Source of the DNA: Shigella phage Shfl2
Sequence record: HM035025
Length of the DNA stretch: 64,000 bases
Direction: 5' to 3' (one strand)
This document shows, one piece after another, positions 1-64,000 of this stretch (within the stretch, counting starts at the first letter, position 1; every line of letters starts with the position of its first letter). Made by a program: the position numbers and the translations under genes. The notes under the pieces were generated by a model that saw only the letters and a list, made by a program, of their open reading frames with translations, did not search any database and was not told where the DNA came from.

Positions 1-238
1 AGTTATCATAATGAAAATATAACATTGTACCAAAGAATGAAAATAATGAAATCGCTATAGTAAAACGAAGTTCACTCCAAACTTCTATTATATTTACTGT
101 GCCGTCAATGTTTAAAATAAGACAGTCAATTAACAATCCAAAAAGACTACCCGCAAGAGCTGCAGCCAACGCCACAGCAAAAATCAAAAATGACTCAGGA
201 AGCGAATATTTGACTTTATTTAGTTTTGGCTTTTGCAT
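1..238 (-). CDS. Membrane protein, N-terminal fragment; gene continues beyond window start
   Basis: Hand translation from ATG at 236-238 gives MQKPKLNKVKYSLPESFLIFAVALAAALAGSLFGLLIDCLIL..., two hydrophobic helices, no stop before position 1. Confidence 0.4.
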   Translation of the reverse strand, partial: MQKPKLNKVKYSLPESFLIFAVALAAALAGSLFGLLIDCLILNIDGTVNIIEVWSELRFTIAISLFSFFGTMLYFHYDN

Positions 239-612
239 CGTGATTCCTTAACAAATTTCATAATTTCATTAAATTCATACATATCAAGTTTAAGCTGATG
301 TTCCTTTTTAATCTTTTTACACTGTGCTTTCCAATCACGTACGCGTTTACGATAATGTCTTCCTTGATACCAGTATCCTACCCAATTTACGGGTACTAAT
401 AAAAGTGGAACTACCAATGGAAGAATTAGCATTAACACAAGTATTTCGCCAGAATCAATATCAGTCATAACATCTAAAACACCTCCAATAATCAATAGAA
501 TTACAAATGATATAAGTATAACAGGACCTATTAATACATCAGTAGAAATTATCTGACGCTTTAATTCATACTTCAAAGGTTTACTTGGAAGGTATAGTGA
601 TGGTTTTGACAT
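220..612 (-). CDS. Small membrane protein, 2 predicted TM helices with basic C-terminal tail (about 130 aa)
   Basis: Track ORF 220..633 begins with TTG; first ATG at 610-612 preceded by AGGA; hydrophobic stretches VLIGPVILISFVILLIIGGVL and ILVLMLILPLVVPLLLVPV. Confidence 0.5.
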   Translation of the reverse strand: MSKPSLYLPSKPLKYELKRQIISTDVLIGPVILISFVILLIIGGVLDVMTDIDSGEILVLMLILPLVVPLLLVPVNWVGYWYQGRHYRKRVRDWKAQCKKIKKEHQLKLDMYEFNEIMKFVKESRCKSQN

Positions 613-1183
613 ATTCTCTGCATTCCTTAACAAATTTTTCTAATAATAAATCGCTTTCAAAATTGGGATTTTCTACGAATTTATCAAAAAGATCATCAAC
701 AATATTCAAGATATTCCTTTTACTAAGAATACGTTTATTTTCATGCTTCGTTTCAGAGTCAACTATAAGAGTAAAGAAATATTTCTTTCCCTGAAATTTT
801 ACCGTAGTATCAATATAAAATAAATTTGACTTTTGTAAATTACGTTTAAACCATGCGTCGCTTAAACTATAAACACCGAGATAATCAAAATCGTCGTTTA
901 AATAACAAACTGACCATTCAGGAGAAACAAAATCAGTAAATTCAACGTCAAAATCACATGTTAATAAATGAATTGATTCAATACTGTTAATAAGTATTCC
1001 AGGACGTATTAAAGACTTTTTACCTCTAGAAAATCTTCCAGAAAGACTTTCATCAGTTTCATATGAAGAACCCCAATAATAATTACGTCCTTCTGCCATA
1101 CGTTTAAGAGCATTTAATAATTGATCTGGAACATCAACCTGTCTTTGGAACTCTTCAAACATTGAATTAAAATCACTTTGCAT
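581..1183 (-). CDS. Hypothetical protein, about 200 aa, soluble
   Basis: Track ORF 581..1189; second ATG at 1181-1183 has better AGGA spacing; 3' end overlaps downstream membrane-protein start by about 30 nt. Confidence 0.5.
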   Translation of the reverse strand: MQSDFNSMFEEFQRQVDVPDQLLNALKRMAEGRNYYWGSSYETDESLSGRFSRGKKSLIRPGILINSIESIHLLTCDFDVEFTDFVSPEWSVCYLNDDFDYLGVYSLSDAWFKRNLQKSNLFYIDTTVKFQGKKYFFTLIVDSETKHENKRILSKRNILNIVDDLFDKFVENPNFESDLLLEKFVKECREYVKTITIPSK

Positions 1184-1210
1184 TTTCATTCCTATTTACT
1201 CTAAGTAATA

Positions 1211-1224
1211 GGGGCCGAAGCCCC
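1211..1224 (-). terminator. GC-rich tetraloop hairpin GGGGC-CGAA-GCCCC, intercistronic
   Basis: Sequence read at 1211-1224; identical copies at 41132 and 62199. Confidence 0.4.
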
Positions 1225-1230
1225 TTATCA

Positions 1231-1824
1231 TTATTTCAGAGAATTAATATATTCCTGAACATCGGCAGAGGTAGTTTCAACCCCAGAAATATTACCATTA
1301 AAGGTTTCAACTCGAGCAAGTGTGTCTTCAATATCAACCTTAGTCAGTGCTGCAATTTCAACTACATCATCGGCAGTACTAATTCCGAGAGCATTTGCTG
1401 CACGAGTTTCACGGATATATTCCAATTTAATTGCAAGTTCTTGGCGAGCATCATCTAACTCAACTACTTTCTTGGCGATTTCAATTCGCATTTCAGCATA
1501 ACCATCAGCTTTAGTAGTCAACTGTTCAGCTGTTCGACGATATAGCAAACCGAGTTTAGCATGCATTGTTACATCTTGACCTTCGGAAAGAAGCTTGCGA
1601 ATTTCACGCTCTTTTGATTCGGCCTGCTTATTCTTTTCGACAATAAGTTCACGAATGCGTTTTTCTTCGTTAATAGATTTAACGGAAGCAGTTTTTAGGT
1701 CTTTAATCTTATCAAGTAGTTTTGCTGCCGCAGCAGTATACTGCTCTTCAACAGATAGATTTTTAGCCATAGCAGAACCAAGTTTAGTGCGAATAAACTC
1801 AACAATTTTCTTCAGTGTGTTCAT
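1231..1824 (-). CDS. Coiled-coil protein with PspA/IM30 (phage shock protein A)-like features, 197 aa
   Basis: Track ORF; ATG at 1822-1824 preceded by AGGAA; long heptad-rich helices; segments such as ARVETFNG and [18 protein letters not shown] resemble PspA helix patterns (recalled, unverified). Confidence 0.5.
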
Positions 1825-1867
1825 AGTATTTCCTTAGGTTAATTAAGATTTAAAATCCACGAGAGTA

Positions 1868-2044
1868 TTATACTCCGGATAGTTTGTAAACTATTTCAAC
1901 ATCGCCTTTTGCTGCTTTATAACCTTCAGCCCAAGATACAACCGAGTTTTTATCCGAAGATTCAAATTCTGGCATTGGGCTTTCGCCAATGTTCACACAA
2001 TATGTTTCTTCATTTTCGTCAAACCAAATAATTAAAGTAGTCAT
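1868..2044 (-). CDS. Small hypothetical protein, 58 aa
   Basis: Hand translation MTTLIIWFDENEETYCVNIGESPMPEFESSDKNSVVSWAEGYKAAKGDVEIVYKLSGV; GGAG RBS before ATG at 2042-2044; below the track size cutoff. Confidence 0.35.
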   Translation of the reverse strand: MTTLIIWFDENEETYCVNIGESPMPEFESSDKNSVVSWAEGYKAAKGDVEIVYKLSGV

Positions 2045-2113
2045 TTATTTCTCCGTTTTCTGTATTTGTTTTGATAAGTCTATAATAACACCGTCCTTGG
2101 TGTTTGTACACAA

Positions 2114-2377
2114 TTATTTCATATTATTGAAATATTCTTCTGCGATTTCATCGTTATCATGGTAAACTTTAGAAGACAGTTTAACATAACCTTCAGCAGT
2201 GAACATGTTAATCACAACCTTTACAGTATACCACTGACCGTCTTCATTACCCATTACTGCGTAAGTTTCAAACATCGGATGATCAGGACCGATAACTTTA
2301 ATATCATTCACCGTACGACCGAAATCTTCTGAAACACATTTCATAAAGAAGTTGAACAGTTCGCCGTAATTATCCAT
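2114..2377 (-). CDS. Hypothetical protein, about 87 aa
   Basis: Track ORF 2114..2389; internal ATG (MDNYGEL) has GGAG at good spacing. Confidence 0.45.
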   Translation of the reverse strand: MDNYGELFNFFMKCVSEDFGRTVNDIKVIGPDHPMFETYAVMGNEDGQWYTVKVVINMFTAEGYVKLSSKVYHDNDEIAEEYFNNMK

Positions 2378-2399
2378 TTCATTCTCCAAGTTGTTTTCT

Positions 2400-2465
2400 G
2401 TATCAGTAGTTGATAGTTGTATAATACCATGGAAGAACAGGGATGTAAACAGTTTTGTGAAAAAA
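2400..2465 (-). promoter_or_regulatory. T4 early (sigma70-like) promoter, GTTTACA -35 and TATTAT -10 on minus strand
   Basis: Reverse complement reads ...ctGTTTACAtccctgttcttccatggTATTATAcaac upstream of ORF starting near 2377. Confidence 0.45.
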
Positions 2466-2580
2466 AATTTTAAAGGTTTTGGGGAATTCTAGGGCAGAGA
2501 GGGGAAATCAAAGGATAGGATAATATATTATAAAGGGTAGAAACTAAATGATGTCTAGAGAGGCCTGGAAAGGCCTAGAT

Positions 2581-2610
2581 ACCAAAAATCCCTATCATTT
2601 AGATAGGGAT
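2581..2610 (-). terminator. Rho-independent terminator after IPIII-like gene
   Basis: 9-bp stem ATCCCTATC/GATAGGGAT with 5-nt loop, followed on minus strand by UUUUGG. Confidence 0.5.
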
Positions 2611-2616
2611 TTAAAA

Positions 2617-3183
2617 TTATTTACCCAGTTTAGTTATTATAGCTTCGGCAGCAGCTTTTAGCTTAGATGCAGTGTTAATACGATTTTTAATTTCAGTATA
2701 CGCATCGCCAAGAACATCAAGGCTATCTGAATAAACACTTACACTATTGCGTTCACTATTTGAAATAGAACCTTTAGTTTTACGATCAAAATCGGTGTAC
2801 ACGTCTTGAAGATCGCGGGCTGCCTTCTTTGCATCATCCAATGCATCAAGAGCTTTATTCAAAGCATTAACATATTTTTTAGTGTCAAACATATTCTTAG
2901 AAATTTTGACGGGTGCGCGTTCAGGAGTAGCTAAGGCAGATTTAGGAAGAACCTGTTTGCCAGATGCCAGTTTCTTAGAAATTTTAAAAAACGCTTTATT
3001 GAAATTATTTTCTTGACTCATCGTAAAAGAACTATTATCAATGTTATACATTTCAATAGCTTTAGCTTTCCACTTAAGAAAATCGCCCCGGTCTTTTGGG
3101 TCCAAGTGGAAGAATACTTTAGTAAGTTCTGCTTCAGATGGTAATTTTGCTGCTTCGGTTAAAAATTCGGCATAGGTTTTCAT
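2617..3183 (-). CDS. Internal head protein with capsid targeting sequence (IPIII-like), 188 aa
   Basis: N-terminus MKTYAEFLTE matches the T4 internal-protein CTS (MKTYQEFIAE, cleaved by gp21 after E); ATG at 3181-3183. Confidence 0.7.
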   Translation of the reverse strand: MKTYAEFLTEAAKLPSEAELTKVFFHLDPKDRGDFLKWKAKAIEMYNIDNSSFTMSQENNFNKAFFKISKKLASGKQVLPKSALATPERAPVKISKNMFDTKKYVNALNKALDALDDAKKAARDLQDVYTDFDRKTKGSISNSERNSVSVYSDSLDVLGDAYTEIKNRINTASKLKAAAEAIITKLGK

Positions 3184-3275
3184 TTAAAATCCTTGAAATA
3201 ATTTATCGGTCGGTTATTAATTATTTATTTATTACTTTGTTATTATCCGTAACAGCATTCTCTATGTGATTCAAA

Positions 3276-3305
3276 CTAAAAAGCCCCAACCTTTCGGTCG
3301 GGGCT
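3276..3305 (-). terminator. Rho-independent terminator at distal end of tRNA/stable-RNA locus
   Basis: Minus strand reads AGCCCCGACC-GAAA-GGUUGGGGCU followed by UUUUU (GNRA tetraloop). Confidence 0.6.
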
Positions 3306-3600
3306 AAGCCTTGCGGCAACCTTGTCGGGGTTCCACCTGCTAAGGCAAGTGTTTGTACGAAACGCCGGGATTCGAACCCGGTTATTAAGCAGTTGACGCT
3401 ACTCAATATTTTTAAAAGGCCATATCTCGACCATATCCGAACGTTCCGTCAAAAACGCTACTCGGCTTATGGCAAAGATATTTCCTCGAATCGATAATTC
3501 GGTGCGCCGTTTCTGCTGTGATAGTAAAGAATCAGAACACAGTAAAACTGTGGGAGAAACTATACTCCAGGGAACATCAGTCCGACGACTTACCGGTAGC
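3306..3600 (-). ncRNA. Putative small stable RNA(s), possibly equivalent to T4 rnaC/rnaD; boundaries uncertain
   Basis: GC-richer non-coding stretch between an ORF and the terminator; tRNA-like T-arm CCGGGTTCGAATCCCGG on minus strand near 3362-3378; motif GAGUAGCGU occurs twice. Confidence 0.3.
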
Positions 3601-3611
3601 GACCCGGCTTC

Positions 3612-3962
3612 TTAATATTCTTTTAAAGCATCAATATGTTCACGGCGTTTACGCCATAAATCAATTGCTTCATACGCGGATTCAACATTTCGAATTGGAC
3701 GGCATTTATATAAAGATTTGTGATTTTGATATTGTGTAGATAACGGAATTTTATCTAAAAGGTCTTTACGTTCAAAATATTCGTAACCATCTAAACCAAA
3801 TGAACGATTTTTGAGAAATTGCCAATGACCATATTCATTTTCAACATAAATATAATCTGCGTGCTGATAAAGCAAATTAATTATACGTTCAGAAATAACA
3901 GTATCATTATGATTAAAATAGAATGTTAAATCATGAACTACTAAATAAACATTACCTTTCAT
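3612..3962 (-). CDS. Hypothetical protein, 116 aa, between tRNA-Arg and stable-RNA region
   Basis: Track ORF 3612..4010 is TTG-initiated and would overlap tRNA-Arg; ATG at 3960-3962 preceded by GAGGAAAAT. Confidence 0.45.
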   Translation of the reverse strand: MKGNVYLVVHDLTFYFNHNDTVISERIINLLYQHADYIYVENEYGHWQFLKNRSFGLDGYEYFERKDLLDKIPLSTQYQNHKSLYKCRPIRNVESAYEAIDLWRKRREHIDALKEY

Positions 3963-3980
3963 ATTTTCCTCACTTATAAT

Positions 3981-4057
3981 TGGTCGAGACAGAAGGATTC
4001 TAACCTTCAACCCACGGATTAGAAGTCCGTTGCTCTATACAATTGAGCTATGCCTCG
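3981..4057 (-). tRNA. tRNA-Arg (anticodon UCU)
   Basis: Hand fold: acceptor CGAGGCA/TGTCTCG, anticodon stem ACGGA/TCCGT, loop CUUCUAA, encoded CCA; T-loop TTAGAAT is atypical. Confidence 0.7.
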
Positions 4058-4061
4058 TATT

Positions 4062-4136
4062 TGGCGGACGTGATAGGATTCGAACCTATAACCAATCGCT
4101 TAACAGGCGATCGCTCTGCCATTGAGCTACACATCC
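4062..4136 (-). tRNA. tRNA-Asn (anticodon GUU)
   Basis: Hand fold: acceptor GGATGTG/CACGTCC, anticodon stem ATCGC/GCGAT, loop CUGUUAA, T-loop TTCGAAT, encoded CCA. Confidence 0.8.
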
Positions 4137-4140
4137 AAAT

Positions 4141-4227
4141 TGGTGGGGAGTGATGGAGTCGAACCACCCGAGTCGCAATGACAATGGATTTACAGTCCAC
4201 ACCGCTACCTCTACGGGATAACTCCCC
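4141..4227 (-). tRNA. tRNA-Tyr (anticodon GUA), long variable arm
   Basis: Hand fold: acceptor GGGGAGT/ACTCCCC, anticodon loop CUGUAAA, long variable arm typical of bacterial-type Tyr, T-loop TTCGACT, encoded CCA. Confidence 0.75.
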
Positions 4228-4236
4228 AAATTAATT

Positions 4237-4311
4237 TGGTGGCCCTGGGTGGAATTGAACCACCATCTGGCGATTATGAGTCGCTTGCTTGAACCTTCCA
4301 GCTACAGGGCC
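4237..4311 (-). tRNA. tRNA with CAU anticodon, probably Ile (lysidine-type) as in T4 tRNA-Ile; Met not excluded
   Basis: Hand fold: acceptor GGCCCTG/CAGGGCC, anticodon loop CUCAUAA, encoded CCA; position corresponds to T4 tRNA-Ile. Confidence 0.7.
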
Positions 4312-4312
4312 T

Positions 4313-4388
4313 TGGTGCTGATTGACGGAATCGAACCGCCGACGTCCTCATTACAAGTGAGGTGCTCTACCTACTGAGCTAAATCAGC
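4313..4388 (-). tRNA. tRNA-Thr (anticodon UGU)
   Basis: Hand fold: acceptor GCTGATT/AATCAGC, anticodon stem CCTCA/TGAGG, loop CUUGUAA, encoded CCA. Confidence 0.8.
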
Positions 4389-4390
4389 AA

Positions 4391-4477
4391 CGGAGGCGAT
4401 AGGATTTGAACCTATGAGTCGCCGGAGCGACTGCCGGTTTTCAAGACCGGTGCATTAAACCACTCTGCCACGCCTCC
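4391..4477 (-). tRNA. tRNA-Ser (anticodon UGA), long variable arm
   Basis: Hand fold: acceptor GGAGGCG/CGCCTCC, anticodon stem CCGGT/ACCGG, loop CUUGAAA, T-loop TTCAAAT; no encoded CCA. Confidence 0.8.
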
Positions 4478-4479
4478 AG

Positions 4480-4553
4480 TCTCCGTGGCAGGATTTGAAC
4501 CTACGACATTCTGCTCCCAAAGCAGACGCTCTACCAAACTGAGCTACACGGAG
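4480..4553 (-). tRNA. tRNA-Pro (anticodon UGG)
   Basis: Hand fold: acceptor CTCCGTG/CACGGAG, anticodon stem TCTGC/GCAGA, loop UUUGGGA, T-loop TTCAAAT; no encoded CCA. Confidence 0.8.
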
Positions 4554-4563
4554 TAAATTAAAT

Positions 4564-4637
<74 letters not shown>

Positions 4638-4642
4638 AAATT

Positions 4643-4729
4643 TGGTGCGAGAAGTGGGACTCGAACCCACAAGGAAATCATTCCGCAGCATTTTAAGTGC
4701 TGTGCCTTTACCAATTTGGCCATTCTCGC
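4643..4729 (-). tRNA. tRNA-Leu (anticodon UAA), long variable arm
   Basis: Hand fold: acceptor GCGAGAA/TTCTCGC, anticodon stem CAGCA/TGCTG, loop CUUAAAA, T-loop TTCGAGT, encoded CCA. Confidence 0.8.
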
Positions 4730-4730
4730 G

Positions 4731-4803
4731 CTGGGAATAAAGGACTCGAACCTTTGCATCCTGGAATCAAAATCCAGTGCCTTACCAACTTGGCTAATTC
4801 CCA
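4731..4803 (-). tRNA. tRNA-Gln (anticodon UUG)
   Basis: Hand fold: acceptor TGGGAAT/ATTCCCA, anticodon stem CTGGA/TCCAG, loop UUUUGAU, T-loop TTCGAGT; no encoded CCA; abuts tRNA-Leu as in the T4 Gln-Leu pair. Confidence 0.8.
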
Positions 4804-4900
4804 ATTATTAACAAAGGCTCTCTAACAAGAACCCTTGATGATAGAGGGTATTAATCAGTGCGGTATGAGTTAATAATAACAAATAATTCTTAAAGCATAT

Positions 4901-5188
4901 TTACCATTTATGATGATACATACTTACGATGCATTCAAGACCCAAAGGATTCTTGAAAATATCATATTCAAGAGGACCTTTTTCTGTTTCAATAAAGAAA
5001 TCAAAATTTACTGTATTAAATTTACGGTCTTCCTTTACTAATTTAACTTGAGAAGATGAACGGTCAATGTAAACCTTTTCAACTTCAAAACATGTTAAAA
5101 TGCCATAATCATCGATCAAGGCTTTAGCTGCTTCTTGATCATATTTATATCCATTTTCAATGGATGATACTTTCGCATAAAGAATCAT
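4901..5188 (-). CDS. Hypothetical protein, 95 aa, third gene of early operon in IPI locus
   Basis: Track ORF; ATG at 5186-5188 with AGAGG RBS inside upstream gene; 2-nt gap to upstream stop. Confidence 0.5.
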   Translation of the reverse strand: MILYAKVSSIENGYKYDQEAAKALIDDYGILTCFEVEKVYIDRSSSQVKLVKEDRKFNTVNFDFFIETEKGPLEYDIFKNPLGLECIVSMYHHKW

Positions 5189-5190
5189 TA

Positions 5191-5601
5191 TCAGCCTCTA
5201 TCAACGATAGTATGAGTATGGGCATTTACGATTTGCCACCAGTCGAAACGATTGGAACCATAATCTGGTTTATTTTCATTTTCTTTAATGATATCACGCA
5301 GCTTATCTTCTGTTTCAGCATACGCAATTAAATCATCATACCCACCGCAAGGATAATAATTATCACCTGCGAATAAAAGAAAATTTACCTTAGATGGATT
5401 TACGTAATAATGGTCTTTAGGATATTTAGTTCCTCTCCAATCAGTTACTTCAACATAACGGTAAGAAAATCCATTTTTACTTTCAATCCAACTCCACGCT
5501 TCAAAAGGAGTATTAAAAACTCTATCAGGTATTAAATTACCTTCAAAATGAGAAGGATTTGCATAATCCCCGGCATAAACATAATATTCGTTAATACTCA
5601 T
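5191..5601 (-). CDS. Hypothetical protein, 136 aa, Tyr/Trp-rich
   Basis: Track ORF; ATG at 5599-5601 with GGTGA RBS; adjacent to upstream stop. Confidence 0.55.
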   Translation of the reverse strand: MSINEYYVYAGDYANPSHFEGNLIPDRVFNTPFEAWSWIESKNGFSYRYVEVTDWRGTKYPKDHYYVNPSKVNFLLFAGDNYYPCGGYDDLIAYAETEDKLRDIIKENENKPDYGSNRFDWWQIVNAHTHTIVDRG

Positions 5602-5787
5602 TTATTCACCTTTAGAAATTTTATCCATAACGATAGCGATTAAACCAATTAAAAATGCTACTACAAGTGAAAACACATTTTCTGTTGTAGTTAATAATCC
5701 GCATATAAATCCAGCAAACATTGAAAAACTAAAAGCGGAAGCAGAAATTGCAATAGCAACATTTCGAATTAATTCACAACGTTTCAT
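5602..5787 (-). CDS. Small membrane protein, 61 aa, 2 predicted TM helices
   Basis: Track ORF; ATG at 5785-5787 with GAGGAG RBS; hydrophobic AIAISASAFSFSMFAGFICGLL and FSLVVAFLIGLIAIVM. Confidence 0.5.
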   Translation of the reverse strand: MKRCELIRNVAIAISASAFSFSMFAGFICGLLTTTENVFSLVVAFLIGLIAIVMDKISKGE

Positions 5788-5799
5788 TTTATTCTCCTC

Positions 5800-5855
5800 A
5801 GTAGTTGATAGGGTAATAGTATCACAACTAAAACCCTATGTAAACAACTTTGTGA
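5800..5855 (-). promoter_or_regulatory. T4 early promoter (GTTTACA -35, TACTAT -10) with inverted repeat ATAGGGT/ACCCTAT bracketing the -10
   Basis: Reverse complement reads aaagttGTTTACAtagggttttagttgtgaTACTATtaccctat; inverted repeat at 5808-5839. Confidence 0.5.
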
Positions 5856-5857
5856 AA

Positions 5858-6115
5858 TTATTTTAAATCTTCTAATCGTTTCTTCATCTTAGAACCGTTC
5901 TTAGCGATTTCGCCTGCATCAGAGCATAATGCTAAAAGCGCTTTAACTTTAGTTTGGTCTCCTTTAAAAGATGAAGGATCGACTGCAGCAGCAAGTTCTT
6001 TAATACGAGAAAAAAGACGCTCAGCTTCAGCTAAAGCCATTCCAAGTTTTACTTCCATACCGTGGGAAGATTCAGTGATAGTAGTTTTTGTAGCAAACTC
6101 TTTGAAAGTTTTCAT
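5858..6115 (-). CDS. Internal head protein with capsid targeting sequence, IPI-locus variant, 85 aa
   Basis: N-terminus MKTFKEFATK...ITE matches the T4 IP CTS; sits at the T4 ipI position upstream of 57B; sequence differs from my recollection of T4 IPI. Confidence 0.65.
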   Translation of the reverse strand: MKTFKEFATKTTITESSHGMEVKLGMALAEAERLFSRIKELAAAVDPSSFKGDQTKVKALLALCSDAGEIAKNGSKMKKRLEDLK

Positions 6116-6124
6116 TTTATTTTC

Positions 6125-6185
6125 CTAATTAATTTTGATGAGGTAATAGTATCACTACCTCATCAGCATGTAAACAACTTTGTGA
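6125..6185 (-). promoter_or_regulatory. T4 early promoter with 10-bp inverted repeat TGATGAGGTA/TACCTCATCA around the -10
   Basis: Reverse complement reads aaagttGTTTACAtgctgatgaggtagtgaTACTATtacctcatca; inverted repeat at 6135-6164. Confidence 0.5.
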
Positions 6186-6187
6186 AA

Positions 6188-6884
<697 letters not shown>

Positions 6885-6885
<1 letters not shown>

Positions 6886-7610
6886 TATAGTACCTTTAGT
6901 GTATTTTTAATTTTAGAAAAAAGTTCTTCAAGAGAACCATCGTTTGTAATTACTAAATCGCCATCACGAATTGGCAATCCAGCTTCTGTAATATGTGTAT
7001 CATTGGATTTTTGACCAGGACGAACTACATGAATTACTGTAGCACCCATCGCCCTAGCCGCATCCATTTCATGATCTTGACGGGTATCAGGAACGATATA
7101 ATAATCATAACCTGAGTTAAATTTATCAAGATAATCTAAAGCAAATAATTTTACCCAATACATGCGGTCGAAGTTATTAACAATCAAATCCGTACCTAGG
7201 GCTTGCATCAGACGACGGACTGACCATTGATCTTCAATATTATTTATAACGTCAATAATCTTGTTAAATGCTACGGAATTAACTGATTCTTGTCCTTCGT
7301 CATCAAAAACAAACACACCCTTAATTGGGCTTTTACCATTAAGATAGCAAAATGCTTGTTCCATAATCGTGATTACTTCTGATTTAGTCAGATTTAAATT
7401 AGTCTCACGATCATAGTCAATTCCTTCAAACTCTTTACGAGTTAAGCAAGGATAGTCAGTGTTTTCTGCAAATACTCCCCATGCATAAGCCAATGCATCC
7501 TTAATAGGACCAGCAAGTTGGTATTTAACTGCAGAATAATTGCTCATGATAAAATCAGCAGTAGTATCTTTTCCACTACGCTTTACACCACTTAAAAAGA
7601 TTAGTTTCAT
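6885..7610 (-). CDS. 1: Gp1 deoxynucleoside monophosphate kinase, 241 aa
   Basis: Length and N-terminal P-loop-like SGVKRSGKDT match T4 gp1; synteny. Confidence 0.9.
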
Positions 7611-7659
7611 ATGTTTCTCCTCAAATTTAGTTAAGATTATAACACATGAAACTGAAGCA

Positions 7660-8190
7660 TTAAACTTCTGCTATAATTTTGCCATCTTTTTCTACTTGAA
7701 AATACGTATAAGGAATCGTTGCTGTGCATACTAAGGCTGGGTCTGAATCTTCCGTGTAGCTAAATTCTACTTCAGACAGGTCAGAAACCCAAGGCTTATA
7801 AAAATTTATTGACATCACGATTTCAGTTTTACTATTATCTAAAATGTAAAGCGTAATGTATTCAGGACCTGTTTTTTGGGCAGTATTTTCGCCTGTAAGA
7901 TAGTTACTAGTTCCTAGCATCCATTCATACATTCCTATCCACGACTTAAGCTCTTCATCAACTATAAATCTCACGATGAGTGGGTCGTACTCAAATGTAA
8001 CACCTGGACGTTGTGCTCGGCCTAGTCCAAACGGCCCAGTCACGGTATCAATAACAGGTATCCTAATTCCCGGAATAGGAACTGACTGAGCATTTAAAGT
8101 AAAAGCGGATGTAGTATTACTATGCGGTATTGATACTACAAAGTTAGTTGTATTTGCTTGGTTAAAAATTTGTTGTAGTGCTTGCGACAT
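7660..8190 (-). CDS. 3: Gp3 tail completion / tube terminator protein, 176 aa
   Basis: Track ORF 7660..8271 is TTG-initiated; ATG at 8188-8190 with GAGGA RBS gives 176 aa, the T4 gp3 length. Confidence 0.85.
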   Translation of the reverse strand: MSQALQQIFNQANTTNFVVSIPHSNTTSAFTLNAQSVPIPGIRIPVIDTVTGPFGLGRAQRPGVTFEYDPLIVRFIVDEELKSWIGMYEWMLGTSNYLTGENTAQKTGPEYITLYILDNSKTEIVMSINFYKPWVSDLSEVEFSYTEDSDPALVCTATIPYTYFQVEKDGKIIAEV

Positions 8191-8296
8191 ATATTCCTCA
8201 TAATGCTTCATAAATGTTGGTGGTATAATGGGTCTAAGTCCCTTCCATTCAATTCCAATTAGAACAAACAATAGAAAAGAATGGAAGATAATAGAA

Positions 8297-9121
8297 TTAG
8301 ATATTTGACCAGACTTTGTTTGCAGAGAAACGTTTTCCTTTTGAAACGAACTGCTGAAGTGGCATCAACACAACGTTCGCCCAGTCTTTCGGGGCGATTT
8401 CAACAAGGCTACCCATAATATTACCGGGTATATATGCCTTAATCATTTGGTCTGCACCCCTAAATCCTTTCACTTGACTCCAATCAATTTTTAATTTCGT
8501 TTTATTAGTAATAGTAGGTGTATTTGCATATTGCTTTAAAAGCTCTTCTAGGAATTGCTGACGAGCTTTAGGTGGAATATAGTGCAAGTTTAATCCGTAC
8601 ATTAAATTATGCTTACCTAAACCAAGGTAAATTATCAAAGGAAATTTATCCCAATAAGGAAGAGTTTCCTTGTGTTTAGCATCATAAGCAAAAGCATATA
8701 TTCGTCCCGGCTGCGGGCGAACAACTTTATGTCCTTTTACTTGCTTAATAGTTTCAGCAAACCACTTTCTGGTTTTATTATTAATTGCTGCACCTTCATT
8801 ACGAATTTTATCATGCAACGTTTGCCTGAATGAATTTATCATAAGCAGTTGTCTTTCTTGCTTATTGAGCTTATTCATTGGTTTTGATTCAAGCTTTTGA
8901 ATCTTTTCAGCCGTTTTAATTCCCGAAGCATATTTTGACATTGCCGAAGTAAACGTAGAGTATTTGATTCCTCTTTCTTCAGCAAATTGCTTTCCTGTCA
9001 TTCCTTTTGCTTTGGCCTTTTTATATTCAAGACCTATCTGAATCCATTTCTTTTCGTTTAATGATTGCTTAACCTTTGGAACTTGGGGAGTGCTTTCATT
9101 AATTATTTGAAAAATAGCCAT
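8297..9121 (-). CDS. 2: Gp2 DNA end protector protein, 274 aa
   Basis: Length and synteny match T4 gp2. Confidence 0.85.
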
Positions 9122-9573
9122 TATGCCCCCTTAAAGCCAAGAGCTCGTAATCCATCTTCTGTTAGAATTCTAAATTTTATTCCACGCTTTTCAGCTAAAG
9201 ATTGCGCTGCTTTCCATTTGTCAGTGTTCACAGACCAGGTATAAATTTCATTCATAAATCTTTTCTTCGCTGCGGTTGTTAGATGTGCTGGTTTAACTGG
9301 TGGTTGTGTTTCTTTTTTAGGTTTTATTTCAATAAAAAATTCTTGTCCAGAAGAATCTTTCATCCAAATATCCATGAAGTATCTACGTTTTTTCCCTTCT
9401 GCATTACAAAAATAAGGAATTACTGCTGTTTCACTACCCCATGCAATAATTTCTGGATTTTTATCTAACCATTCAAAAAAGAATTTTTCCCAATTTGATC
9501 TATACGTAATTTTTTTAGGGTCACCTCTATACTTTGATATATTTTTAGGAACCCATTTTCCAGAATATGCCAT
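9121..9573 (-). CDS. 4: Gp4 head completion protein, 150 aa
   Basis: Length and synteny match T4 gp4. Confidence 0.85.
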
Positions 9574-9584
9574 TGGATTCTCCT

Positions 9585-9607
9585 TATAAATAGATAATAT
9601 ATTTATA
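9585..9607. promoter_or_regulatory. Divergent late promoters: TATAAATA on plus (9585-9592, gene 53) and on minus (9600-9607, gene 4)
   Basis: Exact TATAAATA on both strands in the 47-nt gap between genes 4 and 53. Confidence 0.7.
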
Positions 9608-9620
9608 AACAGGAGGGCCC

Positions 9621-10211
9621 ATGCTCTTTACATTTTTTGATCCGATTGAATATGCGGCCAAAACGGTGAATAAAAACGCGCCGACTATTCCTATGACAGA
9701 TATTTTTAGAAACTATAAAGACTATTTTAAACGCGCTCTTGCGGGATACCGCTTACGTACTTATTATATTAAAGGTTCACCACGCCCGGAAGAATTAGCA
9801 AATACTATATATGGAAATCCACAGTTGTATTGGGTTTTATTGATGTGTAATGATAATTATGACCCGTATTATGGATGGATTACTTCGCAAGAAGCTGCTT
9901 ATCAAGCATCTATACAAAAATACAAAAATGTAGGTGGAGACCAAATAGTATATCATGTAAATGAGAACGGTGAAAAATTTTATAATTTAATATCATACGA
10001 TGATAATCCATATGTTTGGTATGACAAAGGCGATAAAGCTAGAAAATATCCTCAATATGAAGGAGCACTTGCTGCGGTCGATACGTATGAAGCGGCTGTT
10101 CTTGAAAATGAAAAACTTCGTCAAATAAAAATAATAGCAAAATCAGACATCAATTCATTTATGAACGACCTTATACGTATAATGGAGAAATCTTATGGAA
10201 ATGATAAGTAA
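9621..10211 (+). CDS. 53: Gp53 baseplate wedge subunit, 196 aa
   Basis: Length and synteny match T4 gp53. Confidence 0.9.
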   Translation: MLFTFFDPIEYAAKTVNKNAPTIPMTDIFRNYKDYFKRALAGYRLRTYYIKGSPRPEELANTIYGNPQLYWVLLMCNDNYDPYYGWITSQEAAYQASIQKYKNVGGDQIVYHVNENGEKFYNLISYDDNPYVWYDKGDKARKYPQYEGALAAVDTYEAAVLENEKLRQIKIIAKSDINSFMNDLIRIMEKSYGNDK

Positions 10212-11922
10212 TAACCTTAATTGGTTTGTTGGTGTTGTTGAAGATAGAATGGACCCGTTAAAATTAGGTCGTGTTCGTGTTCGTGTGGTTGGTTTGCATC
10301 CACCTCAAAGAGCACAAGGTGATGTAATGGGTATTCCAACTGAAAAATTACCATGGATGTCAGTTATTCAACCTATAACTTCTGCAGCAATGTCAGGAAT
10401 TGGAGGTTCTGTTACTGGACCGGTAGAAGGAACTAGAGTTTATGGTCATTTTTTGGACAAATGGAAAACTAACGGAATTGTCCTTGGCACGTATGGTGGA
10501 ATAGTTCGCGAAAAACCGAATAGACTTGAAGGATTTTCTGACCCAACTGGGCAGTATCCTAGACGTTTAGGAAATGATACTAACGTACTAAACCAAGGCG
10601 GAGAAGTAGGATATGATTCGTCTTCTAACGTTATCCAAGATAGTAACTTAGACACCGCAATAAATCCCGATGATAGACCACTATCAGAGATTCCAACTGA
10701 TGATAATCCAAATATGTCAATGGCTGAAATGCTTCGCCGTGATGAAGGATTAAGACTAAAAGTTTATTGGGATACTGAAGGATATCCGACAATTGGCATT
10801 GGTCATCTTATCATGAAGCAGCCAGTTCGTGATATGGCTCAAATTAATAAAGTTTTATCGAAACAAGTTGGTCGTGAAATTACTGGAAACCCAGGTTCTA
10901 TTACAATGGAAGAAGCGACGACTTTATTTGAGCGTGATTTGGCTGATATGCAACGTGATATTAAATCACATTCTAAAGTAGGACCAGTCTGGCAAGCTGT
11001 CAACCGTTCTCGCCAAATGGCATTAGAAAATATGGCATTTCAGATGGGTGTTGGCGGTGTAGCTAAATTTAACACAATGTTAACTGCTATGTTAGCAGGA
11101 GATTGGGAAAAAGCATATAAAGCCGGTCGTGATTCATTGTGGTATCAACAAACAAAAGGCCGTGCATCTCGTGTTACCATGATTATTCTTACAGGGAATT
11201 TGGAATCATACGGTATTGAAGTGAAAACGCCGGCTAGGTCTTTGTCTGCAATGGCTGCTACTGTAGCAAAGTCTTCTGATCCAGCTGACCCTCCTATTCC
11301 GAATGATTCGAGAATTTTATTTAAAGAACCTGTTTCTTCATATAAAGGTGAATATCCGTATGTTCACACAATGGAAACTGAAAGCGGTCATATTCAGGAA
11401 TTTGACGATACCCCGGGACAAGAACGATACAGATTAGTTCATCCGACTGGAACATATGAGGAAGTATCACCGTCAGGAAGAAGAACAAGAAAAACTGTTG
11501 ATAATTTGTATGATATAACAAATGCTGATGGTAATTTTTTGGTAGCTGGCGATAAAAAGACTAACGTCGGTGGGTCAGAAATTTATTACAACATGGATAA
11601 TCGTCTCCACCAAATAGATGGAAGCAATACAATATTTGTACGTGGCGATGAAACTAAGACAGTTGAAGGTAATGGAACTATCCTAGTCAAAGGTAATGTT
11701 ACTATTGTAGTTGAAGGTAATGCTGACATTACAGTTAAAGGAGATGCTACCACTTTAGTTGAAGGTAATCAAACTAACACAGTAAATGGAAATCTTTCTT
11801 GGAAAGTTGCTGGGACAGTTGATTGGGACGTTGGTGGTGATTGGACAGAAAAAATGGCATCTATGAGTTCTATTTCATCTGGTCAATACACAATTGATGG
11901 ATCGAGGATTGACATTGGCTAA
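10195..11922 (+). CDS. 5: Gp5 baseplate hub subunit and tail lysozyme, 575 aa
   Basis: Contains lysozyme motif LRLKVYWDTEGYPTIGIGHL and C-terminal VxGxxxxx beta-helix repeats; length matches T4 gp5. Confidence 0.95.
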   Translation: MEMISNNLNWFVGVVEDRMDPLKLGRVRVRVVGLHPPQRAQGDVMGIPTEKLPWMSVIQPITSAAMSGIGGSVTGPVEGTRVYGHFLDKWKTNGIVLGTYGGIVREKPNRLEGFSDPTGQYPRRLGNDTNVLNQGGEVGYDSSSNVIQDSNLDTAINPDDRPLSEIPTDDNPNMSMAEMLRRDEGLRLKVYWDTEGYPTIGIGHLIMKQPVRDMAQINKVLSKQVGREITGNPGSITMEEATTLFERDLADMQRDIKSHSKVGPVWQAVNRSRQMALENMAFQMGVGGVAKFNTMLTAMLAGDWEKAYKAGRDSLWYQQTKGRASRVTMIILTGNLESYGIEVKTPARSLSAMAATVAKSSDPADPPIPNDSRILFKEPVSSYKGEYPYVHTMETESGHIQEFDDTPGQERYRLVHPTGTYEEVSPSGRRTRKTVDNLYDITNADGNFLVAGDKKTNVGGSEIYYNMDNRLHQIDGSNTIFVRGDETKTVEGNGTILVKGNVTIVVEGNADITVKGDATTLVEGNQTNTVNGNLSWKVAGTVDWDVGGDWTEKMASMSSISSGQYTIDGSRIDIG

Positions 11923-11956
11923 TATACTTCCAATGAGCGCTGATTTAGGAGAATCC

Positions 11957-12451
11957 ATGGAAGGTTCTTCTATCGACGTCACCTTTACCGCTCAATTAGA
12001 AACAGGTGAAACGTTAGTATCTATAAATATAACTAGTTACGAAGAAACTCCTGGGGTTTTAGTAGAAGAAAATCGCTTATATGGAACATATGAATCTGTA
12101 TTTGGTTTCGGAAATGACGCGTTGAAATATCGTTTAGGCGATGAATTTAAAACTGCTGCTTCATGGGAAGAACTTCCTACTGATTCTGATACTCAGTTGT
12201 ATTTGTGGAAAGCTCCTCAGAACCTCCAGAAGACATTCACTTACGAAGTAACATTGATATATGACTACCAAGAACAAGGTGAATCTGGAGGTTCTGGCAG
12301 TAATTCTAGGTCATCTTCTGATACTACTGAACCAACTGATCCTCCTGCTCCAATAAGAAAAACTCTTGTTAAAAATTATACAAAAACTATAGTTGGAAAT
12401 TGGAGTCGTTGGGCTAATAAATTGAGAAGCTATGTATATGAGAGGCCATAA
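11957..12451 (+). CDS. 5.1: Gp5.1-like protein; start uncertain (alternatives 11897 or 11933)
   Basis: Track ORF 11894..12451 is TTG-initiated and overlaps gene 5; ATG at 11957 follows GGAGAATCC. Confidence 0.5.
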
Positions 12452-12745
12452 ATGTCAGGATTAAGCTATGATAAGTGTGTTACTGCTGGTCATGAAGCAT
12501 GGCCTCCAACAGTTGTGAATGCCACACAAAGTAAAGTATTCACTGGAGGAATTGCTGTTCTCGTAGCAGGTGATCCAATTACAGAACATACAGAAATTAA
12601 AAAGCCATATGAAACACATGGCGGAGTGACACAACCTAGAACTTCTAAGGTATATGTCACTGGAAAGAAAGCTGTTCAAATGGCTGATCCAATATCATGC
12701 GGTGATACTGTGGCTCAGGCATCATCTAAAGTATTCATTAAATAG
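12452..12745 (+). CDS. 5.4: Gp5.4 PAAR-repeat spike-tip protein, 97 aa
   Basis: Length and position match T4 gp5.4. Confidence 0.85.
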
Positions 12746-12753
12746 GATTTAAA

Positions 12754-14736
12754 ATGGCAAATACCCCTGTAAATTATCAATTAACAAGAACAGCAAATGC
12801 TATTCCCGAGATATTCGTCGGGGGTACATTTGCTGAAATAAAACAAAACCTCATTGAATGGCTTAATGGTCAAAATGAATTTTTGGATTATGATTTTGAA
12901 GGCTCGAGATTAAACGTTCTGTGCGACCTTTTGGCTTATAATACATTATACATTCAGCAGTTTGGTAATGCTGCCTTGTATGAAAGCTTTATGCGTACTG
13001 CTAACTTACGTAGTTCAGTAGTTCAAGCGGCACAAGATAATGGATATTTACCTACTTCAAAATCAGCTGCTCAAACTGAAATTATGCTAACTTGTACAGA
13101 CGCATTGAATAGAAATTACATTACTATTCCTCGTGGTACTCGCTTTTTAGCATATGCAAAGGATACTTCCGTTAATCCTTACAACTTTGTATCTACCGAA
13201 GATGTTATTGCTATTCGTGATAAAAATAACCAATATTTTCCACGTTTAAAGTTGGCTCAGGGACGTATAGTAAGAACTGAAATCATTTATGATAAATTAA
13301 CACCTATTATCATTTATGACAAAAATATAGATAGAAACCAAGTTAAACTATACGTTGATGGAGCAGAATGGATTAACTGGACAAGAAAGTCAATGGTTCA
13401 TGCTGGTTCTACATCAACAATTTACTACATGCGTGAAACTATTGATGGAAATACTGAGTTTTATTTTGGTGAAGGTGAGATTTCTGTTAACGCGGCAGAA
13501 GGAGCATTGACCGCTAATTATATTGGAGGTCTTAAACCTACTCAGAACTCTACGATTGTTATTGAGTACATCAGTACTAACGGTGCAGATGCGAATGGCG
13601 CAGTCGGATTTTCATATGCAGATACATTAACAAATATAACTGTCATCAACATTAATGAAAATCCAAACGACGACCCAGATTTTGTCGGAGCAGATGGCGG
13701 CGGTGATCCAGAAGATATTGAGCGTATTCGCGAATTGGGTACTATTAAACGTGAAACTCAGCAACGATGCGTAACTGCGACTGACTACGATACATTCGTT
13801 TCAGAGAGATTTGGTTCTATTATTCAAGCTGTTCAGACTTTCACTGATTCTACTAAACCTGGGTATGCATTTATTGCTGCTAAACCTAAATCAGGTCTGT
13901 ATTTAACTACCGTACAGCGTGAAGATATTAAAAATTATCTCAAAGACTATAATTTAGCTCCTATCACACCATCAATTATTTCTCCTAATTATCTTTTTAT
14001 TAAGACTAATTTAAAAGTCACATACGCTTTAAATAAGCTGCAAGAATCCGAACAGTGGCTCGAAGGTCAAATAATTGATAAAATTGATCGTTATTATACC
14101 GAAGATGTAGAAATTTTTAACTCGTCTTTCGCTAAATCTAAGATGTTAACTTATGTAGATGATGCAGATCATTCTATCATTGGTTCATCAGCGACAATTC
14201 AAATTGTTCGTGAAGTACAAAATTTCTATAAAACTCCTGAAGCGGGTATTAAATACAATAATCAAATAAAAGACCGTTCTATGGAATCTAATACGTTTTC
14301 ATTTAATTCTGGACGAAAAGTTGTAAATCCTGATACTGGTTTAGAAGAAGATGTATTATACGATGTTCGCATAGTATCAACAGACCGAGATTCTAAAGGA
14401 ATTGGTAAAGTTATTATTGGTCCATTTGCTTCTGGCGATGTTACAGAAAATGAAAACATTCAGCCGTATACAGGCAACGATTTTAACAAATTAGCAAATT
14501 CTGATGGACGCGACAAATACTATGTTATCGGTGAAATAAATTATCCAGCTGACATGATTTATTGGAATATCGCTAAAATTAATTTAACATCTGAAAAATT
14601 TGAAGTTCAGACTATTGAATTATATTCTGACCCAACCGATGATGTTATCTTTACTCGCGATGGTTCACTGATTGTATTTGAAAATGACTTACGTCCACAA
14701 TACTTAACTATCGATTTGGAGCCTATATCACAATGA
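12754..14736 (+). CDS. 6: Gp6 baseplate wedge subunit, 660 aa
   Basis: Length and synteny match T4 gp6. Confidence 0.9.
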   Translation: MANTPVNYQLTRTANAIPEIFVGGTFAEIKQNLIEWLNGQNEFLDYDFEGSRLNVLCDLLAYNTLYIQQFGNAALYESFMRTANLRSSVVQAAQDNGYLPTSKSAAQTEIMLTCTDALNRNYITIPRGTRFLAYAKDTSVNPYNFVSTEDVIAIRDKNNQYFPRLKLAQGRIVRTEIIYDKLTPIIIYDKNIDRNQVKLYVDGAEWINWTRKSMVHAGSTSTIYYMRETIDGNTEFYFGEGEISVNAAEGALTANYIGGLKPTQNSTIVIEYISTNGADANGAVGFSYADTLTNITVININENPNDDPDFVGADGGGDPEDIERIRELGTIKRETQQRCVTATDYDTFVSERFGSIIQAVQTFTDSTKPGYAFIAAKPKSGLYLTTVQREDIKNYLKDYNLAPITPSIISPNYLFIKTNLKVTYALNKLQESEQWLEGQIIDKIDRYYTEDVEIFNSSFAKSKMLTYVDDADHSIIGSSATIQIVREVQNFYKTPEAGIKYNNQIKDRSMESNTFSFNSGRKVVNPDTGLEEDVLYDVRIVSTDRDSKGIGKVIIGPFASGDVTENENIQPYTGNDFNKLANSDGRDKYYVIGEINYPADMIYWNIAKINLTSEKFEVQTIELYSDPTDDVIFTRDGSLIVFENDLRPQYLTIDLEPISQ

Positions 14737-17700
14737 CAGTAAAAGCACCTTCAGTCACTAGTCTCAGAATTTCCAAGTTATCCGCAAATCAGGTGCAAGT
14801 ACGCTGGGATGACGTTGGTGCTAATTTCTACTATTTTGTAGAAATCGCTGAGACAAAAACAGACTCGGGGGAAAAACTCCCGAGTAATCAATACAGATGG
14901 ATTAATTTAGGATATACAGCAAATAATAGTTTCTTTTTTGATGATGCTGATCCATTAACAACATACATTATTAGAGTAGCTACAGCTGCGCAAGATTTTG
15001 AGCAGTCTGATTGGATTTATACAGAAGAGTTTGAAACTTTTGCTACAAATGCTTATACATTTCAAAACATGATTGAAATGCAATTAGCCAATAAATTCAT
15101 TCAGGAAAAATTTACTCTTAATAATTCTGATTATGTTAATTTTAATAATGACACCATAATGGCTGCATTGATGAATGAATCGTTCCAGTTCAGCCCATCG
15201 TATGTTGATGTCTCATCAATAAGTAATTTTATTATTGGTGAAAATGAATATCATGAAATACAAGGTTCTATTCAGCAAGTATGTAAGGATATTAACCGAG
15301 TTTATTTGATGGAATCAGAAGGGATTCTATATCTTTTTGAGCGCTATCAACCCGTAGTTAAAGTATCTAATGATAAAGGACAAACCTGGAAAGCTGTAAA
15401 GCTCTTCAATGACCGCGTAGGATATCCTTTATCTAAGACAGTATATTACCAATCTGCAAACACAACATACGTTCTAGGATACGACAAGATTTTCTATGGC
15501 CGTAAATCGACTGACGTTAGATGGTCAGCAGATGATGTCAGATTCAGTTCTCAGGATATAACATTTGCTAAACTTGGCGACCAGTTACATTTAGGATTCG
15601 ATGTTGAAATCTTCGCTACTTATGCTACTTTACCAGCGAATGTATACCGTATAGCTGAGGCTATTACTTGCACGGATGATTATATCTATGTTGTTGCCAG
15701 AGACAAAGTTAGATACATAAAAACGAGTAATGCACCTATAGATTCTGACCCATTATCTCCAACATATTCGGAAAGACTTTTTGAACCTGACACAATGACT
15801 ATAACCGGAAATCCTAAAGCAGTATGCTATAAAATGGATTCTGTTGGTGATAAAGTTTTTGCTCTTATTATTGGTGAAGTTGAAACATTAAATGCTAATC
15901 CGAGGACTTCAAAAATAATTGATTCCGCTGATAAAGGAATATATGTTTTAAACCATGATACGAAAACATGGAAAAGAGTTTTTGGCAATACTGAAGAAGA
16001 AAGAAGACGTATTCAACCTGGATATGCGAATATGTCAACTGATGGTAAATTAGTTTCTCTGTCTTCGAGTAATTTTAAATTTTTAAGTGATAATGTTGTT
16101 AATGACCATGAAACTGCAGCAAAATATCAGTTAATTGGTGCCGTCAAATATGAATTTCCTCGTGAATGGTTAGCTGATAAGCATTATCATATGATGGCAT
16201 TTATAGCGGATGAAAAATCTGATTGGGAGACTTTTACTCCTCAACCAATGAAATACTACGCAGAACCGTTCTTTAACTGGTCTAAAAAATCTAACACGCG
16301 TTGTTGGATAAACAACTCTGATAGAGCTGTAGTAGTTTATGCTGATTTAAAATACACCAAAGTTATAGAAAATATTCCGGAAACATCACCAGATAGATTA
16401 GTTCATGAATACTGGGATGATGGCGATTGCACTATAGTAATGCCAAATGTTAAATTCACTGGATTTAAAAAATACGCATCAGGAATGCTTTTCTACAAAG
16501 CCTCCGGTGAAATAATTTCTTACTATGATTTTAGCTATCGTGTGAGAGATACAGTAGAAATTATTTGGAAGCCAACTGAAGTATTTTTAAAAGCATTTTT
16601 ACAAAACCAAGAGCATGAGACTCCTTGGTCACCAGAAGAAGAGCGTGGACTAGCTGACCCCGATTTAAGACCATTAATTGGCACAATGATGCCTGATTCT
16701 TATTTGCTACAGGATTCGAATTTTGAAGCATTTTGCGAAGCATATATTCAGTATCTTTCTGATGGATATGGAACTCAGTATAACAATTTACGAAATTTAA
16801 TTCGTAACAAATATCCACGAGAAGAGCATGCATGGGAATATTTGTGGTCAGAGATATATAAAAGAAACATTTATTTAAATGCTGACAAACGTGATGCTGT
16901 TGCAAGATTTTTCGAATCACGTAGCTATGATTTTTATTCTACTAAAGGAATTGAAGCATCATACAAATTTCTTTTTAAAGTTCTTTATAATGAAGAGGTT
17001 GAAATTGAAATTGAATCTGGGGCTGGTACTGAATATGATATAATCGTTCAATCTGATTCTTTGACTGAAGACTTAGTAGGACAAACGATTTATACAGCTA
17101 CAGGAAGATGTAATGTTACTTATATAGAAAGAAGCTATTCTAATGGTAAATTGCAATGGACCGTAACTATTCATAATCTTTTGGGACGATTAATTGCTGG
17201 TCAAGAAGTTAAAGCAGAAAGACTTCCTAGTTTTGAAGGCGAAATTATTCGTGGGGTTAAAGGAAAGGATTTGCTTCAAAATAATATAGACTATATTAAT
17301 AGAAGTCGATCATATTATGTAATGAAAATTAAATCCAATTTACCTTCTTCTCGTTGGAAATCTGACGTTATTCGTTTTGTTCATCCAGTAGGATTTGGAT
17401 TTATAGCAATTACCCTTTTAACGATGTTTATTAATGTTGGTTTAACTCTTAAACATACAGAGACTATAATTAATAAATACAAAAACTATAAATGGGATTC
17501 TGGATTGCCTACTGAATATGCCGATAGAGTAGCTAAATTGACTCCAACTGGTGAAATTGAGCATGATTCAGTAACAGGCGAAGCAATTTATGAGCCTGGC
17601 CCAATGGCTGGCGTAAAATATCCTCTTCCTGATGACTATAATGCTGAAAATAATAATTCAATATTTCAAGGTCAATTGCCGTCTGAACGACGTAAATTAA

Positions 17701-17831
17701 TGAGTCCTTTATTTGATGCATCTGGAACAACATTTGCTCAATTTAGAGATTTAGTTAATAAACGTCTAAAAGACAATATAGGAAATCCAAGAGACCCTGA
17801 AAATCCAACACAGGTTAAAATAGATGAATGA
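14733..17831 (+). CDS. 7: Gp7 baseplate wedge initiator, 1032 aa
   Basis: Length and synteny match T4 gp7. Confidence 0.9.
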   Translation: MTVKAPSVTSLRISKLSANQVQVRWDDVGANFYYFVEIAETKTDSGEKLPSNQYRWINLGYTANNSFFFDDADPLTTYIIRVATAAQDFEQSDWIYTEEFETFATNAYTFQNMIEMQLANKFIQEKFTLNNSDYVNFNNDTIMAALMNESFQFSPSYVDVSSISNFIIGENEYHEIQGSIQQVCKDINRVYLMESEGILYLFERYQPVVKVSNDKGQTWKAVKLFNDRVGYPLSKTVYYQSANTTYVLGYDKIFYGRKSTDVRWSADDVRFSSQDITFAKLGDQLHLGFDVEIFATYATLPANVYRIAEAITCTDDYIYVVARDKVRYIKTSNAPIDSDPLSPTYSERLFEPDTMTITGNPKAVCYKMDSVGDKVFALIIGEVETLNANPRTSKIIDSADKGIYVLNHDTKTWKRVFGNTEEERRRIQPGYANMSTDGKLVSLSSSNFKFLSDNVVNDHETAAKYQLIGAVKYEFPREWLADKHYHMMAFIADEKSDWETFTPQPMKYYAEPFFNWSKKSNTRCWINNSDRAVVVYADLKYTKVIENIPETSPDRLVHEYWDDGDCTIVMPNVKFTGFKKYASGMLFYKASGEIISYYDFSYRVRDTVEIIWKPTEVFLKAFLQNQEHETPWSPEEERGLADPDLRPLIGTMMPDSYLLQDSNFEAFCEAYIQYLSDGYGTQYNNLRNLIRNKYPREEHAWEYLWSEIYKRNIYLNADKRDAVARFFESRSYDFYSTKGIEASYKFLFKVLYNEEVEIEIESGAGTEYDIIVQSDSLTEDLVGQTIYTATGRCNVTYIERSYSNGKLQWTVTIHNLLGRLIAGQEVKAERLPSFEGEIIRGVKGKDLLQNNIDYINRSRSYYVMKIKSNLPSSRWKSDVIRFVHPVGFGFIAITLLTMFINVGLTLKHTETIINKYKNYKWDSGLPTEYADRVAKLTPTGEIEHDSVTGEAIYEPGPMAGVKYPLPDDYNAENNNSIFQGQLPSERRKLMSPLFDASGTTFAQFRDLVNKRLKDNIGNPRDPENPTQVKIDE

Positions 17832-18828
17832 TTCAAGTGTTATCTATCGTGCGATAGTTACTTCAAAATTTAGAACAGAAAAAATGTTGAATTTTTATAA
17901 TTCAATTGGAAGTGGTCCGGATAAAAACACTATCTTTATCACATTTGGAAGATCAGAACCGTGGTCATCAAATGAAAATGAGGCGGGCTTTGCCCCGCCT
18001 TATCCAACCGATTCTGTATTAGGTGTAACTGACATGTGGACTCATATGATGGGAACAGTAAAAGTTCTTCCATCAATGCTTGATGCTGTTATTCCTCGCA
18101 GAGATTGGGGAGATACTAGATATCCGGATCCATACACATTTAGAATTAATGATATTGTAGTGTGTAACTCAGCTCCTTACAACGCTACTGAATCAGGCGC
18201 AGGCTGGTTAGTATATCGTTGTTTAGATGTTCCTGATACCGGAATGTGTTCAATCTCATCTTTAACTGATAAGGATGAATGCCTTAAGTTAGGTGGAAAA
18301 TGGACTCCTTCTGCTAGGTCAATGACTCCTCCTGAAGGTCGAGGAGATGCTGAAGGAACAATTGAGCCCGGAGACGGGTATGTGTGGGAATATCTATTTG
18401 AGATTCCGCCTGATGTATCTATAAATAGATGCACGAATGAATATATCGTAGTTCCTTGGCCTGAGGAATTAAAAGAAGACCCGACTAGATGGGGATATGA
18501 AGATAATCTCACTTGGCAACAAGATGATTTTGGATTAATTTACCGTGTTAAGGCAAATACTATCCGTTTTAAAGCATATTTAGATTCAGTTTATTTTCCT
18601 GAAGCTGCACTGCCGGGAAATAAAGGATTTAGGCAAATATCAATAATCACGAATCCTCTTGAAGCTAAAGCTAATCCAAATGACCCAAACGTTAAAGCTG
18701 AAAAGGATTATTATGATCCGGAAGATTTAATGAGGCATTCGGGCGAAATGATTTATATGGAAAATAGGCCACCTATTATCATGGCAATGGATCAAACAGA
18801 AGAAATCAATATTCTGTTTACATTTTAA
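17824..18828 (+). CDS. 8: Gp8 baseplate wedge subunit, 334 aa
   Basis: Length and synteny match T4 gp8. Confidence 0.9.
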   Translation: MNDSSVIYRAIVTSKFRTEKMLNFYNSIGSGPDKNTIFITFGRSEPWSSNENEAGFAPPYPTDSVLGVTDMWTHMMGTVKVLPSMLDAVIPRRDWGDTRYPDPYTFRINDIVVCNSAPYNATESGAGWLVYRCLDVPDTGMCSISSLTDKDECLKLGGKWTPSARSMTPPEGRGDAEGTIEPGDGYVWEYLFEIPPDVSINRCTNEYIVVPWPEELKEDPTRWGYEDNLTWQQDDFGLIYRVKANTIRFKAYLDSVYFPEAALPGNKGFRQISIITNPLEAKANPNDPNVKAEKDYYDPEDLMRHSGEMIYMENRPPIIMAMDQTEEINILFTF

Positions 18829-18833
18829 CTTAA

Positions 18834-18857
18834 GGGAGCCCATGGGCTCCCTTTTTC
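18834..18857 (+). terminator. Perfect palindrome GGGAGCCCATGGGCTCCC followed by TTTTT, terminator after gene 8
   Basis: Sequence read at 18834-18856. Confidence 0.6.
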
Positions 18858-18859
18858 TT

Positions 18860-18867
18860 TATAAATA
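18860..18867 (+). promoter_or_regulatory. Late promoter TATAAATA for gene 9
   Basis: Exact TATAAATA about 25 nt upstream of gene 9 start. Confidence 0.65.
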
Positions 18868-18891
18868 CTATAAACTCATAAGGAAACCGCT

Positions 18892-19758
18892 ATGTTCATT
18901 CAAGAACCAAAGAAATTGATTGATACCGGCGAAATTGGTAACGCTTCTACTGGTGATATCTTATTCGACGGTGGTAATAAAATTAATAGTGATTTTAACG
19001 CAATTTATAATGCGTTTGGCGATCAACGTAAAATGGCAGTAGCAAATGGCACTGGAGCAGATGGCCAAATTATCCATGCTACTGGATATTATCAAAAACA
19101 CTCTATTGCAGAGTACGCAACTCCAGTAAAAGTTGGCACTAGGCATGATATTGATACCTCTACTGTAGGTGTTAAAGTTATCATTGAAAGAGGCGAACTT
19201 GGCGACTGCGTTGAATTTATTAACTCAAATGGATCTATATCAGTTACTAATCCTTTAACAATTCAAGCCATTGATTCAATTAAAGGTGTTTCGGGTAATT
19301 TAGTAGTAACTAGCCCATATAGTAAAGTAACATTACGTTGTATTTCATCTGATAATTCTACATCGGTTTGGAATTATTCTATTGAAAGTATGTTTGGCCA
19401 AAAGGAATCACCAGCTGAAGGTACATGGAATATTTCTACATCCGGATCAGTTGATATTCCACTATTTCATCGCACTGAATACAATATGGCTAAATTGCTA
19501 GTTACATGCCAATCAGTAGATGGAAGAAAAATTAAAACAGCAGAAATAAATATTCTTGTGGATACTGTTAATTCAGAGGTCATTTCTTCTGAATATGCTG
19601 TCATGCGGGTTGGGAATGAAACCGAAGAAGACGAAATCGCTAACATTGCATTTAGTATTAAAGAAAATTATGTAACGGCGACTATAAGTTCTCCAACTGT
19701 CGGTATGAGAGCAGCAGTTAAAGTTATCGCTACGCAGAAAATCGGGGTGGCTCAATAA
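18892..19758 (+). CDS. 9: Gp9 baseplate wedge, long tail fibre socket, 288 aa
   Basis: Length and synteny match T4 gp9. Confidence 0.9.
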   Translation: MFIQEPKKLIDTGEIGNASTGDILFDGGNKINSDFNAIYNAFGDQRKMAVANGTGADGQIIHATGYYQKHSIAEYATPVKVGTRHDIDTSTVGVKVIIERGELGDCVEFINSNGSISVTNPLTIQAIDSIKGVSGNLVVTSPYSKVTLRCISSDNSTSVWNYSIESMFGQKESPAEGTWNISTSGSVDIPLFHRTEYNMAKLLVTCQSVDGRKIKTAEINILVDTVNSEVISSEYAVMRVGNETEEDEIANIAFSIKENYVTATISSPTVGMRAAVKVIATQKIGVAQ

Positions 19759-21566
19759 TGAAACAAAATATTAATATCGGTAATGTTGTTGATGATGGTA
19801 CCGGTGACTACCTGCGTAAAGGTGGTATAAAAATAAATGAAAACTTTGATGAGCTTTATTACGAGCTTGGTGATGGAGATGTTCCATATTCAGCCGGTGC
19901 CTGGAAAACTTATGATGCTTCATCTGGTCAAACACTAAAAGCCGAATGGGGAAAATCATACGCTATTAATACCTCTTCTGGAAGAGTGACTATAAATCTT
20001 CCAAAAGGAACTGTCAATGATTACAACAAGGTAATTAGAGCTAGAGACGTATTTGCTACATGGAACGTCAACCCAGTTACATTAGTAGCTGCTTCCGGCG
20101 ATACAATTAAAGGGTCTGCGGTACCAGTTGAAATTAATGTTCAATTCAGCGATTTGGAATTAGTGTATTGCGCCCCAGGACGTTGGGAATATGTCAAAAA
20201 TAAGCAAATTGACAAAATTACCAGTTCAGACATTAGTAATGTAGCTCGTAAAGAATTTTTAGTCGAAGTCCAAGGACAAACAGACTTTTTAGATGTTTTC
20301 CGTGGAACTAGTTATAATGTAAATAACATCAGAGTAAAACATCGTGGTAACGAATTGTATTACGGCGATGTATTTAGTGAAAACAGCGATTTTGGCTCTC
20401 CGGGCGAAAGCGAAGGTGAATTAGTTCCTCTTGATGGATTTAATATTCGATTAAGACAGCCTTGTAATATTGGTGATACTGTTCAAATTGAAACATTTAT
20501 GGATGGCGTATCACAGTGGAGAAGTTCATATACAAGACGTCAAATTAGAGTGTTAGATTCAAAATTAACGTCAAAGACTTCTTTAGAAGGAAGCATTTAC
20601 GTTACTGATTTATCAACAATGAAATCAATTCCATTTTCAGCTTTTGGATTAATTCCAGGTGAACCTATTAATCCTAATTCTCTTGAGGTTCGTTTTAATG
20701 GAATTTTACAAGAATTGGCTGGAACAGTTGGAATGCCATTATTTCATTGTGTTGGTGCTGATTCAGACGACGAAGTAGAATGCTCTGTTTTAGGTGGAAC
20801 TTGGGAACAGTCTCACACAGACTATTCAGTTGAAACTGATGAAAACGGCATACCAGAAATTTTACATTTCGATAGAGTATTTGAGCATGGCGACATTATC
20901 AATATCACCTGGTTTAATAATGATTTAGGCACATTATTAACAAAAGATGAGATTATTGATGAAACTGATAATCTCTATGTATCGCAAGGACCAGGAGTAG
21001 ATATTTCCGGTGATGTAAATTTAACAGACTTCGATAAAATTGGTTGGCCAAATGTAGAAGCAGTTCAATCTTATCAACGCGAATTTAACGCTGTTTCAAA
21101 TATCTTTGATACGATTTATCCTATTGGAACTATATATGAAAACGCTGTTAATCCAAATAACCCTGTTACATATATGGGATTCGGCTCATGGAAATTATTT
21201 GGGCAAGGAAAAGTTTTAGTTGGATGGAACGAAGATATTTCGGACCCTAACTTTGCTCTAAATAACAACGATTTAGATTCGGGTGGAAATCCTTCACATA
21301 CTGCGGGTGGAACAGGCGGTTCTACTTCTGTTACATTGGAAAATGCTAATCTTCCTGCAACTGAGACAGATGAAGAAGTTCTAATAGTTGATGAAAATGG
21401 ATCAGTCATTGTTGGTGGATGTCAATACGATCCAGATGAATCCGGTCCAGTTTACACGAAATACCGTGAAGCTAAAGCATCTACTAACTCTACTCACACT
21501 CCGCCAACATCAATAACTAACATTCAACCATATATTACAGTTTATCGTTGGATAAGGATTGCATAA
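19758..21566 (+). CDS. 10: Gp10 baseplate wedge subunit and tail pin, 602 aa
   Basis: Length and synteny match T4 gp10. Confidence 0.9.
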
Positions 21567-22225
21567 TGAGTTTACTTAATAATAAAGCGGGAGTCATTTC
21601 CCGCTTAGCCGATTTTCTTGGTTTTAGACCTAAAGCTGGTAATATAGATGTAATGAATCGTCAATCAGTTGGGTCAGTGACAATTTCTCAATTAGCGAAA
21701 GGATTTTATGAACCAAACGTAGAATCAGCTATTAATGACGTTCATAATTTTTCTATAAAAGACGTTGGTACAATTATTACTAATAAAACTGGTGTTTCTC
21801 CTGAGGGTGTTTCTCAAACTGATTATTGGGCATTTTCTGGAACTGTAACAGACGATTCTCTTCCTCCGGGTTCTCCTGTTACGGTATTAGTATTCGGTCT
21901 TCCAGTTTCAGCAACAACCGGAATGACAGCTATTGAGTTTGTCGCCAAAGTTCGTGTTGCTCTACAAGAAGCTATTGCGTCATTTACTGCTATCAATTCA
22001 TATAAAGACCATCCAACCGATGGTAGTAAATTAGAAGTTACTTATTTAGATAATCAGAAACATGTATTAAGCACATATTCCACATATGGAATAACTATTT
22101 CCCAAGAAATTATTTCAGAATCTAAGCCTGGATATGGCACATGGAATTTGCTTGGTGCACAAACTGTAACTTTAGATAATCAGCAAACTCCAATAGTACT
22201 TTATCATTTTGAGAGAACAGCATGA
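21566..22225 (+). CDS. 11: Gp11 baseplate wedge subunit and tail pin, 219 aa
   Basis: Track ORF starts with TTG at 21548; ATG at 21566 after AAGGA gives [20 protein letters not shown] and 219 aa as in T4. Confidence 0.9.
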
Positions 22226-23805
22226 GTAATAATACATATCAACACGTTTCTAATGAATCTCGCTATGTAAAATTTGATCCAACTGGTACAAATTTTCCGG
22301 CAGAGATTACTGATGTTCAGGCTGCTATAGCAGCCATTTCTCCTGCTGGTGTAAATGGAGTTCCTGATGCATCATCAACAACAAAAGGAATTTTATTTCT
22401 TGCCACTGAACAGGAAGTTATCGACGGAACTGATAATACCAAAGCAGTTACACCCGCAACGTTGGCAACAAGATTATCTTATCCAAACGCAACTGAAACT
22501 GTTTACGGATTAACAAGATATTCAACAGATGATGAAGCGATTGCTGGAGTTAATAATGAATCTTCTATAACTCCTGCTAAATTTACTGTTGCCCTTAATA
22601 ATGCATTTGAAACACGAGTTTCAACTGAATCATCAAATGGAGTTATTAAAATTTCATCTCTACCGCAAGCATTAGCTGGCGCAGATGATACTACTGCGAT
22701 GACTCCGTTAAAAACGCAGCAGTTAGCTATTAAACTAATTGCGCAAATCGCTCCTTCTGAAACCACAGCTACCGAATCGGACCAAGGTGTTGTTCAATTA
22801 GCGACAGTAGCTCAAGTTCGTCAAGGAACCTTAAGAGAAGGCTATGCAATTTCTCCTTATACGCTAATGAATTCTACTGCTACTGAAGAATATAAAGGCG
22901 TAATTAAATTAGGAACACAATCAGAAGTTAACTCGAATAATGCTTCTGTTGCGGTTACTGGCGCAACTCTTAATGGTCGTGGTTCTACAACGTCAATGAG
23001 AGGCGTAGTTAAATTAACTACAACCGCCGGCTCACAGAGTGGAGGTGATGCTTCATCAGCACTAGCTTGGAATGCTGACGTTATCCATCAAAGAGGTGGT
23101 CAAACGATTAATGGAACACTTCGCATTAATAATACGCTCACAATAGCTTCAGGCGGAGCAAATATTACCGGAACAGTTAACATGACCGGTGGTTATATTC
23201 AGGGTAAGCGTGTTGTAACGCAGAATGAAATAGATAGAACTATTCCTGTCGGAGCTATTATGATGTGGGCGGCTGATAGCCTTCCTAGTGATGCTTGGCG
23301 CTTCTGTCATGGCGGAACTGTTTCAGCATCAGATTGTCCATTATATGCTTCTAGAATTGGAACAAGATACGGCGGAAGCTCATCAAATCCTGGATTACCT
23401 GATATGCGTGGTCTTTTTGTTCGTGGCTCTGGTCGTGGCTCTCACTTAACAAATCCAAATGTTAATGGTAATGACCAATTTGGTAAGCCTAGATTAGGTG
23501 TAGGTTGTACTGGTGGATATGTTGGCGAAGTGCAAAAACAGCAGATGTCTTATCATAAACATGCTGGCGGATTTGGTGAGCATGATGATTCTGGAGCATT
23601 CGGTAATACCCGTAGATCAAATTTTGTTGGTACACGTAAAGGACTTGACTGGGATAACCGTTCATACTTCACCAATGACGGATATGAAATTGACCCAGCA
23701 TCACAACGAAATTCCAAATATACATTAAATCGTCCCGAATTAATTGGAAATGAAACACGTCCATGGAACATTTCTTTAAACTACATTATTAAGGTAAAAG
23801 AATGA
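22222..23805 (+). CDS. 12: Gp12 short tail fibre, 527 aa
   Basis: Length and synteny match T4 gp12. Confidence 0.9.
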
Positions 23806-25265
23806 CAGATATTGTACTGAATGACTTACCATTCGTTGACGGCCCTCCTGCAGAGGGCCAGAGCCGCATTTCCTGGATTAAAAACGGCGAAGAAATTTTA
23901 GGAGCTGATACACAGTATGGAAGTGAAGGTTCAATGAATAGACCTACAGTTTCCGTACTAAGAAATGTTGAAGTTCTCGATAAAAACATTGGAATACTTA
24001 AAACATCTTTAGAAACCGCAAATAGTGATATTAAAACAATTCAGGGCATCTTAGATGTATCTGGTGATATTGAAGCTTTGGCCCAAATAGGTATCAATAA
24101 AAAGGATATTTCTGATCTCAAAACGCTAACCAGTGAACACACAGAAATATTAAATGGAACTAATAGTACGGTTGACAGCATTCTTGCTGATATTGGTCCA
24201 TTTAACTCTGAGGCCAACTCTGTATATAGAACGATCAGAAATGATTTACTGTGGATTAAACGTGAATTAGGTCAATATACAGGTCAAGATATTAATGGTC
24301 TTCCTGTTGTAGGAAATCCTAGTACTGGAATGAAGCATCGTATTATTAATAATACTGATGCCATTACTTCACAGGGAATACGTTTAAGCGAATTAGAAAC
24401 AAAATTTATTGAATCTGATGTAGGTTCTTTGACTATTGAAGTTGGCAATCTTCGTGAAGAGCTTGGACCGAAACCGCCGTCATTTTCCCAAACTGTTTAT
24501 AGTCGTTTAAATGAAATTGACACTAAACAGACAACAGTTGAGTCTGACATTAGTGCTATTAAGACCTCAATAGGATATCCTGGAAATAATTCGATTATTA
24601 CGAGTGTTAATACAAACACTGATAATATTGCATCTATTAATTTAGAGCTAAATCAAAGTGGAGGTATTAAACAGCGTTTAACCGCTATAGAAACTTCTAT
24701 CGGTTCAGATGATATTCCTTCGAGTATTAAAGGACAAATTAAAGATAATACAACTTCAATCGAAGCTCTAAACGGAATTGTAGGCGAAAACACTTCATCT
24801 GGTTTAAGAGCGAATGTTTCATGGTTAAACCAAATTGTTGGAACTGATTCTAGTGGTGGACAACCGTCTCCTCCTGGGTCTCTTTTAAACCGAGTTTCTA
24901 CAATTGAAACTTCTGTTTCAGGCTTGAATAACGATGTTCAAAACCTACAAGTAGAGATTGGTAATAACAGCACAGGAATTAAAGGGCAAGTTGTAGCGTT
25001 AAATACTTTAGTAAATGGAACTAACCCAAATGGTTCAACTGTTGAAGAACGCGGATTAACCAATTCAATAAAAGCTAACGAAACCAACATTGCATCAGTT
25101 ACACAAGAAGTGAATACAGCTAAAGGCAATATATCTTCTTTACAAGGCGATGTTCAAGCTCTCCAAGAAGCAGGTTATATTCCTGAAGCTCCAAAAGATG
25201 GCCAAGCTTACGTTCGTAAAGACGGCGAATGGGTATTGCTTTCTACCTTTTTATCACCAGCATAA
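23802..25265 (+). CDS. wac: Fibritin (whisker antigen control), 487 aa
   Basis: C-terminal foldon [27 protein letters not shown]; coiled-coil body; length matches T4. Confidence 0.95.
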
Positions 25266-25296
25266 CATGGGGCCGCAAGGCCCCAAAGGATTTTAA

Positions 25297-26998
<1,702 letters not shown>

Positions 26999-27039
26999 TA
27001 AATATTATAAACTAATTAAAGCCCAGATTAGGAGAAATC

Positions 27040-30180
<3,141 letters not shown>

Positions 30181-30208
30181 TATTAAAGCATATTAAAGAG
30201 GATTAAAA

Positions 30209-32188
30209 ATGACTTTATTATCTCCGGGCATTGAGCTCAAAGAAACTACGGTTCAAAGCACCGTGGTTAATAACTCTACTGGTACAGCAGCTCTGGCCGG
30301 TAAATTCCAGTGGGGTCCTGCTTTTCAAATTAAACAGGTTACAAATGAAGTAGATTTAGTTAATACTTTTGGTCAACCTACAGCTGAAACTGCTGACTAT
30401 TTTATGTCTGCAATGAATTTCTTACAATACGGAAATGATTTGCGAGTTGTGCGTGCTGTCGATAGAGATACCGCTAAAAACTCATCTCCGATTGCCGGTA
30501 ATATTGAATACACTATTTCTACCCCAGGTAGTAACTACGCGGTTGGAGATAAAATCACGGTTAAGTATGTTTCAGAAGACATTGAAACAGAATGTAAAGT
30601 TACCGAAGTAGATGCTGATGGAAAAATTAAGAAAATTAATATTCCTACCGCAAAAATTATCGCTAAAGCGAAAGAAGTAGGCGAATATCCAGCATTAGGT
30701 TCTAACTGGACCGCGGAAATTTCTTCGTCTTCCTCTGGTTTAGCTGCAGTAATAACTCTTGGAAAAATTATTACTGATTCTGGTATTTTATTAGCTGAAA
30801 TTGAAAATGCTGAAGCTGCCATGACAGCTGTTGACTTTCAAGCAAATCTCGAAAAATATGGAATTCCAGGAGTAGTAGCTCTTTATCCAGGCGAGTTGGG
30901 CGATAAAATCGAAATTGAAATCGTATCTAAAGCTGACTACGCAAAAGGTGCTTCTGCATTACTTCCAATTTATCCAGGCGGCGGCACACGCGCATCTACT
31001 GCCAAAGCAGTGTTTGGATACGGACCACAAACTGATTCACAATACGCTATTATAGTTCGTCGCAATGATGCTATTGTTCAAAGCGTTGTTCTTTCAACGA
31101 AGCGTGGCGAAAAAGATATTTACGATAGTAACATCTATATTGATGACTTTTTCGCAAAAGGTGGTTCAGAATATATTTTCGCAACTGCCCAAAACTGGCC
31201 AGAAGGCTTCTCTGGAATTTTAACTCTGTCTGGTGGATTATCGTCAAATGCTGAAGTAACAGCAGGAGATTTGATGGAAGCTTGGGACTTCTTTGCTGAC
31301 CGCGAATCTGTTGATGTTCAGTTGTTTATTGCGGGTTCTTGCGCCGGCGAATCTTTAGAAACAGCATCTACTGTCCAAAAACACGTCGTTTCAATTGGTG
31401 ATGCTCGCCAAGATTGCTTAGTACTGTGCTCACCACCGCGTGAAACTGTAGTTGGAATTCCTGTAACTCGTGCTGTTGATAACTTAGTCAATTGGAGAAC
31501 TGCAGCAGGTTCATACACTGATAACAACTTTAATATCAGTTCAACCTATGCAGCAATCGATGGTAACTACAAGTATCAGTATGACAAATATAATGATGTG
31601 AATCGTTGGGTTCCATTAGCAGCTGATATTGCTGGTTTATGCGCAAGAACTGATAACGTTTCTCAGACTTGGATGTCTCCAGCTGGTTATAATCGTGGCC
31701 AGATTCTTAACGTTATTAAACTTGCTATTGAAACTCGCCAGGCGCAGCGCGACCGTTTATACCAAGAAGCTATCAACCCGGTAACCGGTACAGGTGGTGA
31801 TGGTTACGTATTGTATGGTGATAAAACAGCTACTTCTGTTCCTTCTCCATTTGATCGTATTAACGTTCGTCGTCTGTTTAATATGTTGAAAACGAATATC
31901 GGACGTAGTTCAAAATATCGTTTGTTCGAATTAAACAACGCGTTTACTCGTTCATCGTTCCGCACAGAAACTTCCCAGTACTTGCAGGGAATTAAAGCTC
32001 TCGGTGGAATTTATGAATATCGTGTAGTTTGCGATACAACAAATAACACTCCATCAGTAATTGATAGAAATGAGTTTGTTGCAACATTCTACATTCAACC
32101 GGCTAGAAGCATTAACTACATTACCTTAAACTTCGTAGCAACTGCTACTGGTGCAGATTTCGATGAGTTAACTGGTCTTGCAGGTTAA
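30209..32188 (+). CDS. 18: Gp18 tail sheath protein, 659 aa
   Basis: Length and synteny match T4 gp18. Confidence 0.95.
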   Translation: MTLLSPGIELKETTVQSTVVNNSTGTAALAGKFQWGPAFQIKQVTNEVDLVNTFGQPTAETADYFMSAMNFLQYGNDLRVVRAVDRDTAKNSSPIAGNIEYTISTPGSNYAVGDKITVKYVSEDIETECKVTEVDADGKIKKINIPTAKIIAKAKEVGEYPALGSNWTAEISSSSSGLAAVITLGKIITDSGILLAEIENAEAAMTAVDFQANLEKYGIPGVVALYPGELGDKIEIEIVSKADYAKGASALLPIYPGGGTRASTAKAVFGYGPQTDSQYAIIVRRNDAIVQSVVLSTKRGEKDIYDSNIYIDDFFAKGGSEYIFATAQNWPEGFSGILTLSGGLSSNAEVTAGDLMEAWDFFADRESVDVQLFIAGSCAGESLETASTVQKHVVSIGDARQDCLVLCSPPRETVVGIPVTRAVDNLVNWRTAAGSYTDNNFNISSTYAAIDGNYKYQYDKYNDVNRWVPLAADIAGLCARTDNVSQTWMSPAGYNRGQILNVIKLAIETRQAQRDRLYQEAINPVTGTGGDGYVLYGDKTATSVPSPFDRINVRRLFNMLKTNIGRSSKYRLFELNNAFTRSSFRTETSQYLQGIKALGGIYEYRVVCDTTNNTPSVIDRNEFVATFYIQPARSINYITLNFVATATGADFDELTGLAG

Positions 32189-32204
32189 TACGGTGCATTC
32201 TAAA

Positions 32205-32222
32205 GGCCTGTTTCGGCAGGCC
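32205..32222 (+). terminator. Hairpin GGCCTG-UUUCGG-CAGGCC after gene 18
   Basis: Sequence read at 32205-32222; no clear U-tract, may be an RNA-stabilising hairpin. Confidence 0.4.
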
Positions 32223-32223
32223 A

Positions 32224-32290
32224 TATAAATACACTATATCCTTAATTCTTTAATTCTATATGCCCTAGGTTAAACATAGGGATATAAATA
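32224..32290 (+). promoter_or_regulatory. Two late promoters TATAAATA (32224-32231 and 32283-32290) upstream of gene 19
   Basis: Two exact TATAAATA octamers on plus strand. Confidence 0.6.
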
Positions 32291-32304
32291 CTACAGAGGC
32301 TAAT

Positions 32305-32796
32305 ATGTTTGTAGATGATGTAACACGAGCGTTTGAATCTGGTGATTTTGCTCGACCTAACTTATTCCAAGTAGAAATTTCTTATCTTGGACAAAATTTT
32401 ACGTTTCAATGTAAAGCCACTGCTTTACCAGCTGGTATTGTAGAAAAAATTCCAGTCGGATTTATGAACCGTAAAATTAACGTAGCAGGCGATCGTACAT
32501 TCGATGACTGGACTGTTACAGTAATGAACGATGAGGCACATGATGCTCGCCAGAAGTTTGTTGATTGGCAAAGCATTGCTGCTGGGCAAGGGAACGAAAT
32601 TACTGGTGGAAAACCAGCAGAGTATAAAAAGAGCGCTGTTGTTCGCCAATATGCTCGTGACGCTAAAACTGTAACAAAAGAAGTCGAAATTAAAGGCCTG
32701 TGGCCTACCAACGTGGGTGAACTTCAATTAGATTGGGATTCAAACAATGAAATCCAAACCTTTGAAGTAACTCTTGCTCTCGATTATTGGGAATAA
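32305..32796 (+). CDS. 19: Gp19 tail tube protein, 163 aa
   Basis: Length and synteny match T4 gp19. Confidence 0.95.
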   Translation: MFVDDVTRAFESGDFARPNLFQVEISYLGQNFTFQCKATALPAGIVEKIPVGFMNRKINVAGDRTFDDWTVTVMNDEAHDARQKFVDWQSIAAGQGNEITGGKPAEYKKSAVVRQYARDAKTVTKEVEIKGLWPTNVGELQLDWDSNNEIQTFEVTLALDYWE

Positions 32797-32828
32797 AATG
32801 AATGGGGAGAAATCCCCATCCTGCTTAA

Positions 32829-34453
<1,625 letters not shown>

Positions 34454-34454
<1 letters not shown>

Positions 34455-34687
34455 TGGAAGGTTTAATTGAAGCTATTAAATCAAACGACCTCGTAGCCGC
34501 TCGTAAATTATTTGCTGAAGCCATGGCTGCAAGAACGATTGATTTAATTAAAGAAGAAAAAATCGCTATCGCTCGTAATTTCTTAATCGAAGGTGAAGAA
34601 CCTGAAGACGAGGATGATGACGAAGATAGTGATGATAAAGACGACAAAAAAGACAAAGACTCTGACGAAGACGAGGATGATGAATAA
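34454..34687 (+). CDS. 67: Gp67 prohead core protein with acidic C-terminal tail, 77 aa
   Basis: Position and poly-D/E tail as in T4 gp67. Confidence 0.85.
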
Positions 34688-35112
34688 TGCTTCTGATCCC
34701 TGAAACTCATGAATTAGTTCTCGAGAATGTCGAAGCACTTATTCCTGAAGCACAGGGTCGCTTTGACGAATTGTCTTCTGCTTTAAATAAAGACGATATA
34801 AATACAATTGTCGAGAATATGCTTGATGATGAAACTGATTTAGCAGTTGCATTAGCTTCTATTAATGAAAATATGCCGTTAAATGAATTCATTGTTAAGC
34901 ATGTTTCAGCTCGTGGTGAAATTACACGTACTAAAGACCGCAAAACGCGCGAACGTAATGCATTTCAAACCACTGGGCTGTCTAAAGCAAAACGTAGACA
35001 AATTGCTCGCAAAGCTACCAAAACGAAGATTGCCAATCCAGCAGGTCAATCTCGTGCTCAGCGTAAGCGTAAAAAAGCTCTTAAACGCCGTAAAGCATTA
35101 GGATTAAGCTAA
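34687..35112 (+). CDS. 68: Gp68 prohead core protein, 141 aa
   Basis: Length and synteny match T4 gp68. Confidence 0.85.
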
Positions 35113-35750
35113 TGAATGAACCCCAATTACTAATTGAAACTTGGGGTCAACCTGGCGAAATTATTGATGGCGTGCCAATGCTTGAATCTCATGATGGAAA
35201 AGACCTAGGTTTAAAACCTGGTTTATACATCGAAGGAATATTCATGCAAGCGGAAGTCGTCAATAGAAATAAACGTCTTTATCCAAAACGCATATTAGAA
35301 AAAGCGGTAAAAGACTATATCAATGAGCAAGTTTTAACTAAACAAGCTCTCGGAGAATTAAATCATCCTCCACGCGCTAATGTTGACCCGATGCAAGCCG
35401 CTATCATTATAGAAGATATGTGGTGGAAAGGAAATGACGTATACGGACGAGCTCGTGTTATTGAAGGTGACCATGGTCCTGGAGATAAATTAGCAGCTAA
35501 TATTCGTGCCGGATGGATTCCAGGAGTTTCTTCTCGTGGATTAGGTTCATTGACTGACACAAATAAAGGTTATCGTATCGTAAACGAAGGATTCAAATTA
35601 ACTGTAGGTGTTGATGCAGTATGGGGTCCAAGTGCTCCAGATGCATGGGTAACTCCTAAGGAAATTACCGAATCACAGACGGCGGAAGCCGATACAAGTG
35701 CCGATGACGCCTATATGGCTCTCGCAGAGGCCATGAAAAAAGCGTTATAA
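35112..35750 (+). CDS. 21: Gp21 prohead core scaffold protease, 212 aa
   Basis: Length and synteny match T4 gp21. Confidence 0.9.
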   Translation: MNEPQLLIETWGQPGEIIDGVPMLESHDGKDLGLKPGLYIEGIFMQAEVVNRNKRLYPKRILEKAVKDYINEQVLTKQALGELNHPPRANVDPMQAAIIIEDMWWKGNDVYGRARVIEGDHGPGDKLAANIRAGWIPGVSSRGLGSLTDTNKGYRIVNEGFKLTVGVDAVWGPSAPDAWVTPKEITESQTAEADTSADDAYMALAEAMKKAL

Positions 35751-35780
35751 ATATTATTATCTAAACAACAGGACTACAAA

Positions 35781-36590
35781 ATGCTTAAAGAACAACTGAT
35801 TGCTGAAGCGCAAAAAATTGATGCTTCCGTTGCTCTTGATAGTATTTTCGAATCAGTTAATATTTCTCCGGAAGCAAAAGAAACTTTCGGCACTGTATTC
35901 GAAGCTACCGTCAAGCAGCACGCCGTTAAATTAGCTGAATCTCATATCGCTAAAATTGCTGAAAAAGCAGAAGAAGAAGTAGAAAAAAATAAAGAAGAAG
36001 CCGAAGAAAAAGCTGAGAAGAAAATCGCTGAGCAAGCTTCTAAATTCATCGACCATCTTGCGAAAGAATGGCTCGCCGAAAATAAATTAGCAGTTGATAA
36101 AGGCATCAAAGCCGAACTGTTTGAATCCATGCTTGGTGGATTAAAAGAGCTCTTTGTTGAACACAACGTTGTTGTTCCAGAAGAATCAGTTGATGTTGTA
36201 GCTGAAATGGAAGAAGAGCTGCAAGAACATAAAGAAGAATCAGCTCGTCTGTTCGAAGAACTCAATAAGCGTGACGCATATATCAATTATGTGCAGCGTG
36301 AAGTGGCATTGAGCGAAAGTACTAAAGATCTGACTGAGTCTCAAAAAGAAAAAGTCTCTGCTCTGGTCGAAGGTATGGATTATTCAGATGAATTCTCAAG
36401 TAAATTGAGTGCCATCGTAGAAATGGTGAAGAAGTCTAATAAAGATGAAAGCACTATTACTGAGGGTATAAATACTCCTGATACTGAAGCAGCCGGACTG
36501 AATTTCGTCACTGAAGCTGTAGAAGATAAAGCTGCACCTGGTGCAGAAGATATTGTAAGTGTATATGCGAAAGTCGCATCTCGTTTCTAA
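35781..36590 (+). CDS. 22: Gp22 major prohead scaffold core protein, 269 aa
   Basis: Acidic coiled-coil-rich protein; length matches T4 gp22. Confidence 0.9.
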   Translation: MLKEQLIAEAQKIDASVALDSIFESVNISPEAKETFGTVFEATVKQHAVKLAESHIAKIAEKAEEEVEKNKEEAEEKAEKKIAEQASKFIDHLAKEWLAENKLAVDKGIKAELFESMLGGLKELFVEHNVVVPEESVDVVAEMEEELQEHKEESARLFEELNKRDAYINYVQREVALSESTKDLTESQKEKVSALVEGMDYSDEFSSKLSAIVEMVKKSNKDESTITEGINTPDTEAAGLNFVTEAVEDKAAPGAEDIVSVYAKVASRF

Positions 36591-36608
36591 TTTTAAAGGT
36601 TAACACAA

Positions 36609-38174
36609 ATGACTATCAAAACTAAAGCTGAACTTTTGAACAAATGGAAGCCATTACTGGAAGGTGAAGGTTTACCGGAAATTGCTAATAGCAAACAAGC
36701 GATTATCGCTAAAATCTTTGAAAACCAGGAAAAAGATTTCCAGACAGCTCCAGAGTACAAAGACGAAAAAATCGCTCAGGCGTTCGGTTCTTTCTTAACA
36801 GAAGCTGAAATCGGTGGTGACCACGGTTACAATGCTACTAACATCGCTGCTGGTCAGACTTCTGGCGCAGTAACTCAGATTGGCCCAGCTGTTATGGGTA
36901 TGGTACGTCGTGCTATTCCTAACCTGATTGCTTTCGATATTTGCGGTGTTCAGCCGATGAACAGCCCGACTGGCCAGGTATTCGCCCTGCGCGCAGTATA
37001 TGGTAAAGACCCAATCGCTTCCGGTGCTAAAGAAGCATTCCACCCAATGTATGGCCCAGATGCAATGTTCTCTGGTCAGGGTGCTGCTAAGAAATTCCCG
37101 GCTCTGGCTGCTAGCACAGAAACCACAGTAGGTGATATCTATACTCACTTCTTCCAGGACACTGGTACTGTGTATCTGCAGGCTTCTGCTCAAGTAACAA
37201 TTAGTGCAAGCGCAACTGATGCAGCTAAATTAGATGCTGAAATTAAGAAACAAATGGAAGCTGGTGCATTGGTAGAAATCGCTGAAGGTATGGCTACTTC
37301 TATCGCTGAACTCCAGGAAGGTTTCAACGGTTCTACCGATAACCCATGGAATGAAATGGGCTTCCGTATCGATAAACAAGTTATCGAAGCTAAATCTCGC
37401 CAGCTGAAAGCTGCTTACTCTATTGAATTAGCACAAGACCTCCGCGCTGTTCACGGTATGGATGCTGATGCCGAACTGTCTGGTATTCTGGCTACCGAAA
37501 TCATGCTGGAAATCAACCGCGAAGTTGTTGATTGGATTAACTACTCGGCTCAGGTTGGTAAATCTGGTATGACCCTGACTCCGGGTTCTAAAGCTGGCGT
37601 ATTTGACTTCCAGGATCCGATTGATATTCGTGGTGCTCGCTGGGCGGGTGAATCCTTTAAAGCTCTGTTGTTCCAGATTGACAAAGAAGCAGTTGAAATT
37701 GCTCGTCAGACCGGTCGCGGTGAAGGTAACTTCATTATCGCTTCCCGTAACGTAGTTAACGTTCTGGCTTCAGTTGATACTGGCATTTCTTATGCTGCAC
37801 AGGGTCTGGCTACCGGCTTTAACACTGATACTACCAAGTCAGTATTTGCTGGTGTTCTGGGTGGTAAATACCGTGTATATATCGACCAGTATGCTAAACA
37901 GGATTATTTCACTGTAGGTTATAAAGGTCCGAACGAAATGGATGCTGGTATTTACTATGCTCCATATGTAGCTCTGACTCCGCTGCGTGGTTCCGATCCG
38001 AAGAACTTCCAACCAGTAATGGGATTCAAAACTCGTTACGGTATCGGTATCAACCCATTTGCAGAATCCGCTGCTCAGGCTCCGGCTTCTCGCATCCAGA
38101 GCGGTATGCCTTCTATTCTGAACAGCCTTGGTAAGAACGCTTACTTCCGCCGTGTATATGTTAAAGGTATCTAA
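36609..38174 (+). CDS. 23: Gp23 major capsid protein, 521 aa
   Basis: Length and synteny match T4 gp23; higher GC and codon bias consistent with high expression. Confidence 0.95.
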   Translation: MTIKTKAELLNKWKPLLEGEGLPEIANSKQAIIAKIFENQEKDFQTAPEYKDEKIAQAFGSFLTEAEIGGDHGYNATNIAAGQTSGAVTQIGPAVMGMVRRAIPNLIAFDICGVQPMNSPTGQVFALRAVYGKDPIASGAKEAFHPMYGPDAMFSGQGAAKKFPALAASTETTVGDIYTHFFQDTGTVYLQASAQVTISASATDAAKLDAEIKKQMEAGALVEIAEGMATSIAELQEGFNGSTDNPWNEMGFRIDKQVIEAKSRQLKAAYSIELAQDLRAVHGMDADAELSGILATEIMLEINREVVDWINYSAQVGKSGMTLTPGSKAGVFDFQDPIDIRGARWAGESFKALLFQIDKEAVEIARQTGRGEGNFIIASRNVVNVLASVDTGISYAAQGLATGFNTDTTKSVFAGVLGGKYRVYIDQYAKQDYFTVGYKGPNEMDAGIYYAPYVALTPLRGSDPKNFQPVMGFKTRYGIGINPFAESAAQAPASRIQSGMPSILNSLGKNAYFRRVYVKGI

Positions 38175-38189
38175 TCTTTGACGATTTAA

Positions 38190-38220
38190 GGGACCTTCGG
38201 GTCCCTTTAGTTGTTTTTAT
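38190..38220 (+). terminator. Terminator hairpin GGGACC-UUCG-GGUCCC plus U-rich tract after gene 23
   Basis: Sequence read at 38190-38205 followed by TTTAGTTGTTTTT. Confidence 0.65.
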
Positions 38221-38222
38221 GG

Positions 38223-38230
38223 TATAAATA
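38223..38230 (+). promoter_or_regulatory. Late promoter TATAAATA for gene 24
   Basis: Exact TATAAATA upstream of gene 24. Confidence 0.65.
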
Positions 38231-38257
38231 AATCATATAAACCAAAAGGAAAGCGCA

Positions 38258-39541
38258 ATGGCTAAAATCAACGAACTTCTGCGCGAATCAACCACAACGA
38301 ATAGCAACTCAATCGGTCGCCCAAATCTCGTTGCTTTGACTCGCGCTACCACTAAATTAATATATTCTGACATTGTAGCAACGCAAAGAACTAATCAACC
38401 TGTTGCTGCTTTTTATGGTATCAAATACCTTAATCCAGATAACGAATTTACATTTAAAACTGGTGCTACTTACGCTGGCGAAGCTGGATACGTAGACCGA
38501 GAACAAATCACAGAATTAACAGAAGAGTCTAAATTAACTCTCAATAAAGGCGATTTATTCAAATATAATAATATCGTTTATAAAGTATTAGAAGATACAC
38601 CATTTGCTGATATTGAAGAAAGCGATTTAGAATTAGCTCTTCAGATTGCAATTGTTCTTTTAAAGGTTCGTTTATTTTCTGATGCTGCAGTAACAAGCAA
38701 ATTTGAAAGCTCTGATAGTGAAATTGCGGATGCTAGATTCCAGATTAATAAATGGCAAACCGCAGTTAAATCTCGTAAACTTAAAACTGGCATTACGGTT
38801 GAATTAGCACAAGATTTAGAAGCAAATGGATTCGATGCTCCTAATTTCTTGGAAGATTTGCTTGCAACTGAAATGGCGGATGAAATCAATAAAGATATTC
38901 TACAGTCTTTGATTACAGTATCAAAACGCTATAAAGTCACAGGAATTACTGATACTGGATTCATTGATTTGAGTTATGCATCTGCACCTGAAGCTGGTCG
39001 TTCATTATACCGAATGGTGTGTGAAATGGTTTCGCATATCCAAAAAGAATCAACTTATACTGCAACGTTCTGTGTTGCTTCAGCTCGTGCCGCTGCGATT
39101 CTTGCTGCATCAGGTTGGTTAAAACATAAACCAGAAGATGACAAATATCTTTCACAAAATGCCTACGGGTTCTTAGCTAATGGTTTACCGCTTTATTGCG
39201 ATACCAACAGCCCATTAGATTATGTAATCGTTGGCGTAGTAGAAAATATCGGTGAAAAAGAAATTGTTGGATCAATTTTCTATGCTCCATATACAGAAGG
39301 TCTTGACTTAGATGACCCTGAACATGTAGGTGCATTTAAAGTTGTAGTTGATCCAGAAAGTTTGCAGCCATCTATCGGTTTATTGGTTAGATATGCTTTA
39401 TCTGCAAATCCTTATACTGTAGCAAAAGATGAAAAAGAAGCAAGAATAATTGATGGTGGAGACATGGATAAAATGGCGGGTCGTTCAGATTTGTCTGTTT
39501 TATTAGGTGTTAAGCTACCAAAAATTATTGTTGATGAATAA
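38258..39541 (+). CDS. 24: Gp24 capsid vertex protein, 427 aa
   Basis: Length and synteny match T4 gp24. Confidence 0.95.
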   Translation: MAKINELLRESTTTNSNSIGRPNLVALTRATTKLIYSDIVATQRTNQPVAAFYGIKYLNPDNEFTFKTGATYAGEAGYVDREQITELTEESKLTLNKGDLFKYNNIVYKVLEDTPFADIEESDLELALQIAIVLLKVRLFSDAAVTSKFESSDSEIADARFQINKWQTAVKSRKLKTGITVELAQDLEANGFDAPNFLEDLLATEMADEINKDILQSLITVSKRYKVTGITDTGFIDLSYASAPEAGRSLYRMVCEMVSHIQKESTYTATFCVASARAAAILAASGWLKHKPEDDKYLSQNAYGFLANGLPLYCDTNSPLDYVIVGVVENIGEKEIVGSIFYAPYTEGLDLDDPEHVGAFKVVVDPESLQPSIGLLVRYALSANPYTVAKDEKEARIIDGGDMDKMAGRSDLSVLLGVKLPKIIVDE

Positions 39542-39547
39542 AACAAA

Positions 39548-39570
39548 GGGACCTTTCGGTCCCTTTTATT
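39548..39570. terminator. Bidirectional terminator hairpin GGGACCUUUCGGUCCC between convergent genes 24 and rnlB
   Basis: Hairpin at 39548-39563 followed by TTTTATT on plus; A-rich on the other side. Confidence 0.65.
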
Positions 39571-40574
39571 TAACTTACCAATTCAATCCAAGCCGGACGA
39601 AGTACATCTTGTACCATTTTAACTAATTCCTTTTTAATCAAAGAAGGATTATCCGCTTGAGTTAGAGTAATACCTTCACGAGAAGTTTCTTCCAAAATAT
39701 CTTGAACAGTTAGTCCCATCACCTTTCCAAAATCTTTTGGACCAATTTCGCCAATTTTAGAAATAACGTTATTTACTCGGTTCAGTGTAACGTAGCAAGC
39801 TAAAATTCCCAGCAATTTATTATCAGCTTCTGACAGCTCAACTTTAGCTTTAATAGGCTTATCAGACTTTTTCTTTTCGCTAAATTTAGAGTTCTTGCAT
39901 TTGATGGCTACACGATTGCCATTAGGCATCCAAGAAGGATAACAAGGTTTCAATACATATCCTTCAGCGGTAAATACTTCACCTTTTGCTTCGGCATTCC
40001 AAACGCATTTATTTGCATCAACTAATCCAGCATGGTCTACTGTAAAATTATAATCCTGGACGACAGAATCTAAATCATTTGGCAATTTAATAAGTTCTTC
40101 AAATTTACCACGACCCAAAAGTGGAGCCATTTTAAATTTGAATGTATTACAGAATGATTCCATCATATAATCATCGACATAAGTCACATCACCACTTTCT
40201 GTAGTAACAATAATGTCAAATACATAAAAATCTTTATCACCATAATCGACATTCTTCTGAATGCCAGGTCCAGCGAATTCGCCGAAGACTTGATAAGATA
40301 CAACTGCCGAAGTTTCCATAATATCTTGTACTGCTTTAATGGAATCAGCGTAATTCTTTAGAATAATTTCATACCCAAAGAAATCTTCAGCAGGAAGAAT
40401 CGGTCCAGTACGTTTAGCACAAGTTGCTTTATCGCGTTCAATAATCAGTGAGAAATTTGTGCCATGAATCTTTTCACGAGCTACCCATTCGCCGCCAGTC
40501 AATCCTAAACTGTAAAGTTTTTCAATGAATTTAGAATTGTAATGATTTTCAAGACTGCTATACTTTTTAAACAT
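39570..40574 (-). CDS. rnlB: RNA ligase 2 (Rnl2), 334 aa
   Basis: N-terminus [22 protein letters not shown]... with lysine nucleotidyltransferase motif KIHGTN; length matches T4 Rnl2. Confidence 0.9.
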
Positions 40575-40583
40575 AATTAATCC

Positions 40584-40862
40584 TCAAAATGTAATTTCTA
40601 ACCAATCACCATCACGTTGATCACTATTGACTTTAAAGCTAAATCCTTCTTTTCTCAGCCAATCACCAATTTCTTCAGTAATCAATTTATCGCGAGCAGT
40701 ACAATAATAACTAAAATATGTTTTACCTTGTTCAGCTGCTTTATTAGCAAGTTCCGAAAAATCTTTAATAAAACACTCTAGCTTAAACTGTTTACTTTTA
40801 AGTGCTTTTTCGCGTAATTGATTAGCAAAAGATTCATTTTCATAAAGATCATACTGTTCCAT
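40584..40862 (-). CDS. 24.2: Hypothetical protein, 92 aa (T4 24.2 position)
   Basis: Track ORF; assigned by synteny between rnlB and hoc. Confidence 0.6.
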   Translation of the reverse strand: MEQYDLYENESFANQLREKALKSKQFKLECFIKDFSELANKAAEQGKTYFSYYCTARDKLITEEIGDWLRKEGFSFKVNSDQRDGDWLEITF

Positions 40863-41064
40863 TTTTCACCTTTTTATTAATATGTCTTTTTCTATAGACA
40901 ACTTTTTCTCGAGTCTCAAATTTATTCTTAGCAGTCATAGCTCGAGCCCATAATACAGCCACTTCTTTCGCCTGTAAGTTCAATTCACGAGCAATTTCAA
41001 TGAATGACTTTCCAGACTCATGAAGAGTAAACACCACAACCTCAGTTCTCATAATCAATCTCAT
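40849..41064 (-). CDS. 24.3: Hypothetical protein, 71 aa (T4 24.3 position)
   Basis: Track ORF; assigned by synteny; no clear RBS. Confidence 0.5.
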   Translation of the reverse strand: MRLIMRTEVVVFTLHESGKSFIEIARELNLQAKEVAVLWARAMTAKNKFETREKVVYRKRHINKKVKNGTV

Positions 41065-41119
41065 GTTATCGAGTTGGTGCCATTATATACATCATTTTCT
41101 GATTGTGTTTTGTGTGCTT

Positions 41120-41148
41120 TCAAAATGAAGAAAGGGGCCGAAGCCCCT
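41120..41148 (-). terminator. Hairpin GGGGCCGAAGCCCC downstream of hoc
   Basis: Copy of the AGGGGCCGAAGCCCCT element at 41132-41147, followed on minus strand by U-rich tract. Confidence 0.5.
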
Positions 41149-41152
41149 AAGA

Positions 41153-42283
41153 TTATGGATAGGTATAGATGATACCAGTTTCTAAAGCAGTTTTATGAAT
41201 GATGTATCCATTGCGCGATTCTTGAACATCAACTTCTGGATAGTCTTTCATCATCTTCTGAAGAGTGTAACGATGCAGATAGTATTTACTATCTGGATCT
41301 TCAGTTTTCCAATCTTTACCTTCTTCGGTCATTTTTTGGATTTCATCCATAACCCACCAACCGCACCAGATATAAGCTGAAGTACGATGTGGAAGAGGAT
41401 GAACATAAGGCAATTCACCTTCTGGTTCTGGAGCAACTTTATCAGTTACCTGAACTTGACCTTCTGCTGTGATAGTTTTGCTATCATAATCAGTAGCAGT
41501 AACAGTTGCAGTAACTTCAATAGTTTGACTTCCAATAGATGATGTATCAACGGTGTATACATTAGTTGACCCTTCTACTGGAGAAGAATCTTTCTTCCAT
41601 GAATATTCGATTTGCGCTTCTTCCGGGGCATCAGTGACATTAGCAGTAAATGTAGCCGAAGCATCTTGCTGAACGTTAATAGAAGGAGGAGTCAATGTAA
41701 CCTGTGGATTCATTGTCTTCTTATTAACAGTCAGTGATACTTCATTAGAAGTAACTTCTTTTGTATCGTAATCTGTCGCTGTTACTTGAGCTACGCATTT
41801 AATTCTTTTTACTCCACTTGTAGTTGGAGTATAGCTAAATGTAGCGGAAGTTGCTTCACTAACAGGAGAGTCATCAACATACCATTGATACGTAGCAGAT
41901 GCGCCTGATGGTTGAGAAGCTAAAGCAGCAGTAAATTCAACAGGAGTTCCAATCGCTCCAGCAGCAGGACTATCAGGAGTTACAGCTAAGGTAGTTGTCT
42001 GTGTCTTATTTTGAACTGTGATAGTTGTAGTAGCTTCTGCTGTTTCAGCATCAGTATCTGGAACTGTGTTTGTTGCAACTACTTTAATAGTCTTTTGACC
42101 GGCAGGTCCTTTTAGTACATAACTAAAAGTTGCTTCAGTTCCATCTTGTGGAACATCGTCTACAGTCCAAGCATATGTAATAGGTCCATCTCCAGTTTGA
42201 CCACTGGGTGTAGCAGTAAACTGCTGAGTCTGATCTATAACTCCAGTAGGTGTTTTAGGAGTTATATCAACTGTAAAAGCCAT
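41153..42283 (-). CDS. hoc: Hoc, highly immunogenic outer capsid protein with Ig-like domains, 376 aa
   Basis: Thr/Val-rich Ig-like repeats; length and synteny match T4 Hoc. Confidence 0.9.
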   Translation of the reverse strand: MAFTVDITPKTPTGVIDQTQQFTATPSGQTGDGPITYAWTVDDVPQDGTEATFSYVLKGPAGQKTIKVVATNTVPDTDAETAEATTTITVQNKTQTTTLAVTPDSPAAGAIGTPVEFTAALASQPSGASATYQWYVDDSPVSEATSATFSYTPTTSGVKRIKCVAQVTATDYDTKEVTSNEVSLTVNKKTMNPQVTLTPPSINVQQDASATFTANVTDAPEEAQIEYSWKKDSSPVEGSTNVYTVDTSSIGSQTIEVTATVTATDYDSKTITAEGQVQVTDKVAPEPEGELPYVHPLPHRTSAYIWCGWWVMDEIQKMTEEGKDWKTEDPDSKYYLHRYTLQKMMKDYPEVDVQESRNGYIIHKTALETGIIYTYP

Positions 42284-42292
42284 AAGTTATCC

Positions 42293-42973
42293 TTATTTTA
42301 ATGTTACGAAAGAAGAGTTGCGTGTTTCACGAATTAGAACTGATCCGTCACGATTAATGTAGTAAATTAAGCTAAATAAAGTTTGGTGTGCCGACGCGTG
42401 TTCAAAACTAGTTGGGTGAGATTTCCAATCCGGAGTTTCAGCAATCCACTGGTAAATCCACCAAGGAACCGTGCAGAATCCTGGATTTTTTCCAATCAAC
42501 TGAAGATTCGGACTAAAGTTTTCCGGAAGAGTAAATACAGACGGCTTTTCAGATTCAATAATCTCAGCTACAGTCTGTTCGAATTTTTCTTCAATAAAAG
42601 GAGTATCTTCAATCAAAACATCGGTATTTTCAGGAATTTTATCCGTTTCTACCACTTCAATTTTAATGTCAGATTTAACCGGAGAATCAATCAGAAGTGC
42701 TGCTTCTGGATTGACTTCTTCATCGTCATATTTTAATCCCTCTGCAGCATCAGCAGCATTAATTAAGTCTTTAATAGATAACCCATCAGTCTCTGGCATA
42801 GGTTCACTAGCGAGCTTCTGGAGGGCTTCTTCAATATCATTAACGATATTATCAAAAGATTTATTCTTTTTGACCTTTATACCAAACTGTTCAGCATATT
42901 CAGCTAATTTAGCTTTAGCTTCTTTATTATCATCAAGAGCCTTCAGCTCTGCAATATAATCTTTATCTATCAT
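42293..42973 (-). CDS. inh: Inh, inhibitor of prohead protease gp21, 226 aa
   Basis: Length and synteny match T4 inh. Confidence 0.85.
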   Translation of the reverse strand: MIDKDYIAELKALDDNKEAKAKLAEYAEQFGIKVKKNKSFDNIVNDIEEALQKLASEPMPETDGLSIKDLINAADAAEGLKYDDEEVNPEAALLIDSPVKSDIKIEVVETDKIPENTDVLIEDTPFIEEKFEQTVAEIIESEKPSVFTLPENFSPNLQLIGKNPGFCTVPWWIYQWIAETPDWKSHPTSFEHASAHQTLFSLIYYINRDGSVLIRETRNSSFVTLK

Positions 42974-42986
42974 AATATTTCCTCAG

Positions 42987-42994
42987 TATAAATA
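42987..42994 (+). promoter_or_regulatory. Late promoter TATAAATA upstream of segD
   Basis: Exact TATAAATA 29 nt upstream of segD ATG. Confidence 0.5.
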
Positions 42995-43022
42995 TAGATA
43001 TATTTATTACTCGGAAAATAGT

Positions 43023-43640
43023 ATGTACCACTTTGTATATGAAACAACAAATCTAATAAATGGTAAAAAGTATATAGGAAAACACTCTACTGATGACTTG
43101 AATGATGGTTACCTTGGTTCCGGTAAGGCAATTCAGCAGGCTATAAAGAAATATGGTGAAAACAATTTCTCTAGAACAATACTAAAAGAGTTTAAAACTT
43201 CCGAAGAAGCGTACATGTATGAAGAAGAAATTATAACTCCTGAAATAATAAAAAGCAAAAATTATTATAATATGAAACCTGGTGGAATTGGTGGAATTGT
43301 TATGACTACAGAGGTTATAGCAAAGATGAAAGAATCTTCCGCTAAGAGATTTGAAAACTCACCGGGCACGGTATTAGGTACAACTTGTTACACTAATGGA
43401 ACTAAAAATATTTTTATTAAGCCTGGAGAACTTGTTCCAGAAGGATTTGTAAAAGGGATGGTTCATCCTAATAGAAAGTCCAGAAAAGGATGTAAAGTCA
43501 AACCGACTACCACAGGAACTTTTTGGGTCAATAATGGTGCAATAAATAAATTAATACAACCAGACGGTATTATTCCCGACGGATTTATTAAAGGTCGTCT
43601 CATGAAAAGAGATTCTAAAGGCAAATTTAGTAAGGCATAA
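43023..43640 (+). CDS. segD: SegD GIY-YIG homing endonuclease, 205 aa
   Basis: GIY-YIG-type N-terminus (KKYIGKH...YLGSG); position between inh and uvsW as in T4. Confidence 0.85.
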   Translation: MYHFVYETTNLINGKKYIGKHSTDDLNDGYLGSGKAIQQAIKKYGENNFSRTILKEFKTSEEAYMYEEEIITPEIIKSKNYYNMKPGGIGGIVMTTEVIAKMKESSAKRFENSPGTVLGTTCYTNGTKNIFIKPGELVPEGFVKGMVHPNRKSRKGCKVKPTTTGTFWVNNGAINKLIQPDGIIPDGFIKGRLMKRDSKGKFSKA

Positions 43641-43642
43641 TT

Positions 43643-45151
43643 ATGGATATTAAAGTACATTTTCACGACTTCAGTCATGTACGCATCGATTGTGAAGAGA
43701 GCACGTTCCACGAATTAAGAGATTTCTTTTCGTTTGAGGCCGATGGATATAGATTTAACCCTCGCTTCAGATATGGCAACTGGGATGGACGAATCCGTCT
43801 TTTAGATTATAATCGCCTTCTTCCATTCGGCTTAGTCGGACAAATTAAAAAGTTCTGCGATAACTTTGGCTATAAAGCCTGGATTGACCCACAGATTAAC
43901 GAAAAAGAAGAATTATCAAGAAAAGATTTTGATGAATGGCTTTCTAAATTAGAAATCTATTCAGGAAATAAAAGAATTGAACCACACTGGTATCAAAAAG
44001 ATGCAGTGTTCGAAGGATTAGTTAATCGTCGTAGAATTCTTAATCTTCCAACATCCGCAGGTAAATCTTTAATTCAAGCTTTGCTTGCACGTTATTATTT
44101 GGAAAATTATGAAGGTAAAATTCTTATCATTGTTCCAACAACTGCTTTAACAACTCAGATGGCTGATGACTTTGTTGACTATCGTTTATTCAGTCATGCA
44201 ATGATAAAGAAAATCGGTGGTGGAGCATCAAAAGATGATAAATATAAAAATGATGCACCAGTCGTTGTTGGTACATGGCAAACTGTAGTAAAACAACCGA
44301 AAGAATGGTTCTCACAGTTTGGAATGATGATGAATGATGAATGCCATCTTGCTACAGGAAAAAGTATTTCATCTATCATATCAGGTTTAAATAACTGTAT
44401 GTTTAAATTTGGTTTGTCCGGTTCATTGCGCGATGGCAAAGCTAATATCATGCAGTATGTTGGAATGTTTGGTGAAATATTTAAGCCAGTAACGACTTCT
44501 AAATTAATGGAAGATGGACAAGTAACTGAGTTAAAAATTAATAGTATTTTTCTTCGCTATCCTGATGAGTTCACTACTAAATTAAAGGGAAAAACTTACC
44601 AAGAAGAAATAAAAATTATTACTGGGCTCAGTAAAAGAAATAAATGGATCGCTAAATTAGCTATTAAACTTGCACAAAAAGATGAAAACGCTTTTGTCAT
44701 GTTTAAACACGTATCACATGGTAAAGCTATTTTCGATTTAATTAAAAATGAATACGATAAAGTTTATTACGTATCAGGGGAAGTTGATACCGAAACACGC
44801 AACGTAATGAAAACCTTAGCTGAAAATGGCAAAGGAATAATTATAGTAGCTAGTTATGGTGTATTTTCTACTGGTATTTCAGTTAAAAATCTGCATCACG
44901 TTGTTTTAGCGCACGGTGTTAAATCAAAAATCATTGTATTACAAACAATCGGTCGTGTATTACGTAAGCATGGTTCTAAGACAATAGCAACAGTCTGGGA
45001 CCTCATAGATGATTGTGGTGTTAAGCCAAAATCTGCTAATACGAAAAAGAAATATGTTCATTTGAACTATCTTTTAAAACACGGCATTGATCGTATTCAG
45101 CGCTACGCAGATGAAAAATTCAATTACGTAATGAAAACAGTTAATTTATAA
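43643..45151 (+). CDS. uvsW: UvsW DNA/RNA helicase, 502 aa
   Basis: Helicase motifs (PTSAGKS Walker A, DECH box); length matches T4 UvsW. Confidence 0.9.
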   Translation: MDIKVHFHDFSHVRIDCEESTFHELRDFFSFEADGYRFNPRFRYGNWDGRIRLLDYNRLLPFGLVGQIKKFCDNFGYKAWIDPQINEKEELSRKDFDEWLSKLEIYSGNKRIEPHWYQKDAVFEGLVNRRRILNLPTSAGKSLIQALLARYYLENYEGKILIIVPTTALTTQMADDFVDYRLFSHAMIKKIGGGASKDDKYKNDAPVVVGTWQTVVKQPKEWFSQFGMMMNDECHLATGKSISSIISGLNNCMFKFGLSGSLRDGKANIMQYVGMFGEIFKPVTTSKLMEDGQVTELKINSIFLRYPDEFTTKLKGKTYQEEIKIITGLSKRNKWIAKLAIKLAQKDENAFVMFKHVSHGKAIFDLIKNEYDKVYYVSGEVDTETRNVMKTLAENGKGIIIVASYGVFSTGISVKNLHHVVLAHGVKSKIIVLQTIGRVLRKHGSKTIATVWDLIDDCGVKPKSANTKKKYVHLNYLLKHGIDRIQRYADEKFNYVMKTVNL

Positions 45152-45176
45152 GGGCTTCGGCCCTTTGGAGAAAAAG

Positions 45177-45407
45177 ATGTTACTAGAATTTAAACAATTT
45201 CTTTATGAAGCTTCTATTGATGAATTTATGGGTAAAATTGCCTCTTGTCAAACATTAGAAGGTTTAGAAGAACTTGAAGCTTATTATAAGAAAAGAGTTA
45301 AAGAAACTGAATTAAAAGATACTGATGACATCTCTGTGAGAGATGCTTTGGCAGGAAAAAGAGCTGAATTAGAAGATTCAGACGATGAAGTAGAAGAAAG
45401 CTTTTAA
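45177..45407 (+). CDS. uvsW.1: UvsW.1, 76 aa
   Basis: Track ORF 45165 begins with TTG; ATG at 45177 after GGAGAAAAAG gives 76 aa. Confidence 0.75.
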   Translation: MLLEFKQFLYEASIDEFMGKIASCQTLEGLEELEAYYKKRVKETELKDTDDISVRDALAGKRAELEDSDDEVEESF

Positions 45408-45462
45408 ATTAAAAAAGGCCCAACCAAAAAGGAAGGGCCAAAACTATAGACTAAAGGTCACA

Positions 45463-45630
45463 CTATAGCAAAAGTTGTGTTTCATTTAATTGTTCTTCCG
45501 AACTTTCTGAAACTGGTAGTTCTTTAATGTAATTATAACAAGGCCCAGGATGTACAGGACCTTTGTCTGTTTCAACAACCAATGCAGAATCGATTGGAGT
45601 TTTACAGACAACACAAATCTTATCTGACAT
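45463..45630 (-). CDS. uvsY.-2: Small Cys-containing protein, 55 aa (T4 uvsY.-2 position)
   Basis: Hand translation MSDKICVVCKTPIDSALVVETDKGPVHPGPCYNYIKELPVSESSEEQLNETQLLL; GGAG RBS; below track cutoff. Confidence 0.55.
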   Translation of the reverse strand: MSDKICVVCKTPIDSALVVETDKGPVHPGPCYNYIKELPVSESSEEQLNETQLLL

Positions 45631-45658
45631 GATTGTCTCCTCTAAATTATATATCTAT

Positions 45659-45883
45659 TTATATAACTCTCATATGCATATCAATGCCCATATCTTTGGA
45701 ATAAAAATATTCATCAAGATATCCGGCAAATTTTCCTTTAATATAAAGTACATCTTCACCGCATGGATGGTCGGCCAGGATACGAATATCCTGACGCTTA
45801 AGATTATGCTTTTTCATTAAGAATTGAATTTCCGTTTCAAATTCTTCTTCATAATTAAAAGCATCATCAATGCTATATCTCAT
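45659..45883 (-). CDS. uvsY.-1: Hypothetical protein, 74 aa (T4 uvsY.-1 position)
   Basis: Track ORF; synteny downstream of uvsY. Confidence 0.6.
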   Translation of the reverse strand: MRYSIDDAFNYEEEFETEIQFLMKKHNLKRQDIRILADHPCGEDVLYIKGKFAGYLDEYFYSKDMGIDMHMRVI

Positions 45884-46296
45884 TATTTTCCAGCCTCAAA
45901 TGCCCGCATGTCTTGAATATGCTTAATAGCAAATCCTCGTGATTTGATAGCATCAAGAGCTCCGCTACAGAAATCTAATAAAATTCCCCAATATTGTAAT
46001 GAAGTATCAACCTTTAAAACATCCTTATCAGCTGATAGAACTGTCTTCATTTCTGATTTCTCGTAACGATCCATACTAAATTCATCACCATCTCCTCGTC
46101 CCGAGTAGTAGTCTAATTTAGCTTTAAGAGCAACTTTTTTCTGTGCGTCAATTCTAAGCATTTCCTTTTTAATACTTGAATGCTTATTAAGCCATTTACT
46201 ATATAACATCACATTATTAGCTGCTTCATACTGTAATTTAGTCGAATCTATAAACACATCTTTCTTCAATTCTTCTTGAAGATCTTCTAATTTCAT
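45883..46296 (-). CDS. uvsY: UvsY recombination mediator protein, 137 aa
   Basis: Sequence MKLEDLQEELKKDVFIDSTKLQYEAANNVMLYSKWL... matches T4 UvsY. Confidence 0.95.
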   Translation of the reverse strand: MKLEDLQEELKKDVFIDSTKLQYEAANNVMLYSKWLNKHSSIKKEMLRIDAQKKVALKAKLDYYSGRGDGDEFSMDRYEKSEMKTVLSADKDVLKVDTSLQYWGILLDFCSGALDAIKSRGFAIKHIQDMRAFEAGK

Positions 46297-46336
46297 ATTG
46301 TTCTCTATTCAATTGTTATTGGATGGACTTAGATTC

Positions 46337-46365
46337 ATTATACCACGTTTATACGTGAAGCATTA
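46337..46365 (-). promoter_or_regulatory. MotA-dependent middle promoter for uvsY
   Basis: Minus strand reads TAATGCTTCA, 13 nt, TATAAT; T4 uvsY is a known middle-mode gene. Confidence 0.55.
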
Positions 46366-46761
46366 TACTCTGTTACTGGAAGCCAGTTGTAGTTTTATCT
46401 GCTCAATATCATCAGGGTTATCGATGACTGAAAAGCGTATTTCTACTATCAGAGTATAATCATCATAAACCGGTATTACATTAACTGCTAATTTATCAAT
46501 ACGTGGCTCGTAGTTTCTTACTGCGCTTTCAATGTTACGCTCAACAGTATCAGCAGTAAGAGGAGTCATATTCTCAAAAAGCTGATCAGATAAATCGCAT
46601 CCAAATTCTGGGTCAAATGGCCTTGACCCTTTCCTAGTTGTAATAATTCCTAAAAGGCTATTTTTAATTGACCTTAATCCAAGAGATCTAGAAACATCTT
46701 TGTCCCAATCCATTTTCATTTCTGGGTCAATGTCAGAATAAAGCTTATTAATATTTGCCAT
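46363..46761 (-). CDS. 25: Gp25 baseplate wedge subunit, 132 aa
   Basis: Length and synteny match T4 gp25. Confidence 0.9.
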   Translation of the reverse strand: MANINKLYSDIDPEMKMDWDKDVSRSLGLRSIKNSLLGIITTRKGSRPFDPEFGCDLSDQLFENMTPLTADTVERNIESAVRNYEPRIDKLAVNVIPVYDDYTLIVEIRFSVIDNPDDIEQIKLQLASSNRV

Positions 46762-47387
46762 TACAATAGCTCAAAGAATTCTTTGAGTCCTCTTATTACA
46801 TGAGCGTGAGTTTTTCCACACTCTGGACATTTAATTGGAACAGCCAAATAAACAGTAGGCTTTAAAAGCATATCTTTTATAGCTACAATATCTGACTCTG
46901 TGATGATAGAATATAAATCTTCCAACTCTTTTTCATTTAAGTCTTCAATTGGAATGCTTTCCCCGTTAGCATGAATCGTTTCTATACATGATACTATCAT
47001 GTGGGCTATATTTTTATCATCAAAAATTTTAGGGTAATGGAATTTAATTTTAATGTCACCCAGTGTATACCAGAGGTCTTCTGGTGCATCTATTTGTGTA
47101 TGTAATAGATTTATATGGGTTGGTATTTCAGTTCCACAGGTGCACTTCCAGGAGTTTTCGTGATTAACTTCTCCAAGAGAATGCGCCCATAAATGAATCA
47201 ACAGTAGTTCTGATTCTTGGCGGTTTAAATCTTTTGCATTTGTGCATTCTTTGATTAGCTTTTTAACGATCTCTTCTACTGAACCGTTCTTTTTAGCAGT
47301 AATAAGTTCTAGATATTCTTTAAGAGTAAATGCGCGACAGTTGATTATTTTAGAACCAACTCTCACATCAAATTTGTATTCATACAT
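46761..47387 (-). CDS. 26: Gp26 baseplate hub subunit, 208 aa
   Basis: Length and synteny match T4 gp26. Confidence 0.9.
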
Positions 47388-47408
47388 ATTTAGCTCCTTT
47401 ATTTATCA

Positions 47409-47420
47409 TATTTATAAATA
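47409..47420. promoter_or_regulatory. Divergent overlapping late promoters: TATAAATA on plus (47413-47420, gene 51) and on minus (47409-47416, gene 26)
   Basis: Palindromic-like TATTTATAAATA in the 50-nt gap between genes 26 and 51. Confidence 0.65.
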
Positions 47421-47437
47421 GAATAAAAGGAGCATCT

Positions 47438-48187
47438 ATGGCAAACATTATTCGTTGTAAATTACCAGATGGTGTTCATCGTTTTAAACCATTTACGGTA
47501 GAAGATTATCGAGATTTTTTGTTAGTTCGAAACGATATAGAACATCGGTCACCACAAGAACAAAAAGAAATAATTGCTGATTTAATTGCTGATTATTTTG
47601 GAGACTATCCGAAGACTTGGCAACCATTTATATTTTTGCAGGTATTTGTAGGGTCAATAGGTAAAACTAAAGTACCGGTCACATTTGTATGTCCAAAATG
47701 TAAAAAAGAAAAGACAGTTCCATTTGAAATATATCAAAAAGAATTAAAGGAACCTGTTTTTGATGTAGCTAATGTTAAAATTAAATTAAAGTTTCCTTCT
47801 GAGTTTTATGAAAATAAAGCAAAGATGATTACCGAAAATATTCATTCTGTTCAAGTAGATGAAATGTGGTATGATTGGAATGAAATTAGCGAATCAAGTC
47901 AAATAGAACTTGTTGATGCCATCGAGATAGAAACATTAGAAAAAATTCTCGATGCAATGAATCCTATTAATTTAACATTGCATATGTCATGCTGTAATAA
48001 GTATGTAAAAAAATACACTGATATAGTAGATGTGTTTAAGCTATTAGTTAACCCAGATGAAATATTTACTTTTTATCAAATCAATCACACGCTCGTAAAA
48101 AGTAATTATAGCTTAAATTCAATAATGAAAATGATTCCTGCTGAGCGCGGATTCGTATTAAAACTGATTGAGAAGGATAAACAATAA
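47438..48187 (+). CDS. 51: Gp51 baseplate hub assembly catalyst, 249 aa
   Basis: Length and synteny match T4 gp51. Confidence 0.9.
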
Positions 48188-49362
48188 TGAGTATGTTGCA
48201 ACGCCCAGGATATCCAAATCTCAGCGTTAAATTATTTGATAGCTACGACGCTTGGAGTAATAATAGATTTGTTGAATTAGCTGCTACTATTACCACATTA
48301 ACTATGCGGGATTCTCTTTATGGCCGAAATGAAGGAATGCTGCAGTTTTATGATTCTAAAAATATCCATACAAAAATGGATGGAAATGAAATAATTCAGA
48401 TTTCTGTAGCTAATGCAAACGATATTAATAATGTTAAAACACGAATTTATGGATGTAAGCATTTTTCTGTATCTGTAGATTCAAAAGGCGATAACATCAT
48501 TGCTATTGAATTGGGAACTATTCATTCTATAGAAAATCTTAAATTTGGCAGACCGTTTTTCTCTGATGCAGGTGAATCTATAAAGGAAATGCTTGGTGTC
48601 ATTTATCAGGATCGCACGTTATTAACTCCAGCAATAAATGCTATAAATGCTTATGTTCCTGATATTCCATGGACTAGCACATTTGAAAACTATTTGTCGT
48701 ATGTTAGAGAAGTTGCTCTAGCTGTAGGAAGTGACAAATTTGTATTTGTGTGGCAAGACATCATGGGAGTTAACATGATGGACTATGATATGATGATAAA
48801 TCAAGAACCGTATCCAATGATTGTCGGTGAGCCATCTTTAATAGGTCAATTCATCCAAGAATTAAAATATCCATTAGCATATGATTTCGTTTGGTTAACT
48901 AAATCAAATCCTCACAAACGTGACCCAATGAAAAACGCTACTATCTATGCGCATTCATTTTTGGATTCTTCATTGCCAATGATTACTACAGGAAAGGGCG
49001 AAAACTCTATTGTAGTGTCAAGGTCAGGTGCTTATTCTGAAATGACTTATAGGAATGGCTATGAAGAAGCTATTCGTCTTCAAACTATGGCACAATATGA
49101 CGGCTATGCTAAATGTTCTACTGTCGGTAATTTTAACTTGACTCCTAGCGTTAAAATTATTTTTAATGATAGTAAAAACCAATTTAAAACAGAATTTTAC
49201 GTTGATGAAGTTATCCATGAATTATCCAATAATAATTCAGTAACACATCTATATATGTTCACTAATGCAACGAAACTGGAAACAATAGACCCAGTTAAGG
49301 TTAAAAATGAATTTAAATCTGATACTACCACTGAAGAAAGTAGTTCTTCCAATAAGCAATAA
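48187..49362 (+). CDS. 27: Gp27 baseplate hub subunit, 391 aa
   Basis: Length and synteny match T4 gp27. Confidence 0.9.
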
Positions 49363-49840
49363 AGAAGTTTCTATTCCTAAAATGGGTCTTAAACATTATA
49401 ACATTTTAAAAGATGTTAAAGGCCCTGATGAAAATTTAAAACTTCTTATTGATTCTATTTGTCCGAATTTGTCACCGGCAGAAGTTGATTTCGTTTCTAT
49501 TCATTTATTGGAATTTAATGGAAAGATTAAATCTCGTAAAGAAATAGATGGCTATACTTATGACATTAATGATGTTTATGTATGCCAAAGATTGGAATTT
49601 CAATACCAAGGAAATACATTTTATTTTAGACCGCCTGGAAAATTTGAACAATTTTTAACTGTGAGCGATATGTTATCCAAATGCTTGCTTAAGGTCAATG
49701 ATGAAGTTAAAGAAATTAATTTTCTTGAGATGCCAGCATTCGTTTTAAAATGGGCAAATGATATTTTTACAACTTTAGCAATTCCTGGCCCTAATGGTCC
49801 AATAACTGGAATTGGCAATATTATTGGATTATTTGAATGA
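49307..49840 (+). CDS. 28: Gp28 baseplate hub distal subunit, 177 aa
   Basis: ATG at 49307 overlapping the end of gene 27; length matches T4 gp28. Confidence 0.85.
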
Positions 49841-51609
49841 AAAAGCCACAAGAAATGCAAACGATGCGTAGAAAAGTTATTTCAGATAATAAACCAACAC
49901 AGGAAGCGGCTAAATCCGCTTCTAACACTTTATCTGGGCTTAATGACATTTCTACGAAATTGGATGATGCTCAAGCTGCTTCTGAATTAATTGCTCAAAC
50001 TGTCGAAGAAAAATCGAATGAAATAATTGGAGCAATTGACAATGTAGAAAGCGCAGTGAGTGATACTACTGCTGGTTCTGAGTTAATTGCTGAAACTGTT
50101 GAAATTGGCAACAATATTAATAAAGAAATCGGTGAATCGCTCGGAAGCAAATTAGATAAATTAACAAGTTTACTGGAACAAAAAATTCAGACAGCTGGAA
50201 TTCAACAGACGGGAACTAGTTTAGCCACGGTTGAAAGCGCTATTCCTGTTAAAGTTGTTGAGGATGATACAGCTGAATCTGTGGGTCCTTTATTACCGGC
50301 TCCCGAAGCAGTTAATAATGATCCTGATGCTGATTTTTTCCCGACCCCTCAGCCAGTTGAGCCAAAGCAAGAATCACCAGAAGAAAAACAGAAAAAAGAA
50401 GCATTTAACTTAAAATTATCTCAAGCTTTAGATAAATTAACAAAGACAGTTGATTTTGGATTTAAGAAATCTATTTCAATTACTGATAAAATATCAAGCA
50501 TGCTATTTAAGTACACCGTCAGTGCTGCTATTGAAGCTGCTAAAATGACTGCAATGATATTGGCTGTTGTTGTTGGAATAGACCTTTTGATGGTTCACTT
50601 TAAATACTGGTCAGATAAATTTTCAAAAGCCTGGGATCTATTTAATACGGACTTTACTAAATTCTCTAGCGAAACCGGAACATGGGGTCCTTTATTACAG
50701 AGCATCTTTGATTCTATTGATAAAATTAAACAACTTTGGGAAGCTGGAGATTGGGGTGGATTGACAGCAGCTATCGTAGAAGGACTCGGAAGTGTTCTTT
50801 TTAATTTAGGAGAACTTATTCAGCTTGGAATGGCTAAATTATCTGCTGCAATTCTTCGAGTCATTCCTGGCATGAAAGACACTGCTGATGAAGTAGAAGG
50901 AAGAGCATTGGAAAATTTCCAAAATACTACTGGAGCATCTCTCAATAAAGAAGACCAGGAAAAAGTTGCAAATTATCAAGATAAACGAATGAATGGAGAC
51001 CTTGGTCCGATAGCAAAAGGATTAGATAAAATTGCTAATTGGAAAACTCGTGCATCTAATTGGATTCGTGGGGTTGATAATAAAGAAGCACTGACTACCG
51101 ACGAAGAACGTGCAGCAGAAGAAGAAAAATTAAAGCAACTTTCACCAGAAGAAAGAAAAAATGCTTTAATGAAGGCTAATGAAGCCCGTGCCGCGATGAT
51201 TCGTTTTGAAAAATACGCTGATTCGGCTGATATGAGTAAAGACTCAACGGTTAAATCAGTTGAAGCTGCCTATGAAGACCTTAAAAAACGGATGGATGAC
51301 CCGGATTTAAATAATTCACCGGCAGTTAAAAAAGAACTTGCTGCTAGATTTTCTAAAATTGATGCTACTTATCAAGAGCTCAAGAAAAATCAGCCTAATG
51401 CCAAACCTGAAACTTCTGCTAAATCGCCAGAAGCAAAACAAGTCCAGGTAATAGAAAAGAACAAAGCACAGCAAGCTCCTGTTCAACAAGCATCTCCTTC
51501 GATCAATAATACTAATAATGTTGTTAAGAAAAATACTGTCGTTCATAATATGACACCCGTAACGAGCACGACTGCTCCTGGTGTATTTGATGCGACTGGA
51601 GTTAATTAA
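49837..51609 (+). CDS. 29: Gp29 tail tape measure / baseplate hub protein, 590 aa
   Basis: Length and synteny match T4 gp29. Confidence 0.9.
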   Translation: MKKPQEMQTMRRKVISDNKPTQEAAKSASNTLSGLNDISTKLDDAQAASELIAQTVEEKSNEIIGAIDNVESAVSDTTAGSELIAETVEIGNNINKEIGESLGSKLDKLTSLLEQKIQTAGIQQTGTSLATVESAIPVKVVEDDTAESVGPLLPAPEAVNNDPDADFFPTPQPVEPKQESPEEKQKKEAFNLKLSQALDKLTKTVDFGFKKSISITDKISSMLFKYTVSAAIEAAKMTAMILAVVVGIDLLMVHFKYWSDKFSKAWDLFNTDFTKFSSETGTWGPLLQSIFDSIDKIKQLWEAGDWGGLTAAIVEGLGSVLFNLGELIQLGMAKLSAAILRVIPGMKDTADEVEGRALENFQNTTGASLNKEDQEKVANYQDKRMNGDLGPIAKGLDKIANWKTRASNWIRGVDNKEALTTDEERAAEEEKLKQLSPEERKNALMKANEARAAMIRFEKYADSADMSKDSTVKSVEAAYEDLKKRMDDPDLNNSPAVKKELAARFSKIDATYQELKKNQPNAKPETSAKSPEAKQVQVIEKNKAQQAPVQQASPSINNTNNVVKKNTVVHNMTPVTSTTAPGVFDATGVN

Positions 51610-51617
51610 GGAATAAT

Positions 51618-52712
51618 ATGGCAATTGTTAAAGAAATAACTGCTGATTTAATTAAAAAGTCCGGTGAGAAAATTTCAGCCGGACAGAGTACTAAATCAGA
51701 AGTAGCAACTAAAACATACACTGCCCAGTTTCCAACTGGGCGTGCTAGTGGTAATGACACTACAGGGGACTTCCAGGTAACAGATTTATATAAGAATGGA
51801 TTATTATTTACTGCATACAATATGTCATCTAGGGATTCTGGAAGTCTTAGATCGATGAGATCTAACTACTCTTCTTCATCTTCGAGTATTTTAAGTACAG
51901 CTAGAAACACTATTAGTAGTACAGTATCAAAACTATCAAATGGATTAATATCAAACAATAATTCAGGAACAATAAGTAAAGCTCCTGTGGCAAATATTCT
52001 TTTACCGAGATCTAAATCTGATGTTGATACATCATCACATAGATTTAATGATGTTCAAGAAAGTCTTATCAGCAGAGGCGGAGGTACTGCTACTGGCGTG
52101 TTAAGTAATATTGCTTCAACTGCAGTATTTGGTGCGCTAGAAAGTATAACACAAGGTATAATGGCTGATAATAATGAACAGATTTATACGACAGCCAGAA
52201 GTATGTATGGCGGTGCTGAGAATAGAACTAAAGTGTTTACATGGGATTTGACTCCACGTTCAACAGAAGATTTAATGGCTATTATTAATATCTATCAATA
52301 TTTTAACTATTTTTCTTATGGTGAAACGGGTAAATCTCAATATGCTGCTGAAATAAAGGGGTATTTAGATGATTGGTATCGTTCTACGTTAATTGAACCT
52401 TTATCTCCGGAAGACGCGGCTAAAAATAAAACACTATTTGAGAAAATGACATCGAGTTTAACTAACGTTCTAGTAGTTTCAAACCCGACAATTTGGATGG
52501 TGAAAAACTTTGGTGCAACATCTAAGTTTGATGGAAAAACGGAAATATTTGGCCCATGCCAAATACAGAGCATCAGATTTGATAAAACACCTAATGGTAA
52601 CTTTAACGGATTAGCTATTGCTCCAAACCTCCCTAGTACATTTACTCTTGAGATTACTATGAGAGAAATTATCACGTTAAACCGTGCTTCTTTATATGCG
52701 GGGACTTTTTAA
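51618..52712 (+). CDS. 48: Gp48 baseplate tail tube cap, 364 aa
   Basis: Length and synteny match T4 gp48. Confidence 0.9.
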   Translation: MAIVKEITADLIKKSGEKISAGQSTKSEVATKTYTAQFPTGRASGNDTTGDFQVTDLYKNGLLFTAYNMSSRDSGSLRSMRSNYSSSSSSILSTARNTISSTVSKLSNGLISNNNSGTISKAPVANILLPRSKSDVDTSSHRFNDVQESLISRGGGTATGVLSNIASTAVFGALESITQGIMADNNEQIYTTARSMYGGAENRTKVFTWDLTPRSTEDLMAIINIYQYFNYFSYGETGKSQYAAEIKGYLDDWYRSTLIEPLSPEDAAKNKTLFEKMTSSLTNVLVVSNPTIWMVKNFGATSKFDGKTEIFGPCQIQSIRFDKTPNGNFNGLAIAPNLPSTFTLEITMREIITLNRASLYAGTF

Positions 52713-53677
52713 TGTATTCTTTAGAGGAATTTAATAATCAAGCAATAAACGCAGATTTCCAACGTAATAATATGTTTAGCTGCGTTTTTGCGACAACTCC
52801 ATCAACTAAAAGCTCTTCGTTGATAAGTTCAATTAGCAACTTTTCTTATAATAACTTGGGTCTAAATTCAGATTGGTTAGGATTGACTCAAGGCGATATT
52901 AATCAGGGAATTACCACGCTAATTACTGCTGGCACACAAAAACTGATAAGAAAATCAGGGGTTAGTAAATATCTTATTGGTGCCATGAGTCAACGCACAG
53001 TTCAAAGTTTATTGGGCTCATTTACAGTTGGTACATATTTAATTGATTTCTTTAATATGGCATATAACTCATCTGGATTGATGATATACTCTGTAAAAAT
53101 GCCAGAGAATAGATTATCCTATGAAACTGACTGGAACTATAATTCTCCTAATATTCGTATAACTGGGAGAGAATTAGACCCTTTGGTTATTTCATTTAGA
53201 ATGGATTCAGAAGCTTGTAACTATCGTGCAATGCAAGACTGGGTTAACGCTGTTCAAGACCCAGTAACTGGATTGCGTGCTTTGCCGCAAGATGTCGAGG
53301 CAGATATTCAGGTTAATCTTCATGCTCGTAATGGATTACCTCATACTGCTGTGATGTTCACTGGATGCATTCCAGTGTCAGTGAGTGCTCCTGAGTTATC
53401 ATATGATGGAGATAACCAAATAACTACATTTGATGTTACTTTTGCGTATAGAGTCATGCAGGCTGGGTCGGTTGATAGACAAGCTGCGCTTGAATGGCTT
53501 GAATCTGCTGCCATAAACGGTATTCAAAGCGTTCTCGGAAATAGTGGAGGTGTTACTGGACTATCTAATTCGCTTTCACGACTTAGTAGATTAGGAGGAA
53601 CTGCTGGAAGCATTTCAAACATTAATACTATGACGGGAATTGTCAACTCGCAAAGTAAAATATTAGGAGCAATATAA
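52712..53677 (+). CDS. 54: Gp54 baseplate tail tube initiator, 321 aa
   Basis: Length and synteny match T4 gp54. Confidence 0.9.
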   Translation: MYSLEEFNNQAINADFQRNNMFSCVFATTPSTKSSSLISSISNFSYNNLGLNSDWLGLTQGDINQGITTLITAGTQKLIRKSGVSKYLIGAMSQRTVQSLLGSFTVGTYLIDFFNMAYNSSGLMIYSVKMPENRLSYETDWNYNSPNIRITGRELDPLVISFRMDSEACNYRAMQDWVNAVQDPVTGLRALPQDVEADIQVNLHARNGLPHTAVMFTGCIPVSVSAPELSYDGDNQITTFDVTFAYRVMQAGSVDRQAALEWLESAAINGIQSVLGNSGGVTGLSNSLSRLSRLGGTAGSISNINTMTGIVNSQSKILGAI

Positions 53678-53679
53678 CA

Positions 53680-53706
53680 ATGGGGACCTTTCGGTCCCCA
53701 TATTTT
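53680..53706. terminator. Bidirectional terminator hairpin UGGGGACCUUUCGGUCCCCA between gene 54 and alt.-3
   Basis: Hairpin at 53680-53699 followed by TATTTTTATTT. Confidence 0.65.
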
Positions 53707-53996
53707 TATTTACGGAATGAAATAAAAGCAGCAACTGAAGCAACTAAACTGTCTTCAATATAAACTTCAATTTTTACCGGAGCTTCTGACTCAAATTTAC
53801 CTGTTACTACACCTTGGAAAATGCTTTCAGTCTGCTCTGGCTTTGAAAAATTTTCAGAAGGAAAAATTCCGAACTTTTTATCTGTTCCAAAAATTTTGAT
53901 AAATTCATCATAAACTGCTTCATTAAAAGCATTATCAGCAGGAATAACGCCTTCAACTACAAGTTCTTGACCTAAAAAGCGCAAAGAAGATTTCAT
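53706..53996 (-). CDS. alt.-3: Hypothetical protein, 96 aa (T4 alt.-3 position)
   Basis: Track ORF; synteny in the 54-alt interval. Confidence 0.6.
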   Translation of the reverse strand: MKSSLRFLGQELVVEGVIPADNAFNEAVYDEFIKIFGTDKKFGIFPSENFSKPEQTESIFQGVVTGKFESEAPVKIEVYIEDSLVASVAAFISFRK

Positions 53997-54056
53997 TTTG
54001 TGTTCCTCATGTTATGTCAGTAAAATTACTATAACACAACACGAGGGACTTGTAAA

Positions 54057-56114
54057 CTACATCTTGAACTTTTTAGACATTCCGTTGATGTTAACCAAAG
54101 AAGCCAAGATTTGAGAAACTTCGTTTTCCTCTTCTTTTGATTCTTCTACAAGGAATTGATTAAACCCAGCCATTGGACGAACTTCACCAGTTTCCATCAG
54201 ATGATCGCCATCATATACCGATTCTTCTAATTGTTCAGAAGGAGGAACGATTGTGCCTTCGATTAGATACTTGTTATAAGCAGTTTCTTTCATCATGTAC
54301 GTGCTTACTTTATTAATCTTCAACAAAATTCCACGCGGTAAAATAACTTCAGCTTCTGATGGAAATCCTGATAAATGACCTGGAACGATAACTTTGATTC
54401 GCTCAGCCCCTTTAATTACCATACCTACGCTAGTTTCAGCATCTTCATTAGCATATGCAGAATGACTACCCATATGCATTAAATCTTCAGCATCAACGGA
54501 ACCTTCTCCTTCACCAGAAAATACTGCACCGGAATCATCTAGAGCCATATAGTTTTTACCATGCTCACCGAAGATATTTGGTTTAAGCGATGTTGATACG
54601 AAGTTCTTGAAATAGAACATTTTATTTTCAATATTATGACGTAAAGTTTTAAAGGTAACTTCTTGTCCACGGTAAAGTGTAGTTCCCGGAGGAAGAACTG
54701 ATCCTTTGGCGAATGCAGAATCCAGCGTCTCGATGTGTTTAATAGCTCGTTCCATGTATTCTTCACGGGTAGAATCTGGTTTACCCAAGAGGAACGAGTT
54801 CATTTCAACATATGAATCTGCACAATAATCTTCAATTACATCAGACTCAGCCTGAGTCAGTCCTTTTGGAGTTACTTCGGTGCTTGCGTATTCATATGCC
54901 TGAGCAGCAGATTCATTAATCAATTTATAAATGCCATTCATGACAAATTGAATAATAGCTACCTTTTCGTCTGGCGTGGCTTTAGAACCTTTAACTAAAT
55001 CATTGATAATTTTCTTAATAATATCAAAGCTATTAGAAATATTAATGTCAGCGAGATCGCTCAAAATTTTATCGGTTTTATAATCAAAGAATTCTTTATT
55101 CTTTAAATATTCTTGAGAACCTTGATATGTTATATCGCTCTGCAGCTTGATAGATGGATCACGTAAACGTGCATGGGCCAATGCAATATGATTTCGGAAG
55201 CTTTCTAGTTCATAATCATTAGATTTAAAACGAGAAGCACTCCTCATACCACCGATAGCTCCTTTGCCGAAGTTTGAACCAATCTGAATAACGCCAGAGT
55301 TCATTGGTCCTTCTGCTTTATATACCGGAACTTTAGATTCAAACTCTTGATATTTCTTAGCGGCGAAGCTATCACCCTGAAGTGAAGCATCGACAGTAGA
55401 ATATTGAGCTTGTGCTGCTAATCGACGACTAATTTTAGTTTTCTGAATAACAGCTTGATCCGTGCGCTTATCATTTTCTAGAGCAATAGAAGCGGCAACA
55501 GCAACAGCTTTAGGAACAGCATTACCTGTTTTAACGTCTACATAAACATCACCAACCTTTGATTCAACTTTTGTGAATAACTCAGTTGAAATAGGAGGTA
55601 CACCTGGAATGTCTTCTAAATTAGCATTTTTACGATAAACCATAATATATGCATACTTTTTATCATAGTCCCAGATTTCCTTTAAAAGAACATATCGACC
55701 TGCTCCTTTAGTACGTACTAAACGGTCAGCAATAACTTGCATTTGACGAGCAGCGCCATTTGTTTTACTTTTTAGTACGCGGAATAGGCATGCGTCAATT
55801 TTATACTGTTTCATTGTTTGAAGAGCAGTATCAAAAACCGCATTAATGACACCAATTGGATTTCCACCCAAGTTTTTAAGTTTAACTAATGATAGTTTCT
55901 CATTAACACCTATCATTACGATATGCATCATTTTATCGCCTGGCTTAACGTTTTTATTTGTATCACCGCCAGAGGTGTATGTACAAAATCTAAATCCAGG
56001 AAGCACACTTTCTTCACCGGCTTGAATAGCAAAAATTTGAGGTATTTTATGCTTAGGATTTAAGTTAACAACCGGCGCCGAAGCGCCGTCAAATAATTCT
56101 GTAATAAGTTCCAT
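54057..56114 (-). CDS. alt.-2: Alt-paralogue ADP-ribosyltransferase, 685 aa (probable T4 alt.-2 equivalent)
   Basis: N-terminus MELITELFDGASAPVVNLNPKHKIPQIF parallels Alt; C-terminal ART R-S-E motifs (YRGQ, STSL, EAEVILPRG). Confidence 0.75.
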   Translation of the reverse strand: MELITELFDGASAPVVNLNPKHKIPQIFAIQAGEESVLPGFRFCTYTSGGDTNKNVKPGDKMMHIVMIGVNEKLSLVKLKNLGGNPIGVINAVFDTALQTMKQYKIDACLFRVLKSKTNGAARQMQVIADRLVRTKGAGRYVLLKEIWDYDKKYAYIMVYRKNANLEDIPGVPPISTELFTKVESKVGDVYVDVKTGNAVPKAVAVAASIALENDKRTDQAVIQKTKISRRLAAQAQYSTVDASLQGDSFAAKKYQEFESKVPVYKAEGPMNSGVIQIGSNFGKGAIGGMRSASRFKSNDYELESFRNHIALAHARLRDPSIKLQSDITYQGSQEYLKNKEFFDYKTDKILSDLADINISNSFDIIKKIINDLVKGSKATPDEKVAIIQFVMNGIYKLINESAAQAYEYASTEVTPKGLTQAESDVIEDYCADSYVEMNSFLLGKPDSTREEYMERAIKHIETLDSAFAKGSVLPPGTTLYRGQEVTFKTLRHNIENKMFYFKNFVSTSLKPNIFGEHGKNYMALDDSGAVFSGEGEGSVDAEDLMHMGSHSAYANEDAETSVGMVIKGAERIKVIVPGHLSGFPSEAEVILPRGILLKINKVSTYMMKETAYNKYLIEGTIVPPSEQLEESVYDGDHLMETGEVRPMAGFNQFLVEESKEEENEVSQILASLVNINGMSKKFKM

Positions 56115-56117
56115 GAT

Positions 56118-58211
56118 TTATCCTTGAACGAACTTGTAAGGCATGTTTGCAATATCTATGCAAGACGCAATAATTCCAAGAGATGATTCTACTTTTTGTT
56201 TAACATTTGATGAAACAAATGATGCAAAGTCAACTCTGTCTTCTATTTCAATATCACCTGTCATTGCAACTACTTCACCAGTTTCCATTAGACGGTCACC
56301 GTCATAAATTACCGATTCGGTGAGTTCTTCGGTGGTCATAACTTCAGCTTGAATGAGTTTTGTATTATTAGACGTGGTTCCGTCATTATTAGAAGCATCA
56401 GTTATTTTATTAACTTTGACCATCAATCCACGTGGTAGAATAACTTCAGCTTCTGTTGCTATTCCGAGACTTCCTGGATATATAACATTAACTTTATGAG
56501 CTCCATCAATTGCCCATCCTATTTGAACTTTAACGTATTCAGGATTTTCTTTATACGCTCTTATTTCGTTTGGATTAATAGTTATTCCTTCTTCATTTTT
56601 ATCAACTGTCAATTCATTACGAGCTTCTGGTTCTAAAAGACCAATACCAGCATGTGTAATTCCAAAACGTCCAAAAATGATAGGAGTTAAAGAAGTAGAT
56701 ACAAAATTTCTGAAATAGAACACTTTATTTTTAACTAGTGCTTCGTATATAGGAGCAGTCATGCTTTGAGCACGATAAACTGTAATGCCTTCTGGTATAC
56801 GGTCACCATTTTCAAAAGCTGAATCTAAGTTATTTATAGCAGATTCAATTTCTTTTTCACTCATTACATCATATCGTTCTGGATTGTAACGACCCAAAAG
56901 AAGATTATTGATGTCAGTATATCCTGAACCACAATACTCTCTAATGCCGCGCTTTTGTGATGGAGTATATTTAGAACCATCACGGGCAATAGTAATATCA
57001 ATCATTGGACCTGCACCAATTCCAGAAAAACTATAAATCATTCGTTTGAGGAATTTAGTTTTTGCTGCGTTCCAGGAATTTTTAGTTATTTCTTCCCAGA
57101 CTTCATCTGGCTGCCCTTTACGAGTTTTATTATGTTTATCAAGCCATTTATCTTTGTATTCTTCAAAGAATTTATTAACAGCTGCTGCGTATTTCTCTAA
57201 ACATTTTATTGAAGTAGTTGGTTCATTTTTAATCGCATTAAGAATTACATCTTTAATTTTTTCAGAAACTTCATTAACCTCACTTTTTGAAAAGAATTTA
57301 TAGTCATAATGAAGTTCATCTGCAGTTCCTTCAGCAATAATTTTTGCTGCTTTAGTTTTAGAAGCTAATGAATTAATTCCAAGCTTCATTTCTTCTGCTT
57401 CGGGAATTAAAGGAGCGGTAGCAGGTTTATTGAAATTAGCTGCGGTAGATTCATACTTCTGGAATAATTCACTTTCAAATCTAGAAGATTCCAATGATTG
57501 ACTTTGCGCAATTGCTCTACGGGAAATTTTAACTTTAACGATTACAGCTTGGTCAGAACGCTTATCATTTTCTTGCGCAATAGATGCTGCAATTGCCTCA
57601 TTTTTAGTTACTTGGGCTCCAGTATCTTTATTGATATAAACATCACCGACTTTCGATTCAACTTTAGTAAAGAGCTCGGTACTAATTTCCGGAACTCCTG
57701 GAATGTCTTCTAGTGATACATTTTTGCGATGTATAAGAATATATGCATACTTTTTATCATAATCCCAGAGTTCCTTAAGAAGGACGTATCTGCCACCTGA
57801 ACGACTACGGATAAGTCTATCAGCAATAACTTGAATTTGTCGAGCTTGACCAGCAGTTTTAGACTTAAGAATACGGAGCATACAGGCATCAATTTTATAC
57901 TGACGCATAGTTTGCATTGCAACAGTAAAAACTGAATTGATATAATTAATTGGGCTTGGACCAAGACCTTTCAATTTAGCAATTGAACCTTTAGCAGTTA
58001 ATGTAAAAGGAACAATATGCATCATTTTATCGCCCATTTTTAAATCGCGATTAGTATCACCTCCAGATGTATAGGTACATAAACGAAAGCCTGGTTGTTC
58101 AATTGCGTCATCAACATGAACTGAAAAAATTTGTGGTATTTTCTTCTTTGGATTTAAGTTTGTAATCGGAAGAGTAGTATCTTCGTCAAATAATTCTGTA
58201 ATGAGTTCCAT
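56118..58211 (-). CDS. alt: Alt, packaged ADP-ribosyltransferase (modifies host RNA polymerase alpha)
   Basis: Matches recalled T4 Alt N-terminus MELITELFDEDTTLPITNL; ART motifs YRAQ, STSL, EAEVILPRG; second ATG chosen (track 56118..58214). Confidence 0.9.
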   Translation of the reverse strand: MELITELFDEDTTLPITNLNPKKKIPQIFSVHVDDAIEQPGFRLCTYTSGGDTNRDLKMGDKMMHIVPFTLTAKGSIAKLKGLGPSPINYINSVFTVAMQTMRQYKIDACMLRILKSKTAGQARQIQVIADRLIRSRSGGRYVLLKELWDYDKKYAYILIHRKNVSLEDIPGVPEISTELFTKVESKVGDVYINKDTGAQVTKNEAIAASIAQENDKRSDQAVIVKVKISRRAIAQSQSLESSRFESELFQKYESTAANFNKPATAPLIPEAEEMKLGINSLASKTKAAKIIAEGTADELHYDYKFFSKSEVNEVSEKIKDVILNAIKNEPTTSIKCLEKYAAAVNKFFEEYKDKWLDKHNKTRKGQPDEVWEEITKNSWNAAKTKFLKRMIYSFSGIGAGPMIDITIARDGSKYTPSQKRGIREYCGSGYTDINNLLLGRYNPERYDVMSEKEIESAINNLDSAFENGDRIPEGITVYRAQSMTAPIYEALVKNKVFYFRNFVSTSLTPIIFGRFGITHAGIGLLEPEARNELTVDKNEEGITINPNEIRAYKENPEYVKVQIGWAIDGAHKVNVIYPGSLGIATEAEVILPRGLMVKVNKITDASNNDGTTSNNTKLIQAEVMTTEELTESVIYDGDRLMETGEVVAMTGDIEIEDRVDFASFVSSNVKQKVESSLGIIASCIDIANMPYKFVQG

Positions 58212-58234
58212 CATATCCTCTCTAGTGTTTATTC

Positions 58235-58242
58235 TATTTATA
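58235..58242 (-). promoter_or_regulatory. Late promoter TATAAATA on minus strand for alt
   Basis: Plus TATTTATA at 58235-58242, 24 nt upstream of alt start. Confidence 0.65.
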
Positions 58243-58245
58243 AAA

Positions 58246-58265
58246 TTAAAGGCCCGAAGGCCTTT
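58246..58265 (-). terminator. Terminator hairpin AAAGGCC-UUCG-GGCCUUU after alt.1
   Basis: Sequence read at 58248-58265, overlapping the alt.1 stop codon. Confidence 0.55.
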
Positions 58266-58452
58266 AGTAATCTAGTGGTAAGAGAGTACGATATATTTCA
58301 AACTTTGGTCCTTTTTCATAGGCATCAAATGTTTCTGTAAATTTATTATAAGCGTATGCATCTACAAATTCGAGAATGACTTGTGATACAGAAGTAGAAA
58401 CATCTCCACCTTCTTTTTGAGCAATGACAATTGTTTCTAAGTAAGCTTTCAT
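58264..58452 (-). CDS. alt.1: Hypothetical protein, 62 aa (T4 alt.1 position)
   Basis: Track ORF; synteny between alt and gene 30. Confidence 0.6.
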   Translation of the reverse strand: MKAYLETIVIAQKEGGDVSTSVSQVILEFVDAYAYNKFTETFDAYEKGPKFEIYRTLLPLDY

Positions 58453-59912
58453 AGACCAGTTACCTCATGAAAATCACCAAATACATCCTCGAATGTATTA
58501 GCTTTAGTTTTATCTTCACGTAAACGAATCGCAATCGGAAGAAATAATTTAACGTAATCAGTGCGGCCATCAGATTTTAACCAACCGTTGCATTCGCACT
58601 CTAGAATTTTTCCAATATAATAATTTTGGTTTTCCATAATGCGAGTACGGTCAAGCTCATGTGATTTTACGCCGGCTTTATCTTTTAAGCCTGAACCAGC
58701 ATTTACTTTAATTTTTCCACACTCTGACTCAAGAATAAATCCACCCGCTTTGGTAGGGTCTTTACGGTGAGGATAAATTCCTACAATTTTTAAATCAACA
58801 TCAATTACTTCTTTAAATTTATAAAGATTTTTTGAACGAGCATTTTCCCATAATCCATCGATATTTTTGAGAATAATACCTTCAAGACCTTGGTCAATAT
58901 ACTTTTTATAAATTACCTTAGCTTCATCTAGGTTATTTACTATCTGGTTTTCAATTAAAATTACTTTATCATAACCTGATGTCATTTGTTCTAGTTTAGA
59001 AAAACGTACATCATATTTCAAACGAAATGCAGGAAGACCGTATATTTCTACCAACGGGACATAATCCCAGACCTGAAACTTCATGCATTTGGCTTCTTTT
59101 TCGGAAATGGTTCCTTTTAAGGATTTATTGGCGATTCCATTAGAAGCAGTACGAGATTCCGCTACTTCGGCGAATTCTTTAGCTTTACTAATTTCAGGAT
59201 AAGCATCAAAAAGAAAATCTAGGCCTTCTGGTTCCTTTTTAACTTGCTCATGGTATACCAATTCGCCATCAATTAACACACCTTCTGGATGAATCTGACG
59301 AGCTTCAGCAGTCATTTTAATTAACTCTTCCTTAAGAAGATCTAATCCTAGATATTCATTACCAGCTCGTGATAAAAGACGAACATCATCTAATTCATCA
59401 CCTCTAACTTCAGCAAAACACCGAGCTCCATCTGCTTTTAACTGCGCAAAGGCTGGAAACTTGATATTCTTATTAATGCCTTTTTCATCATAAGAACTTG
59501 CCAGCATTTGAGGTTGTTCAGGAATTAAACCTGGCCAAACTTTGTTTGCAATAGATACTGAAGCACCGCATTCAAGGTCTCGCATCATCACTCGACGCAA
59601 AACTTCAACATCATCTTTTTTACCGTCAGCAATATATCCAGTCAATTCCTCAATTGCCGCATTTCCAGTCAATTTCCGAGTAGCTAATGTGAATTCAATG
59701 AAGTCAAGCATATCGGTAAGAGTCAACATTCCAAAACTCTGGGTAGCAATACCAGGTTTAGGCCATTTCTTGATATAATACTGTAACCCACGAGAATAAG
59801 TCAGACGATATACTCGTTTAAGCAATTCATTATCTTTATTCTTTTCAAGAATTGCTTGCTTCTGCTTAGTTGAACCAATAGATGCTATTTCATTCAGAAT
59901 TTTAAGAATCAT
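58449..59912 (-). CDS. 30: Gp30 ATP-dependent DNA ligase, 487 aa
   Basis: Matches recalled T4 DNA ligase; adenylation motif KADGARC; length 487 aa. Confidence 0.95.
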   Translation of the reverse strand: MILKILNEIASIGSTKQKQAILEKNKDNELLKRVYRLTYSRGLQYYIKKWPKPGIATQSFGMLTLTDMLDFIEFTLATRKLTGNAAIEELTGYIADGKKDDVEVLRRVMMRDLECGASVSIANKVWPGLIPEQPQMLASSYDEKGINKNIKFPAFAQLKADGARCFAEVRGDELDDVRLLSRAGNEYLGLDLLKEELIKMTAEARQIHPEGVLIDGELVYHEQVKKEPEGLDFLFDAYPEISKAKEFAEVAESRTASNGIANKSLKGTISEKEAKCMKFQVWDYVPLVEIYGLPAFRLKYDVRFSKLEQMTSGYDKVILIENQIVNNLDEAKVIYKKYIDQGLEGIILKNIDGLWENARSKNLYKFKEVIDVDLKIVGIYPHRKDPTKAGGFILESECGKIKVNAGSGLKDKAGVKSHELDRTRIMENQNYYIGKILECECNGWLKSDGRTDYVKLFLPIAIRLREDKTKANTFEDVFGDFHEVTGL

Positions 59913-60178
59913 TGTTCATCCTTTAGAGTTTGGTTTACAGCTCTATTATAAATCAATTCATCATTAAGCTCAGGCAAAGACTTATGATATGTAGTTCTAA
60001 CTTTATTTCCTTGCATCCAGTGCTTGACGTAAATGAAACCTTGCTCTACACATTTTTTAAAAATTCGTTCGTCTTTTTGAGCTCGGAATTCTGGATTGCA
60101 TCTAAAAAATTGATTTACGTGACCGTAATCACGTGTAGTATTACCTTCATTTTCATAAATAGTGTGAACAACAAACAT
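59909..60178 (-). CDS. 30.1: Hypothetical protein, 89 aa
   Basis: Track ORF; first of nine ORFs between gene 30 and rIII, matching T4 30.1-30.9 by count and order. Confidence 0.65.
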   Translation of the reverse strand: MFVVHTIYENEGNTTRDYGHVNQFFRCNPEFRAQKDERIFKKCVEQGFIYVKHWMQGNKVRTTYHKSLPELNDELIYNRAVNQTLKDEQ

Positions 60179-61047
60179 TAGAATGCTCCTTGGAAAATAT
60201 TATCACCACTACCACTAGTAAGTCTATTAAAATACCCTGCATCACCAGGCTTAGTATAACTCCACGTATGAAATGGATTCATATGATACGGGTGTGTATA
60301 ATATGGATTATATGGATGTGTATAATATGGATTATACGGATTAAATCCAGGAGTTCTCCAGGTAGTGTTCCAACGAAAAGAATCGTTTTTAACCATCTTC
60401 TCAATTACATCTTTTATAGCTTTTTCACTATCAAAACTTTCTTTATTTTCCTTCGGTGAAAAAAGCTTATTTTCTACATCATTCCATGTATAAACTCGCT
60501 GCGCAGTTTTTGGAATATTGTCACGCTCTCCTCGAGCCATCCAATAAACAGGAACATTTAATATTTCACTCGCATGATCGCAGTGGTAAGCAAGATCGTC
60601 AATGTAACAAATTACGTTATATTTCTCTTTTGCCTTTTTGAACAACTCTTCTTTTGAAGAATCATGACCACACATCATTACTTCTGAGAAGGCACCAGGA
60701 AAAAGAGCATTCAAATTAAATTGACGATTCAACAGAGCGTCAATAGAATCACCCAATGCTGTAACAGCTACAAAATTATAATCTTCTTTTAATTTGTTAA
60801 TTACACACAGTGCATCTTTATATGGAGACAAATAACGAATAAAATCTGATCGATTATATTTTTCAATTAACTTGACACCAAGTTCTTCATCACAATTAAA
60901 GAGTTTACCCGGAGAAATAAATTTCTCATCTTGGATCATTTTTAAAATATGTTCTAACGGAAGATTATATTTCTGAGCAAAATAAGGAAGGCCTGATTGC
61001 CAGCTTAAACATACTCCATCAATATCAGTCAAAATAGTAGGCTTCAT
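60178..61047 (-). CDS. 30.2: HAD-like hydrolase-fold protein with C-terminal Pro/Tyr-rich tandem repeat, 289 aa
   Basis: N-terminal DIDGV motif (HAD DxDG); C-terminal NPYNPYYTHPYNPYYTHPY. Confidence 0.65.
   Translation of the reverse strand: MKPTILTDIDGVCLSWQSGLPYFAQKYNLPLEHILKMIQDEKFISPGKLFNCDEELGVKLIEKYNRSDFIRYLSPYKDALCVINKLKEDYNFVAVTALGDSIDALLNRQFNLNALFPGAFSEVMMCGHDSSKEELFKKAKEKYNVICYIDDLAYHCDHASEILNVPVYWMARGERDNIPKTAQRVYTWNDVENKLFSPKENKESFDSEKAIKDVIEKMVKNDSFRWNTTWRTPGFNPYNPYYTHPYNPYYTHPYHMNPFHTWSYTKPGDAGYFNRLTSGSGDNIFQGAF
60288..60338. repeat. Tandem 24-nt direct repeat inside 30.2 coding region
   Basis: GTGTATAATATGGATTATA core repeated twice on plus strand, encoding the duplicated octapeptide. 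Confidence 0.6.
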
Positions 61048-61508
61048 AGAGAGTCTCTTAATAGGTTTAACACATCAATAAATTCAGCTTCGGTTAGTAT
61101 TGTATCATCTTTTGTTAGACCACTAGCCATGCTGTGCTTCAAAACTTTTCCTTTCGAGGCTTGTAATGCATCGCGAAAGCCCTTGTTTTGGAACGCTGCT
61201 TCAAAATATGCATTTGTGTATAATTCTTTCCACGCCGGGGAGTATCTTGAAAACGGAACTCCAATCCAGAAGAGGGTCCCACGGTCCTGAGCTCTTGCAT
61301 AAGACCTTCCAGCTTGTTGGGCGGCAAGCCCGGATAATCCAAATATACGACGTTGTTGTTCAACATTTTTCACCTTGCATCCTTGGAGGAATCCTTCAAG
61401 ACCTCCAAATTGAATACCATCCATGACGAAAGGCCATTGGGCGAAATTGCTTAATGCACATGATGGCCATCTAAAATTGCTTCTAATCTCTAACTCAGAC
61501 ATTTTCAA
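61044..61508 (-). CDS. 30.3: NADAR/YbiA-like domain protein, 154 aa; candidate ADP-ribosyl-guanine hydrolase
   Basis: Segment LSNFAQWPFVMDGIQFGGLEGFLQGCKV resembles the YbiA/NADAR core (FSNFAAWP...DG...SEHYFQAQKF, recalled); locally elevated GC. Confidence 0.55.
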   Translation of the reverse strand: MKMSELEIRSNFRWPSCALSNFAQWPFVMDGIQFGGLEGFLQGCKVKNVEQQRRIFGLSGLAAQQAGRSYARAQDRGTLFWIGVPFSRYSPAWKELYTNAYFEAAFQNKGFRDALQASKGKVLKHSMASGLTKDDTILTEAEFIDVLNLLRDSL

Positions 61509-61701
61509 TACTTATAATTTCAACATCAGCCCAATGACCATAGCAAGGAAGACGAAATTCAACTGGCCAGTTAGGGTCCTTTTCTAATATAATAGACTGA
61601 ACTTGTGGCTCTTCATATTCATCGGTATACGGACCTTTATACGTTACTTTATATGTGACCTTAATGTACTGAATTCCAAAAATCTTATTAATTATATTCA
61701 T
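61495..61701 (-). CDS. 30.4: Hypothetical protein, 68 aa
   Basis: Track ORF; synteny. Confidence 0.55.
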   Translation of the reverse strand: MNIINKIFGIQYIKVTYKVTYKGPYTDEYEEPQVQSIILEKDPNWPVEFRLPCYGHWADVEIISIENV

Positions 61702-61895
61702 ACTAATTCCTTTAATCCATAGATGGGAGATAATTCATCACCCATACGAAGGTCTTCATTTCCATCTACCCAGGAAACAATATAAGCCTCTTTTATTTGA
61801 ATACCACTCCATTTAAATGGAGGTAGAACCTTAGAAATTAATCCAGGTATACCAACTCCCTTTAATTCAACAGTTTGACCCAAAAAGAATTTCAT
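61698..61895 (-). CDS. 30.5: Hypothetical protein, 65 aa
   Basis: Track ORF; synteny. Confidence 0.55.
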   Translation of the reverse strand: MKFFLGQTVELKGVGIPGLISKVLPPFKWSGIQIKEAYIVSWVDGNEDLRMGDELSPIYGLKELV

Positions 61896-62182
61896 TAGAA
61901 CCTCATCTGAAAGCCGTGTGATTTAACATTACCACCGCCAATATCAGAAATGTTAATTTCACTCGCAATTGAAGGGTCAATGTCAATTTCACGATTGAGT
62001 TTAGTGATAGCTAAAGTATCACGCCCATTTACTGTACGGAATTCTAAAGGACATACCACATCAACGTAATTTTTAATCGATTCACTGGTAGGTTGCAAAT
62101 GTGCAGGAAGGTCTTTGGGCGCCTTAGAGAAAACCACTTCACAAAAATTTTTGCGGGTATCAAAATAAGTAGTCATAAACAT
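61895..62182 (-). CDS. 30.6: Hypothetical protein, 95 aa
   Basis: Track ORF; GAGGA RBS; synteny. Confidence 0.6.
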   Translation of the reverse strand: MFMTTYFDTRKNFCEVVFSKAPKDLPAHLQPTSESIKNYVDVVCPLEFRTVNGRDTLAITKLNREIDIDPSIASEINISDIGGGNVKSHGFQMRF

Positions 62183-62198
62183 AATATTTTCCTCAGTA

Positions 62199-62214
62199 AG
62201 GGGCCGAAGCCCCT
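62199..62214. repeat. Third copy of hairpin element AGGGGCCGAAGCCCCT
   Basis: Identical 16-mer also at 1210-1225 and 41132-41147. Confidence 0.6.
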
Positions 62215-62223
62215 CATTTTATT

Positions 62224-62589
62224 TTAAATATCAAATTCGTTAAGAACTACATCAAAGATTGCTTCGAGATGTTCAGGTTTAGCTCGGTTACTCAGGATAT
62301 GACGAATCCAAGTTTTAACCAGAAGTTTACGATTAACACCGTTCCAGCAAGGATGAGTACCTAAATCACGCTGACGGAAATCATCATCTAATGCAATTTT
62401 GAAGTTGGAACCTTCCATCGTGATTGAAACCGTGATGCCATTTTCAAATCGCATATAAACGTAGTTAGGAGTCATATACTGCTCAATTTCGCATACTGAT
62501 CCATTTTGATGTTTCCAAAGGCAGATGGTATCAATAGAACCTGCAATACCATTAGAAACATATTTACGTTCAAAGTTAATGTAGTTCAT
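62224..62589 (-). CDS. 30.7: Hypothetical protein, 121 aa
   Basis: Track ORF; synteny. Confidence 0.6.
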   Translation of the reverse strand: MNYINFERKYVSNGIAGSIDTICLWKHQNGSVCEIEQYMTPNYVYMRFENGITVSITMEGSNFKIALDDDFRQRDLGTHPCWNGVNRKLLVKTWIRHILSNRAKPEHLEAIFDVVLNEFDI

Positions 62590-62599
62590 TTTTATTCTC

Positions 62600-62657
62600 C
62601 GAGATGTTTAATTGCGGTACAGGTATATAATATCATATCCTGTACCAAAGTAAACAA
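62600..62657 (-). promoter_or_regulatory. T4 early promoter (GTTTAC -35, TATTAT -10) with 8-bp inverted repeat GGTACAGG/CCTGTACC bracketing the -10
   Basis: Reverse complement reads ttGTTTACtttggtacaggatatgaTATTATatacctgtacc. Confidence 0.5.
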
Positions 62658-62990
62658 TTATTTTACTACTTTCCAATGCTTCATGTCAAGTTTACCAACT
62701 TTTTTCATCTTCTCAATTAAGCGTTCGGCACGTTGGCGAGCTGTAACATAATACCATTCACCTAATTCATTTTGTTCAATTTTTCCAACGATTACTGTAT
62801 TCAATTCATAAATCCAACCGGTAAAGAAATTATGAACTTGAATTGTAAAGGTGAAATCTGTTCCCATACCTTCTGTTGTTTCTACTTCAATAATATCACC
62901 TTCAACTGCCATTAAGAACCACATAGTTTCATCATATGCACCGTTGAAGCATTTAGTTTTAACCGCAGCGTTCAGATTAATCGTTTTCAT
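62658..62990 (-). CDS. 30.8: Hypothetical protein, 110 aa
   Basis: Track ORF; GGAGAA RBS; synteny. Confidence 0.6.
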   Translation of the reverse strand: MKTINLNAAVKTKCFNGAYDETMWFLMAVEGDIIEVETTEGMGTDFTFTIQVHNFFTGWIYELNTVIVGKIEQNELGEWYYVTARQRAERLIEKMKKVGKLDMKHWKVVK

Positions 62991-63004
62991 TTTATTCTCC
63001 TTTG

Positions 63005-63060
63005 TTTGTGTAAGATAATACTATCACAAAGGAGCTATACTGTAAACAACTTTATGCAAT
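63005..63060 (-). promoter_or_regulatory. T4 early promoter (GTTTACA -35, TAGTAT -10)
   Basis: Reverse complement reads aaagttGTTTACAgtatagctcctttgtgaTAGTATtatc. Confidence 0.5.
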
Positions 63061-63070
63061 CTTTGGAAAA

Positions 63071-63097
63071 TAAAAAAGGACTCCCGAAGGAGTCCTC
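63071..63097 (-). terminator. Rho-independent terminator AGGACUCC-UUCG-GGAGUCCU plus U-tract after 30.9
   Basis: Hairpin at 63078-63097; A-tract 63072-63077 on plus gives U-tract on minus. Confidence 0.65.
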
Positions 63098-63100
63098 AAC

Positions 63101-63277
63101 TTATGCTTTCTGCTTACCAAAACGAGAAGCATCATCTCGAAGAACCGCACGTGCTCGGCGCATGATCTTCTCAACAGTTTGATTGATACGAGAGTTCGAC
63201 CCACGCTTGTAGCCAGCGCGTTTAGAATCACCAACTTTCTTTTCAACTGCTTTCTTTGCTTTAACTTGTTTTGCCAT
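63101..63277 (-). CDS. 30.9: Small basic protein, 58 aa
   Basis: Track ORF 63101..63319 trimmed to internal ATG (MAKQVKAKKAVEKK...); Lys/Arg-rich. Confidence 0.5.
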   Translation of the reverse strand: MAKQVKAKKAVEKKVGDSKRAGYKRGSNSRINQTVEKIMRRARAVLRDDASRFGKQKA

Positions 63278-63522
63278 TATAAATTCTCTTTTAAATGAAA
63301 ATGCAGGACTTATTGGCATTGCCTGCGCAAGCCCTCAAGGGGAACATAGGTTTTTGGGTATTTAACGACCAGGATAACCATAAACCCGTCATCATTCACA
63401 TTCAAGAGGTACACCATAAAACTGCCGGGGTCTTAAAACTATAATGATTCGTAAATCATTAATCAGACAGTTCGATGGCTCCTCGATTTTAGCTCACACT
63501 AAGGCAGTGAATCTCCAATAAA

Positions 63523-63771
63523 TTACTTCAATGTTACCACAAAGTGACGAACTGCTTTTCGTGCAGCAGAAGCCAAAGGCTTAGCATATTTAAGTTCATC
63601 TTTTTCCTGAAGCTCAGCAGCTAATGCAGTTTGAGCAGGATTCAGATGTTTGAAATAACGCAGGATTTCAAGAGCTTCGGCTTCAACATCAATAGATGCG
63701 CCATAGTTTTCGTGACCATTATTCCATGCGTTTCGTTGCAGTTCAAGAGCGTGTTGTAATTGTTTAATCAT
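63523..63771 (-). CDS. rIII: RIII lysis-inhibition accessory protein, 82 aa
   Basis: Sequence MIKQLQHALELQRNAWNNGHENYGASIDVEAE... and 82-aa length match T4 rIII. Confidence 0.85.
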   Translation of the reverse strand: MIKQLQHALELQRNAWNNGHENYGASIDVEAEALEILRYFKHLNPAQTALAAELQEKDELKYAKPLASAARKAVRHFVVTLK

Positions 63772-64000
63772 TTAAAAATTCTCGTTAGAGATTAAAACCC
63801 GGTAGTCACGTTCTTCTGAATTTCATCTTCTTTCGACAGATCTCTCAGTTGTAGACTACCACATAGAATTGTTCGGTTAACTTATTATTCCGACACCCAA
63901 TTCATATTATTATTTATATCACTTATAAAGACACGGAATAGCTTTATAGTGACAGGTAACAAATTTTTGTTTAATTTCCTTTGGCTGCTTAAGACCCAGA

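What the first reader, a model, noticed from the sequence alone, without database searches (positions are those of the whole stretch)
1..2400. Non-T4 accessory module: PspA/IM30-like protein with small membrane proteins and a 200-aa partner
In T4 this map position (left of the IPIII and tRNA loci) holds denV, ipII, e and e.1-e.8. Here it holds a minus-strand array instead: a 197-aa coiled-coil protein with PspA/IM30-like helices, a 200-aa soluble protein whose 3' end overlaps a 2-TM membrane protein with a basic tail, a second membrane protein running off the window, and two small ORFs, behind early-type promoters. A phage-encoded PspA/ESCRT-III-like membrane-remodelling protein next to small membrane proteins suggests membrane protection, superinfection exclusion, or countering membrane-damaging abortive-infection effectors. 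I do not recognise any of these proteins from T4.
Basis: partly seen in the sequence, partly recalled or inferred. Interest (0 to 1): 0.7.

Follow-up and report, generated by a model that had tools for sequence, protein, structure and literature searches.

The report
T4 genes e.3–e.8, PspA-like e.6
This stretch is not a foreign module but the ordinary phage T4 genes e.3 to e.8, and one of them (e.6) is a very divergent relative of the bacterial membrane-repair protein PspA, a resemblance already noted in print but never tested experimentally.

Summary
The ORFs exist as described, but the premise "non-T4" is wrong. Window 3-1840 and 2114-2608 are collinear with T4 at 94-95% DNA identity. The proteins are T4 e.3 (82%, cut by the window edge), e.4 (92%), e.5 (97%), e.6 (196/197) and e.8 (86/87). 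Only the 58-aa ORF is non-T4; it replaces e.7.

A 2021 genome announcement already reported e.6-PspA similarity by HHpred, so this is not new. No functional study was found.

e.6 occurs in 1105 phage records and in varied neighbourhoods. e.5 and e.4 occur in 642 each, so the "module" is loose.

Most likely role (inferred): an early phage-made PspA-type protein that keeps the inner membrane sealed.

The parts
1..238 (-). 5' part of gene e.3 (79 of 120 codons; runs off the window). Small membrane protein.
   Evidence: 65/79 identical to T4 e.3 NP_049739. Hydrophobic segments at 19-37 and 33-51. The start overlaps the e.4 stop by 19 nt, as in T4.
220..612 (-). Gene e.4: 130-aa protein with 2 TM segments and a basic C-terminal tail.
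   Evidence: 120/130 identical to T4 e.4. phrog_2604. TM segments 31-49 and 57-75, net charge +8. Weak full-length similarity to e.3 (E 0.002). Found in 642 phage records.
581..1189 (-). Gene e.5: 202-aa soluble protein of unknown fold. It overlaps e.4 by 32 nt.
1208..1228 (-). GGGGC-UUCG-GCCCC hairpin between e.6 and e.5.
   Evidence: Read directly. Found by the terminator scan. RNA fold -13.9 kcal/mol, z -2.3. Annotated as stem_loop in T4 L13089 and as a putative terminator in phage G4498. The minus-strand tail is T-poor, so it is more likely an RNA-stabilising or attenuating hairpin than a strong terminator.
1231..1824 (-). Gene e.6: 197-aa divergent PspA/IM30 (ESCRT-III superfamily) homologue.
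   Evidence: 196/197 identical to T4 e.6. phrog_1203. AF2 helices 2-22, 25-80, 86-145, 151-162, 166-173 and 186-196. Vipp1 tops Foldseek. Profile against PDB sequences. hhalign against PspA. Pfam PF04012 on relatives P0061 and P0062. HHpred report in PMC7862958.
1868..2044 (-). 58-aa acidic ORF occupying the slot of T4 e.7 (cassette replacement).
   Evidence: No similarity to T4 e.7. phrog_5461. Present in 283 phage records. DNA similarity to T4 breaks at 1841-2113.
2114..2377 (-). Gene e.8: 87-aa acidic soluble protein.
   Evidence: 86/87 identical to T4 e.8. phrog_2678.
2421..2449 (-). T4 early-type promoter upstream of e.8 (TTTACA, 17 nt, TATTAT, TG-extended).
   Evidence: Best promoter match in the scan, 10/12. 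Nearly identical in T4, where L13089 annotates -35/-10 signals.

Best explanation
Window 1-2450 is the ordinary T4 e.3-e.8 early-gene block of a Tequatrovirus. e.7 is swapped for an unrelated 58-aa ORF.

Its 197-aa product, e.6, is a highly diverged, phage-borne branch of the PspA/IM30/Vipp1 (ESCRT-III superfamily) family. It has an N-terminal amphipathic helix, a long alpha1/alpha2-3 hairpin and short C-terminal helices.

Inferred mechanism:
- e.6 is transcribed from the early promoter upstream of e.8.
- It binds the cytoplasmic face of the inner membrane through the N-terminal helix.
- It polymerises like PspA and so limits proton leakage.
- It would act at a time when the membrane is stressed by DNA injection, superinfection, holin accumulation or host membrane toxins, and when T4's shut-off of host transcription prevents the cell from inducing its own psp operon.

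e.5, e.4 and e.3 are a translationally coupled set of overlapping genes: a soluble protein plus two small paralogous membrane proteins. They are narrower in distribution and are neighbours of e.6, not obligate partners.

Shown here: gene identities, homology to PspA/Vipp1 and distribution. Inferred: membrane binding, polymerisation and the physiological role.
For: Identity with T4:
- Searches give the protein and DNA identities.
- One search shows the T4 gene order.
- (L13089, msp1-msp8) annotates early promoters.

PspA homology:
- The AF2 topology puts alpha1 at 25-80 and alpha2/3 at 86-145.
- Foldseek PDB ranks 1-7 are all Vipp1 (probability 1.00, E 2.8e-3 to 1.5e-2). 6zvs_A gives rmsd 3.0 A over 122 columns. 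Archaeal ESCRT-III CdvB2 and PspA 4whe follow.
- The A2 family profile against 177,635 PDB sequences has Vipp1/PspA as its top eight hits, E 7.8e-5 to 1e-3, with query 1-146 aligned to target 1-147.
- hhalign of A2 against PspA+Vipp1 gives probability 91.6%, E 8.1e-7, and 168 columns running from residue 1 to the ARVETF/ARFESF motif.
- Family members P0062 (39.0 bits) and P0061 (35.1 bits) exceed the PF04012 gathering score of 33.9, aligned 6-146 to profile positions 2-143.
- Both are full-length e.6 relatives, at E 5.8e-20 and 2.8e-21 to the e.6 profile. P0062 lies next to uvsX and gene-41-like genes.
- The hydrophobic moment of the N-terminal helix is 0.45, against 0.49 for PspA.
- Independent HHpred report: 99.9% to 4WHE_A for an e.6 homologue (PMC7862958).

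Early expression: promoter match at 2449..2421.

Plausibility of a protective role: PspA overexpression largely reverses killing by the membrane toxin Hok (PMC7821729).
Against: - T4/window e.6 has no Pfam or NCBIfam hit on its own and no single-sequence PDB hit.
- No Foldseek hit reaches E 0.001.
- The N-terminal helix and residues 162-184 have pLDDT below 50.
- The amphipathicity of the N-terminal helix is not significant against shuffles (7% of shuffles reach it).
- The PspA comparison profile was shallow: 8 sequences, 7 of them at least 86% alike.
- HMMER reports high compositional bias for the Vipp1 matches.
- No experiment on e.6 was found.
- From my own knowledge of T4 genetics, large deletions between e and the tRNA genes are viable, so any role is conditional.
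Confidence: 0.5

Rival explanations
1. Counter-defence specialist. e.6 exists mainly to neutralise host abortive-infection effectors that kill by depolarising or permeabilising the inner membrane, such as Hok-type type I toxins released after host shut-off, RexB-like channels, or TM effectors of CBASS or retrons. On this reading it does not serve general membrane housekeeping during infection.
For: The PspA-type fold. Early promoter. The gene lies in a hyperplastic accessory region with cassette swaps next door. PspA overexpression largely reverses Hok killing (PMC7821729). hok/sok exclusion of T4 is established knowledge, recalled by me and not tested here.
Against: e.6 is unusually conserved and widespread for an anti-defence gene: 1105 records across Escherichia, Klebsiella, Aeromonas, Serratia, Yersinia and other phages, mostly full length. 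That fits a general infection function better. No defence-related family hit was found. No experimental link exists.
Confidence: 0.2
2. Host-Psp mimic or antagonist. e.6 co-assembles with or competes against host PspA, or binds PspF or PspBC. In that way it would reprogramme or silence the host phage-shock response without protecting the membrane itself.
For: Homology extends through the region that in E. coli PspA includes the PspF-interacting N-terminal helices. The alignment runs from residue 1.
Against: Identity to PspA is only about 14%, so specific partner surfaces are unlikely to be preserved. The family also occurs in Aeromonas and other phages whose hosts differ. T4 shuts off host transcription anyway (established knowledge), which makes control of PspF redundant.
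Confidence: 0.1
3. Obligate module. e.6 works only together with the adjacent e.5/e.4/e.3 proteins. The small membrane proteins would act as PspB/PspC-like anchors or sensors.
For: Adjacency and the same strand in T4-type phages. Citrobacter phage Merlin has an analogous order: e.6, a 214-aa soluble protein, a 140-aa 2-TM protein and a 122-aa TM protein. The last of these weakly matches the e.3 PHROG at E 0.004.
Against: - A hairpin separates e.6 from e.5.
- e.5 and e.4 are found in 642 records against 1105 for e.6.
- In RB43, Aeromonas phage AhMtk13a and metagenomic contigs the e.6 neighbours are unrelated, and in the RB43 and Aeromonas loci none has a predicted TM segment.
- e.4 has no PspB or PspC Pfam match.
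Confidence: 0.12
4. Generic coiled coil. The PspA resemblance is a compositional and geometric artefact of a long helical hairpin, and e.6 does something unrelated to membranes.
Against: Four independent methods converge on Vipp1/PspA specifically and in the same register from residue 1, as does a published HHpred result. Two relatives pass Pfam's curated threshold.
Confidence: 0.08

Closest known systems
Bacteriophage T4 genes e.3, e.4, e.5, e.6, e.8 (NC_000866; originally msp6-msp1 in GenBank L13089)
   Same: Same genes, order, strand, overlaps, hairpin and early promoter. Protein identity is 82-99.5% and DNA identity 94-95%.
   Different: T4 e.7 (111 aa) is replaced by an unrelated 58-aa ORF. 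To the right of the e.8 promoter region the window carries an extra 188-aa gene that T4 lacks there.
PspA / IM30 (Vipp1) family, Pfam PF04012: E. coli PspA (PDB 4WHE) and Synechocystis Vipp1 (7O3W, 6ZVR)
   Same: N-terminal helix followed by a hairpin of two helices of about 56-60 residues, then shorter C-terminal helices. The alignment stays in register from residue 1 to about 176. Some e.6-family members pass the Pfam threshold.
   Different: Identity is about 14%. e.6 itself is below all Pfam and NCBIfam thresholds. It is shorter, at 197 aa against 222-267 aa. It is phage-encoded with no pspF/pspBC context. Oligomerisation and membrane binding are untested.
Eukaryotic and archaeal ESCRT-III (Snf7, CHMP1B, CdvB2)
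   Different: These are weaker matches than Vipp1. There is no detectable sequence relation, and no Vps4 or MIM-type partner is evident.
Klebsiella phage Metamorpho gp163 (PMC7862958)
   Same: It is described as a T4 e.6 homologue with a 99.9% HHpred alignment to PspA 4WHE_A. That is the same inference as the one reached here.
   Different: It is only a one-sentence bioinformatic remark. The paper offers no function, structure or distribution analysis.

Membership tests
T4 e-region gene set (e.3-e.8) | Protein identity and collinear gene order with T4 NC_000866 67.9-70.6 kb | tested here: met
   e.6 196/197, e.5 195/202, e.4 120/130, e.8 86/87 and e.3 65/79. DNA identity 94-95%. The exception is the e.7 slot, which holds an unrelated 58-aa ORF.
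PspA/IM30 (Pfam PF04012) | The protein itself scores above the Pfam gathering threshold (33.9 bits) | tested here: not met
   No PF04012 hit for window/T4 e.6 even at E<=10. No NCBIfam hit either.
PspA/IM30 (Pfam PF04012) | Homology demonstrable by profile methods or through intermediate sequences | tested here: met
   Relatives P0062 (39.0 bits) and P0061 (35.1 bits) pass the threshold. They match the e.6 profile at E 5.8e-20 and 2.8e-21. The family profile against PDB has Vipp1/PspA as its top eight hits, E 7.8e-5 to 1e-3. hhalign gives E 8.1e-7, probability 91.6%. Published HHpred result: 99.9%.
PspA/Vipp1/ESCRT-III superfamily | Long alpha1 / alpha2-3 helical hairpin core | tested here: met
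   [not shown]
PspA/Vipp1 (bacterial branch) | N-terminal amphipathic membrane-binding helix alpha0 | tested here: inconclusive
   Helix 2-22 is predicted, but with pLDDT about 40. Its hydrophobic moment is 0.45, against 0.49 for PspA and 0.61 for Vipp1, but only z 1.6 against shuffles.
PspA/Vipp1/ESCRT-III superfamily | C-terminal alpha4/alpha5 helices that pack on neighbouring protomers | tested here: inconclusive
   Short helices are predicted at 151-162, 166-173 and 186-196, but residues 162-184 have pLDDT below 50. The conserved C-terminal Y192/S195/L196 hints at a functional tail.
PspA/Vipp1/ESCRT-III superfamily | Self-assembly into rings, rods or filaments on membranes | not testable with these tools
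   Needs purified protein with EM and liposome assays, or multimer modelling, which is not available here.
Enterobacterial Psp system | Partner genes pspF, pspB and pspC next to the PspA gene | tested here: not met
   The neighbours are e.5, e.4, e.3, e.8 and the 58-aa ORF. Neither e.4, e.5, e.8 nor the 58-aa ORF matches PspB or PspC models. e.3 was not scanned against Pfam. Compare the E. coli pspFABCDE locus. This feature is not required for the wider family.

The most novel reading that the evidence does not exclude
T4-like phages carry their own functional ESCRT-III/PspA-type membrane-remodelling polymer, e.6. It is made early. It would keep the infected cell's inner membrane energised and would blunt membrane-depolarising abortive-infection toxins. 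It might act together with the small e.3/e.4-type membrane proteins in some lineages. If so, it would be the first functionally defined virus-encoded bacterial PspA.
Probability: 0.35. Interest if true: 0.6.

Novelty: already known. Interest (0 to 1): 0.3.

Why it matters
As a discovery it does not stand. The genes are T4's own e.3-e.8, sequenced in 1993, and the e.6-PspA resemblance was published in 2021.

What remains of value is a well-defined open question in the best-studied phage: why do more than a thousand sequenced T4-like phages keep a PspA/ESCRT-III-superfamily gene? A phage-made membrane-repair polymer would bear on several problems:
- how infected cells keep their proton-motive force after host shut-off;
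- the timing of lysis and lysis inhibition;
- how phages survive membrane-targeting abortive-infection systems.

The question can be tested directly with a T4 e.6 knockout and purified protein.

Tried and rejected
- Pfam, NCBIfam and single-sequence PDB searches of e.6 alone gave only chance-level coiled-coil hits or nothing.
- The first, shallow family profile (A1) gave Vipp1 only at E 0.6-5. Adding distant members from the 1.84-billion-protein scan was needed.
- The homologue search with E. coli PspA returned only relatives of at least 86% identity. The PspA profile used for hhalign was therefore thin. I added a Vipp1 fragment copied from the HMMER output.
- I tested whether the gene after a distant e.6 homologue is an e.5 relative. 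It is not.
Only the first 12 residues match.
- Literature searches for functional work on e.6 or phage-encoded PspA found only the Metamorpho note.
Full report
**1. What is in the sequence**

The minus strand of window 1-2450 carries these ORFs:
- an ORF that starts at 238 and runs off the left edge;
- a 130-aa ORF at 220..612, taking the ATG start;
- a 202-aa ORF at 581..1189 that overlaps the 130-aa ORF by 32 nt;
- a GGGGC-UUCG-GCCCC hairpin at 1208..1228;
- a 197-aa ORF at 1231..1824;
- a 58-aa ORF at 1868..2044;
- an 87-aa ORF at 2114..2377.

Hydropathy shows two hydrophobic segments (31-49, 57-75) and a net charge of +8 in the 130-aa protein. The truncated ORF also has hydrophobic segments. 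The other proteins have none.

The best sigma-70/T4-early-type promoter match in the region lies at 2449..2421, just upstream of the 87-aa ORF (TTTACA, 17 nt, TATTAT, with TG).

**2. The region is T4, not non-T4**

Megablast of window 1-4500 finds 1023 phage records, almost all Tequatrovirus-type. Of these, 205 cover at least 80% of the query.

In annotated relatives the block lies directly right of e (lysozyme) and nudE. In T4 itself the order is e, nudE, e.2, e.3, e.4, e.5, e.6, e.7, e.8, rnaC, rnaD, tRNAs.

Direct comparison with T4 gives:

| Window ORF | T4 gene | Identity |
|---|---|---|
| 197 aa | e.6 | 196/197 |
| 202 aa | e.5 | 195/202 |
| 130 aa | e.4 | 120/130 |
| 87 aa | e.8 | 86/87 |
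| edge fragment | e.3 | 65/79 |

At the DNA level, window 3-1840 matches T4 at 95.4% and window 2114-2608 at 94.1%.

Only the 58-aa ORF is foreign to T4. It replaces the 111-aa e.7 and is itself present in 283 phage records.

The T4 block was deposited in 1993 as msp1-msp8, with early promoters and the stem-loop annotated (L13089).

The title and premise of the finding are therefore wrong. All hit PHROGs of unknown function.

**3. Is e.6 PspA/IM30-like?**

On its own, e.6 hits nothing meaningful in Pfam, NCBIfam or PDB sequences.

Its family is small and uniform. A profile scan of 1.84 billion representative proteins found 45 representatives. The full-length ones are about 195-209 aa and the rest are shorter fragments. 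No ordinary PspA appeared among them at E<=0.001. Three distant members were traced, and two lie in phage-like contigs:
- P0062 sits beside uvsX and gene-41-like genes.
- P0069 sits beside NUDIX, thymidylate synthase, a glycyl-radical gene and a peptidase.
- The contig of P0083 has no recognisable family hits.

AlphaFold2 with a 26-sequence alignment gives mean pLDDT 73. The predicted helices are 2-22, 25-80, 86-145, 151-162, 166-173 and 186-196. Confidence is highest in the 25-145 hairpin. That is the alpha0 + alpha1/alpha2-3 hairpin + alpha4/5 layout of PspA/Vipp1.

Evidence for the relationship:
- Foldseek against PDB ranks seven Vipp1 chains first (E 2.8e-3 to 1.5e-2, probability 1.00). 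Archaeal ESCRT-III CdvB2 and E. coli PspA 4WHE appear lower in the list. The hairpin superposes on 6zvs_A at 3.0 A over 122 columns.
- A deeper family profile (A2, 39 sequences down to 18% identity) was searched against all PDB sequences. Its top eight hits are all Vipp1/PspA entries, at E 7.8e-5 to 1e-3, aligned from residue 1 to about 146.
- hhalign of A2 against a PspA+Vipp1 alignment gives probability 91.6% and E 8.1e-7. The 168 aligned columns run from the N-terminus to the ARVETF/ARFESF motif.
- Scanning every family member against Pfam shows five members hitting PF04012. P0062 (39.0 bits) and P0061 (35.1 bits) are above the gathering score of 33.9.
- Independently, a genome announcement reports a 99.9% HHpred alignment of a T4 e.6 homologue with PspA 4WHE_A (PMC7862958).

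Evidence against:
- No Foldseek hit is below E 0.001.
- The N-terminal helix is predicted with low confidence, and its hydrophobic moment is not significant against shuffles (0.45, against 0.49 for PspA).

I conclude that e.6 is a true but very divergent member of the PspA/IM30 superfamily, with about 0.9 confidence. Formal Pfam membership is not met by the T4 protein itself.

**4. Is there a module?**

e.6 occurs in 1105 of 50,697 phage records, in phages of Escherichia, Klebsiella, Shigella, Aeromonas, Enterobacter, Yersinia, Citrobacter, Serratia and others. For scale, 1440 records have a gp23 at least 60% identical to the window's.

e.5 and e.4 each occur in 642 records, limited to Tequatrovirus- and Mosigvirus-type phages.

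The context of e.6 differs between phages:
- In RB43 it lies between nrdD and nrdG.
- In Aeromonas phage AhMtk13a it lies after a glutaredoxin gene, with no TM neighbours.
- In a metagenomic T4-like contig it lies near uvsX and gene 41, followed by an unrelated TM protein.
- In Citrobacter phage Merlin the arrangement resembles T4: e.6, a 214-aa soluble protein, a 140-aa 2-TM protein and a 122-aa TM protein. The last weakly matches the e.3 PHROG at E 0.004.

e.3 and e.4 look like weak paralogues.

Within the window a stable hairpin separates e.6 from e.5, whereas e.5, e.4 and e.3 overlap one another.

My reading is that e.8, the 58-aa ORF and e.6 form the promoter-proximal part of an early transcript. 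e.5-e.4-e.3 form a coupled set with a narrower distribution. e.6 does not depend on them in general.

**5. Mechanism**

Shown here: homology to PspA/Vipp1, an early-type promoter, and wide conservation.

Inferred from what the family does: PspA binds stressed membranes through its N-terminal helix, oligomerises and reduces proton leakage. This is established knowledge of the Psp response. In addition, PspA overexpression largely reverses Hok killing (PMC7821729).

T4 shuts off host transcription (established knowledge), so an infected cell cannot induce its own psp operon. A phage-encoded, early-expressed PspA analogue would fill that gap during several stresses: DNA injection, superinfection, holin build-up, or attack by membrane-depolarising host toxins.

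Rivals are a dedicated anti-abortive-infection role, mimicry of host PspA, an obligate e.6-e.5-e.4-e.3 complex, and a coincidental coiled coil. They are weighed in the rival list. None can be settled without experiments.

**6. Novelty and verdict**

The genes are T4's own, and the e.6-PspA similarity is already in the literature. I found no functional study in the searchable library.

The finding as written, a non-T4 accessory module, is refuted. Its structural hunch is confirmed but not new. What remains is a clear, testable question about a conserved phage PspA-like protein.

Interest 0.3; novelty class: already known.

Noticed in passing
window 1841-2113: Cassette swap relative to T4. The 111-aa e.7 is replaced by an unrelated acidic 58-aa ORF (phrog_5461, present in 283 phage records). 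The flanks stay 94-95% identical to T4. The T4 promoter-like GTTTACA box just upstream of e.6 is retained, but the -10 region differs.
   Followed up: partly
window 2609-3274 (ORF 2617..3183, minus strand): This segment has no counterpart at this position in T4. It carries a 188-aa gene whose first 12 residues (MKTYAEFLTEAA) match the capsid-targeting N-terminus of T4 IPIII, while the rest is unrelated (phrog_2280). It has its own hairpin plus T-run at 2586-2612.
   Followed up: partly
window 3275-3612: 89.8% DNA match to the T4 segment that holds the small stable RNAs rnaC and rnaD (species 1 and 2 RNAs). A strong terminator-like hairpin lies at 3305-3282.
   Followed up: no
window 3981-4803: The window has ten tandem tRNA genes: Arg, Asn, Tyr, Met(cat), Thr, Ser, Pro, Gly, Leu and Gln. 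T4 has eight, and the window has no segB homing-endonuclease gene. The 'Met(cat)' gene sits where T4 has tRNA-Ile and may be its counterpart. A 132-aa ORF (3612..4010, phrog_3355) overlaps tRNA-Arg if its TTG start is used, so the real start is probably further downstream.
   Followed up: no
L009 (RB43, NC_007023) 2855-3447: In the RB43 record the e.6 homologue is split by a frameshift. The N-terminal part (MIKKIFSFLNNKVETV...) is in a different frame, and only the C-terminal 97 codons are annotated. This is either a sequencing error or a pseudogene.
   Followed up: partly
window 1-612; L008 4289-5076: e.3 and e.4 appear to be weak paralogues: 21% identity over their full length, E 0.002, with cross-hits between their PHROGs. 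Citrobacter phage Merlin has two small TM proteins in the equivalent position downstream of its e.6, one weakly matching the e.3 PHROG.
   Followed up: partly
[not shown]
   Followed up: partly
L001 (JLBYU22) and many GenBank records: Public annotations of these genes look like propagated errors. e.6 is labelled 'host specificity protein', e.5 'phosphoserine phosphatase' and e.4 'sulfurtransferase'. No family search here supports any of these labels.
   Followed up: partly

Follow-up and report, generated by a model that had tools for sequence, protein, structure and literature searches.

What kind of gene is the 188-aa reading frame that adjoins the tRNA and stable-RNA locus of this T4-like phage DNA, and how did it come to lie there? 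The preliminary description of the window (the whole 64-kb stretch of DNA analyzed here) took the product, ORF188, to be an IPIII-like internal protein, set beside the tRNAs through the loss or relocation of gene e and e.1 to e.8, or else by an indel in an otherwise T4-collinear region.

ORF188 and its neighborhood

The reading frame and its CTS start, MKTYAEFLTE, were confirmed by the ORF call, the translation and a comparison of leaders: ORF188 opens with an ATG, and its N terminus reads MKTYAEFLTEAAK (Table 1). The window is Tequatrovirus DNA: its positions 1-8000 show 93-96% nucleotide identity to hundreds of T4-like coliphages, and the ORF188 product matches Shfl2p135 of Shigella phage Shfl2 at every residue (100% identity). 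A tblastn search of 50,697 phage records found ORF188 in 163, every match being at least 85% identical and none falling below 85%. As the preliminary description had allowed, close relatives share the arrangement and have it annotated; the 163 phages include RB14 and RB69 (in the latter as a frameshifted copy), and the annotation is "hypothetical protein" only. Indeed, all 60 sampled records give ORF188 this name or an equally uninformative one, and none of the 60 calls it an internal protein. The RB14 annotation uses the names Ip4 and Ip5, yet ORF188 is listed there as "ncORF136c hypothetical protein." PHROGs assigns the protein to phrog_2280, of unknown function, and sequence and profile searches of Pfam and the PDB returned no informative family. 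A match to cytochrome b562 was rejected as subthreshold (17.7 bits against a cutoff of 30). In the literature searched, we found neither a mention of the ORF188 locus tags nor virion proteomics or N-terminal sequencing of the product, phages that carry ORF188 included.

Table 1. Positions of ORF188, its flanking features and related genes (window coordinates unless stated)
Feature	Position	Strand	Remarks
e.3 (partial), e.4, e.5, e.6	2-1824	-	tblastn with T4 proteins, 82-99% identity
e.3, first 79 aa	2-238	-	cut by window edge; 82% identity to T4 (tblastn)
e.4	223-612	-	92% identity to T4 (tblastn)
e.5	584-1189	-	97% identity to T4 (tblastn)
e.6	1234-1824	-	99% identity to T4 (tblastn)
e.8	2114-2389	-	first gene downstream of cassette; 98.9% identical to T4 e.8
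e.8, tblastn extent	2117-2377	-	99% identity to T4
Degenerate second hairpin	2578-2616	-	CCCTATCTAAATGATAGGG + ATTTTTGGTATCT; right cassette boundary, just after ORF188 stop (terminator scan)
ORF188	2617-3183	-	CTS-bearing protein; = Shfl2p135, RB14ncORF136c, RB69ORF148c/149c
CTS, codons 1-10 of ORF188	3154-3183	-	MKTYAEFLTE; ends LTE10↓A, predicted gp21 cleavage site
Upstream part of cassette	3184-3274	-	late-type motifs and AAGGA
rnaC terminator hairpin	3275-3305	-	AGCCCCGACCGAAAGGTTGGGGCT + TTTTT; left cassette boundary; sequence identical to T4 hairpin
rnaC (species 1 stable RNA)	3356-3494	-	139 nt; 97.8% identical to T4 rnaC
rnaD (species 2 stable RNA), variant form	3501-3612	-	77% identical to T4 rnaD; 96-99% to KarlGJung, CT01
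tRNA array, 10 genes	3981-4803	-	tRNA-Asn and tRNA-Tyr where T4 has the segB homing endonuclease
Gene 21, prohead protease	35112-35747	+	99.5% identical to T4 gp21
ORF157 (RB32ORF132c family / bas37_0244)	KarlGJung L002 8310-8783	-	157 aa; starts MKSYTQFLNE

The T4 e-gene cluster, described as absent, is in fact present, with e.3 (partial), e.4, e.5, e.6 and e.8 occupying positions 2-2389 at 82-99% identity to T4. Gene e itself escapes notice because the window starts inside e.3, an edge-of-window artifact. It lies beyond the left edge, and each of the six relatives with sequence extending to it (RB14, KarlGJung, ESh28, EP01, UFV13 and OMNI12, from which the left flank of the gene order was taken) has it 1.2-1.6 kb further left. 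The order in these six phages is e, nudE, e.2, e.3, e.4 and so on to e.8, followed by ORF188, the stable RNAs and the tRNAs. The suggestion that the endolysin is kept elsewhere is not borne out, as relatives retain e at its usual place. Within the window, the only T4-lysozyme similarity is the lysozyme domain of gp5, at 10714-11211. The e.8 gene has a conserved early-type promoter (TTTACA, 17 nt, TATTAT, at 2449-2421; promoter scan), and the e.8-side spacer is 90% identical to that of T4. Only T4 e.7 has been replaced; in its place, between e.6 and e.8, stands an unrelated ORF of 58 aa (1868-2044, minus strand; phrog_5461), which also occurs in RB14 and RB69 and which the RB14 annotation likens to RB69ORF145c.

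On the other side of ORF188 lies a T4-type tRNA/rnaD/rnaC block, closed by the rnaC terminator. This hairpin, a stem at 3305-3282 with 10 pairs (7 of them G-C) followed by TTTTT, was scored as a strong intrinsic terminator in the terminator scan. Its presence beside the ORF had been described correctly, but the distance from the end of its T-run to the ORF188 ATG is 94 nt rather than about 120 nt. The rnaC and rnaD genes were identified by alignment to T4; an Rfam search returned tRNAs only, rnaC and rnaD matching no Rfam family. A 116-aa ORF (3612-3962, minus strand; phrog_3355, function unknown), homologous to RB69ORF150c, lies between tRNA-Arg and rnaD. T4 is without a gene at this site, and the ORF co-occurs with the variant rnaD. 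The window has one segB-like sequence only, located at 43023-43607 (33% identity).

The terminator upstream of ORF188 makes read-through into the gene unlikely. The consensus of T4 late promoters is TATAAATA. Upstream of ORF188, two overlapping AATAAATA motifs (3233-3222, minus strand), each matching seven of the eight consensus positions, are located 38-42 nt ahead of the start codon; a ribosome-binding site, AAGGA (3194-3190), precedes the gene. One AATAAATA copy is conserved in KarlGJung despite differing flanking bases. There is no perfect TATAAATA upstream of ORF188, and the promoter scan found no consensus T4 early-type (GTTTAC) promoter there. A MotA-box-like sequence, TGCTGTTA, was rejected for its wrong spacing. 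We infer that AATAAATA may act as the ORF188 promoter; the late transcription that this would imply would fit a component of the prohead.

The ORF188 cassette and its relatives

The spacer between rnaC and e.8 is 284 nt long in T4. Spacer positions 1-81 align to 3355-3275 of the window and positions 54-284 to 2608-2378; thus, the window contains ~666 bp (2609-3274) that are extra relative to T4. The indel that had been suspected in this T4-collinear region therefore exists, but it is a different one, a cassette in the e.8-rnaC spacer that T4 lacks. The overlap of the two alignments, T4 spacer positions 54-81, corresponds to the terminator hairpin with its T-run and aligns at both cassette boundaries. 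Collinearity with T4 resumes at the degenerate hairpin that follows the ORF188 stop. In KarlGJung, three copies of the hairpin (repeat family D1) bracket two tandem CTS cassettes, one with ORF188 and the other with a 157-aa gene, ORF157. Recombination between hairpins can explain the gain and loss of the ORF188 cassette.

The states of the site were read from a spacer-region search with 707 matching records, about a quarter of which (163) carry ORF188; ORF157 is found in 512 phage records. The site is empty in T4 and RB7 (about 556 bp), holds ORF188 only in this window, ESh28 and EP01, and in other records holds either ORF157 only (about 1.1 kb) or both genes (about 1.8 kb). ORF157 resembles ORF188 in its CTS, in its Pro/Ala/Lys linker and in forming a hairpin-bounded cassette in the same spacer, but differs in having another N-domain and a perfect TATAAATA upstream, and in being more widespread. 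In an hhalign profile comparison, the C terminus of ORF157 weakly matched the C-terminal hairpin of the ORF188 family (probability of 79%), which only suggests that the two genes may be old paralogs.

ORF188 is under purifying selection, with dN/dS values of 0.00-0.12 in 10 pairwise comparisons among five phages. The amino acids of the leader are identical in all five, and the UFV13 protein is 99.5% identical to that of the window. Two copies are damaged or shortened. In RB69, a 1-nt deletion shifts the frame and splits the gene into ORF149c and ORF148c. The CT01 copy (L006 4001-4489) has lost 78 nt in frame, precisely the segment encoding the predicted linker; this deletion falls between repeats that in the window are 14-nt perfect direct repeats (2894-2907 and 2972-2985). 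The frameshifted RB69 copy and the linker-less CT01 copy indicate that ORF188 is dispensable in some backgrounds.

When 1.84 billion representative proteins were scanned exhaustively with HMMER, a single distant relative of ORF188 emerged, P0013, with 31% identity across the matched region and 28-29% in family alignments. A search from P0013 added eight further relatives, which are 18-29% identical to ORF188. All of the distant homologs start with M-x-x-F-x-[EQD]-[FI]-x-x-E, a CTS-like sequence, and nine residues of the N-domain are invariant across homologs (T21, K22, R32, D34, K37, Y46, I48, A64 and F65). In the homologs, the Pro/Ala/Lys-rich linker varies in length, and the C-terminal regions are of at least two types. 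The gene adjoining P0013 on a 2.6-kb metagenomic contig of a T4-like phage (L004; 2092-2526, plus strand) encodes an ART-PolyVal ADP-ribosyltransferase that also starts with a CTS, MITFKQFLNE; from its sequence, this protein would be a small packaged ART.

In Enterobacter phage KMB17 (Karamvirus), the ORF188 homolog is located just after the tRNA array and immediately before homologs of e.8 (38% identical) and e.6 (54%). With protein identity at about 25%, its occurrence at the same position in another genus speaks for ORF188 as an old resident of the site. The empty spacer of T4 is probably a loss, by deletion between hairpins. The comparison of the window with RB69 (Mosigvirus, L005) points to recent movement as well. 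Specifically, the two DNAs are 91% identical at the nucleotide level in the 58-aa ORF, 95% in e.8, 95% in ORF188 and 99% in rnaC, compared to 66-79% in e.5, e.6, 57B and 57A (66-80% for the flanking genes overall), indicating that ~1.6 kb (1868-3494) moved between genera recently.

Leader, predicted structure and candidate role

The first residues of ORF188 follow the leader pattern of the Ip class, M-K-T-(Y/F)-x-E-F-(I/L)-x-E, over ~10 residues. MKTYAEFLTE matches the T4 IPII/IPIII leader, MKTYQEFIAE, at 7 of 10 residues and the leader of RB14 Ip4 at 8 of 10. The motif [LI]-x-E occurs a single time in the protein, at residue 10, and the next residue is small (LTE10↓A). Cleavage by gp21 is predicted after Glu10; the neo-N-terminal peptide of the processed protein would then be AAKLPSEAELTK, with Ala11 first, and the mature form (residues 11-188) has a predicted mass of 19.8 kDa, a pI of 9.5 and a Lys content of 14%. 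When the six-frame translation of the whole 64 kb was scanned with a loose CTS pattern, M..[YF].[EQ]F[LIVAT].[EK], three occurrences were found. Two of these begin complete ORFs at internal-protein positions, namely ORF188 and an Ip5-type gene at 5858-6115, and the third is at the C-terminal end of a long ORF that resembles Alt. On this pattern evidence, the N-terminal motif of ORF188 is more than a chance match.

In T4, CTS proteins are substrates of the gp21 protease. The gp67, gp68, gp21 and gp22 proteins encoded at 34454-36587 are 95-100% identical to those of T4, and the machinery that recognizes the leader is therefore that of T4. ORF188 also behaves as an accessory gene, like those of the Ip class, being variably present among close relatives and located in a hotspot. 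Together, these data suggest that ORF188 is probably an unnamed internal protein of the T4 Ip class that is packaged and processed by gp21. The class itself is known, and the sequence has already been deposited as hypothetical. The route that we infer for the product comprises packaging, cleavage and injection. MKTYAEFLTE, acting as a CTS, would bring the protein into the prohead scaffolding core of gp22, gp67 and gp68. The gp21 cut after Glu10 (L-T-E↓A) would leave a basic, lysine-rich protein of 19.8 kDa among the packaged DNA, and the mature protein would be ejected into the cell along with that DNA. Once injected, it would neutralize a host defense that acts on the incoming glucosyl-hmC DNA.

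Two AlphaFold models of ORF188, with mean pLDDT values of 68.7 and 76.0 (the latter with a 12-sequence alignment), have similar folds. The models predict helices at residues 17-26, 35-46 and 55-73, disorder at about 79-91 and an antiparallel helical hairpin formed by residues 102-136 and 142-187. The predicted layout thus starts with a small, conserved N-domain of helices (17-73), continues with a flexible Pro/Ala/Lys linker (about 77-97) and ends in a long C-terminal hairpin (101-187), which differs between lineages of the family. A Foldseek search of the PDB with the ORF188 model gave nothing at E ≤ 0.001, and in BFVD the matches were confined to its own family plus a single protein from Yersinia phage fHe-Yen9-01 (21% identity). 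As modeled, ORF188 folds into a generic helical hairpin, with neither a functional pointer nor enzyme-like features.

The T4 proteins Ip1, Ip2 and Ip3 are injected inhibitors, each of a distinct GmrSD type IV restriction enzyme; the Ips have only their leader sequence in common, and the T4 ip genes occupy two loci (PMC12373910). Because Ip1, Ip2 and Ip3 each block a different GmrSD, we propose an anti-defense role for ORF188, to which, by this analogy, we would give a little less than an even chance. A target of the GmrSD type is a more tentative proposal and, also judged by analogy, a rather unlikely one. For ip4-10, no reproducible target was identified among five additional GmrSD systems active against T-even phages (PMC12373910), and hence not every Ip need inhibit GmrSD.

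The main alternative to an injected counter-defense protein, although unlikely, is that ORF188 is packaged but serves in bulk, as a counter-ion or spacer for the condensed DNA or as an aid to ejection, with no specific host target. Its pI of 9.5 and 14% lysine, which are similar to those of IPIII, would suit such a role, as would the generic, non-enzyme-like fold of the models, and within the T4 head, internal-protein lysines are in contact with the phosphates of the DNA (PMC3012670). However, nine invariant N-domain residues in homologs that are only 18-29% identical suggest a specific interaction. Moreover, presence in about a quarter of relatives combined with exchange between genera is the pattern of an accessory gene in an arms race, and all three characterized T4 Ips have specific targets (PMC12373910).

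It is improbable that ORF188 is not packaged at all and acts in the cytoplasm, its CTS-like start being a relic of recombination among the 5' ends of ip genes. These genes do share 5' sequence able to mediate recombination. Yet the leader has been kept in 18-29% identical homologs of other genera, where similarity at the DNA level is gone, the cleavage motif occurs once only, precisely at residue 10, and the strong purifying selection extends over the leader codons, which specify the same amino acids in five of five phages.

Returning to the reading of ORF188 as an injected Ip-class protein, a broader proposal, which is speculative and may well prove wrong, is that the e.8-rnaC spacer forms a third, unrecognized internal-protein hotspot of the Tevenvirinae. 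The ORF188 family would then be an ancient, modular injected effector, in which the N-domain would serve packaging, DNA association or ejection and, beyond the linker, an exchangeable C-terminal hairpin would set the host target. If this were true, ORF188 and its possible paralog ORF157 would form a pool of candidate anti-defense proteins, perhaps directed against defenses beyond the GmrSD variants that have been screened. Since T4 Ip1 to Ip3 are all injected GmrSD inhibitors, the search for new counter-defense proteins can naturally turn to the other Ip genes. ORF157, like ORF188, is filed as "hypothetical" in every sampled record, and the site is empty in T4. The two genes represent candidate injected effectors in 163 (ORF188) and 512 (ORF157) sequenced phages, among them many therapy candidates, and the hairpin-bounded cassette would offer a simple route for the gain, loss and passage of such genes between genera. 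The interest of ORF188 is nevertheless modest: it is a useful candidate for anti-defense screens, not a surprise.

Relation to ipIII and the other internal proteins

The description of ORF188 as IPIII-like, and as an ipIII orthologue that came to lie beside the tRNAs because e and e.1 to e.8 were deleted or moved, can be given practically no credence: the two proteins are similar in length (188 vs. 193 aa), charge and N-terminal leader, but BLASTP aligns only residues 1-12 of ORF188 with T4 IPIII, the ORF188 and IPIII profiles give an hhalign probability of 8% over the leader only, e.3 to e.8 are located directly downstream of ORF188 in the window, relatives keep e at the usual place, and EP01 and UFV13 have a true ipIII in addition to ORF188. 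In those two phages, ipIII (93-94% identical to T4) is found near vs.8, denV and e, and the coexistence of the two genes also excludes the idea that ORF188 replaces IPIII. The ipIII locus extends from denV/ipII to e, while ORF188 lies in the spacer between e.8 and rnaC. RB14, KarlGJung, ESh28 and OMNI12 carry ORF188 and are without both ipII and ipIII. Thus, Ip repertoires are combinatorial, each phage having between three and seven genes with a leader, spread over three loci.

What ORF188 does share with IPIII (Ip3) is the CTS, alike in pattern and ten residues long, with its L/I-x-E motif at residue 10, and a nearly matching composition: IPIII has a mass of 20.4 kDa, a pI of 9.65 and 13.5% Lys, compared to 19.8 kDa, 9.5 and 14% for mature ORF188. 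Both are nonessential and variably present. The target of Ip3 is the ECOR17 GmrS1/GmrSD2 system (PMC12373910). With Ip1 (IPI*) and Ip2, ORF188 would have in common the logic of delivery, as judged from its leader (CTS, gp21 processing and coinjection), and the status of an accessory gene in a variable hotspot, whereas the sequences are unrelated. In structure, the 76-residue IPI* is described in a review as a compact alpha/beta protein, while ORF188 is predicted to be all-helical with two domains.

Ip4 to Ip10 of the T-even phages were named through their shared N-terminal signal, and ORF188 is recognized likewise, by its leader alone. BLASTP comparison of ORF188 with RB14 Ip4 and with ORF157 did not support homology, as the leader alone aligned. 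The separation of ORF188 by sequence applies to IPIII and Ip4, the Ip6-10 sequences standing outside the comparison. The other two loci are where Ip5 (ipI locus) and Ip4 (next to e) are found.

In the window, T4 IPI has no match anywhere in the 64 kb, and the ipI locus (5858-6115, minus strand) is taken by the Ip5-type gene, which encodes 85 aa starting MKTFKEFATK. The Alt-like ORF (an Alt call made from sequence only) begins at about 56117, and its last ~38 residues (54057-54173, minus strand) contain the leader-like sequence MAGFNQFLVEE, with an L-V-E site; this may be a C-terminal processing or targeting element.

Follow-up and report, generated by a model that had tools for sequence, protein, structure and literature searches.

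The window, by which we mean the whole 64,000-nucleotide stretch of DNA analysed here, derives from a T4-like phage (Tequatrovirus). Its minus strand carries ten contiguous tRNA genes between 4803 and 3981, identified by ARAGORN and Rfam, in the order Gln, Leu, Gly, Pro, Ser, Thr, Met, Tyr, Asn and Arg. These genes are followed on the same strand by an open reading frame (ORF) of 116 aa (3962..3612), which belongs to phrog_3355, a family entry without an assigned function. Judged from alignment and gene order, the next block on the minus strand, 3612..3278, is the orthologue of the T4 rnaD (species 2 RNA)–rnaC (species 1 RNA)–terminator block that ends the phage tRNA operon. The 5' end of rnaD, placed at approximately 3612, overlaps the stop codon of the 116-aa ORF. 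The parts of the block are listed in Table 1.

Table 1. Features of the rnaD–rnaC–terminator block and their positions in the window.
Feature	Position	Strand	Remarks
rnaD (T4 species 2 RNA) orthologue, ~112 nt	3501..3612	-	aligns to NC_000866 71053..71171; 5' end approximate
rnaD 5' hairpin RCCGG-GUCGCUA-CCGGY	3592..3608	-	closing pair A-U, G-C or G.U in 12 sequences
rnaD apical hairpin CACAG-UUUUA-CUGUG	3538..3552	-	within the hypervariable part
Spacer GAAUUA between rnaD and rnaC, 6 nt	3495..3500	-	RAAUUA/UAAUUA in T4-type phages; T4 gap the same
rnaC (T4 species 1 RNA) orthologue, tRNA-shaped	3356..3494	-	139 nt; T4 identity 136/139
rnaC acceptor 5' strand, nt 2-8, CGAUUCG	3487..3493	-	pairs with 3364..3358
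rnaC long irregular arm in D-arm position, nt 9-78	3417..3486	-	loop UUGACG at tip; contains repeat copy 1 (3463..3455)
rnaC loop UUGACG, partner of loop CGUCAA (3398..3393)	3447..3452	-	proposed 6-bp kissing interaction
rnaC G74 G75, candidate analogue of tRNA G18 G19	3420..3421	-	co-occurrence with T-loop type
rnaC variable-arm-like hairpin, 9 bp, nt 88-111	3384..3407	-	loop CGUCAA 3398..3393; contains repeat copy 2 (3404..3396)
rnaC T-arm CCGGG-UUCGAAU-CCCGG, nt 114-130	3365..3381	-	100% paired
rnaC acceptor 3' strand, nt 131-137, CGUUUCG, then tail U-A(CAA)	3358..3364	-	covariation
Structured trailer, rnaC 3' end to terminator	3306..3355	-	50 nt; conserved as well as rnaC
Intrinsic terminator of the tRNA/rnaD/rnaC operon	3277..3305	-	10-bp stem, GAAA loop, U tract

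The 861 bases around the locus match 755 phage records at 90-95% identity, mostly T-even phages of Escherichia, Shigella and Yersinia. A BLAST search with 3270-3611 returned 811 phage records, and the match to T4 falls under the feature rnaC. In the T4 reference (NC_000866) the same-strand order is tRNA-Arg, rnaD (119 nt), a 6-nt gap and rnaC (139 nt); both RNAs are annotated as misc_RNA/ncRNA, and rnaD is described as "small, stable RNA; species 2 RNA". Aligned with the window, the T4 interval annotated as rnaD plus rnaC showed 93% column identity. For rnaC, 136 of 139 positions were identical, and for the trailer and terminator 75 of 78; rnaD had 96 identical positions of 113/119. Synteny with T4 is kept in that rnaC lies downstream of ten same-strand tRNAs and upstream of the terminator. 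A preliminary description of this DNA had proposed a stable-RNA locus that might be the counterpart of T4 rnaC and rnaD, and had named an alignment with these two RNAs as a way to check it; both were matched, and the proposal stands. Its extent (3306-3600) was correctly placed, but the true element is slightly larger, from ~3612 to ~3278. The position beside tRNA-Arg, which it had given for the T4 RNAs, is true of T4 rnaD. In T4, segB lies upstream of tRNA-Arg and nothing separates tRNA-Arg from rnaD, whereas in the window the 116-aa ORF stands between them.

Several other observations in the preliminary description were borne out. The region is richer in GC than its surroundings, with a G+C content of 0.43-0.47 across 3200-3700 compared with 0.27-0.36 in the flanks. 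The interval has no convincing ORF, only short, overlapping ones with weak starts. The strong GAAA-tetraloop terminator is present, its stem occupying 3305..3282 and being followed by UUUUU, and the tRNA-like T-arm, CCGGGUUCGAAUCCCGG, occupies minus-strand positions 3381..3365. According to the literature, transcription of the T4 tRNA region stops downstream of the species I gene (PMC2330249). When folded, the 50-nt trailer that separates rnaC from the terminator gives three small hairpins, one of them with a GCAA loop (z = -3.5 including the terminator). Taken together, we regard the identity of the locus and its tRNA-like, RNA-level nature as highly probable, an assessment that covers these two points and leaves aside the function proposed below.

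Folding of the minus-strand transcript, another check named beforehand, gave a clear result for rnaC and a weak one for rnaD. The minimum free energy (MFE) of rnaC was -50.6 kcal/mol (z = -4.1), and none of 200 shuffled sequences was as stable; rnaD barely exceeded shuffled sequence (z = -1.0). A covariance model of rnaC (R1) had rnaC as its sole match in the window, at 151.9 bits. To compare structures we used 24-28 distinct rnaC homologues from at least nine genera of T-even-like phages, collected from GenBank phages, IMG/VR and metagenomes. The comparison supports a model in which rnaC forms a tRNA-shaped four-way junction, composed of an acceptor stem built from both ends of the RNA, a T-arm, a variable-arm-like hairpin and an arm of ~70 nt. 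The consensus fold has no anticodon arm. Among 24 distinct homologues, 92.1% of cells pair in this structure, compared with 33-50% in slid controls, where the pairing partners were shifted by 1-3 columns. Changes on both sides were found in 16 of 35 pairs, and none of 500 shuffles matched the observed score. Applied to just the nine divergent "type B" sequences, RNAalifold recovered the same architecture with 14 of 40 pairs compensatory, and single-sequence MFE folds of both sequence types likewise converged on one architecture. Compensatory changes across genera demonstrate purifying selection at the level of RNA structure and not of a reading frame.

The covariation extends to most parts of the model. 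In the acceptor stem, the A4-U135 pair of the T4-type sequences is replaced by G4-C135 in 17 other sequences, while the tandem U.U is invariant. The middle pair of the T-stem shows a double change from G-C to U-A, and double changes affect eight of the nine pairs of the variable-arm-like hairpin and each of the five pairs in the long arm's terminal stem. Helices P3, P4 and P5 of the long arm are paired in 12-15 of 15 sequences, with covariation; P3, for instance, reads AUAUCU/AGAUAU here and UCGUCU/AGAUGA, CUGUCU/AGAUGG or UGCCU/AGGCA in relatives. Nucleotides 79-87 are predicted to form an A-rich single strand. The three substitutions that separate the rnaC of the window from that of T4 are all structure-neutral: a G.U to A-U change in P4, one bulge base, and a U-A to U.G change in the variable-arm hairpin.

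The preliminary description had also reported a repeated motif. Both minus-strand copies of GAGTAGCGT were found, at 3463..3455 and 3404..3396, 59 nt apart; these are the only two copies in the 64-kb window, where 0.21 were expected and two were reached in 1 of 100 shuffles. The copies are real, but they are not a repeat unit, being the 5' strands of two different hairpins. In the T4-type sequences the two copies of GAGUAGCGU are accounted for by these hairpin strands; the hairpins carry complementary 6-nt loops. The motif was missing from the more distant "type B" homologues. The loops UUGACG and CGUCAA themselves are complementary in all 24 sequences. In three Klebsiella-phage (Marfavirus) sequences they read UUGGCG and CGCCAA, a double change from A-U to G-C that also occurs in L142 and L147. 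We provisionally propose that the two loops would form a kissing interaction; the covariation amounts to one evolutionary event, in the Marfavirus clade.

A second tertiary contact is suggested by G74 and G75, which are located directly 5' of the 3' strand in the D-like stem. The GG dinucleotide is present in all sequences with a T-loop beginning UUC, and is replaced by CG in three sequences (L003, L023 and L099) whose T-loops begin UGC (UGCAUCC or UGCAUGC). In these three, which represent one or two lineages, G74/U120 has changed to C/G, while G75 and C121 are invariant. The pattern would mirror the G18-psi55 and G19-C56 contacts of the tRNA elbow. This assignment is also provisional, as it depends on few independent events.

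rnaC is far more widespread than rnaD. It was found in Tequatrovirus, Mosigvirus-type phages, Karamvirus, Winklervirus, Gelderlandvirus, Moonvirus, Kanagawavirus, Marfavirus and unclassified Straboviridae, and the hosts of further phages that carry it include Enterobacter, Serratia, Salmonella, Citrobacter, Kosakonia, Klebsiella, Edwardsiella and Cronobacter. In Karamvirus, Winklervirus and Gelderlandvirus, rnaC begins 5-7 nt past the tRNA-Trp CCA, and tRNA-Gly follows a few nt beyond its 3' end; a start just after tRNA-Trp (5-7 nt past the CCA) is also seen in the unclassified Citrobacter phage Ursula. Family members are 137-141 nt long and differ by 1-nt indels. They fall into two sequence types, which agree at both ends, in the loops and throughout the 3' half and are wholly different at nt ~13-73. 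Searches of 5,426 E. coli genomes and of 185,579 genomes representing bacterial and archaeal species gave no match to rnaC. Pattern scans of IMG/VR, a metagenome scan and a covariance-model search of ~1.1 Mb of fetched loci yielded a few extra copies from T-even-like phages and no relatives outside that group. One weak match (L168, 18.5 bits) was considered as a distant relative and rejected as unconvincing.

rnaD is confined to E. coli-type T-evens. The copy in the window is near-identical to that of T4 over the 5' ~45 nt and the 3' ~25 nt and unrelated to it over the apical ~45 nt; it is a T2-type variant, the phage T2 copy being 96% identical. At least four unrelated apical variants occur among T4-type phages. 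The consensus structure combines the 5' hairpin with a long, irregular stem, and compensatory changes were seen at 5 of the 23 pairs; nt ~24-30 join the 3' end in a basal stem, and the middle of the stem shows some covariation. We also considered rnaD as a tRNA-like RNA and rejected this, as it lacks a T-loop, does not conserve the 3' CC (some copies end in ...CACA) and folds weakly.

The species 1 and 2 RNAs of T4 have been known since the 1970s. Both are cut from a polycistronic tRNA precursor of ~1.75 kb and accumulate in infected cells. The rnaC/rnaD locus is thus already known, and its presence in a T4-like genome is no surprise. According to the classical literature, T4 mutants that lack the entire tRNA region remain viable on laboratory strains, so any role of rnaC or rnaD would be dispensable or host-specific. 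A 2010 review lists the roles of RNAC and RNAD as unknown and states that no trans-acting T4 sRNA has been characterised (PMC3014915). In a 2022 omics study they are late RNAs "of yet unknown functions"; a Northern blot of T4-infected cells with an RNAC probe detected RNAC and validated its late class (PMC9697503). The full-text literature searched, which extends to 2026, contained no functional study of either RNA.

One recent observation bears on rnaD. Phage BW1 on E. coli ECOR34 acquired a single convergent SNP in rnaD, and virulence rose from 0.17 to 0.98 (PMC12685909). The hypervariable tip of rnaD and the BW1 SNP point toward an accessory, host-dependent role. The rescue of BW1 on ECOR34 by one convergent change would also fit a reading of rnaD as a determinant of host range.

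We hypothesized that rnaC uses its tRNA-like parts and its other parts for different purposes. It would keep exactly those parts of a tRNA that are recognised by RNase P, by 3' exonucleases and trimming enzymes, and by T-loop enzymes. The acceptor/T-arm stack and the elbow argue that rnaC is excised and stabilised by the host tRNA machinery, and from these retained parts we consider it very probable that it is excised in this way and stable. With no anticodon arm, rnaC would not decode. The conserved core that is foreign to tRNAs, consisting of the kissing arms and the A-rich strand, would presumably be its working part. Our tentative reading is that the non-decoding rnaC, either by mimicking a tRNA or as a structured, "tRNA-scaffolded" module, binds a tRNA-recognising protein in an accessory, host-dependent role. 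The partner could be a host or a phage protein; rnaC might, for example, counter a host factor or be sensed by one. A host-specific interaction of rnaD is conceivable as well, though somewhat doubtful.

The main rival explanation, which we regard as unlikely, is that both RNAs are tRNA-derived relics that serve only in cis, as RNase P entry sites, as protection for the 3' end of the transcript or as spacing before the terminator. Both do lie inside the polycistronic tRNA transcript, rnaC stands between two tRNAs in other genera, and the searched literature reports no function; moreover, an acceptor/T-arm minihelix is a known minimal RNase P substrate. A cis-only processing role does not explain, however, the conservation of the extra domains. 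The ~70-nt arm, the complementary loops, the A-rich linker and the candidate GG/T-loop contact are kept through compensatory changes across at least nine genera, so that selection exceeds the needs of a cleavage signal. The detection of RNAC by Northern blot in T4-infected cells and the late classification of RNAC and RNAD (PMC9697503) also speak against this explanation, as does the altered host performance associated with the rnaD point mutation (PMC12685909).

Regulation of phage or host mRNAs by base pairing, possibly through Hfq or ProQ, appears quite improbable. The RNAs are small, abundant and close to a terminator, the trailer and terminator end in a U tract, and the literature loosely uses the word "regulatory". 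Yet nearly all conserved nucleotides of rnaC are engaged in intramolecular pairs, the sole conserved unpaired run is approximately AAAAU, and the two conserved loops are complementary to each other. Mature rnaC and rnaD also lack the terminator hairpin, and the absence of any characterised trans-acting T4 sRNA (PMC3014915) weighs in the same direction.

That rnaC is a real but unusual tRNA, be it tRNA-Phe(GAA), a tRNA-Sec-like molecule or a "tRNA-OTHER", is very hard to sustain. Some annotation favours it: in some related GenBank records rnaC is labelled "tRNA-Phe" or a hypothetical protein, Enterobacter phage KKP_3262 has a 96-nt "tRNA-Phe(gaa)" over the 3' two-thirds of rnaC, and phage G9062 has a "tRNA-OTHER". 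The Rfam scan suggested in the preliminary description did not lead to an identification, Rfam 15 having no matching family; the only alignment nearby was to tRNA-Sec, at 16.6 bits, far under the gathering threshold of 47. ARAGORN called neither a tRNA nor a tmRNA at rnaC, and the Rfam tRNA model (RF00005) gave no match there at its gathering threshold or at E <= 10. The labels in KKP_3262 and G9062 arose because gene callers used an alternative 8-bp acceptor, ACGGAACG/CGUUUCGU, in which nt 46-53 pair with nt 131-138; the tRNA-Sec alignment from Rfam points to this acceptor as well. We rejected this pairing: it shows no double change, is broken in type B, and is paired in 83.3% of cases compared with 85.6% in shuffled columns. 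The nucleotides that such an acceptor requires form a covarying hairpin instead, and mature T4 rnaC begins 45 nt upstream of the would-be acceptor.

Two further candidates derived from tRNAs were rejected. An origin of rnaC by recent duplication of a tRNA gene of this phage was dismissed, as the similarity is limited to the T-loop. Nucleotides 76-87 (CCUUUUAAAAAU) resemble CUUUUAA, the anticodon loop of tRNA-Lys(UUU), and rnaC was considered as a mimic of this tRNA that would act as a decoy of PrrC, an anticodon nuclease; this was discarded because only GCCU...AAAAU is conserved and the UUUU portion differs among family members both in sequence and in length. Having no anticodon arm, being undetected by ARAGORN and RF00005, and resembling the phage's own tRNAs only in the T-loop, rnaC is best described as tRNA-shaped and not as a tRNA. 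Its canonical features are a 7-bp acceptor stem, with two invariant U.U mismatches, that is stacked on a T-arm with a T-loop. The canonical N-CCA 3' end is not among them: the tail reads U-ACAA in the window and in T4, and U-CCA is encoded in the Klebsiella-phage copies. With U-ACAA in place of U-CCA, full tRNA-like recognition of the end is uncertain.

A protein-coding function for ORF 3221..3406 (-), or for the 48-aa and 73-aa ORFs of the plus strand, is extremely improbable. Automatic annotation places "hypothetical protein" genes here in many related genomes, but these ORFs have TTG or GTG starts, overlap one another and cross the terminator, the family members differ by 1-nt indels, the substitutions are pairwise compensatory, and the T4 products are RNAs. 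The preliminary description had already called ORF 3221..3406 an artefact of the structured RNA, and we agree: it is 61 aa long, begins with TTG, spans both the T-arm and the terminator, has no Pfam match, and its stop-free stretch is missing in two of the homologues (L037 and L118). Equally remote is a repeat-type RNA such as a type III antitoxin mimic (ToxI-like) built on the repeated GAGUAGCGU, since the two exact 9-nt copies 59 nt apart, and the phage-encoded pseudo-ToxI RNAs that reportedly exist, are outweighed by there being only two non-tandem copies and no array of ~34-36-nt repeats, by the loss of the motif in type B homologues, by the different structural contexts of the copies and by the absence of any matching Rfam family.

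We retain the tentative reading of rnaC as a non-decoding, tRNA-shaped RNA that would engage a tRNA-recognising protein. A more specific version of it seems rather unlikely to us at present: the tRNA-like parts of rnaC would serve excision and stability only, its kissing-loop core would bind a host factor directed at tRNAs, for example a defence nuclease that the core would block or by which it would be sensed, and rnaD would be a determinant of host range shaped by an arms race. If this were true, species 1 and 2 would turn out to be RNA elements that act against host defence or trigger host immunity.

Of the phage non-coding RNAs to which no function has been assigned, rnaC and rnaD belong to those known for longest. 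Neither is represented by an Rfam family, and automatic annotation of genomes routinely mistakes the region for hypothetical protein genes or an aberrant tRNA. The comparative model of both RNAs supplies concrete mutations to test, and covariance model R1 is a by-product that can be used for annotation; the classification of the locus is unchanged by the structure model and R1.

Some other RNAs are built on comparable lines. The bacterial Y-RNA-like YrlA and the tRNA-like RNAs of MHV68, a gammaherpesvirus, are non-decoding mimics of the tRNA elbow and acceptor that are handled by tRNA-processing or tRNA-modifying enzymes, and those of MHV68 are virus-encoded. Neither is known to have a sequence relationship to rnaC, and the termini of YrlA form a Ro-binding stem and not an acceptor. 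Compared with class II tRNAs, rnaC lacks the anticodon arm, has an insertion of ~60 nt in place of the D-loop, and carries a tandem U.U in its acceptor and the tail UACAA. It shares with them the 7-bp acceptor on a 5-bp T-stem, the UUCGAAU loop, a long hairpin directly 5' of the T-arm and the location of the gene among tRNA genes; a GG that covaries with the T-loop may be a further point in common. tmRNA is much larger than rnaC and, unlike it, has the G3:U70 pair (3:70 is A-U or G-C in rnaC), a tag reading frame and a ring of pseudoknots. The tRNA-like domain of tmRNA nevertheless has the design that our model gives to rnaC, in which an acceptor and T-arm are assembled from both ends of the RNA and a large insertion foreign to tRNAs takes the place of the D and anticodon region.

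Departures from the canonical rnaC T-loop (UUCGAAU in T4) were found in three homologous phage loci, L003 (Serratia phage LC53), L023, and L099, where the loop reads UGCAUCC or UGCAUGC. In all three, the odd T-loop is accompanied by CG in place of GG next to the D-like stem, at the proposed elbow partner of the loop. In locus L008, whose variable-arm hairpin and upstream tRNA flank match those of L003, both UUCGAAU and the GG are kept. A second variant carries an encoded CCA: rnaC ends in ...CGUUCCGU-CCA in six loci from Klebsiella Marfavirus-type phages (L120, L121, L125, L131, L142, and L147). In the three annotated Klebsiella records (L120, L121, and L125), rnaC lies outside the tRNA-Trp/tRNA-Gly slot, either downstream of tRNA-Met or without a nearby tRNA gene, and is overlapped by automatic ORF calls. 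No encoded CCA was present in the Ser, Pro, and Gln tRNA genes of the window.

A weak candidate, in L168, shares GGGUUCGAGGA, GCCUUAU, and GGCGUUCC with rnaC, and its T-arm carries a 25-nt insertion. The match to R1, the covariance model of the rnaC family, is probably due to chance, because the locus was picked by a pattern containing those shared motifs.

Annotation of the rnaC/rnaD region is inconsistent between public records: some place a tRNA there, some "hypothetical protein" genes (one to four), and others nothing. A 96-nt "tRNA-Phe(gaa)" is annotated at rnaC in Enterobacter phage KKP_3262 (L004, 1504..1599), the region is labelled "tRNA-OTHER" in phage G9062 (H98), and rnaC or rnaD is labelled in only a few records (T4, RB68, Aplg8, and RB3). 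Rfam 15 contains no family for either RNA.

Features around rnaC and rnaD, with the L168 candidate
Feature	Location	Strand	Remark
188-aa ORF, downstream of terminator	window 2617..3183	-	phrog_2280
Trailer, rnaC to terminator	window 3306..3355	-	
116-aa ORF	window 3612..3962	-	phrog_3355
T4 late-promoter-like box TATAAATG	window 3703..3710	-	7/8 match
tRNA cluster, ten genes	window 3981..4803	-	
T4 late-promoter-like box TATAAATA	window 5142..5149	-	exact
Weak rnaC candidate	L168 286..433	+	1.3-kb IMG/VR contig; model R1 18.5 bits

The trailer is as conserved as rnaC itself (75/78 identical to T4, counting the terminator) and forms three small hairpins, one of them capped by a GCAA loop; a terminator-bearing fragment of ~80 nt could persist once rnaC is excised. 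The 188-aa ORF gave a sub-threshold match to Pfam cytochrome b562 (17.7 bits, cut-off 30), which is probably not meaningful. Of the late-promoter-like boxes, TATAAATG lies within the 116-aa ORF, ~90 nt upstream of rnaD, while TATAAATA precedes the tRNA cluster by ~340 nt. One or other box might have a part in the late accumulation that has been reported for RNAC and RNAD.

The 116-aa ORF, which has no Pfam match, sits as an insertion between tRNA-Arg and rnaD, its stop codon overlapping the conserved rnaD start. It is common to many relatives (L029, L030, L101, L112, and L116), whereas in T4 this slot is empty. The tRNA set also differs from that of T4: the ten genes include Met, Tyr, and Asn, and both tRNA-Ile and the segB homing-endonuclease gene are absent.

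Follow-up and report, generated by a model that had tools for sequence, protein, structure and literature searches.

Which gene fills the internal protein slot between 57B and trna.4 in this phage, and which host defence, if any, would its product act on? An earlier note on the 64-kb stretch of DNA analysed here (the window) had proposed a novel internal protein at the variable IPI locus, followed by a three-gene early operon standing where T4 has segB and ipI. We find that the window is a segment of a Tequatrovirus (T4-like) genome, whose best match over 24 kb, to phages such as vB_EcoM_G50, has ~96.5% identity. As transcribed from the minus strand, the genes run in the order gene 1, 57A, 57B, ip5, trna.4, trna.3, trna.2 and ten tRNA genes (Table 1). 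The four minus-strand open reading frames of 85, 61, 136 and 95 aa, as well as the N-terminus MKTFKEFATKTTITE, lie where the note had placed them. Taken as a whole, the region is very probably the IPI hyperplastic locus of Tequatrovirus in an Ip5-only configuration, which we consider the best explanation for all of its features.

Among T4-like phages, the Ip5 locus is commonplace and already catalogued. When positions 4805-6185 were used as a megablast query, 850 phage records matched, 305 of them with at least 80% query coverage, and the Ip5-only arrangement was recovered as one collinear, full-length piece in PP01, pSs-1, Ec_YwIITB1, sb2 and sb3. The upstream neighbour, 57B, is identical to its T4 counterpart at 151 of 152 residues. 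Public annotation and papers published from 1994 to 2025 already cover the gene and its name, the structure of the cassette and the T4 genes downstream, and as a genome finding we add nothing to them. No intrinsic terminators were detected in a scan of positions 4700-6800, and Pfam and NCBIfam scans with all four proteins (Ip5, Trna.4, Trna.3 and Trna.2) returned nothing above threshold.

Table 1. Features of the Ip5 locus and its flanks, in order of transcription (positions are those of the window)
Feature	Position	Strand	Basis
57B (Acb1, anti-CBASS nuclease), upstream neighbour of ip5	6188-6646	-	Pfam PF23474 Acb1, E = 3.9e-60
Repeat copy 1: 57B 3′ end, early promoter, hairpin, RBS, ip5 ATGAAA start	6110-6203	-	direct repeats D1/D2, promoter scan, folding
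ip5, internal head protein Ip5, 85 aa	5858-6115	-	identity to RB15 Ip5; phrog_3499
ip5 codons 1-15, capsid targeting sequence MKTFKEFATKTTITE, predicted gp21 motif I-T-E at its end	6071-6115	-	alignment with T4 IPI propeptide
Repeat copy 2: ip5 3′ end, trna.4 early promoter, hairpin, RBS, ATGAAA start	5782-5873	-	repeat, promoter and folding scans
trna.4, 61 aa, predicted two-helix membrane protein	5602-5787	-	T4 Trna.4 identity, hydropathy profile, phrog_1692
trna.3, 136 aa, acidic, aromatic-rich, alpha/beta model	5191-5601	-	T4 Trna.3 identity; PF26894 of homologues
trna.2, 95 aa	4901-5188	-	T4 Trna.2 identity, phrog_2023
trna.2 to tRNA-Gln spacer, 97 nt	4804-4900	-	100% identical to T4 spacer
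Ten tRNA genes: Gln, Leu, Gly, Pro, Ser, Thr, Met/Ile-CAU, Tyr, Asn, Arg	3981-4803	-	ARAGORN, Rfam

The 85-aa protein had been described as novel. Because it is identical at 85 of 85 residues to the named Ip5 of RB15 (Z35082.1), T6, RB14, RB32, PST and pSs-1, we identify it by sequence as the known Ip5, the gene for which was named in 1994, and the claim of novelty has to be withdrawn. The identity is to a named internal protein, not to one of known specificity. The RB15 entry, of 1,448 nt, is annotated 'ip5: Ip5', and reviews credit Repoila et al. 1994 with the internal proteins that include Ip5 (PMC12373910, PMC3012670, PMC9026906). Orthologous genes are labeled ip5 in PP01, Ip5 in RB14 and ipV in PST in the annotated regions, while the RB32 annotation reads 'similar to RB15 T6 T2 RB70 Ip5, RB69ORF127c, replaces ipI'. 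Two relatives depart slightly from the common sequence: T2 Ip5 has a one-residue deletion relative to the protein in the window, and RB70 Ip5 is 95% identical by alignment (92% in the hit table). A PHROGs search assigned Ip5 to phrog_3499, 'internal head protein', over residues 1-85 (E = 1.2e-49).

The assignment of the gene to the variable IPI locus as an ORF with a capsid targeting sequence (CTS) was borne out by its aromatics F4 and F7, its I-T-E motif and its position between 57B and trna.4, which is one of the two IP loci, the other being e-denV. The Ip5 N-terminus, MKTFKEF, aligns with the N-termini of IPI, IPII and IPIII. For IPIII, capsid targeting depends on the aromatics at positions 4 and 7, and the gp21 protease recognizes the site L/I-x-E (PMC9026906). 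In BLASTP, MKTFKEFATKTTITE of Ip5 aligns with the T4 IPI propeptide MKTFKEFTSTTTPVSTITE (next residue, A), which brings I13-T14-E15 of Ip5 onto ITE19 of IPI, where cleavage produces the 76-residue IPI* (PMC3012670). We regard the CTS match as specific, since only two ORFs in the window begin with MKT[FY]x[ETD]F. A 188-aa ORF at positions 2617-3183 likewise bears a CTS. Given both the CTS and the L/I-x-E site for gp21, ip5 can be recognized as a true internal-protein gene standing in for ipI. The two aromatics, the alignment of I-T-E with ITE19 and the rare N-terminus also lead us to predict the fate of the protein. Under these sequence rules, Ip5 would be made with a 15-residue CTS and would enter the prohead core. 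The gp21 protease would then cut after Ile13-Thr14-Glu15, leaving a basic protein of 70 residues (residues 16-85, with Ser16 at the new N-terminus; computed pI ~9.2, 13 K+R), and this mature form, a predicted two-helix hairpin, would be packed and injected with the DNA.

T4 IPI shares with Ip5 the locus, the promoter repeat, a homologous propeptide (MKTFKEF...ITE) and a similar size and basic charge, however, the mature domains are unrelated. BLASTP similarity between the two ends at residue 22, and tblastn of IPI on the window matched the CTS and nothing else. The comparison with IPI, IPII, IPIII, Ip6, Ip7 and Ip9 likewise found no similarity to Ip5 outside the propeptide. We also considered the 85-aa ORF as a diverged IPI or Ip6, and rejected this because the propeptide alone is held in common. 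The predicted structure differs as well. In IPI*, helices at the N- and C-termini flank two beta sheets (PMC3012670), whereas the AF2 model of Ip5 has two long helices (residues 17-44 and 54-84, mean pLDDT 71), which makes Ip5 an all-helical hairpin by prediction, without the IPI* fold. A Foldseek search of the PDB with this model returned only generic helical hairpins, such as the LSD1 tower and designed bundles, with no hit reaching E <= 0.001, and a PDB sequence search gave no significant match.

Ip5 ranks with the more widely distributed internal proteins of T-even phages. A tblastn search matched 495 phage records, 176 of them at 99% identity or higher, and the family spans three genera, Tequatrovirus, Mosigvirus and Gaprivervirus. 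The Mosigvirus and Gaprivervirus homologues are 48-54% identical and are encoded at the other IP locus, between e and denV. Conserved motifs along both helices, as well as the single Cys, are retained across all three genera, and the Ip5 alignment shows a nearly invariant mature region with a variable propeptide and loop. The family is confined to T4-like phages. A profile search among 1.84 billion representatives found only 3, so distant relatives offer no hint of function, and a word-indexed homologue search yielded only 5 clusters. A literature search for 'Ip5' with Tequatrovirus retrieved no papers.

What, then, would Ip5 do once injected? Because its mature part is unlike IPI* and the structure searches gave no informative match, we argue from the locus and by analogy, and on these grounds the most likely role is the neutralization of a host defence directed against incoming DNA. 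Ip1, Ip2 and Ip3 each block one distinct GmrSD without cross-protection (PMC12373910). We also count the neighboring gene by analogy, as 57B is Acb1, an anti-CBASS protein. The basic charge of the mature protein would also suit a DNA-associated head filler that contributes to charge neutralization or DNA ejection, has no specific host target and is interchangeable with other IPs. Lysines of internal proteins do contact DNA phosphates in T4 heads (PMC3012670), and the assays of ip4-10 have so far yielded no target. We nonetheless judge a head filler to be improbable. All three T4 IPs have specific targets, and the mature region of Ip5 is nearly invariant beside a variable propeptide and loop, with motifs retained in three genera despite identities of 48-54%, a pattern that points to a folded surface with a specific interaction as opposed to bulk charge.

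If Ip5 does neutralize a defence, the published work narrows which one. According to the proposal of Silas et al. 2025, every protein encoded at either Ip locus acts against a GmrSD variant (PMC12373910). The suggestion in the earlier note that the protein inhibits a different host nuclease is thus plausible and was already in print, however, ip4-10 gave no reproducible inhibition when assayed against additional active GmrSD variants (Silas et al. 2025, PMC12373910). From the standard nomenclature, we infer that the 'ip5' of that ip4-10 panel is the protein described here. In addition, T2 and T6 are restricted by GmrSD-CT596, -ECOR21 and -ECOR17 (PMC12373910), and both of these phages encode Ip5. 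The first of the three is the GmrSD from E. coli CT596 that IPI* inhibits, which sets Ip5 apart from IPI*. The target of Ip5 is not among the eight GmrSD systems already examined.

These observations bear differently on the candidate targets. Ip5 could inhibit a subtype of the GmrSD family of Type IV restriction enzymes outside those assayed so far, as it sits in the ipI slot and falls under the published proposal for both Ip loci, and as the three T4 Ips each inhibit a distinct GmrSD without cross-protection (PMC12373910). The lack of a reproducible effect of ip4-10 on the additional active GmrSD groups, the restriction of the Ip5 carriers T2 and T6 by three characterized GmrSDs and the absence of any sequence or predicted-fold likeness to IPI* all count against this, and we view it as a real possibility that we would nevertheless bet against. 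That the target is a defence of another kind than GmrSD strikes us as rather unlikely. We also advance, tentatively and with similar doubt, the wider analogy-based proposal that Ip5 may be an injected inhibitor either of a non-GmrSD defence or of a GmrSD subtype beyond the clusters assayed. This is kept in consideration by the conservation across three genera, the predicted hairpin unlike IPI*, the negative ip4-10 results and the restriction of T2 and T6. If true, it would widen the range of targets for injected T-even proteins. The target of Ip5 bears on host-range prediction for therapeutic T4-like phages, and for finding it the window is no more tractable than T6 or RB14.

The sequences flanking ip5 suggest how such a gene could be gained or lost. 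The gene forms a 330-bp cassette between two direct repeats of ~92 nt that are 84% identical and spaced 328-330 nt apart. On the coding strand, each repeat takes in the end of the preceding gene with its stop codon, followed by a promoter, an RBS and ATGAAA. Both copies carry GAT TTA AAA TAA, and both upstream genes end accordingly in DLK before the stop, with DDLK in 57B and EDLK in Ip5. A promoter scan located the early promoter GTTTACA-N17-TACTAT, with an extended TG, upstream of both ip5 and trna.4, the -10 boxes lying near positions 6146 and 5816, respectively. The two promoters fit TTTACW-N17-TAYWAT, the PeSL promoter consensus for the PST/T4 pair (Comeau et al., PMC4122927). A hairpin spans the -10 box in copy 1 (-17.4 kcal/mol, z = -3.7) and in copy 2 (-19.3 kcal/mol, z = -3.3), and the stems of the two copies differ in sequence.

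These repeats resemble the PeSL cassettes of T4-type phages (Arbiol 2010; Comeau 2014) in combining an early promoter, a stem-loop, an RBS and a start codon, and in flanking a variable ORF of a hyperplastic region on either side. They differ in that the stem-loop in the window encloses the -10 hexamer, whereas that of published PeSLs lies just upstream of the promoter, and in that the repeat in the window takes in the final four codons of the preceding gene. The Ip5 genes of RB15, T6, T2, RB70, RB14, RB32 and PST share the position beside 57B, the CTS and the flanking promoter repeat. Some of these phages add further cassettes (Ip6 in T6 and PST, IpI in RB14, Ip9 and Ip7 in RB32), whereas in the window, PP01 and pSs-1, Ip5 is the sole cassette at the locus. 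Direct repeats also flank Ip7/Ip9 in the RB32 annotation, and the promoter at the Ip5-IpI junction of RB14 is a chimera of the two repeat types, which fits gain or loss of cassettes by recombination within the repeat, as in the published PeSL model. We suggest that the promoter/stem-loop repeats are likely to serve as recombination substrates, through which ip cassettes could be added, removed or swapped between phages.

The three genes downstream of ip5 lie outside the variable cassette. T4 has trna.4 (61 aa), trna.3 (136 aa) and trna.2 (95 aa), in this order, between ipI and tRNA-Gln, and the proteins in the window are identical to these at 59/61, 134/136 and 92/95 residues, respectively (97-99%). 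Order, lengths, spacing, promoter and distance to tRNA-Gln are the same as in T4, and the differences consist of substitutions alone, at 2, 2 and 3 residues. Even between ip5 and trna.4, at positions 5788-5863, the intergenic sequence matches that between ipI and trna.4 of T4 at 97% identity, promoter included. Judged by these comparisons, the block corresponds to the conserved trna.4-.3-.2 genes of T4, and the notion of a new or replacement operon does not survive. Its tight layout with an early promoter of its own was correctly described, as the spacers measure 0 nt and 2 nt and TTTACA-N17-TACTAT lies upstream of trna.4. The three genes would be expressed from this promoter, with transcription running into the tRNA genes. 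Broida and Abelson (1985) reportedly described this promoter and these ORFs as the leader of the transcription unit for the T4 tRNAs.

The products also agree with the properties first attributed to them. Trna.4, proposed to be a membrane protein, is hydrophobic enough for two membrane helices. Trna.3, proposed to be rich in Tyr and Trp, is acidic and contains 14 Tyr, 5 Trp and 7 Phe. The conserved part is its C-terminal half (NFLLFAGDNYYPxGGY...FDWWQIV), and PF26894 is found in its homologues. A comparison of its AF2 model (alpha/beta, pLDDT 79) with the PDB gave no match with a probability above 0.2, and PDB sequence searches with Trna.3 and Trna.2 returned nothing significant. A DRT1 pull-down that enriched two T4 proteins had Trna.2 as one of them (PMC13275509).

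The statement that the locus stands where T4 has segB and ipI is correct for ipI, which ip5 replaces, and incorrect for segB, because T4 segB is located inside the tRNA cluster and not between ipI and tRNA-Gln. The gene is indeed absent here, as no SegB match was found in positions 2400-6800. That the window lacks segB and ipI is the one point in favor of a previously unseen internal protein with a new three-gene early operon in place of T4 segB. With Ip5 100% identical to a named protein and the operon matching T4 trna.4/.3/.2, this account is already refuted, and we assign it virtually no chance of being right. At the site of T4 segB the window has tRNA-Met(CAU), Tyr, Asn and Arg genes, and the order of its tRNA genes is the same as in RB14. 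We identify the cluster from its gene content and order as the known segB-free allele, matching RB14 and the T2L type. In this T2L-type allele, SegB cuts preferentially at the tRNA-Asn gene (PMC2330249).

Outside both classical internal-protein loci (57B-trna.4 and e-denV), between rnaC and e.8, lies a basic 188-aa ORF whose N-terminus is a canonical capsid targeting sequence (CTS) of 10 residues, with L-x-E at positions 8-10. The CTS of IPII and IPIII (MKTYQEFIAE) is of the same kind. The ORF is carried by 163 phage records at 86-99.5% identity (at least 95% in 162 of the 163), and it matches phrog_2280, a family of unknown function. Among the 40 records listed, its annotation is either "hypothetical protein" or not given, and none of the 40 uses the label "internal protein". 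We propose this ORF as a candidate for an unnamed injected protein.

Features identified in the window and in the T-even phage RB14
Feature	Position	Strand	Remarks
188-aa ORF	2617-3183	-	pI 9.4; N-terminus MKTYAEFLTE/AAKLPSE
rnaC	3356-3494	-	98% identical to T4
rnaD, diverged	3501-3612	-	77% identical to T4
132-aa ORF	3612-4010	-	phrog_3355; match begins at residue 17
Late-promoter motif, exact	5142-5149	-	inside 5' part of trna.2, upstream of tRNA cluster
Early-promoter hairpin	5808-5838	-	arms on either side of -10 hexamer
Early-promoter hairpin	6138-6166	-	arms on either side of -10 hexamer
Gene 57B (Acb1)	6188-6646	-	PF23474, E = 3.9e-60
Late-promoter motif, second	7241-7248	-	within gene 1; 57A-57B-ip5 lie downstream of it
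GIY-YIG seg-like ORF	43023-43607	+	33% identity to T4 SegB, 224 residues
Extra promoter/stem-loop repeat	62991-63064		near window end; 72% identical to T4 ipI-trna.4 intergenic element
RB14 Ip5-IpI promoter	3850-3931 of L002 (RB14)		chimera

The small stable RNAs known from T4 have homologues in this phage at 3356-3612, where Rfam at its gathering threshold gave no match. Between rnaD and tRNA-Arg is a 132-aa ORF that T4 lacks; its true start is probably an internal Met, because a TTG start would overlap tRNA-Arg.

Directly upstream of the internal head protein gene ip5 is 57B, and since 57B encodes Acb1, an anti-CBASS nuclease, ip5 neighbors a proven counter-defence gene. The hairpins of the two early promoters flanking ip5 have unlike stems, GATGAGGTAGTG/TACTATTACCTCATC in one copy vs ATAGGGT/ACCCTAT in the other, and therefore pairing has been kept across paralogous repeats while the sequence differs. 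These hairpins may attenuate read-through transcripts or serve as a protein-binding site. In RB14, the promoter between Ip5 and IpI is of the trna.4 type in its left half and of the ip type in its right half, a chimeric make-up that disrupts the hairpin and looks like a crossover scar inside the repeat.

The seg-like ORF, in another part of the window, is a homing endonuclease different from T4 SegB. The T4 late-promoter motif TATAAATA occurs 22 times in the window, an enrichment over the 9 matches expected, and the copy inside gene 1 could be a source of late ip5 transcripts.

Follow-up and report, generated by a model that had tools for sequence, protein, structure and literature searches.

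Alt of phage T4 is a packaged and injected mono-ADP-ribosyltransferase, present in about 40 copies per head and cut at ITE-6 and LTE-619 (PMC5694885; PMC9026906; PMC2988021), the cleavage at ITE-6 having been mapped in one of these studies (PMC5694885). T4 alt is a late gene (PMC9697503), and mutation of the second glutamate of the E-x-E motif abolishes Alt activity (PMC11404850). ModA and ModB of T4 are paralogous ADP-ribosyltransferases (ARTs) of the same clade and phage group, which illustrate target diversification (PMC5512222; PMC10468400). Duplications of alt were described in Aeromonas phage 44RR by Nolan et al. 2006 (PMC1524935), and a 2026 paper proposes that Alt paralogues have diverged in their targets (PMC13600099).

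In the window analyzed here (the whole stretch of 64,000 nucleotides), the ORF list contains two neighbouring minus-strand genes of this family. ART-A (56118-58211, 697 aa) occupies the position of T4 alt with a variant central and catalytic region, while ART-B (54057-56114, 685 aa) is the intact form of a gene kept in T4 only as alt.-1 and alt.-2. The two genes are 3 nt apart and lie between gene 30/alt.1 and alt.-3/gene 54, exactly the T4 order. Their products align over the full length at 42% identity (BLASTP, E=2e-163), far above chance, and the first-pass annotation was correct in calling them tandem Alt-family paralogues; the motifs that it quoted (MELITELFD, IPQIF, CTYTSGGDTN, DKMMHIV, YRGQ/YRAQ, STSL and EAEVILPRG) all occur in both proteins. 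Its naming of a downstream and an upstream copy is right in plus-strand window coordinates but reversed with respect to transcription, where the T4 alt orthologue comes first, next to the promoter, and the relative of alt.-1/alt.-2 lies downstream of it. ART-A and ART-B both score above the gathering score of 23.4 for Pfam PF03496 (ADPrib_exo_Tox; 72.8 and 128.8 bits) and align end to end with phrog_802 (“Alt-like RNA polymerase ADP-ribosyltransferase”; E=5e-256 and 4e-273). By their motifs they are assigned to the Alt/VIP2-type (R-S-E) ADP-ribosyltransferases of the E-x-E kind, which are usually arginine-specific.

The proteins have a common architecture, consisting of a propeptide of 6 residues that ends in ITE, a conserved N-terminal module of ~235 aa, a variable helical region, the ART domain, and a C-terminal tail starting at an L-x-E-S gp21 site. 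Identity between the paralogues is 68% in the N-terminal module, 18% in the central region and 35% in the ART region. Measured in 40-column alignment windows, it ranges from 52-82% over aa 1-235 to 10-20% over ~aa 240-440 and 20-52% across most of the ART domain, with a minimum of 8% at a variable insert ahead of the ARTT loop. The pairwise alignment thus confirms that the paralogues diverge in the centre; for the accompanying claim that this region sets target recognition in Alt, no support was found in the literature searched.

The overall identity of ART-A to T4 Alt (NP_049811) is 70%; it is 100% for aa 1-240, falls to 10-40% in the stretch ~aa 260-440, and reaches 72-90% at the C-terminus. 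ART-A is orthologous to T4 alt by position but represents another allele, so that its earlier description as a match to T4 Alt holds only for the ends and not for the central and catalytic part. Its N-terminal module (57498-58211, aa 1-238), whose homologues contain PF26846 (Tevenvirinae_ADPRT), begins with the propeptide MELITE, including the gp21 motif ITE-6 at 58194-58202. Like all gene features below for which no other strand is given, these lie on the minus strand. Alignment places the catalytic Arg480 in YRAQ (56772-56774), followed by the S-T-S motif at aa 505-507 (56691-56699) and the E-A-E motif (E587 and E589; 56445-56453), which belongs to an ARTT loop, G-I-A-T-E-A-E, lacking an aromatic residue. 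An L-T-E-S sequence at 56313-56324 aligns with the C-terminal gp21 cleavage site of T4 Alt, LTE-619.

In ART-B the N-terminal module (55401-56114, aa 1-238; ITE-6 motif at 56097-56105) is followed by a central region (54870-55400, aa 239-415) that is the most divergent part of the protein and all-helical according to the structural model, and by the ADP-ribosyltransferase domain (54240-54869, aa 416-625). The corresponding catalytic residues are Arg482 in YRGQ (54669-54671, by alignment), S-T-S at aa 507-509 (54588-54596), and E-A-E (E587 and E589; 54348-54356) in an ARTT loop, G-F-P-S-E-A-E, with the canonical aromatic residue. The catalytic arginine, both serines and both glutamates are invariant among 21 family members and intact in ART-A and ART-B; neither copy has lost the catalytic glutamate, as E587-A-E589 is present in both. 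L-E-E-S (54219-54230) aligns with LTE-619 of T4 Alt and precedes a conserved Y-D-G-D-x-L-M-E-T-G-E (54183-54215) in which the core Y-D-G-D, E, G and E are invariant. ART-B therefore keeps both gp21 processing motifs mapped in T4 Alt, and the two paralogues have the conserved tail residues Y-D-G-D...E-x-G-E in common. For ART-B, the ART fold is modelled with confidence; the C-terminal tail (aa 630-685) has a pLDDT below 50, so that the model says nothing structural on the processing site.

ART-B is under purifying selection. Its dN/dS is 0.08 against phage A2 and 0.13 against a 74%-identical orthologue, the latter value being approximate because dS (1.47) is near saturation; by part, it is 0.04 for the N-terminal module and 0.17 for the central region. 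The breakup of the T4 counterpart into alt.-1 and alt.-2 might suggest that ART-B is likewise a decaying duplicate, inactive or on its way to a pseudogene. That is highly improbable and already contradicted by the sequence data, given the intact 685-codon frame with all catalytic motifs, the occurrence of ART-B at no less than 90% identity in ~400 phage records, the dN/dS of 0.08-0.13, and the confidently modelled fold.

The relationship to the T4 fragments, which occupy the same place between alt and alt.-3, is close: ART-B aa 1-56 are 95% identical to alt.-1 (NP_049810) and aa 62-116 are 98% identical to alt.-2 (NP_049809). The proposed correspondence to alt.-2 was therefore well founded, and it extends to alt.-1. 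Compared with the intact gene, the T4 sequence carries a -1 frameshift in an A5 run and lacks 1,699 bp between two copies of the 9-nt microhomology ACTTTTTAG, found here on the plus strand at 54068-54076 (left copy) and 55767-55775 (right copy). The annotation of alt.-1/alt.-2 as “an old duplication of the first part of gene alt” is rejected; they are remnants of a full gene after this frameshift and deletion. T4, having lost the second gene, is the odd one out and in a derived state, and the two-gene state in the window looks ancestral.

A T4-type late promoter, TATAAATA, lies at 58242-58235, 31 nt before the ART-A ATG (motif start to ATG), as the first-pass annotation had noted for the T4 alt-like copy. 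This sequence occurs 22 times in the window (9.1 expected). The late promoter ahead of the first ART gene is kept in every locus examined, at 31-36 nt (motif start to ATG) in T4, T2, T6, Shigella phage A2, ECML-134, L004 and L008 and at the corresponding place in L003. Directly upstream of it, a terminator-like hairpin (58247-58266; 8-bp stem with 4 GC pairs, then a T-rich tail) straddles the alt.1 stop codon. ART-A has two tandem ATGs, the first of which would give an ORF of 698 aa (56118-58214); the ATG at 58211 is the likelier start because the GAGG core of the Shine-Dalgarno sequence GAGAGGA (58216-58222) has a spacer of 5 nt to it, as against just 2 nt for the ATG at 58214. The Shine-Dalgarno sequence of ART-B, AAGGA (56121-56125), is located inside the last ART-A codons, 6 nt before the ART-B ATG. 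No late promoter is found directly upstream of the ART-B start, and no terminator-like site between the two genes, ART-B being the second cistron. Expression of ART-B therefore requires either a long bicistronic message with read-through translation or a second TATAAATA inside ART-A (56831-56838, 724 nt from motif start to the ART-B ATG). This internal copy, present in the window, A2, T2 and T6 and absent from T4 and L003, tracks the ART-A allele and could be a putative internal late promoter or a chance match. A bidirectional terminator hairpin at 53680-53701 ends the alt/alt.-3 transcripts and the converging gene 54 transcript.

We hold with moderate confidence that the two genes form a bicistronic late ART pair whose products are both packaged, trimmed by gp21 and injected, with a target set for ART-B that overlaps that of Alt only in part. 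The locus is the alt region of a T-even (Tequatrovirus) genome, apparently in the ancestral form, where the single late promoter probably drives a message with ART-A first and ART-B second; ART-B has a ribosome-binding site of its own, which overlaps the stop codon of ART-A. As with T4 Alt, both proteins would be incorporated into the prohead core, processed at either end by the gp21 protease, and delivered into the host together with the DNA, and would ADP-ribosylate host proteins before any phage gene expression. That ART-B enters virions and has a host target of its own, as first suggested, is plausible. ART-B might instead be made late and stay outside heads, acting in the producing cell on late host or phage proteins or on a late-acting defence. 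ModA and ModB are ARTs of the same clade that act unpackaged (PMC2988021; PMC5512222), and in the literature we found no transcript or proteome data and no direct virion evidence for ART-B, nor any virion mass spectrometry of two-copy phages. Such a role is nevertheless improbable: the ITE-6 propeptide, an N-terminal module under strong constraint (dN/dS 0.04) and the L-x-E-S site placed at the C-terminus by alignment are features of packaged Alt that a cytoplasmic enzyme does not need, and a B body behind an A N-terminus is the sole ART of some phages.

The latter genes also bear out the expectation that the repeats recombine. Natural A::B fusion genes occur in ECML-134 and in four metagenomic variants, with five different junctions between the A N-terminus and the B body. 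ECML-134, L004 and L008 have no ART gene besides the fusion, so that one N-terminal module can take the place of the other. The ECML-134 crossover maps to the longest exact run between the paralogues, 24 nt encoding YDKKYAYI (57738-57761 in ART-A, 55644-55667 in ART-B). Either module is thus dispensable, T4 having lost B by frameshift and microhomology deletion and ECML-134-type phages the A catalytic part by A::B recombination. T4 grows well without ART-B, and the ART-A catalytic module is absent from ECML-134, which fits redundancy as well as specialisation.

The catalytic modules represent different, old lineages. Members of the B lineage (ART-B, the second alt of Dhakavirus JS10 and others) have [F/Y]-x-x-E-x-E in the ARTT loop, whereas the A lineage has no aromatic residue at that position. 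In C3- and iota-type toxins this residue has an established part in the choice of substrate; for Alt no such role is established. In JS10 (YP_002922543 / YP_002922542), A likewise lies upstream of B, between alt.1 and alt.-3. Its B-type catalytic region is 57% identical to that of ART-B, compared with 35% between ART-A and ART-B, whereas the N-terminal modules of JS10 and ART-B agree at only 45% of positions, compared with 68% for ART-A and ART-B. The N-terminal module therefore tracks the phage lineage, and the catalytic module tracks the paralogue lineage. The two catalytic lineages have been maintained together since before Tequatrovirus and Dhakavirus separated. A packaged and injected ART-B could still be a redundant copy, retained for dose or robustness, that acts on the same main targets (Arg265 of RNA polymerase alpha and other known Alt substrates). 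In favor of this, viable phages can dispense with either module and both proteins have the E-x-E motif typical of arginine-specific ARTs. T4 Alt and ModA, moreover, already overlap functionally on alpha Arg265 (PMC2988021). We regard redundancy as a less likely but serious alternative, since identity is only 35% in the catalytic and 18% in the helical region, the ARTT loops differ in a way specific to each lineage, and the long retention of both lineages under purifying selection is unusual for purely redundant copies. A target set of ART-B that only partly overlaps that of Alt is most likely because the catalytic lineages are old and different and their ARTT substrate-recognition loops differ.

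Among known systems, the C3, VIP2, iota, CDTa and Vis toxins are bacterial ADP-ribosylating toxins of the same R-S-E clade; the phage proteins differ from them by an N-terminal module specific to phages, by processing tails for delivery in the capsid, and by the lack of toxin translocation components. ModA and ModB are small proteins expressed early; they are not packaged and have neither the N-terminal module nor the gp21 sites. ART-A resembles T4 Alt in its place after alt.1, its late promoter, its R/STS/ExE motifs and its ITE-6 and LTE gp21 sites, and differs in its replaced central and catalytic region and its ARTT loop; ART-B has the entire architecture in common with T4 Alt (42% identity) and differs in its catalytic lineage and aromatic ARTT residue. 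The gene pair is found in ~400 sequenced phages, including T2, T6 and JS10. The 685-aa ORF is annotated “alt.-1” in T2 (AYD82791) and “apparent insertion in alt.-2; also similar to alt” in T6 (AXN58232), and hundreds of Tequatrovirus records are annotated “Alt-like ... (x2)”. These phages have the same pair in the same order and sizes (2094 + 2058 nt), with 97-98% DNA identity across the locus among the best matches listed. The tandem arrangement is normal for T2, T6 and hundreds of relatives, already annotated and discussed in the 2006 and 2026 papers, and the window, which shows no difference of substance from these pairs, is one further instance.

The two tandem minus-strand genes in the window are predicted to be full-length members of the Tevenvirinae Alt family, N-terminal module included, and, from their profiles and motifs, to be R-S-E ADP-ribosyltransferases of the Alt/VIP2 clade. 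We designate the promoter-proximal gene ART-A and its paralogue, second in transcription, ART-B. The proteins align over their full length at 42% identity (E=2e-163), and every motif cited in the first-pass annotation, which had called them tandem Alt-type paralogues, is found in both. PF03496 (ADPrib_exo_Tox; gathering score 23.4) gives 128.8 bits for ART-A and 72.8 bits for ART-B, phrog_802 (Alt-like ADP-ribosyltransferase) matches both end to end (E=4e-273 and E=5e-256, respectively), and database proteins near-identical to the pair are annotated with PF26846 (Tevenvirinae_ADPRT) and PF03496. No NCBIfam family matches either protein, and searching the N-terminal and central regions against Pfam at lenient settings gave nothing meaningful. 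The catalytic motifs are Y-R480, S505-T-S507 and E587-A-E589 in ART-A and Y-R482, S507-T-S509 and E587-A-E589 in ART-B. Loss of the catalytic glutamate, which had been named as an observation that would count against a second enzyme, is not seen in either copy, since the R, S-T-S and E-x-E motifs are intact and the arginine, both serines and both glutamates do not vary across 21 aligned family sequences. The published catalytic mutant Alt E577A (PMC11404850) falls in the E-x-E motif that we count as E574-M-E576 in NP_049811 (5455-7503 of the T4 genome, NC_000866), so the numbering in that study seems to be shifted by one residue relative to the reference protein.

An AlphaFold model of ART-B (pLDDT 76, pTM 0.67) has an alpha/beta fold in its N-terminal domain, then a long stretch of helices, then an ART domain, and the ART fold agrees with membership of the R-S-E ADP-ribosyltransferases. 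A PDB sequence search gave no match for ART-B and weak matches alone for ART-A, to CDTa and iota over ~70 residues; to our knowledge, no Alt structure has been solved. Per 40-column window, the paralogues share 52-82% identity across the first ~235 residues and mostly 20-52% in the ART domain, falling to 8% in a variable insert before the ARTT loop. The lowest broad stretch lies at the centre (10-20%), bearing out the central divergence that had been proposed from the sequence alone.

The window comes from the genome of a Tequatrovirus (T-even phage); its best 24-kb match is Citrobacter phage CrRp10 (97.5%), and the ART locus alone is closest to Shigella phage A2 (98.4%). DNA ligase gene 30 (58449-59912), alt.1 (58264-58452; 62 aa, Pfam Phage_blade), ART-A, ART-B (54057-56114; a 685-aa ORF) and an alt.-3 homologue (53706-53996; 96 aa, DUF5498) form a minus-strand set that converges on the plus-strand baseplate genes 48 (51618-52712) and 54 (52712-53677). 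The ART-A ORF spans 56118-58214 (698 aa) from the first of two tandem ATGs, and of the two ATGs the one at 58211 alone is well spaced from the Shine-Dalgarno sequence GAGAGGA (58222-58216); translation from it yields 697 aa and agrees with the end coordinate first assigned to the gene. The pair lies between gene 30/alt.1 and alt.-3/gene 54, and has the same placement in phages A2, T2, T6 and JS10; the T4 minus-strand order is 30, alt.1, alt, alt.-1, alt.-2, alt.-3. Upstream of the pair, alt.1 and the ligase stop codon overlap by 4 nt (58449-58452), and a gp30.2-like protein (289 aa, 60178-61047, minus strand) has as its C-terminal end the short tandem peptide repeat NPYNPYYTHPYNPYYTHPYHMNPF. 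C-terminal extension mutants of T4 Alt.-3 evade the CmdTAC defence system (PMC11618068).

ART-B shares just 42% identity with T4 Alt, and its closest T4 relatives are the fragments alt.-1 (95% over aa 1-56) and alt.-2 (98% over aa 62-116). This near-identity and the collinear flanks identify ART-B as the orthologue of alt.-1/alt.-2. The assignment of the downstream copy to T4 Alt, with a late promoter, and of the upstream copy to alt.-2 thus holds in plus-strand coordinates, but the two are inverted along the direction of transcription. In a 95% alignment, T4 DNA runs with the window from gene 54 across alt.-3 as far as 54076 and resumes at 55767. The T4 junction falls within the 9-nt repeat ACTTTTTAG, copies of which lie at 54068-54076 and 55767-55775 in the window, so exactly 1,699 bp are absent from T4. 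T4 has also lost 1 nt from an A5 run at codon ~54, and the resulting frameshift splits alt.-1 from alt.-2; the whole remnant region occupies 5066-5451 of the T4 genome. The alignment shows T4 to carry a pseudogene, a full-length gene disrupted by a 1,699-bp microhomology deletion and a -1 frameshift. The T4 record describes instead "a duplication of the first part of gene alt", which is ruled out by the presence of both the frameshift and the deletion in a full-length gene, and the "apparent insertion in alt.-2" of the T6 record has the direction of the event wrong, the change being a deletion in T4.

ART-B itself is under purifying selection. Its dN/dS relative to a 74%-identical orthologue, likewise one of a tandem pair, is 0.13 overall and 0.04, 0.17 and 0.16 in the N-terminus, centre and ART domain, respectively, although dS is near saturation in this comparison; against phage A2 it is 0.08. 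That ART-B is a pseudogene is ruled out by these low ratios and by the modelled ART domain.

ART-A occupies the T4 alt position and is 70% identical to T4 Alt overall, in a mosaic pattern: aa 1-240 are 100% identical, identity falls to 10-40% at about aa 260-440, most of the ART core stands at 50-77% and the variable insert preceding the ARTT loop at 19-42%, and the C-terminus reaches 72-90%. This pattern identifies ART-A as a different allele of alt. About 315 phage-collection records carry the ART-A allele at 90% identity or above, and about 211 fall at 60-80% identity, the T4-type allele and JS10-type A genes among them. At least two alt alleles exist in Tequatrovirus; their ends are identical, and the central and catalytic region between the ends has been replaced. 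Since dS between ART-A and T4 alt is about 1.1-1.5 in the middle and 0.11 in the N-terminal part, the allele difference points to module replacement by recombination, and ART-B co-occurs with both alleles.

Recombination between the paralogues is also apparent. Five variants of A::B fusion, with an ART-A-type N-terminus and an ART-B-type body, were found in four metagenomic database proteins (P0003, P0004, P0005 and P0007) and in phage ECML-134, with crossovers near residues 40, 100, 155, 185 and 220. Three of the switches are clean in the DNA and lie in short runs shared by the paralogues, of 24, 11 and 8 nt, the 24-nt run being the longest exact match between ART-A and ART-B. ECML-134 (JX128259, 2742-4802) and loci L004 (6001-8055) and L008 (3501-5561) each have no ART gene other than the fusion between alt.1 and alt.-3; in two further fusion loci, L005 and L009, the contig ends before the rest of the locus is visible. 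Such loci indicate repeated unequal recombination between the tandem copies. The fusions and their differing crossovers support the idea that the direct repeats make a recombination hotspot, yet the paralogues share only 67.5% DNA identity overall in their first 720 nt, and the ECML-134 crossover class is rare, with 3 records in a junction-specific search that counts this class only (the coverage statistic is inflated by paralogous extension). The fusions further imply that N-terminal modules are interchangeable, and the region-by-region identities fit. The ART-B N-terminus is 68% identical to ART-A and 45% to the JS10 B-type protein, whereas its central and ART regions are 45% and 57% identical to JS10 B-type and 18% and 35% to ART-A. 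The N-terminal and catalytic modules have differing evolutionary histories.

The tandem pair is the ordinary and previously annotated state of the T-even alt locus. ART-B is found at 90% identity or above in about 400 phage records, and the whole locus is at least 80% covered in 341, many labelled "Alt-like RNA polymerase ADP-ribosyltransferase (x2)"; both T2 and T6 have the pair. The Dhakavirus JS10 has the tandem arrangement of the window, A-type upstream and B-type downstream, so the duplication is older than the divergence of Tequatrovirus and Dhakavirus. As early as 2006, Nolan et al. counted both alt.-1/alt.-2 and full-length copies of alt among paralogous duplications (PMC1524935), and a 2026 paper describes two Alt-like Tequatrovirus paralogues at 43% identity and suggests diverged targets (PMC13600099). 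Our literature searches for virion proteomics or biochemistry on the second Alt paralogue, including virion proteomes of two-copy phages, found none. The small additions made here are the origin of T4 alt.-1/alt.-2, the A::B fusion genes, and the separate histories of the N-terminal and catalytic modules.

T4 alt is a late gene (PMC9697503). In the window, the late-promoter motif TATAAATA (58242-58235, minus strand) comes just after a hairpin that straddles the alt.1 stop codon, with 31 nt from motif start to the ART-A ATG. The motif is kept in T4, T2, T6, A2, the fusion loci and locus L003. ART-B has no such motif close to its start; it follows ART-A after a 3-nt gap, the final codons of ART-A contain its Shine-Dalgarno sequence AAGGA, and no terminator-like site separates the genes. 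Most simply, ART-B would be the second cistron of the ART-A late message. A second perfect copy of TATAAATA inside ART-A (56838-56831, minus strand), 724 nt from motif start to the ART-B ATG, could be a dedicated late promoter for ART-B, or a coincidence. It tracks this ART-A allele, being kept in A2, T2 and T6 and absent from T4 and L003. A sigma-70 promoter scan of the region was not above chance (27 found, 24.3 expected) and is therefore given no weight, except for a strong early-type match before the alt.-3 homologue (54056-54028, TTTACA-17-TATAGT with a TG extension), which would be that gene's own.

T4 Alt is a prohead core protein of about 40 copies; the head protease gp21 cuts it at ITE-6 and LTE-619, and it enters the host together with the DNA (PMC5694885, PMC9026906, PMC2988021). 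The two gp21 sites were mapped in T4 (PMC5694885). Both paralogues have ITE at aa 4-6, and at an aligned C-terminal column ART-A has LTE-S (630-633) and ART-B LEE-S (629-632), a site at which all 21 family members fit the pattern [LIM]-x-E-[SA]. In both, Y-D-G-D-x-L-M-E-T-G-E follows the C-terminal motif, with its Y-D-G-D, E, G and E residues invariant. Gp21 processing motifs are thus present at both ends of both paralogues, and cleavage is predicted. We infer late expression and virion delivery of ART-B.

With rather less than even confidence, we propose that ART-B is a second virion-delivered ADP-ribosyltransferase with substrates unlike those of Alt, placed behind an exchangeable "head delivery cassette"; its substrates would then possibly include host defence or stress proteins. 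The lineage-specific cassette would consist of the shared ~235-aa N-terminal module and two gp21-cleaved ends, behind which catalytic modules of different ancestry would have been swapped by recombination. Distinct substrates for the two enzymes are argued against by the viability of T4 without ART-B and of ECML-134 without the catalytic part of ART-A. The MazF toxin is a reported target of T4 Alt. Within the Alt family, T4 Alt alone is known to ADP-ribosylate Arg265 of RNA polymerase alpha (PMC2988021). The first-pass annotation was largely right on gene identity and is unproven on function.

Almost all knowledge of phage-injected ADP-ribosyltransferases comes from T4, which lost ART-B, a gene kept under purifying selection in about 400 sequenced relatives, the classical T2 and T6 included. 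If the proposal of a second enzyme behind a cassette holds, T4 under-represents the range of enzymes that its own genus injects. Were ART-B packaged and possessed of its own targets, most T-even phages would deploy two injected enzymes, not one, in the first seconds of takeover, and some of the ways in which T4 differs from T2/T6 in host range or defence sensitivity could trace to ART-B. The ARTT loop may bear on such targets. All members of the ART-B-like lineage have an aromatic residue there, in the form [F/Y]-x-x-E-x-E (G-F-P-S-E-A-E in ART-B), and the ART-A-like lineage is without one (A-P-S-N-E-M-E in T4 Alt, G-I-A-T-E-A-E in ART-A). Given this difference and the very low similarity of the helical regions, ART-A and ART-B most likely act on partly distinct substrates. 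The aromatic residue of ART-B and its lineage is as in the C3- and iota-type toxins, in which the ARTT loop contributes to substrate choice.
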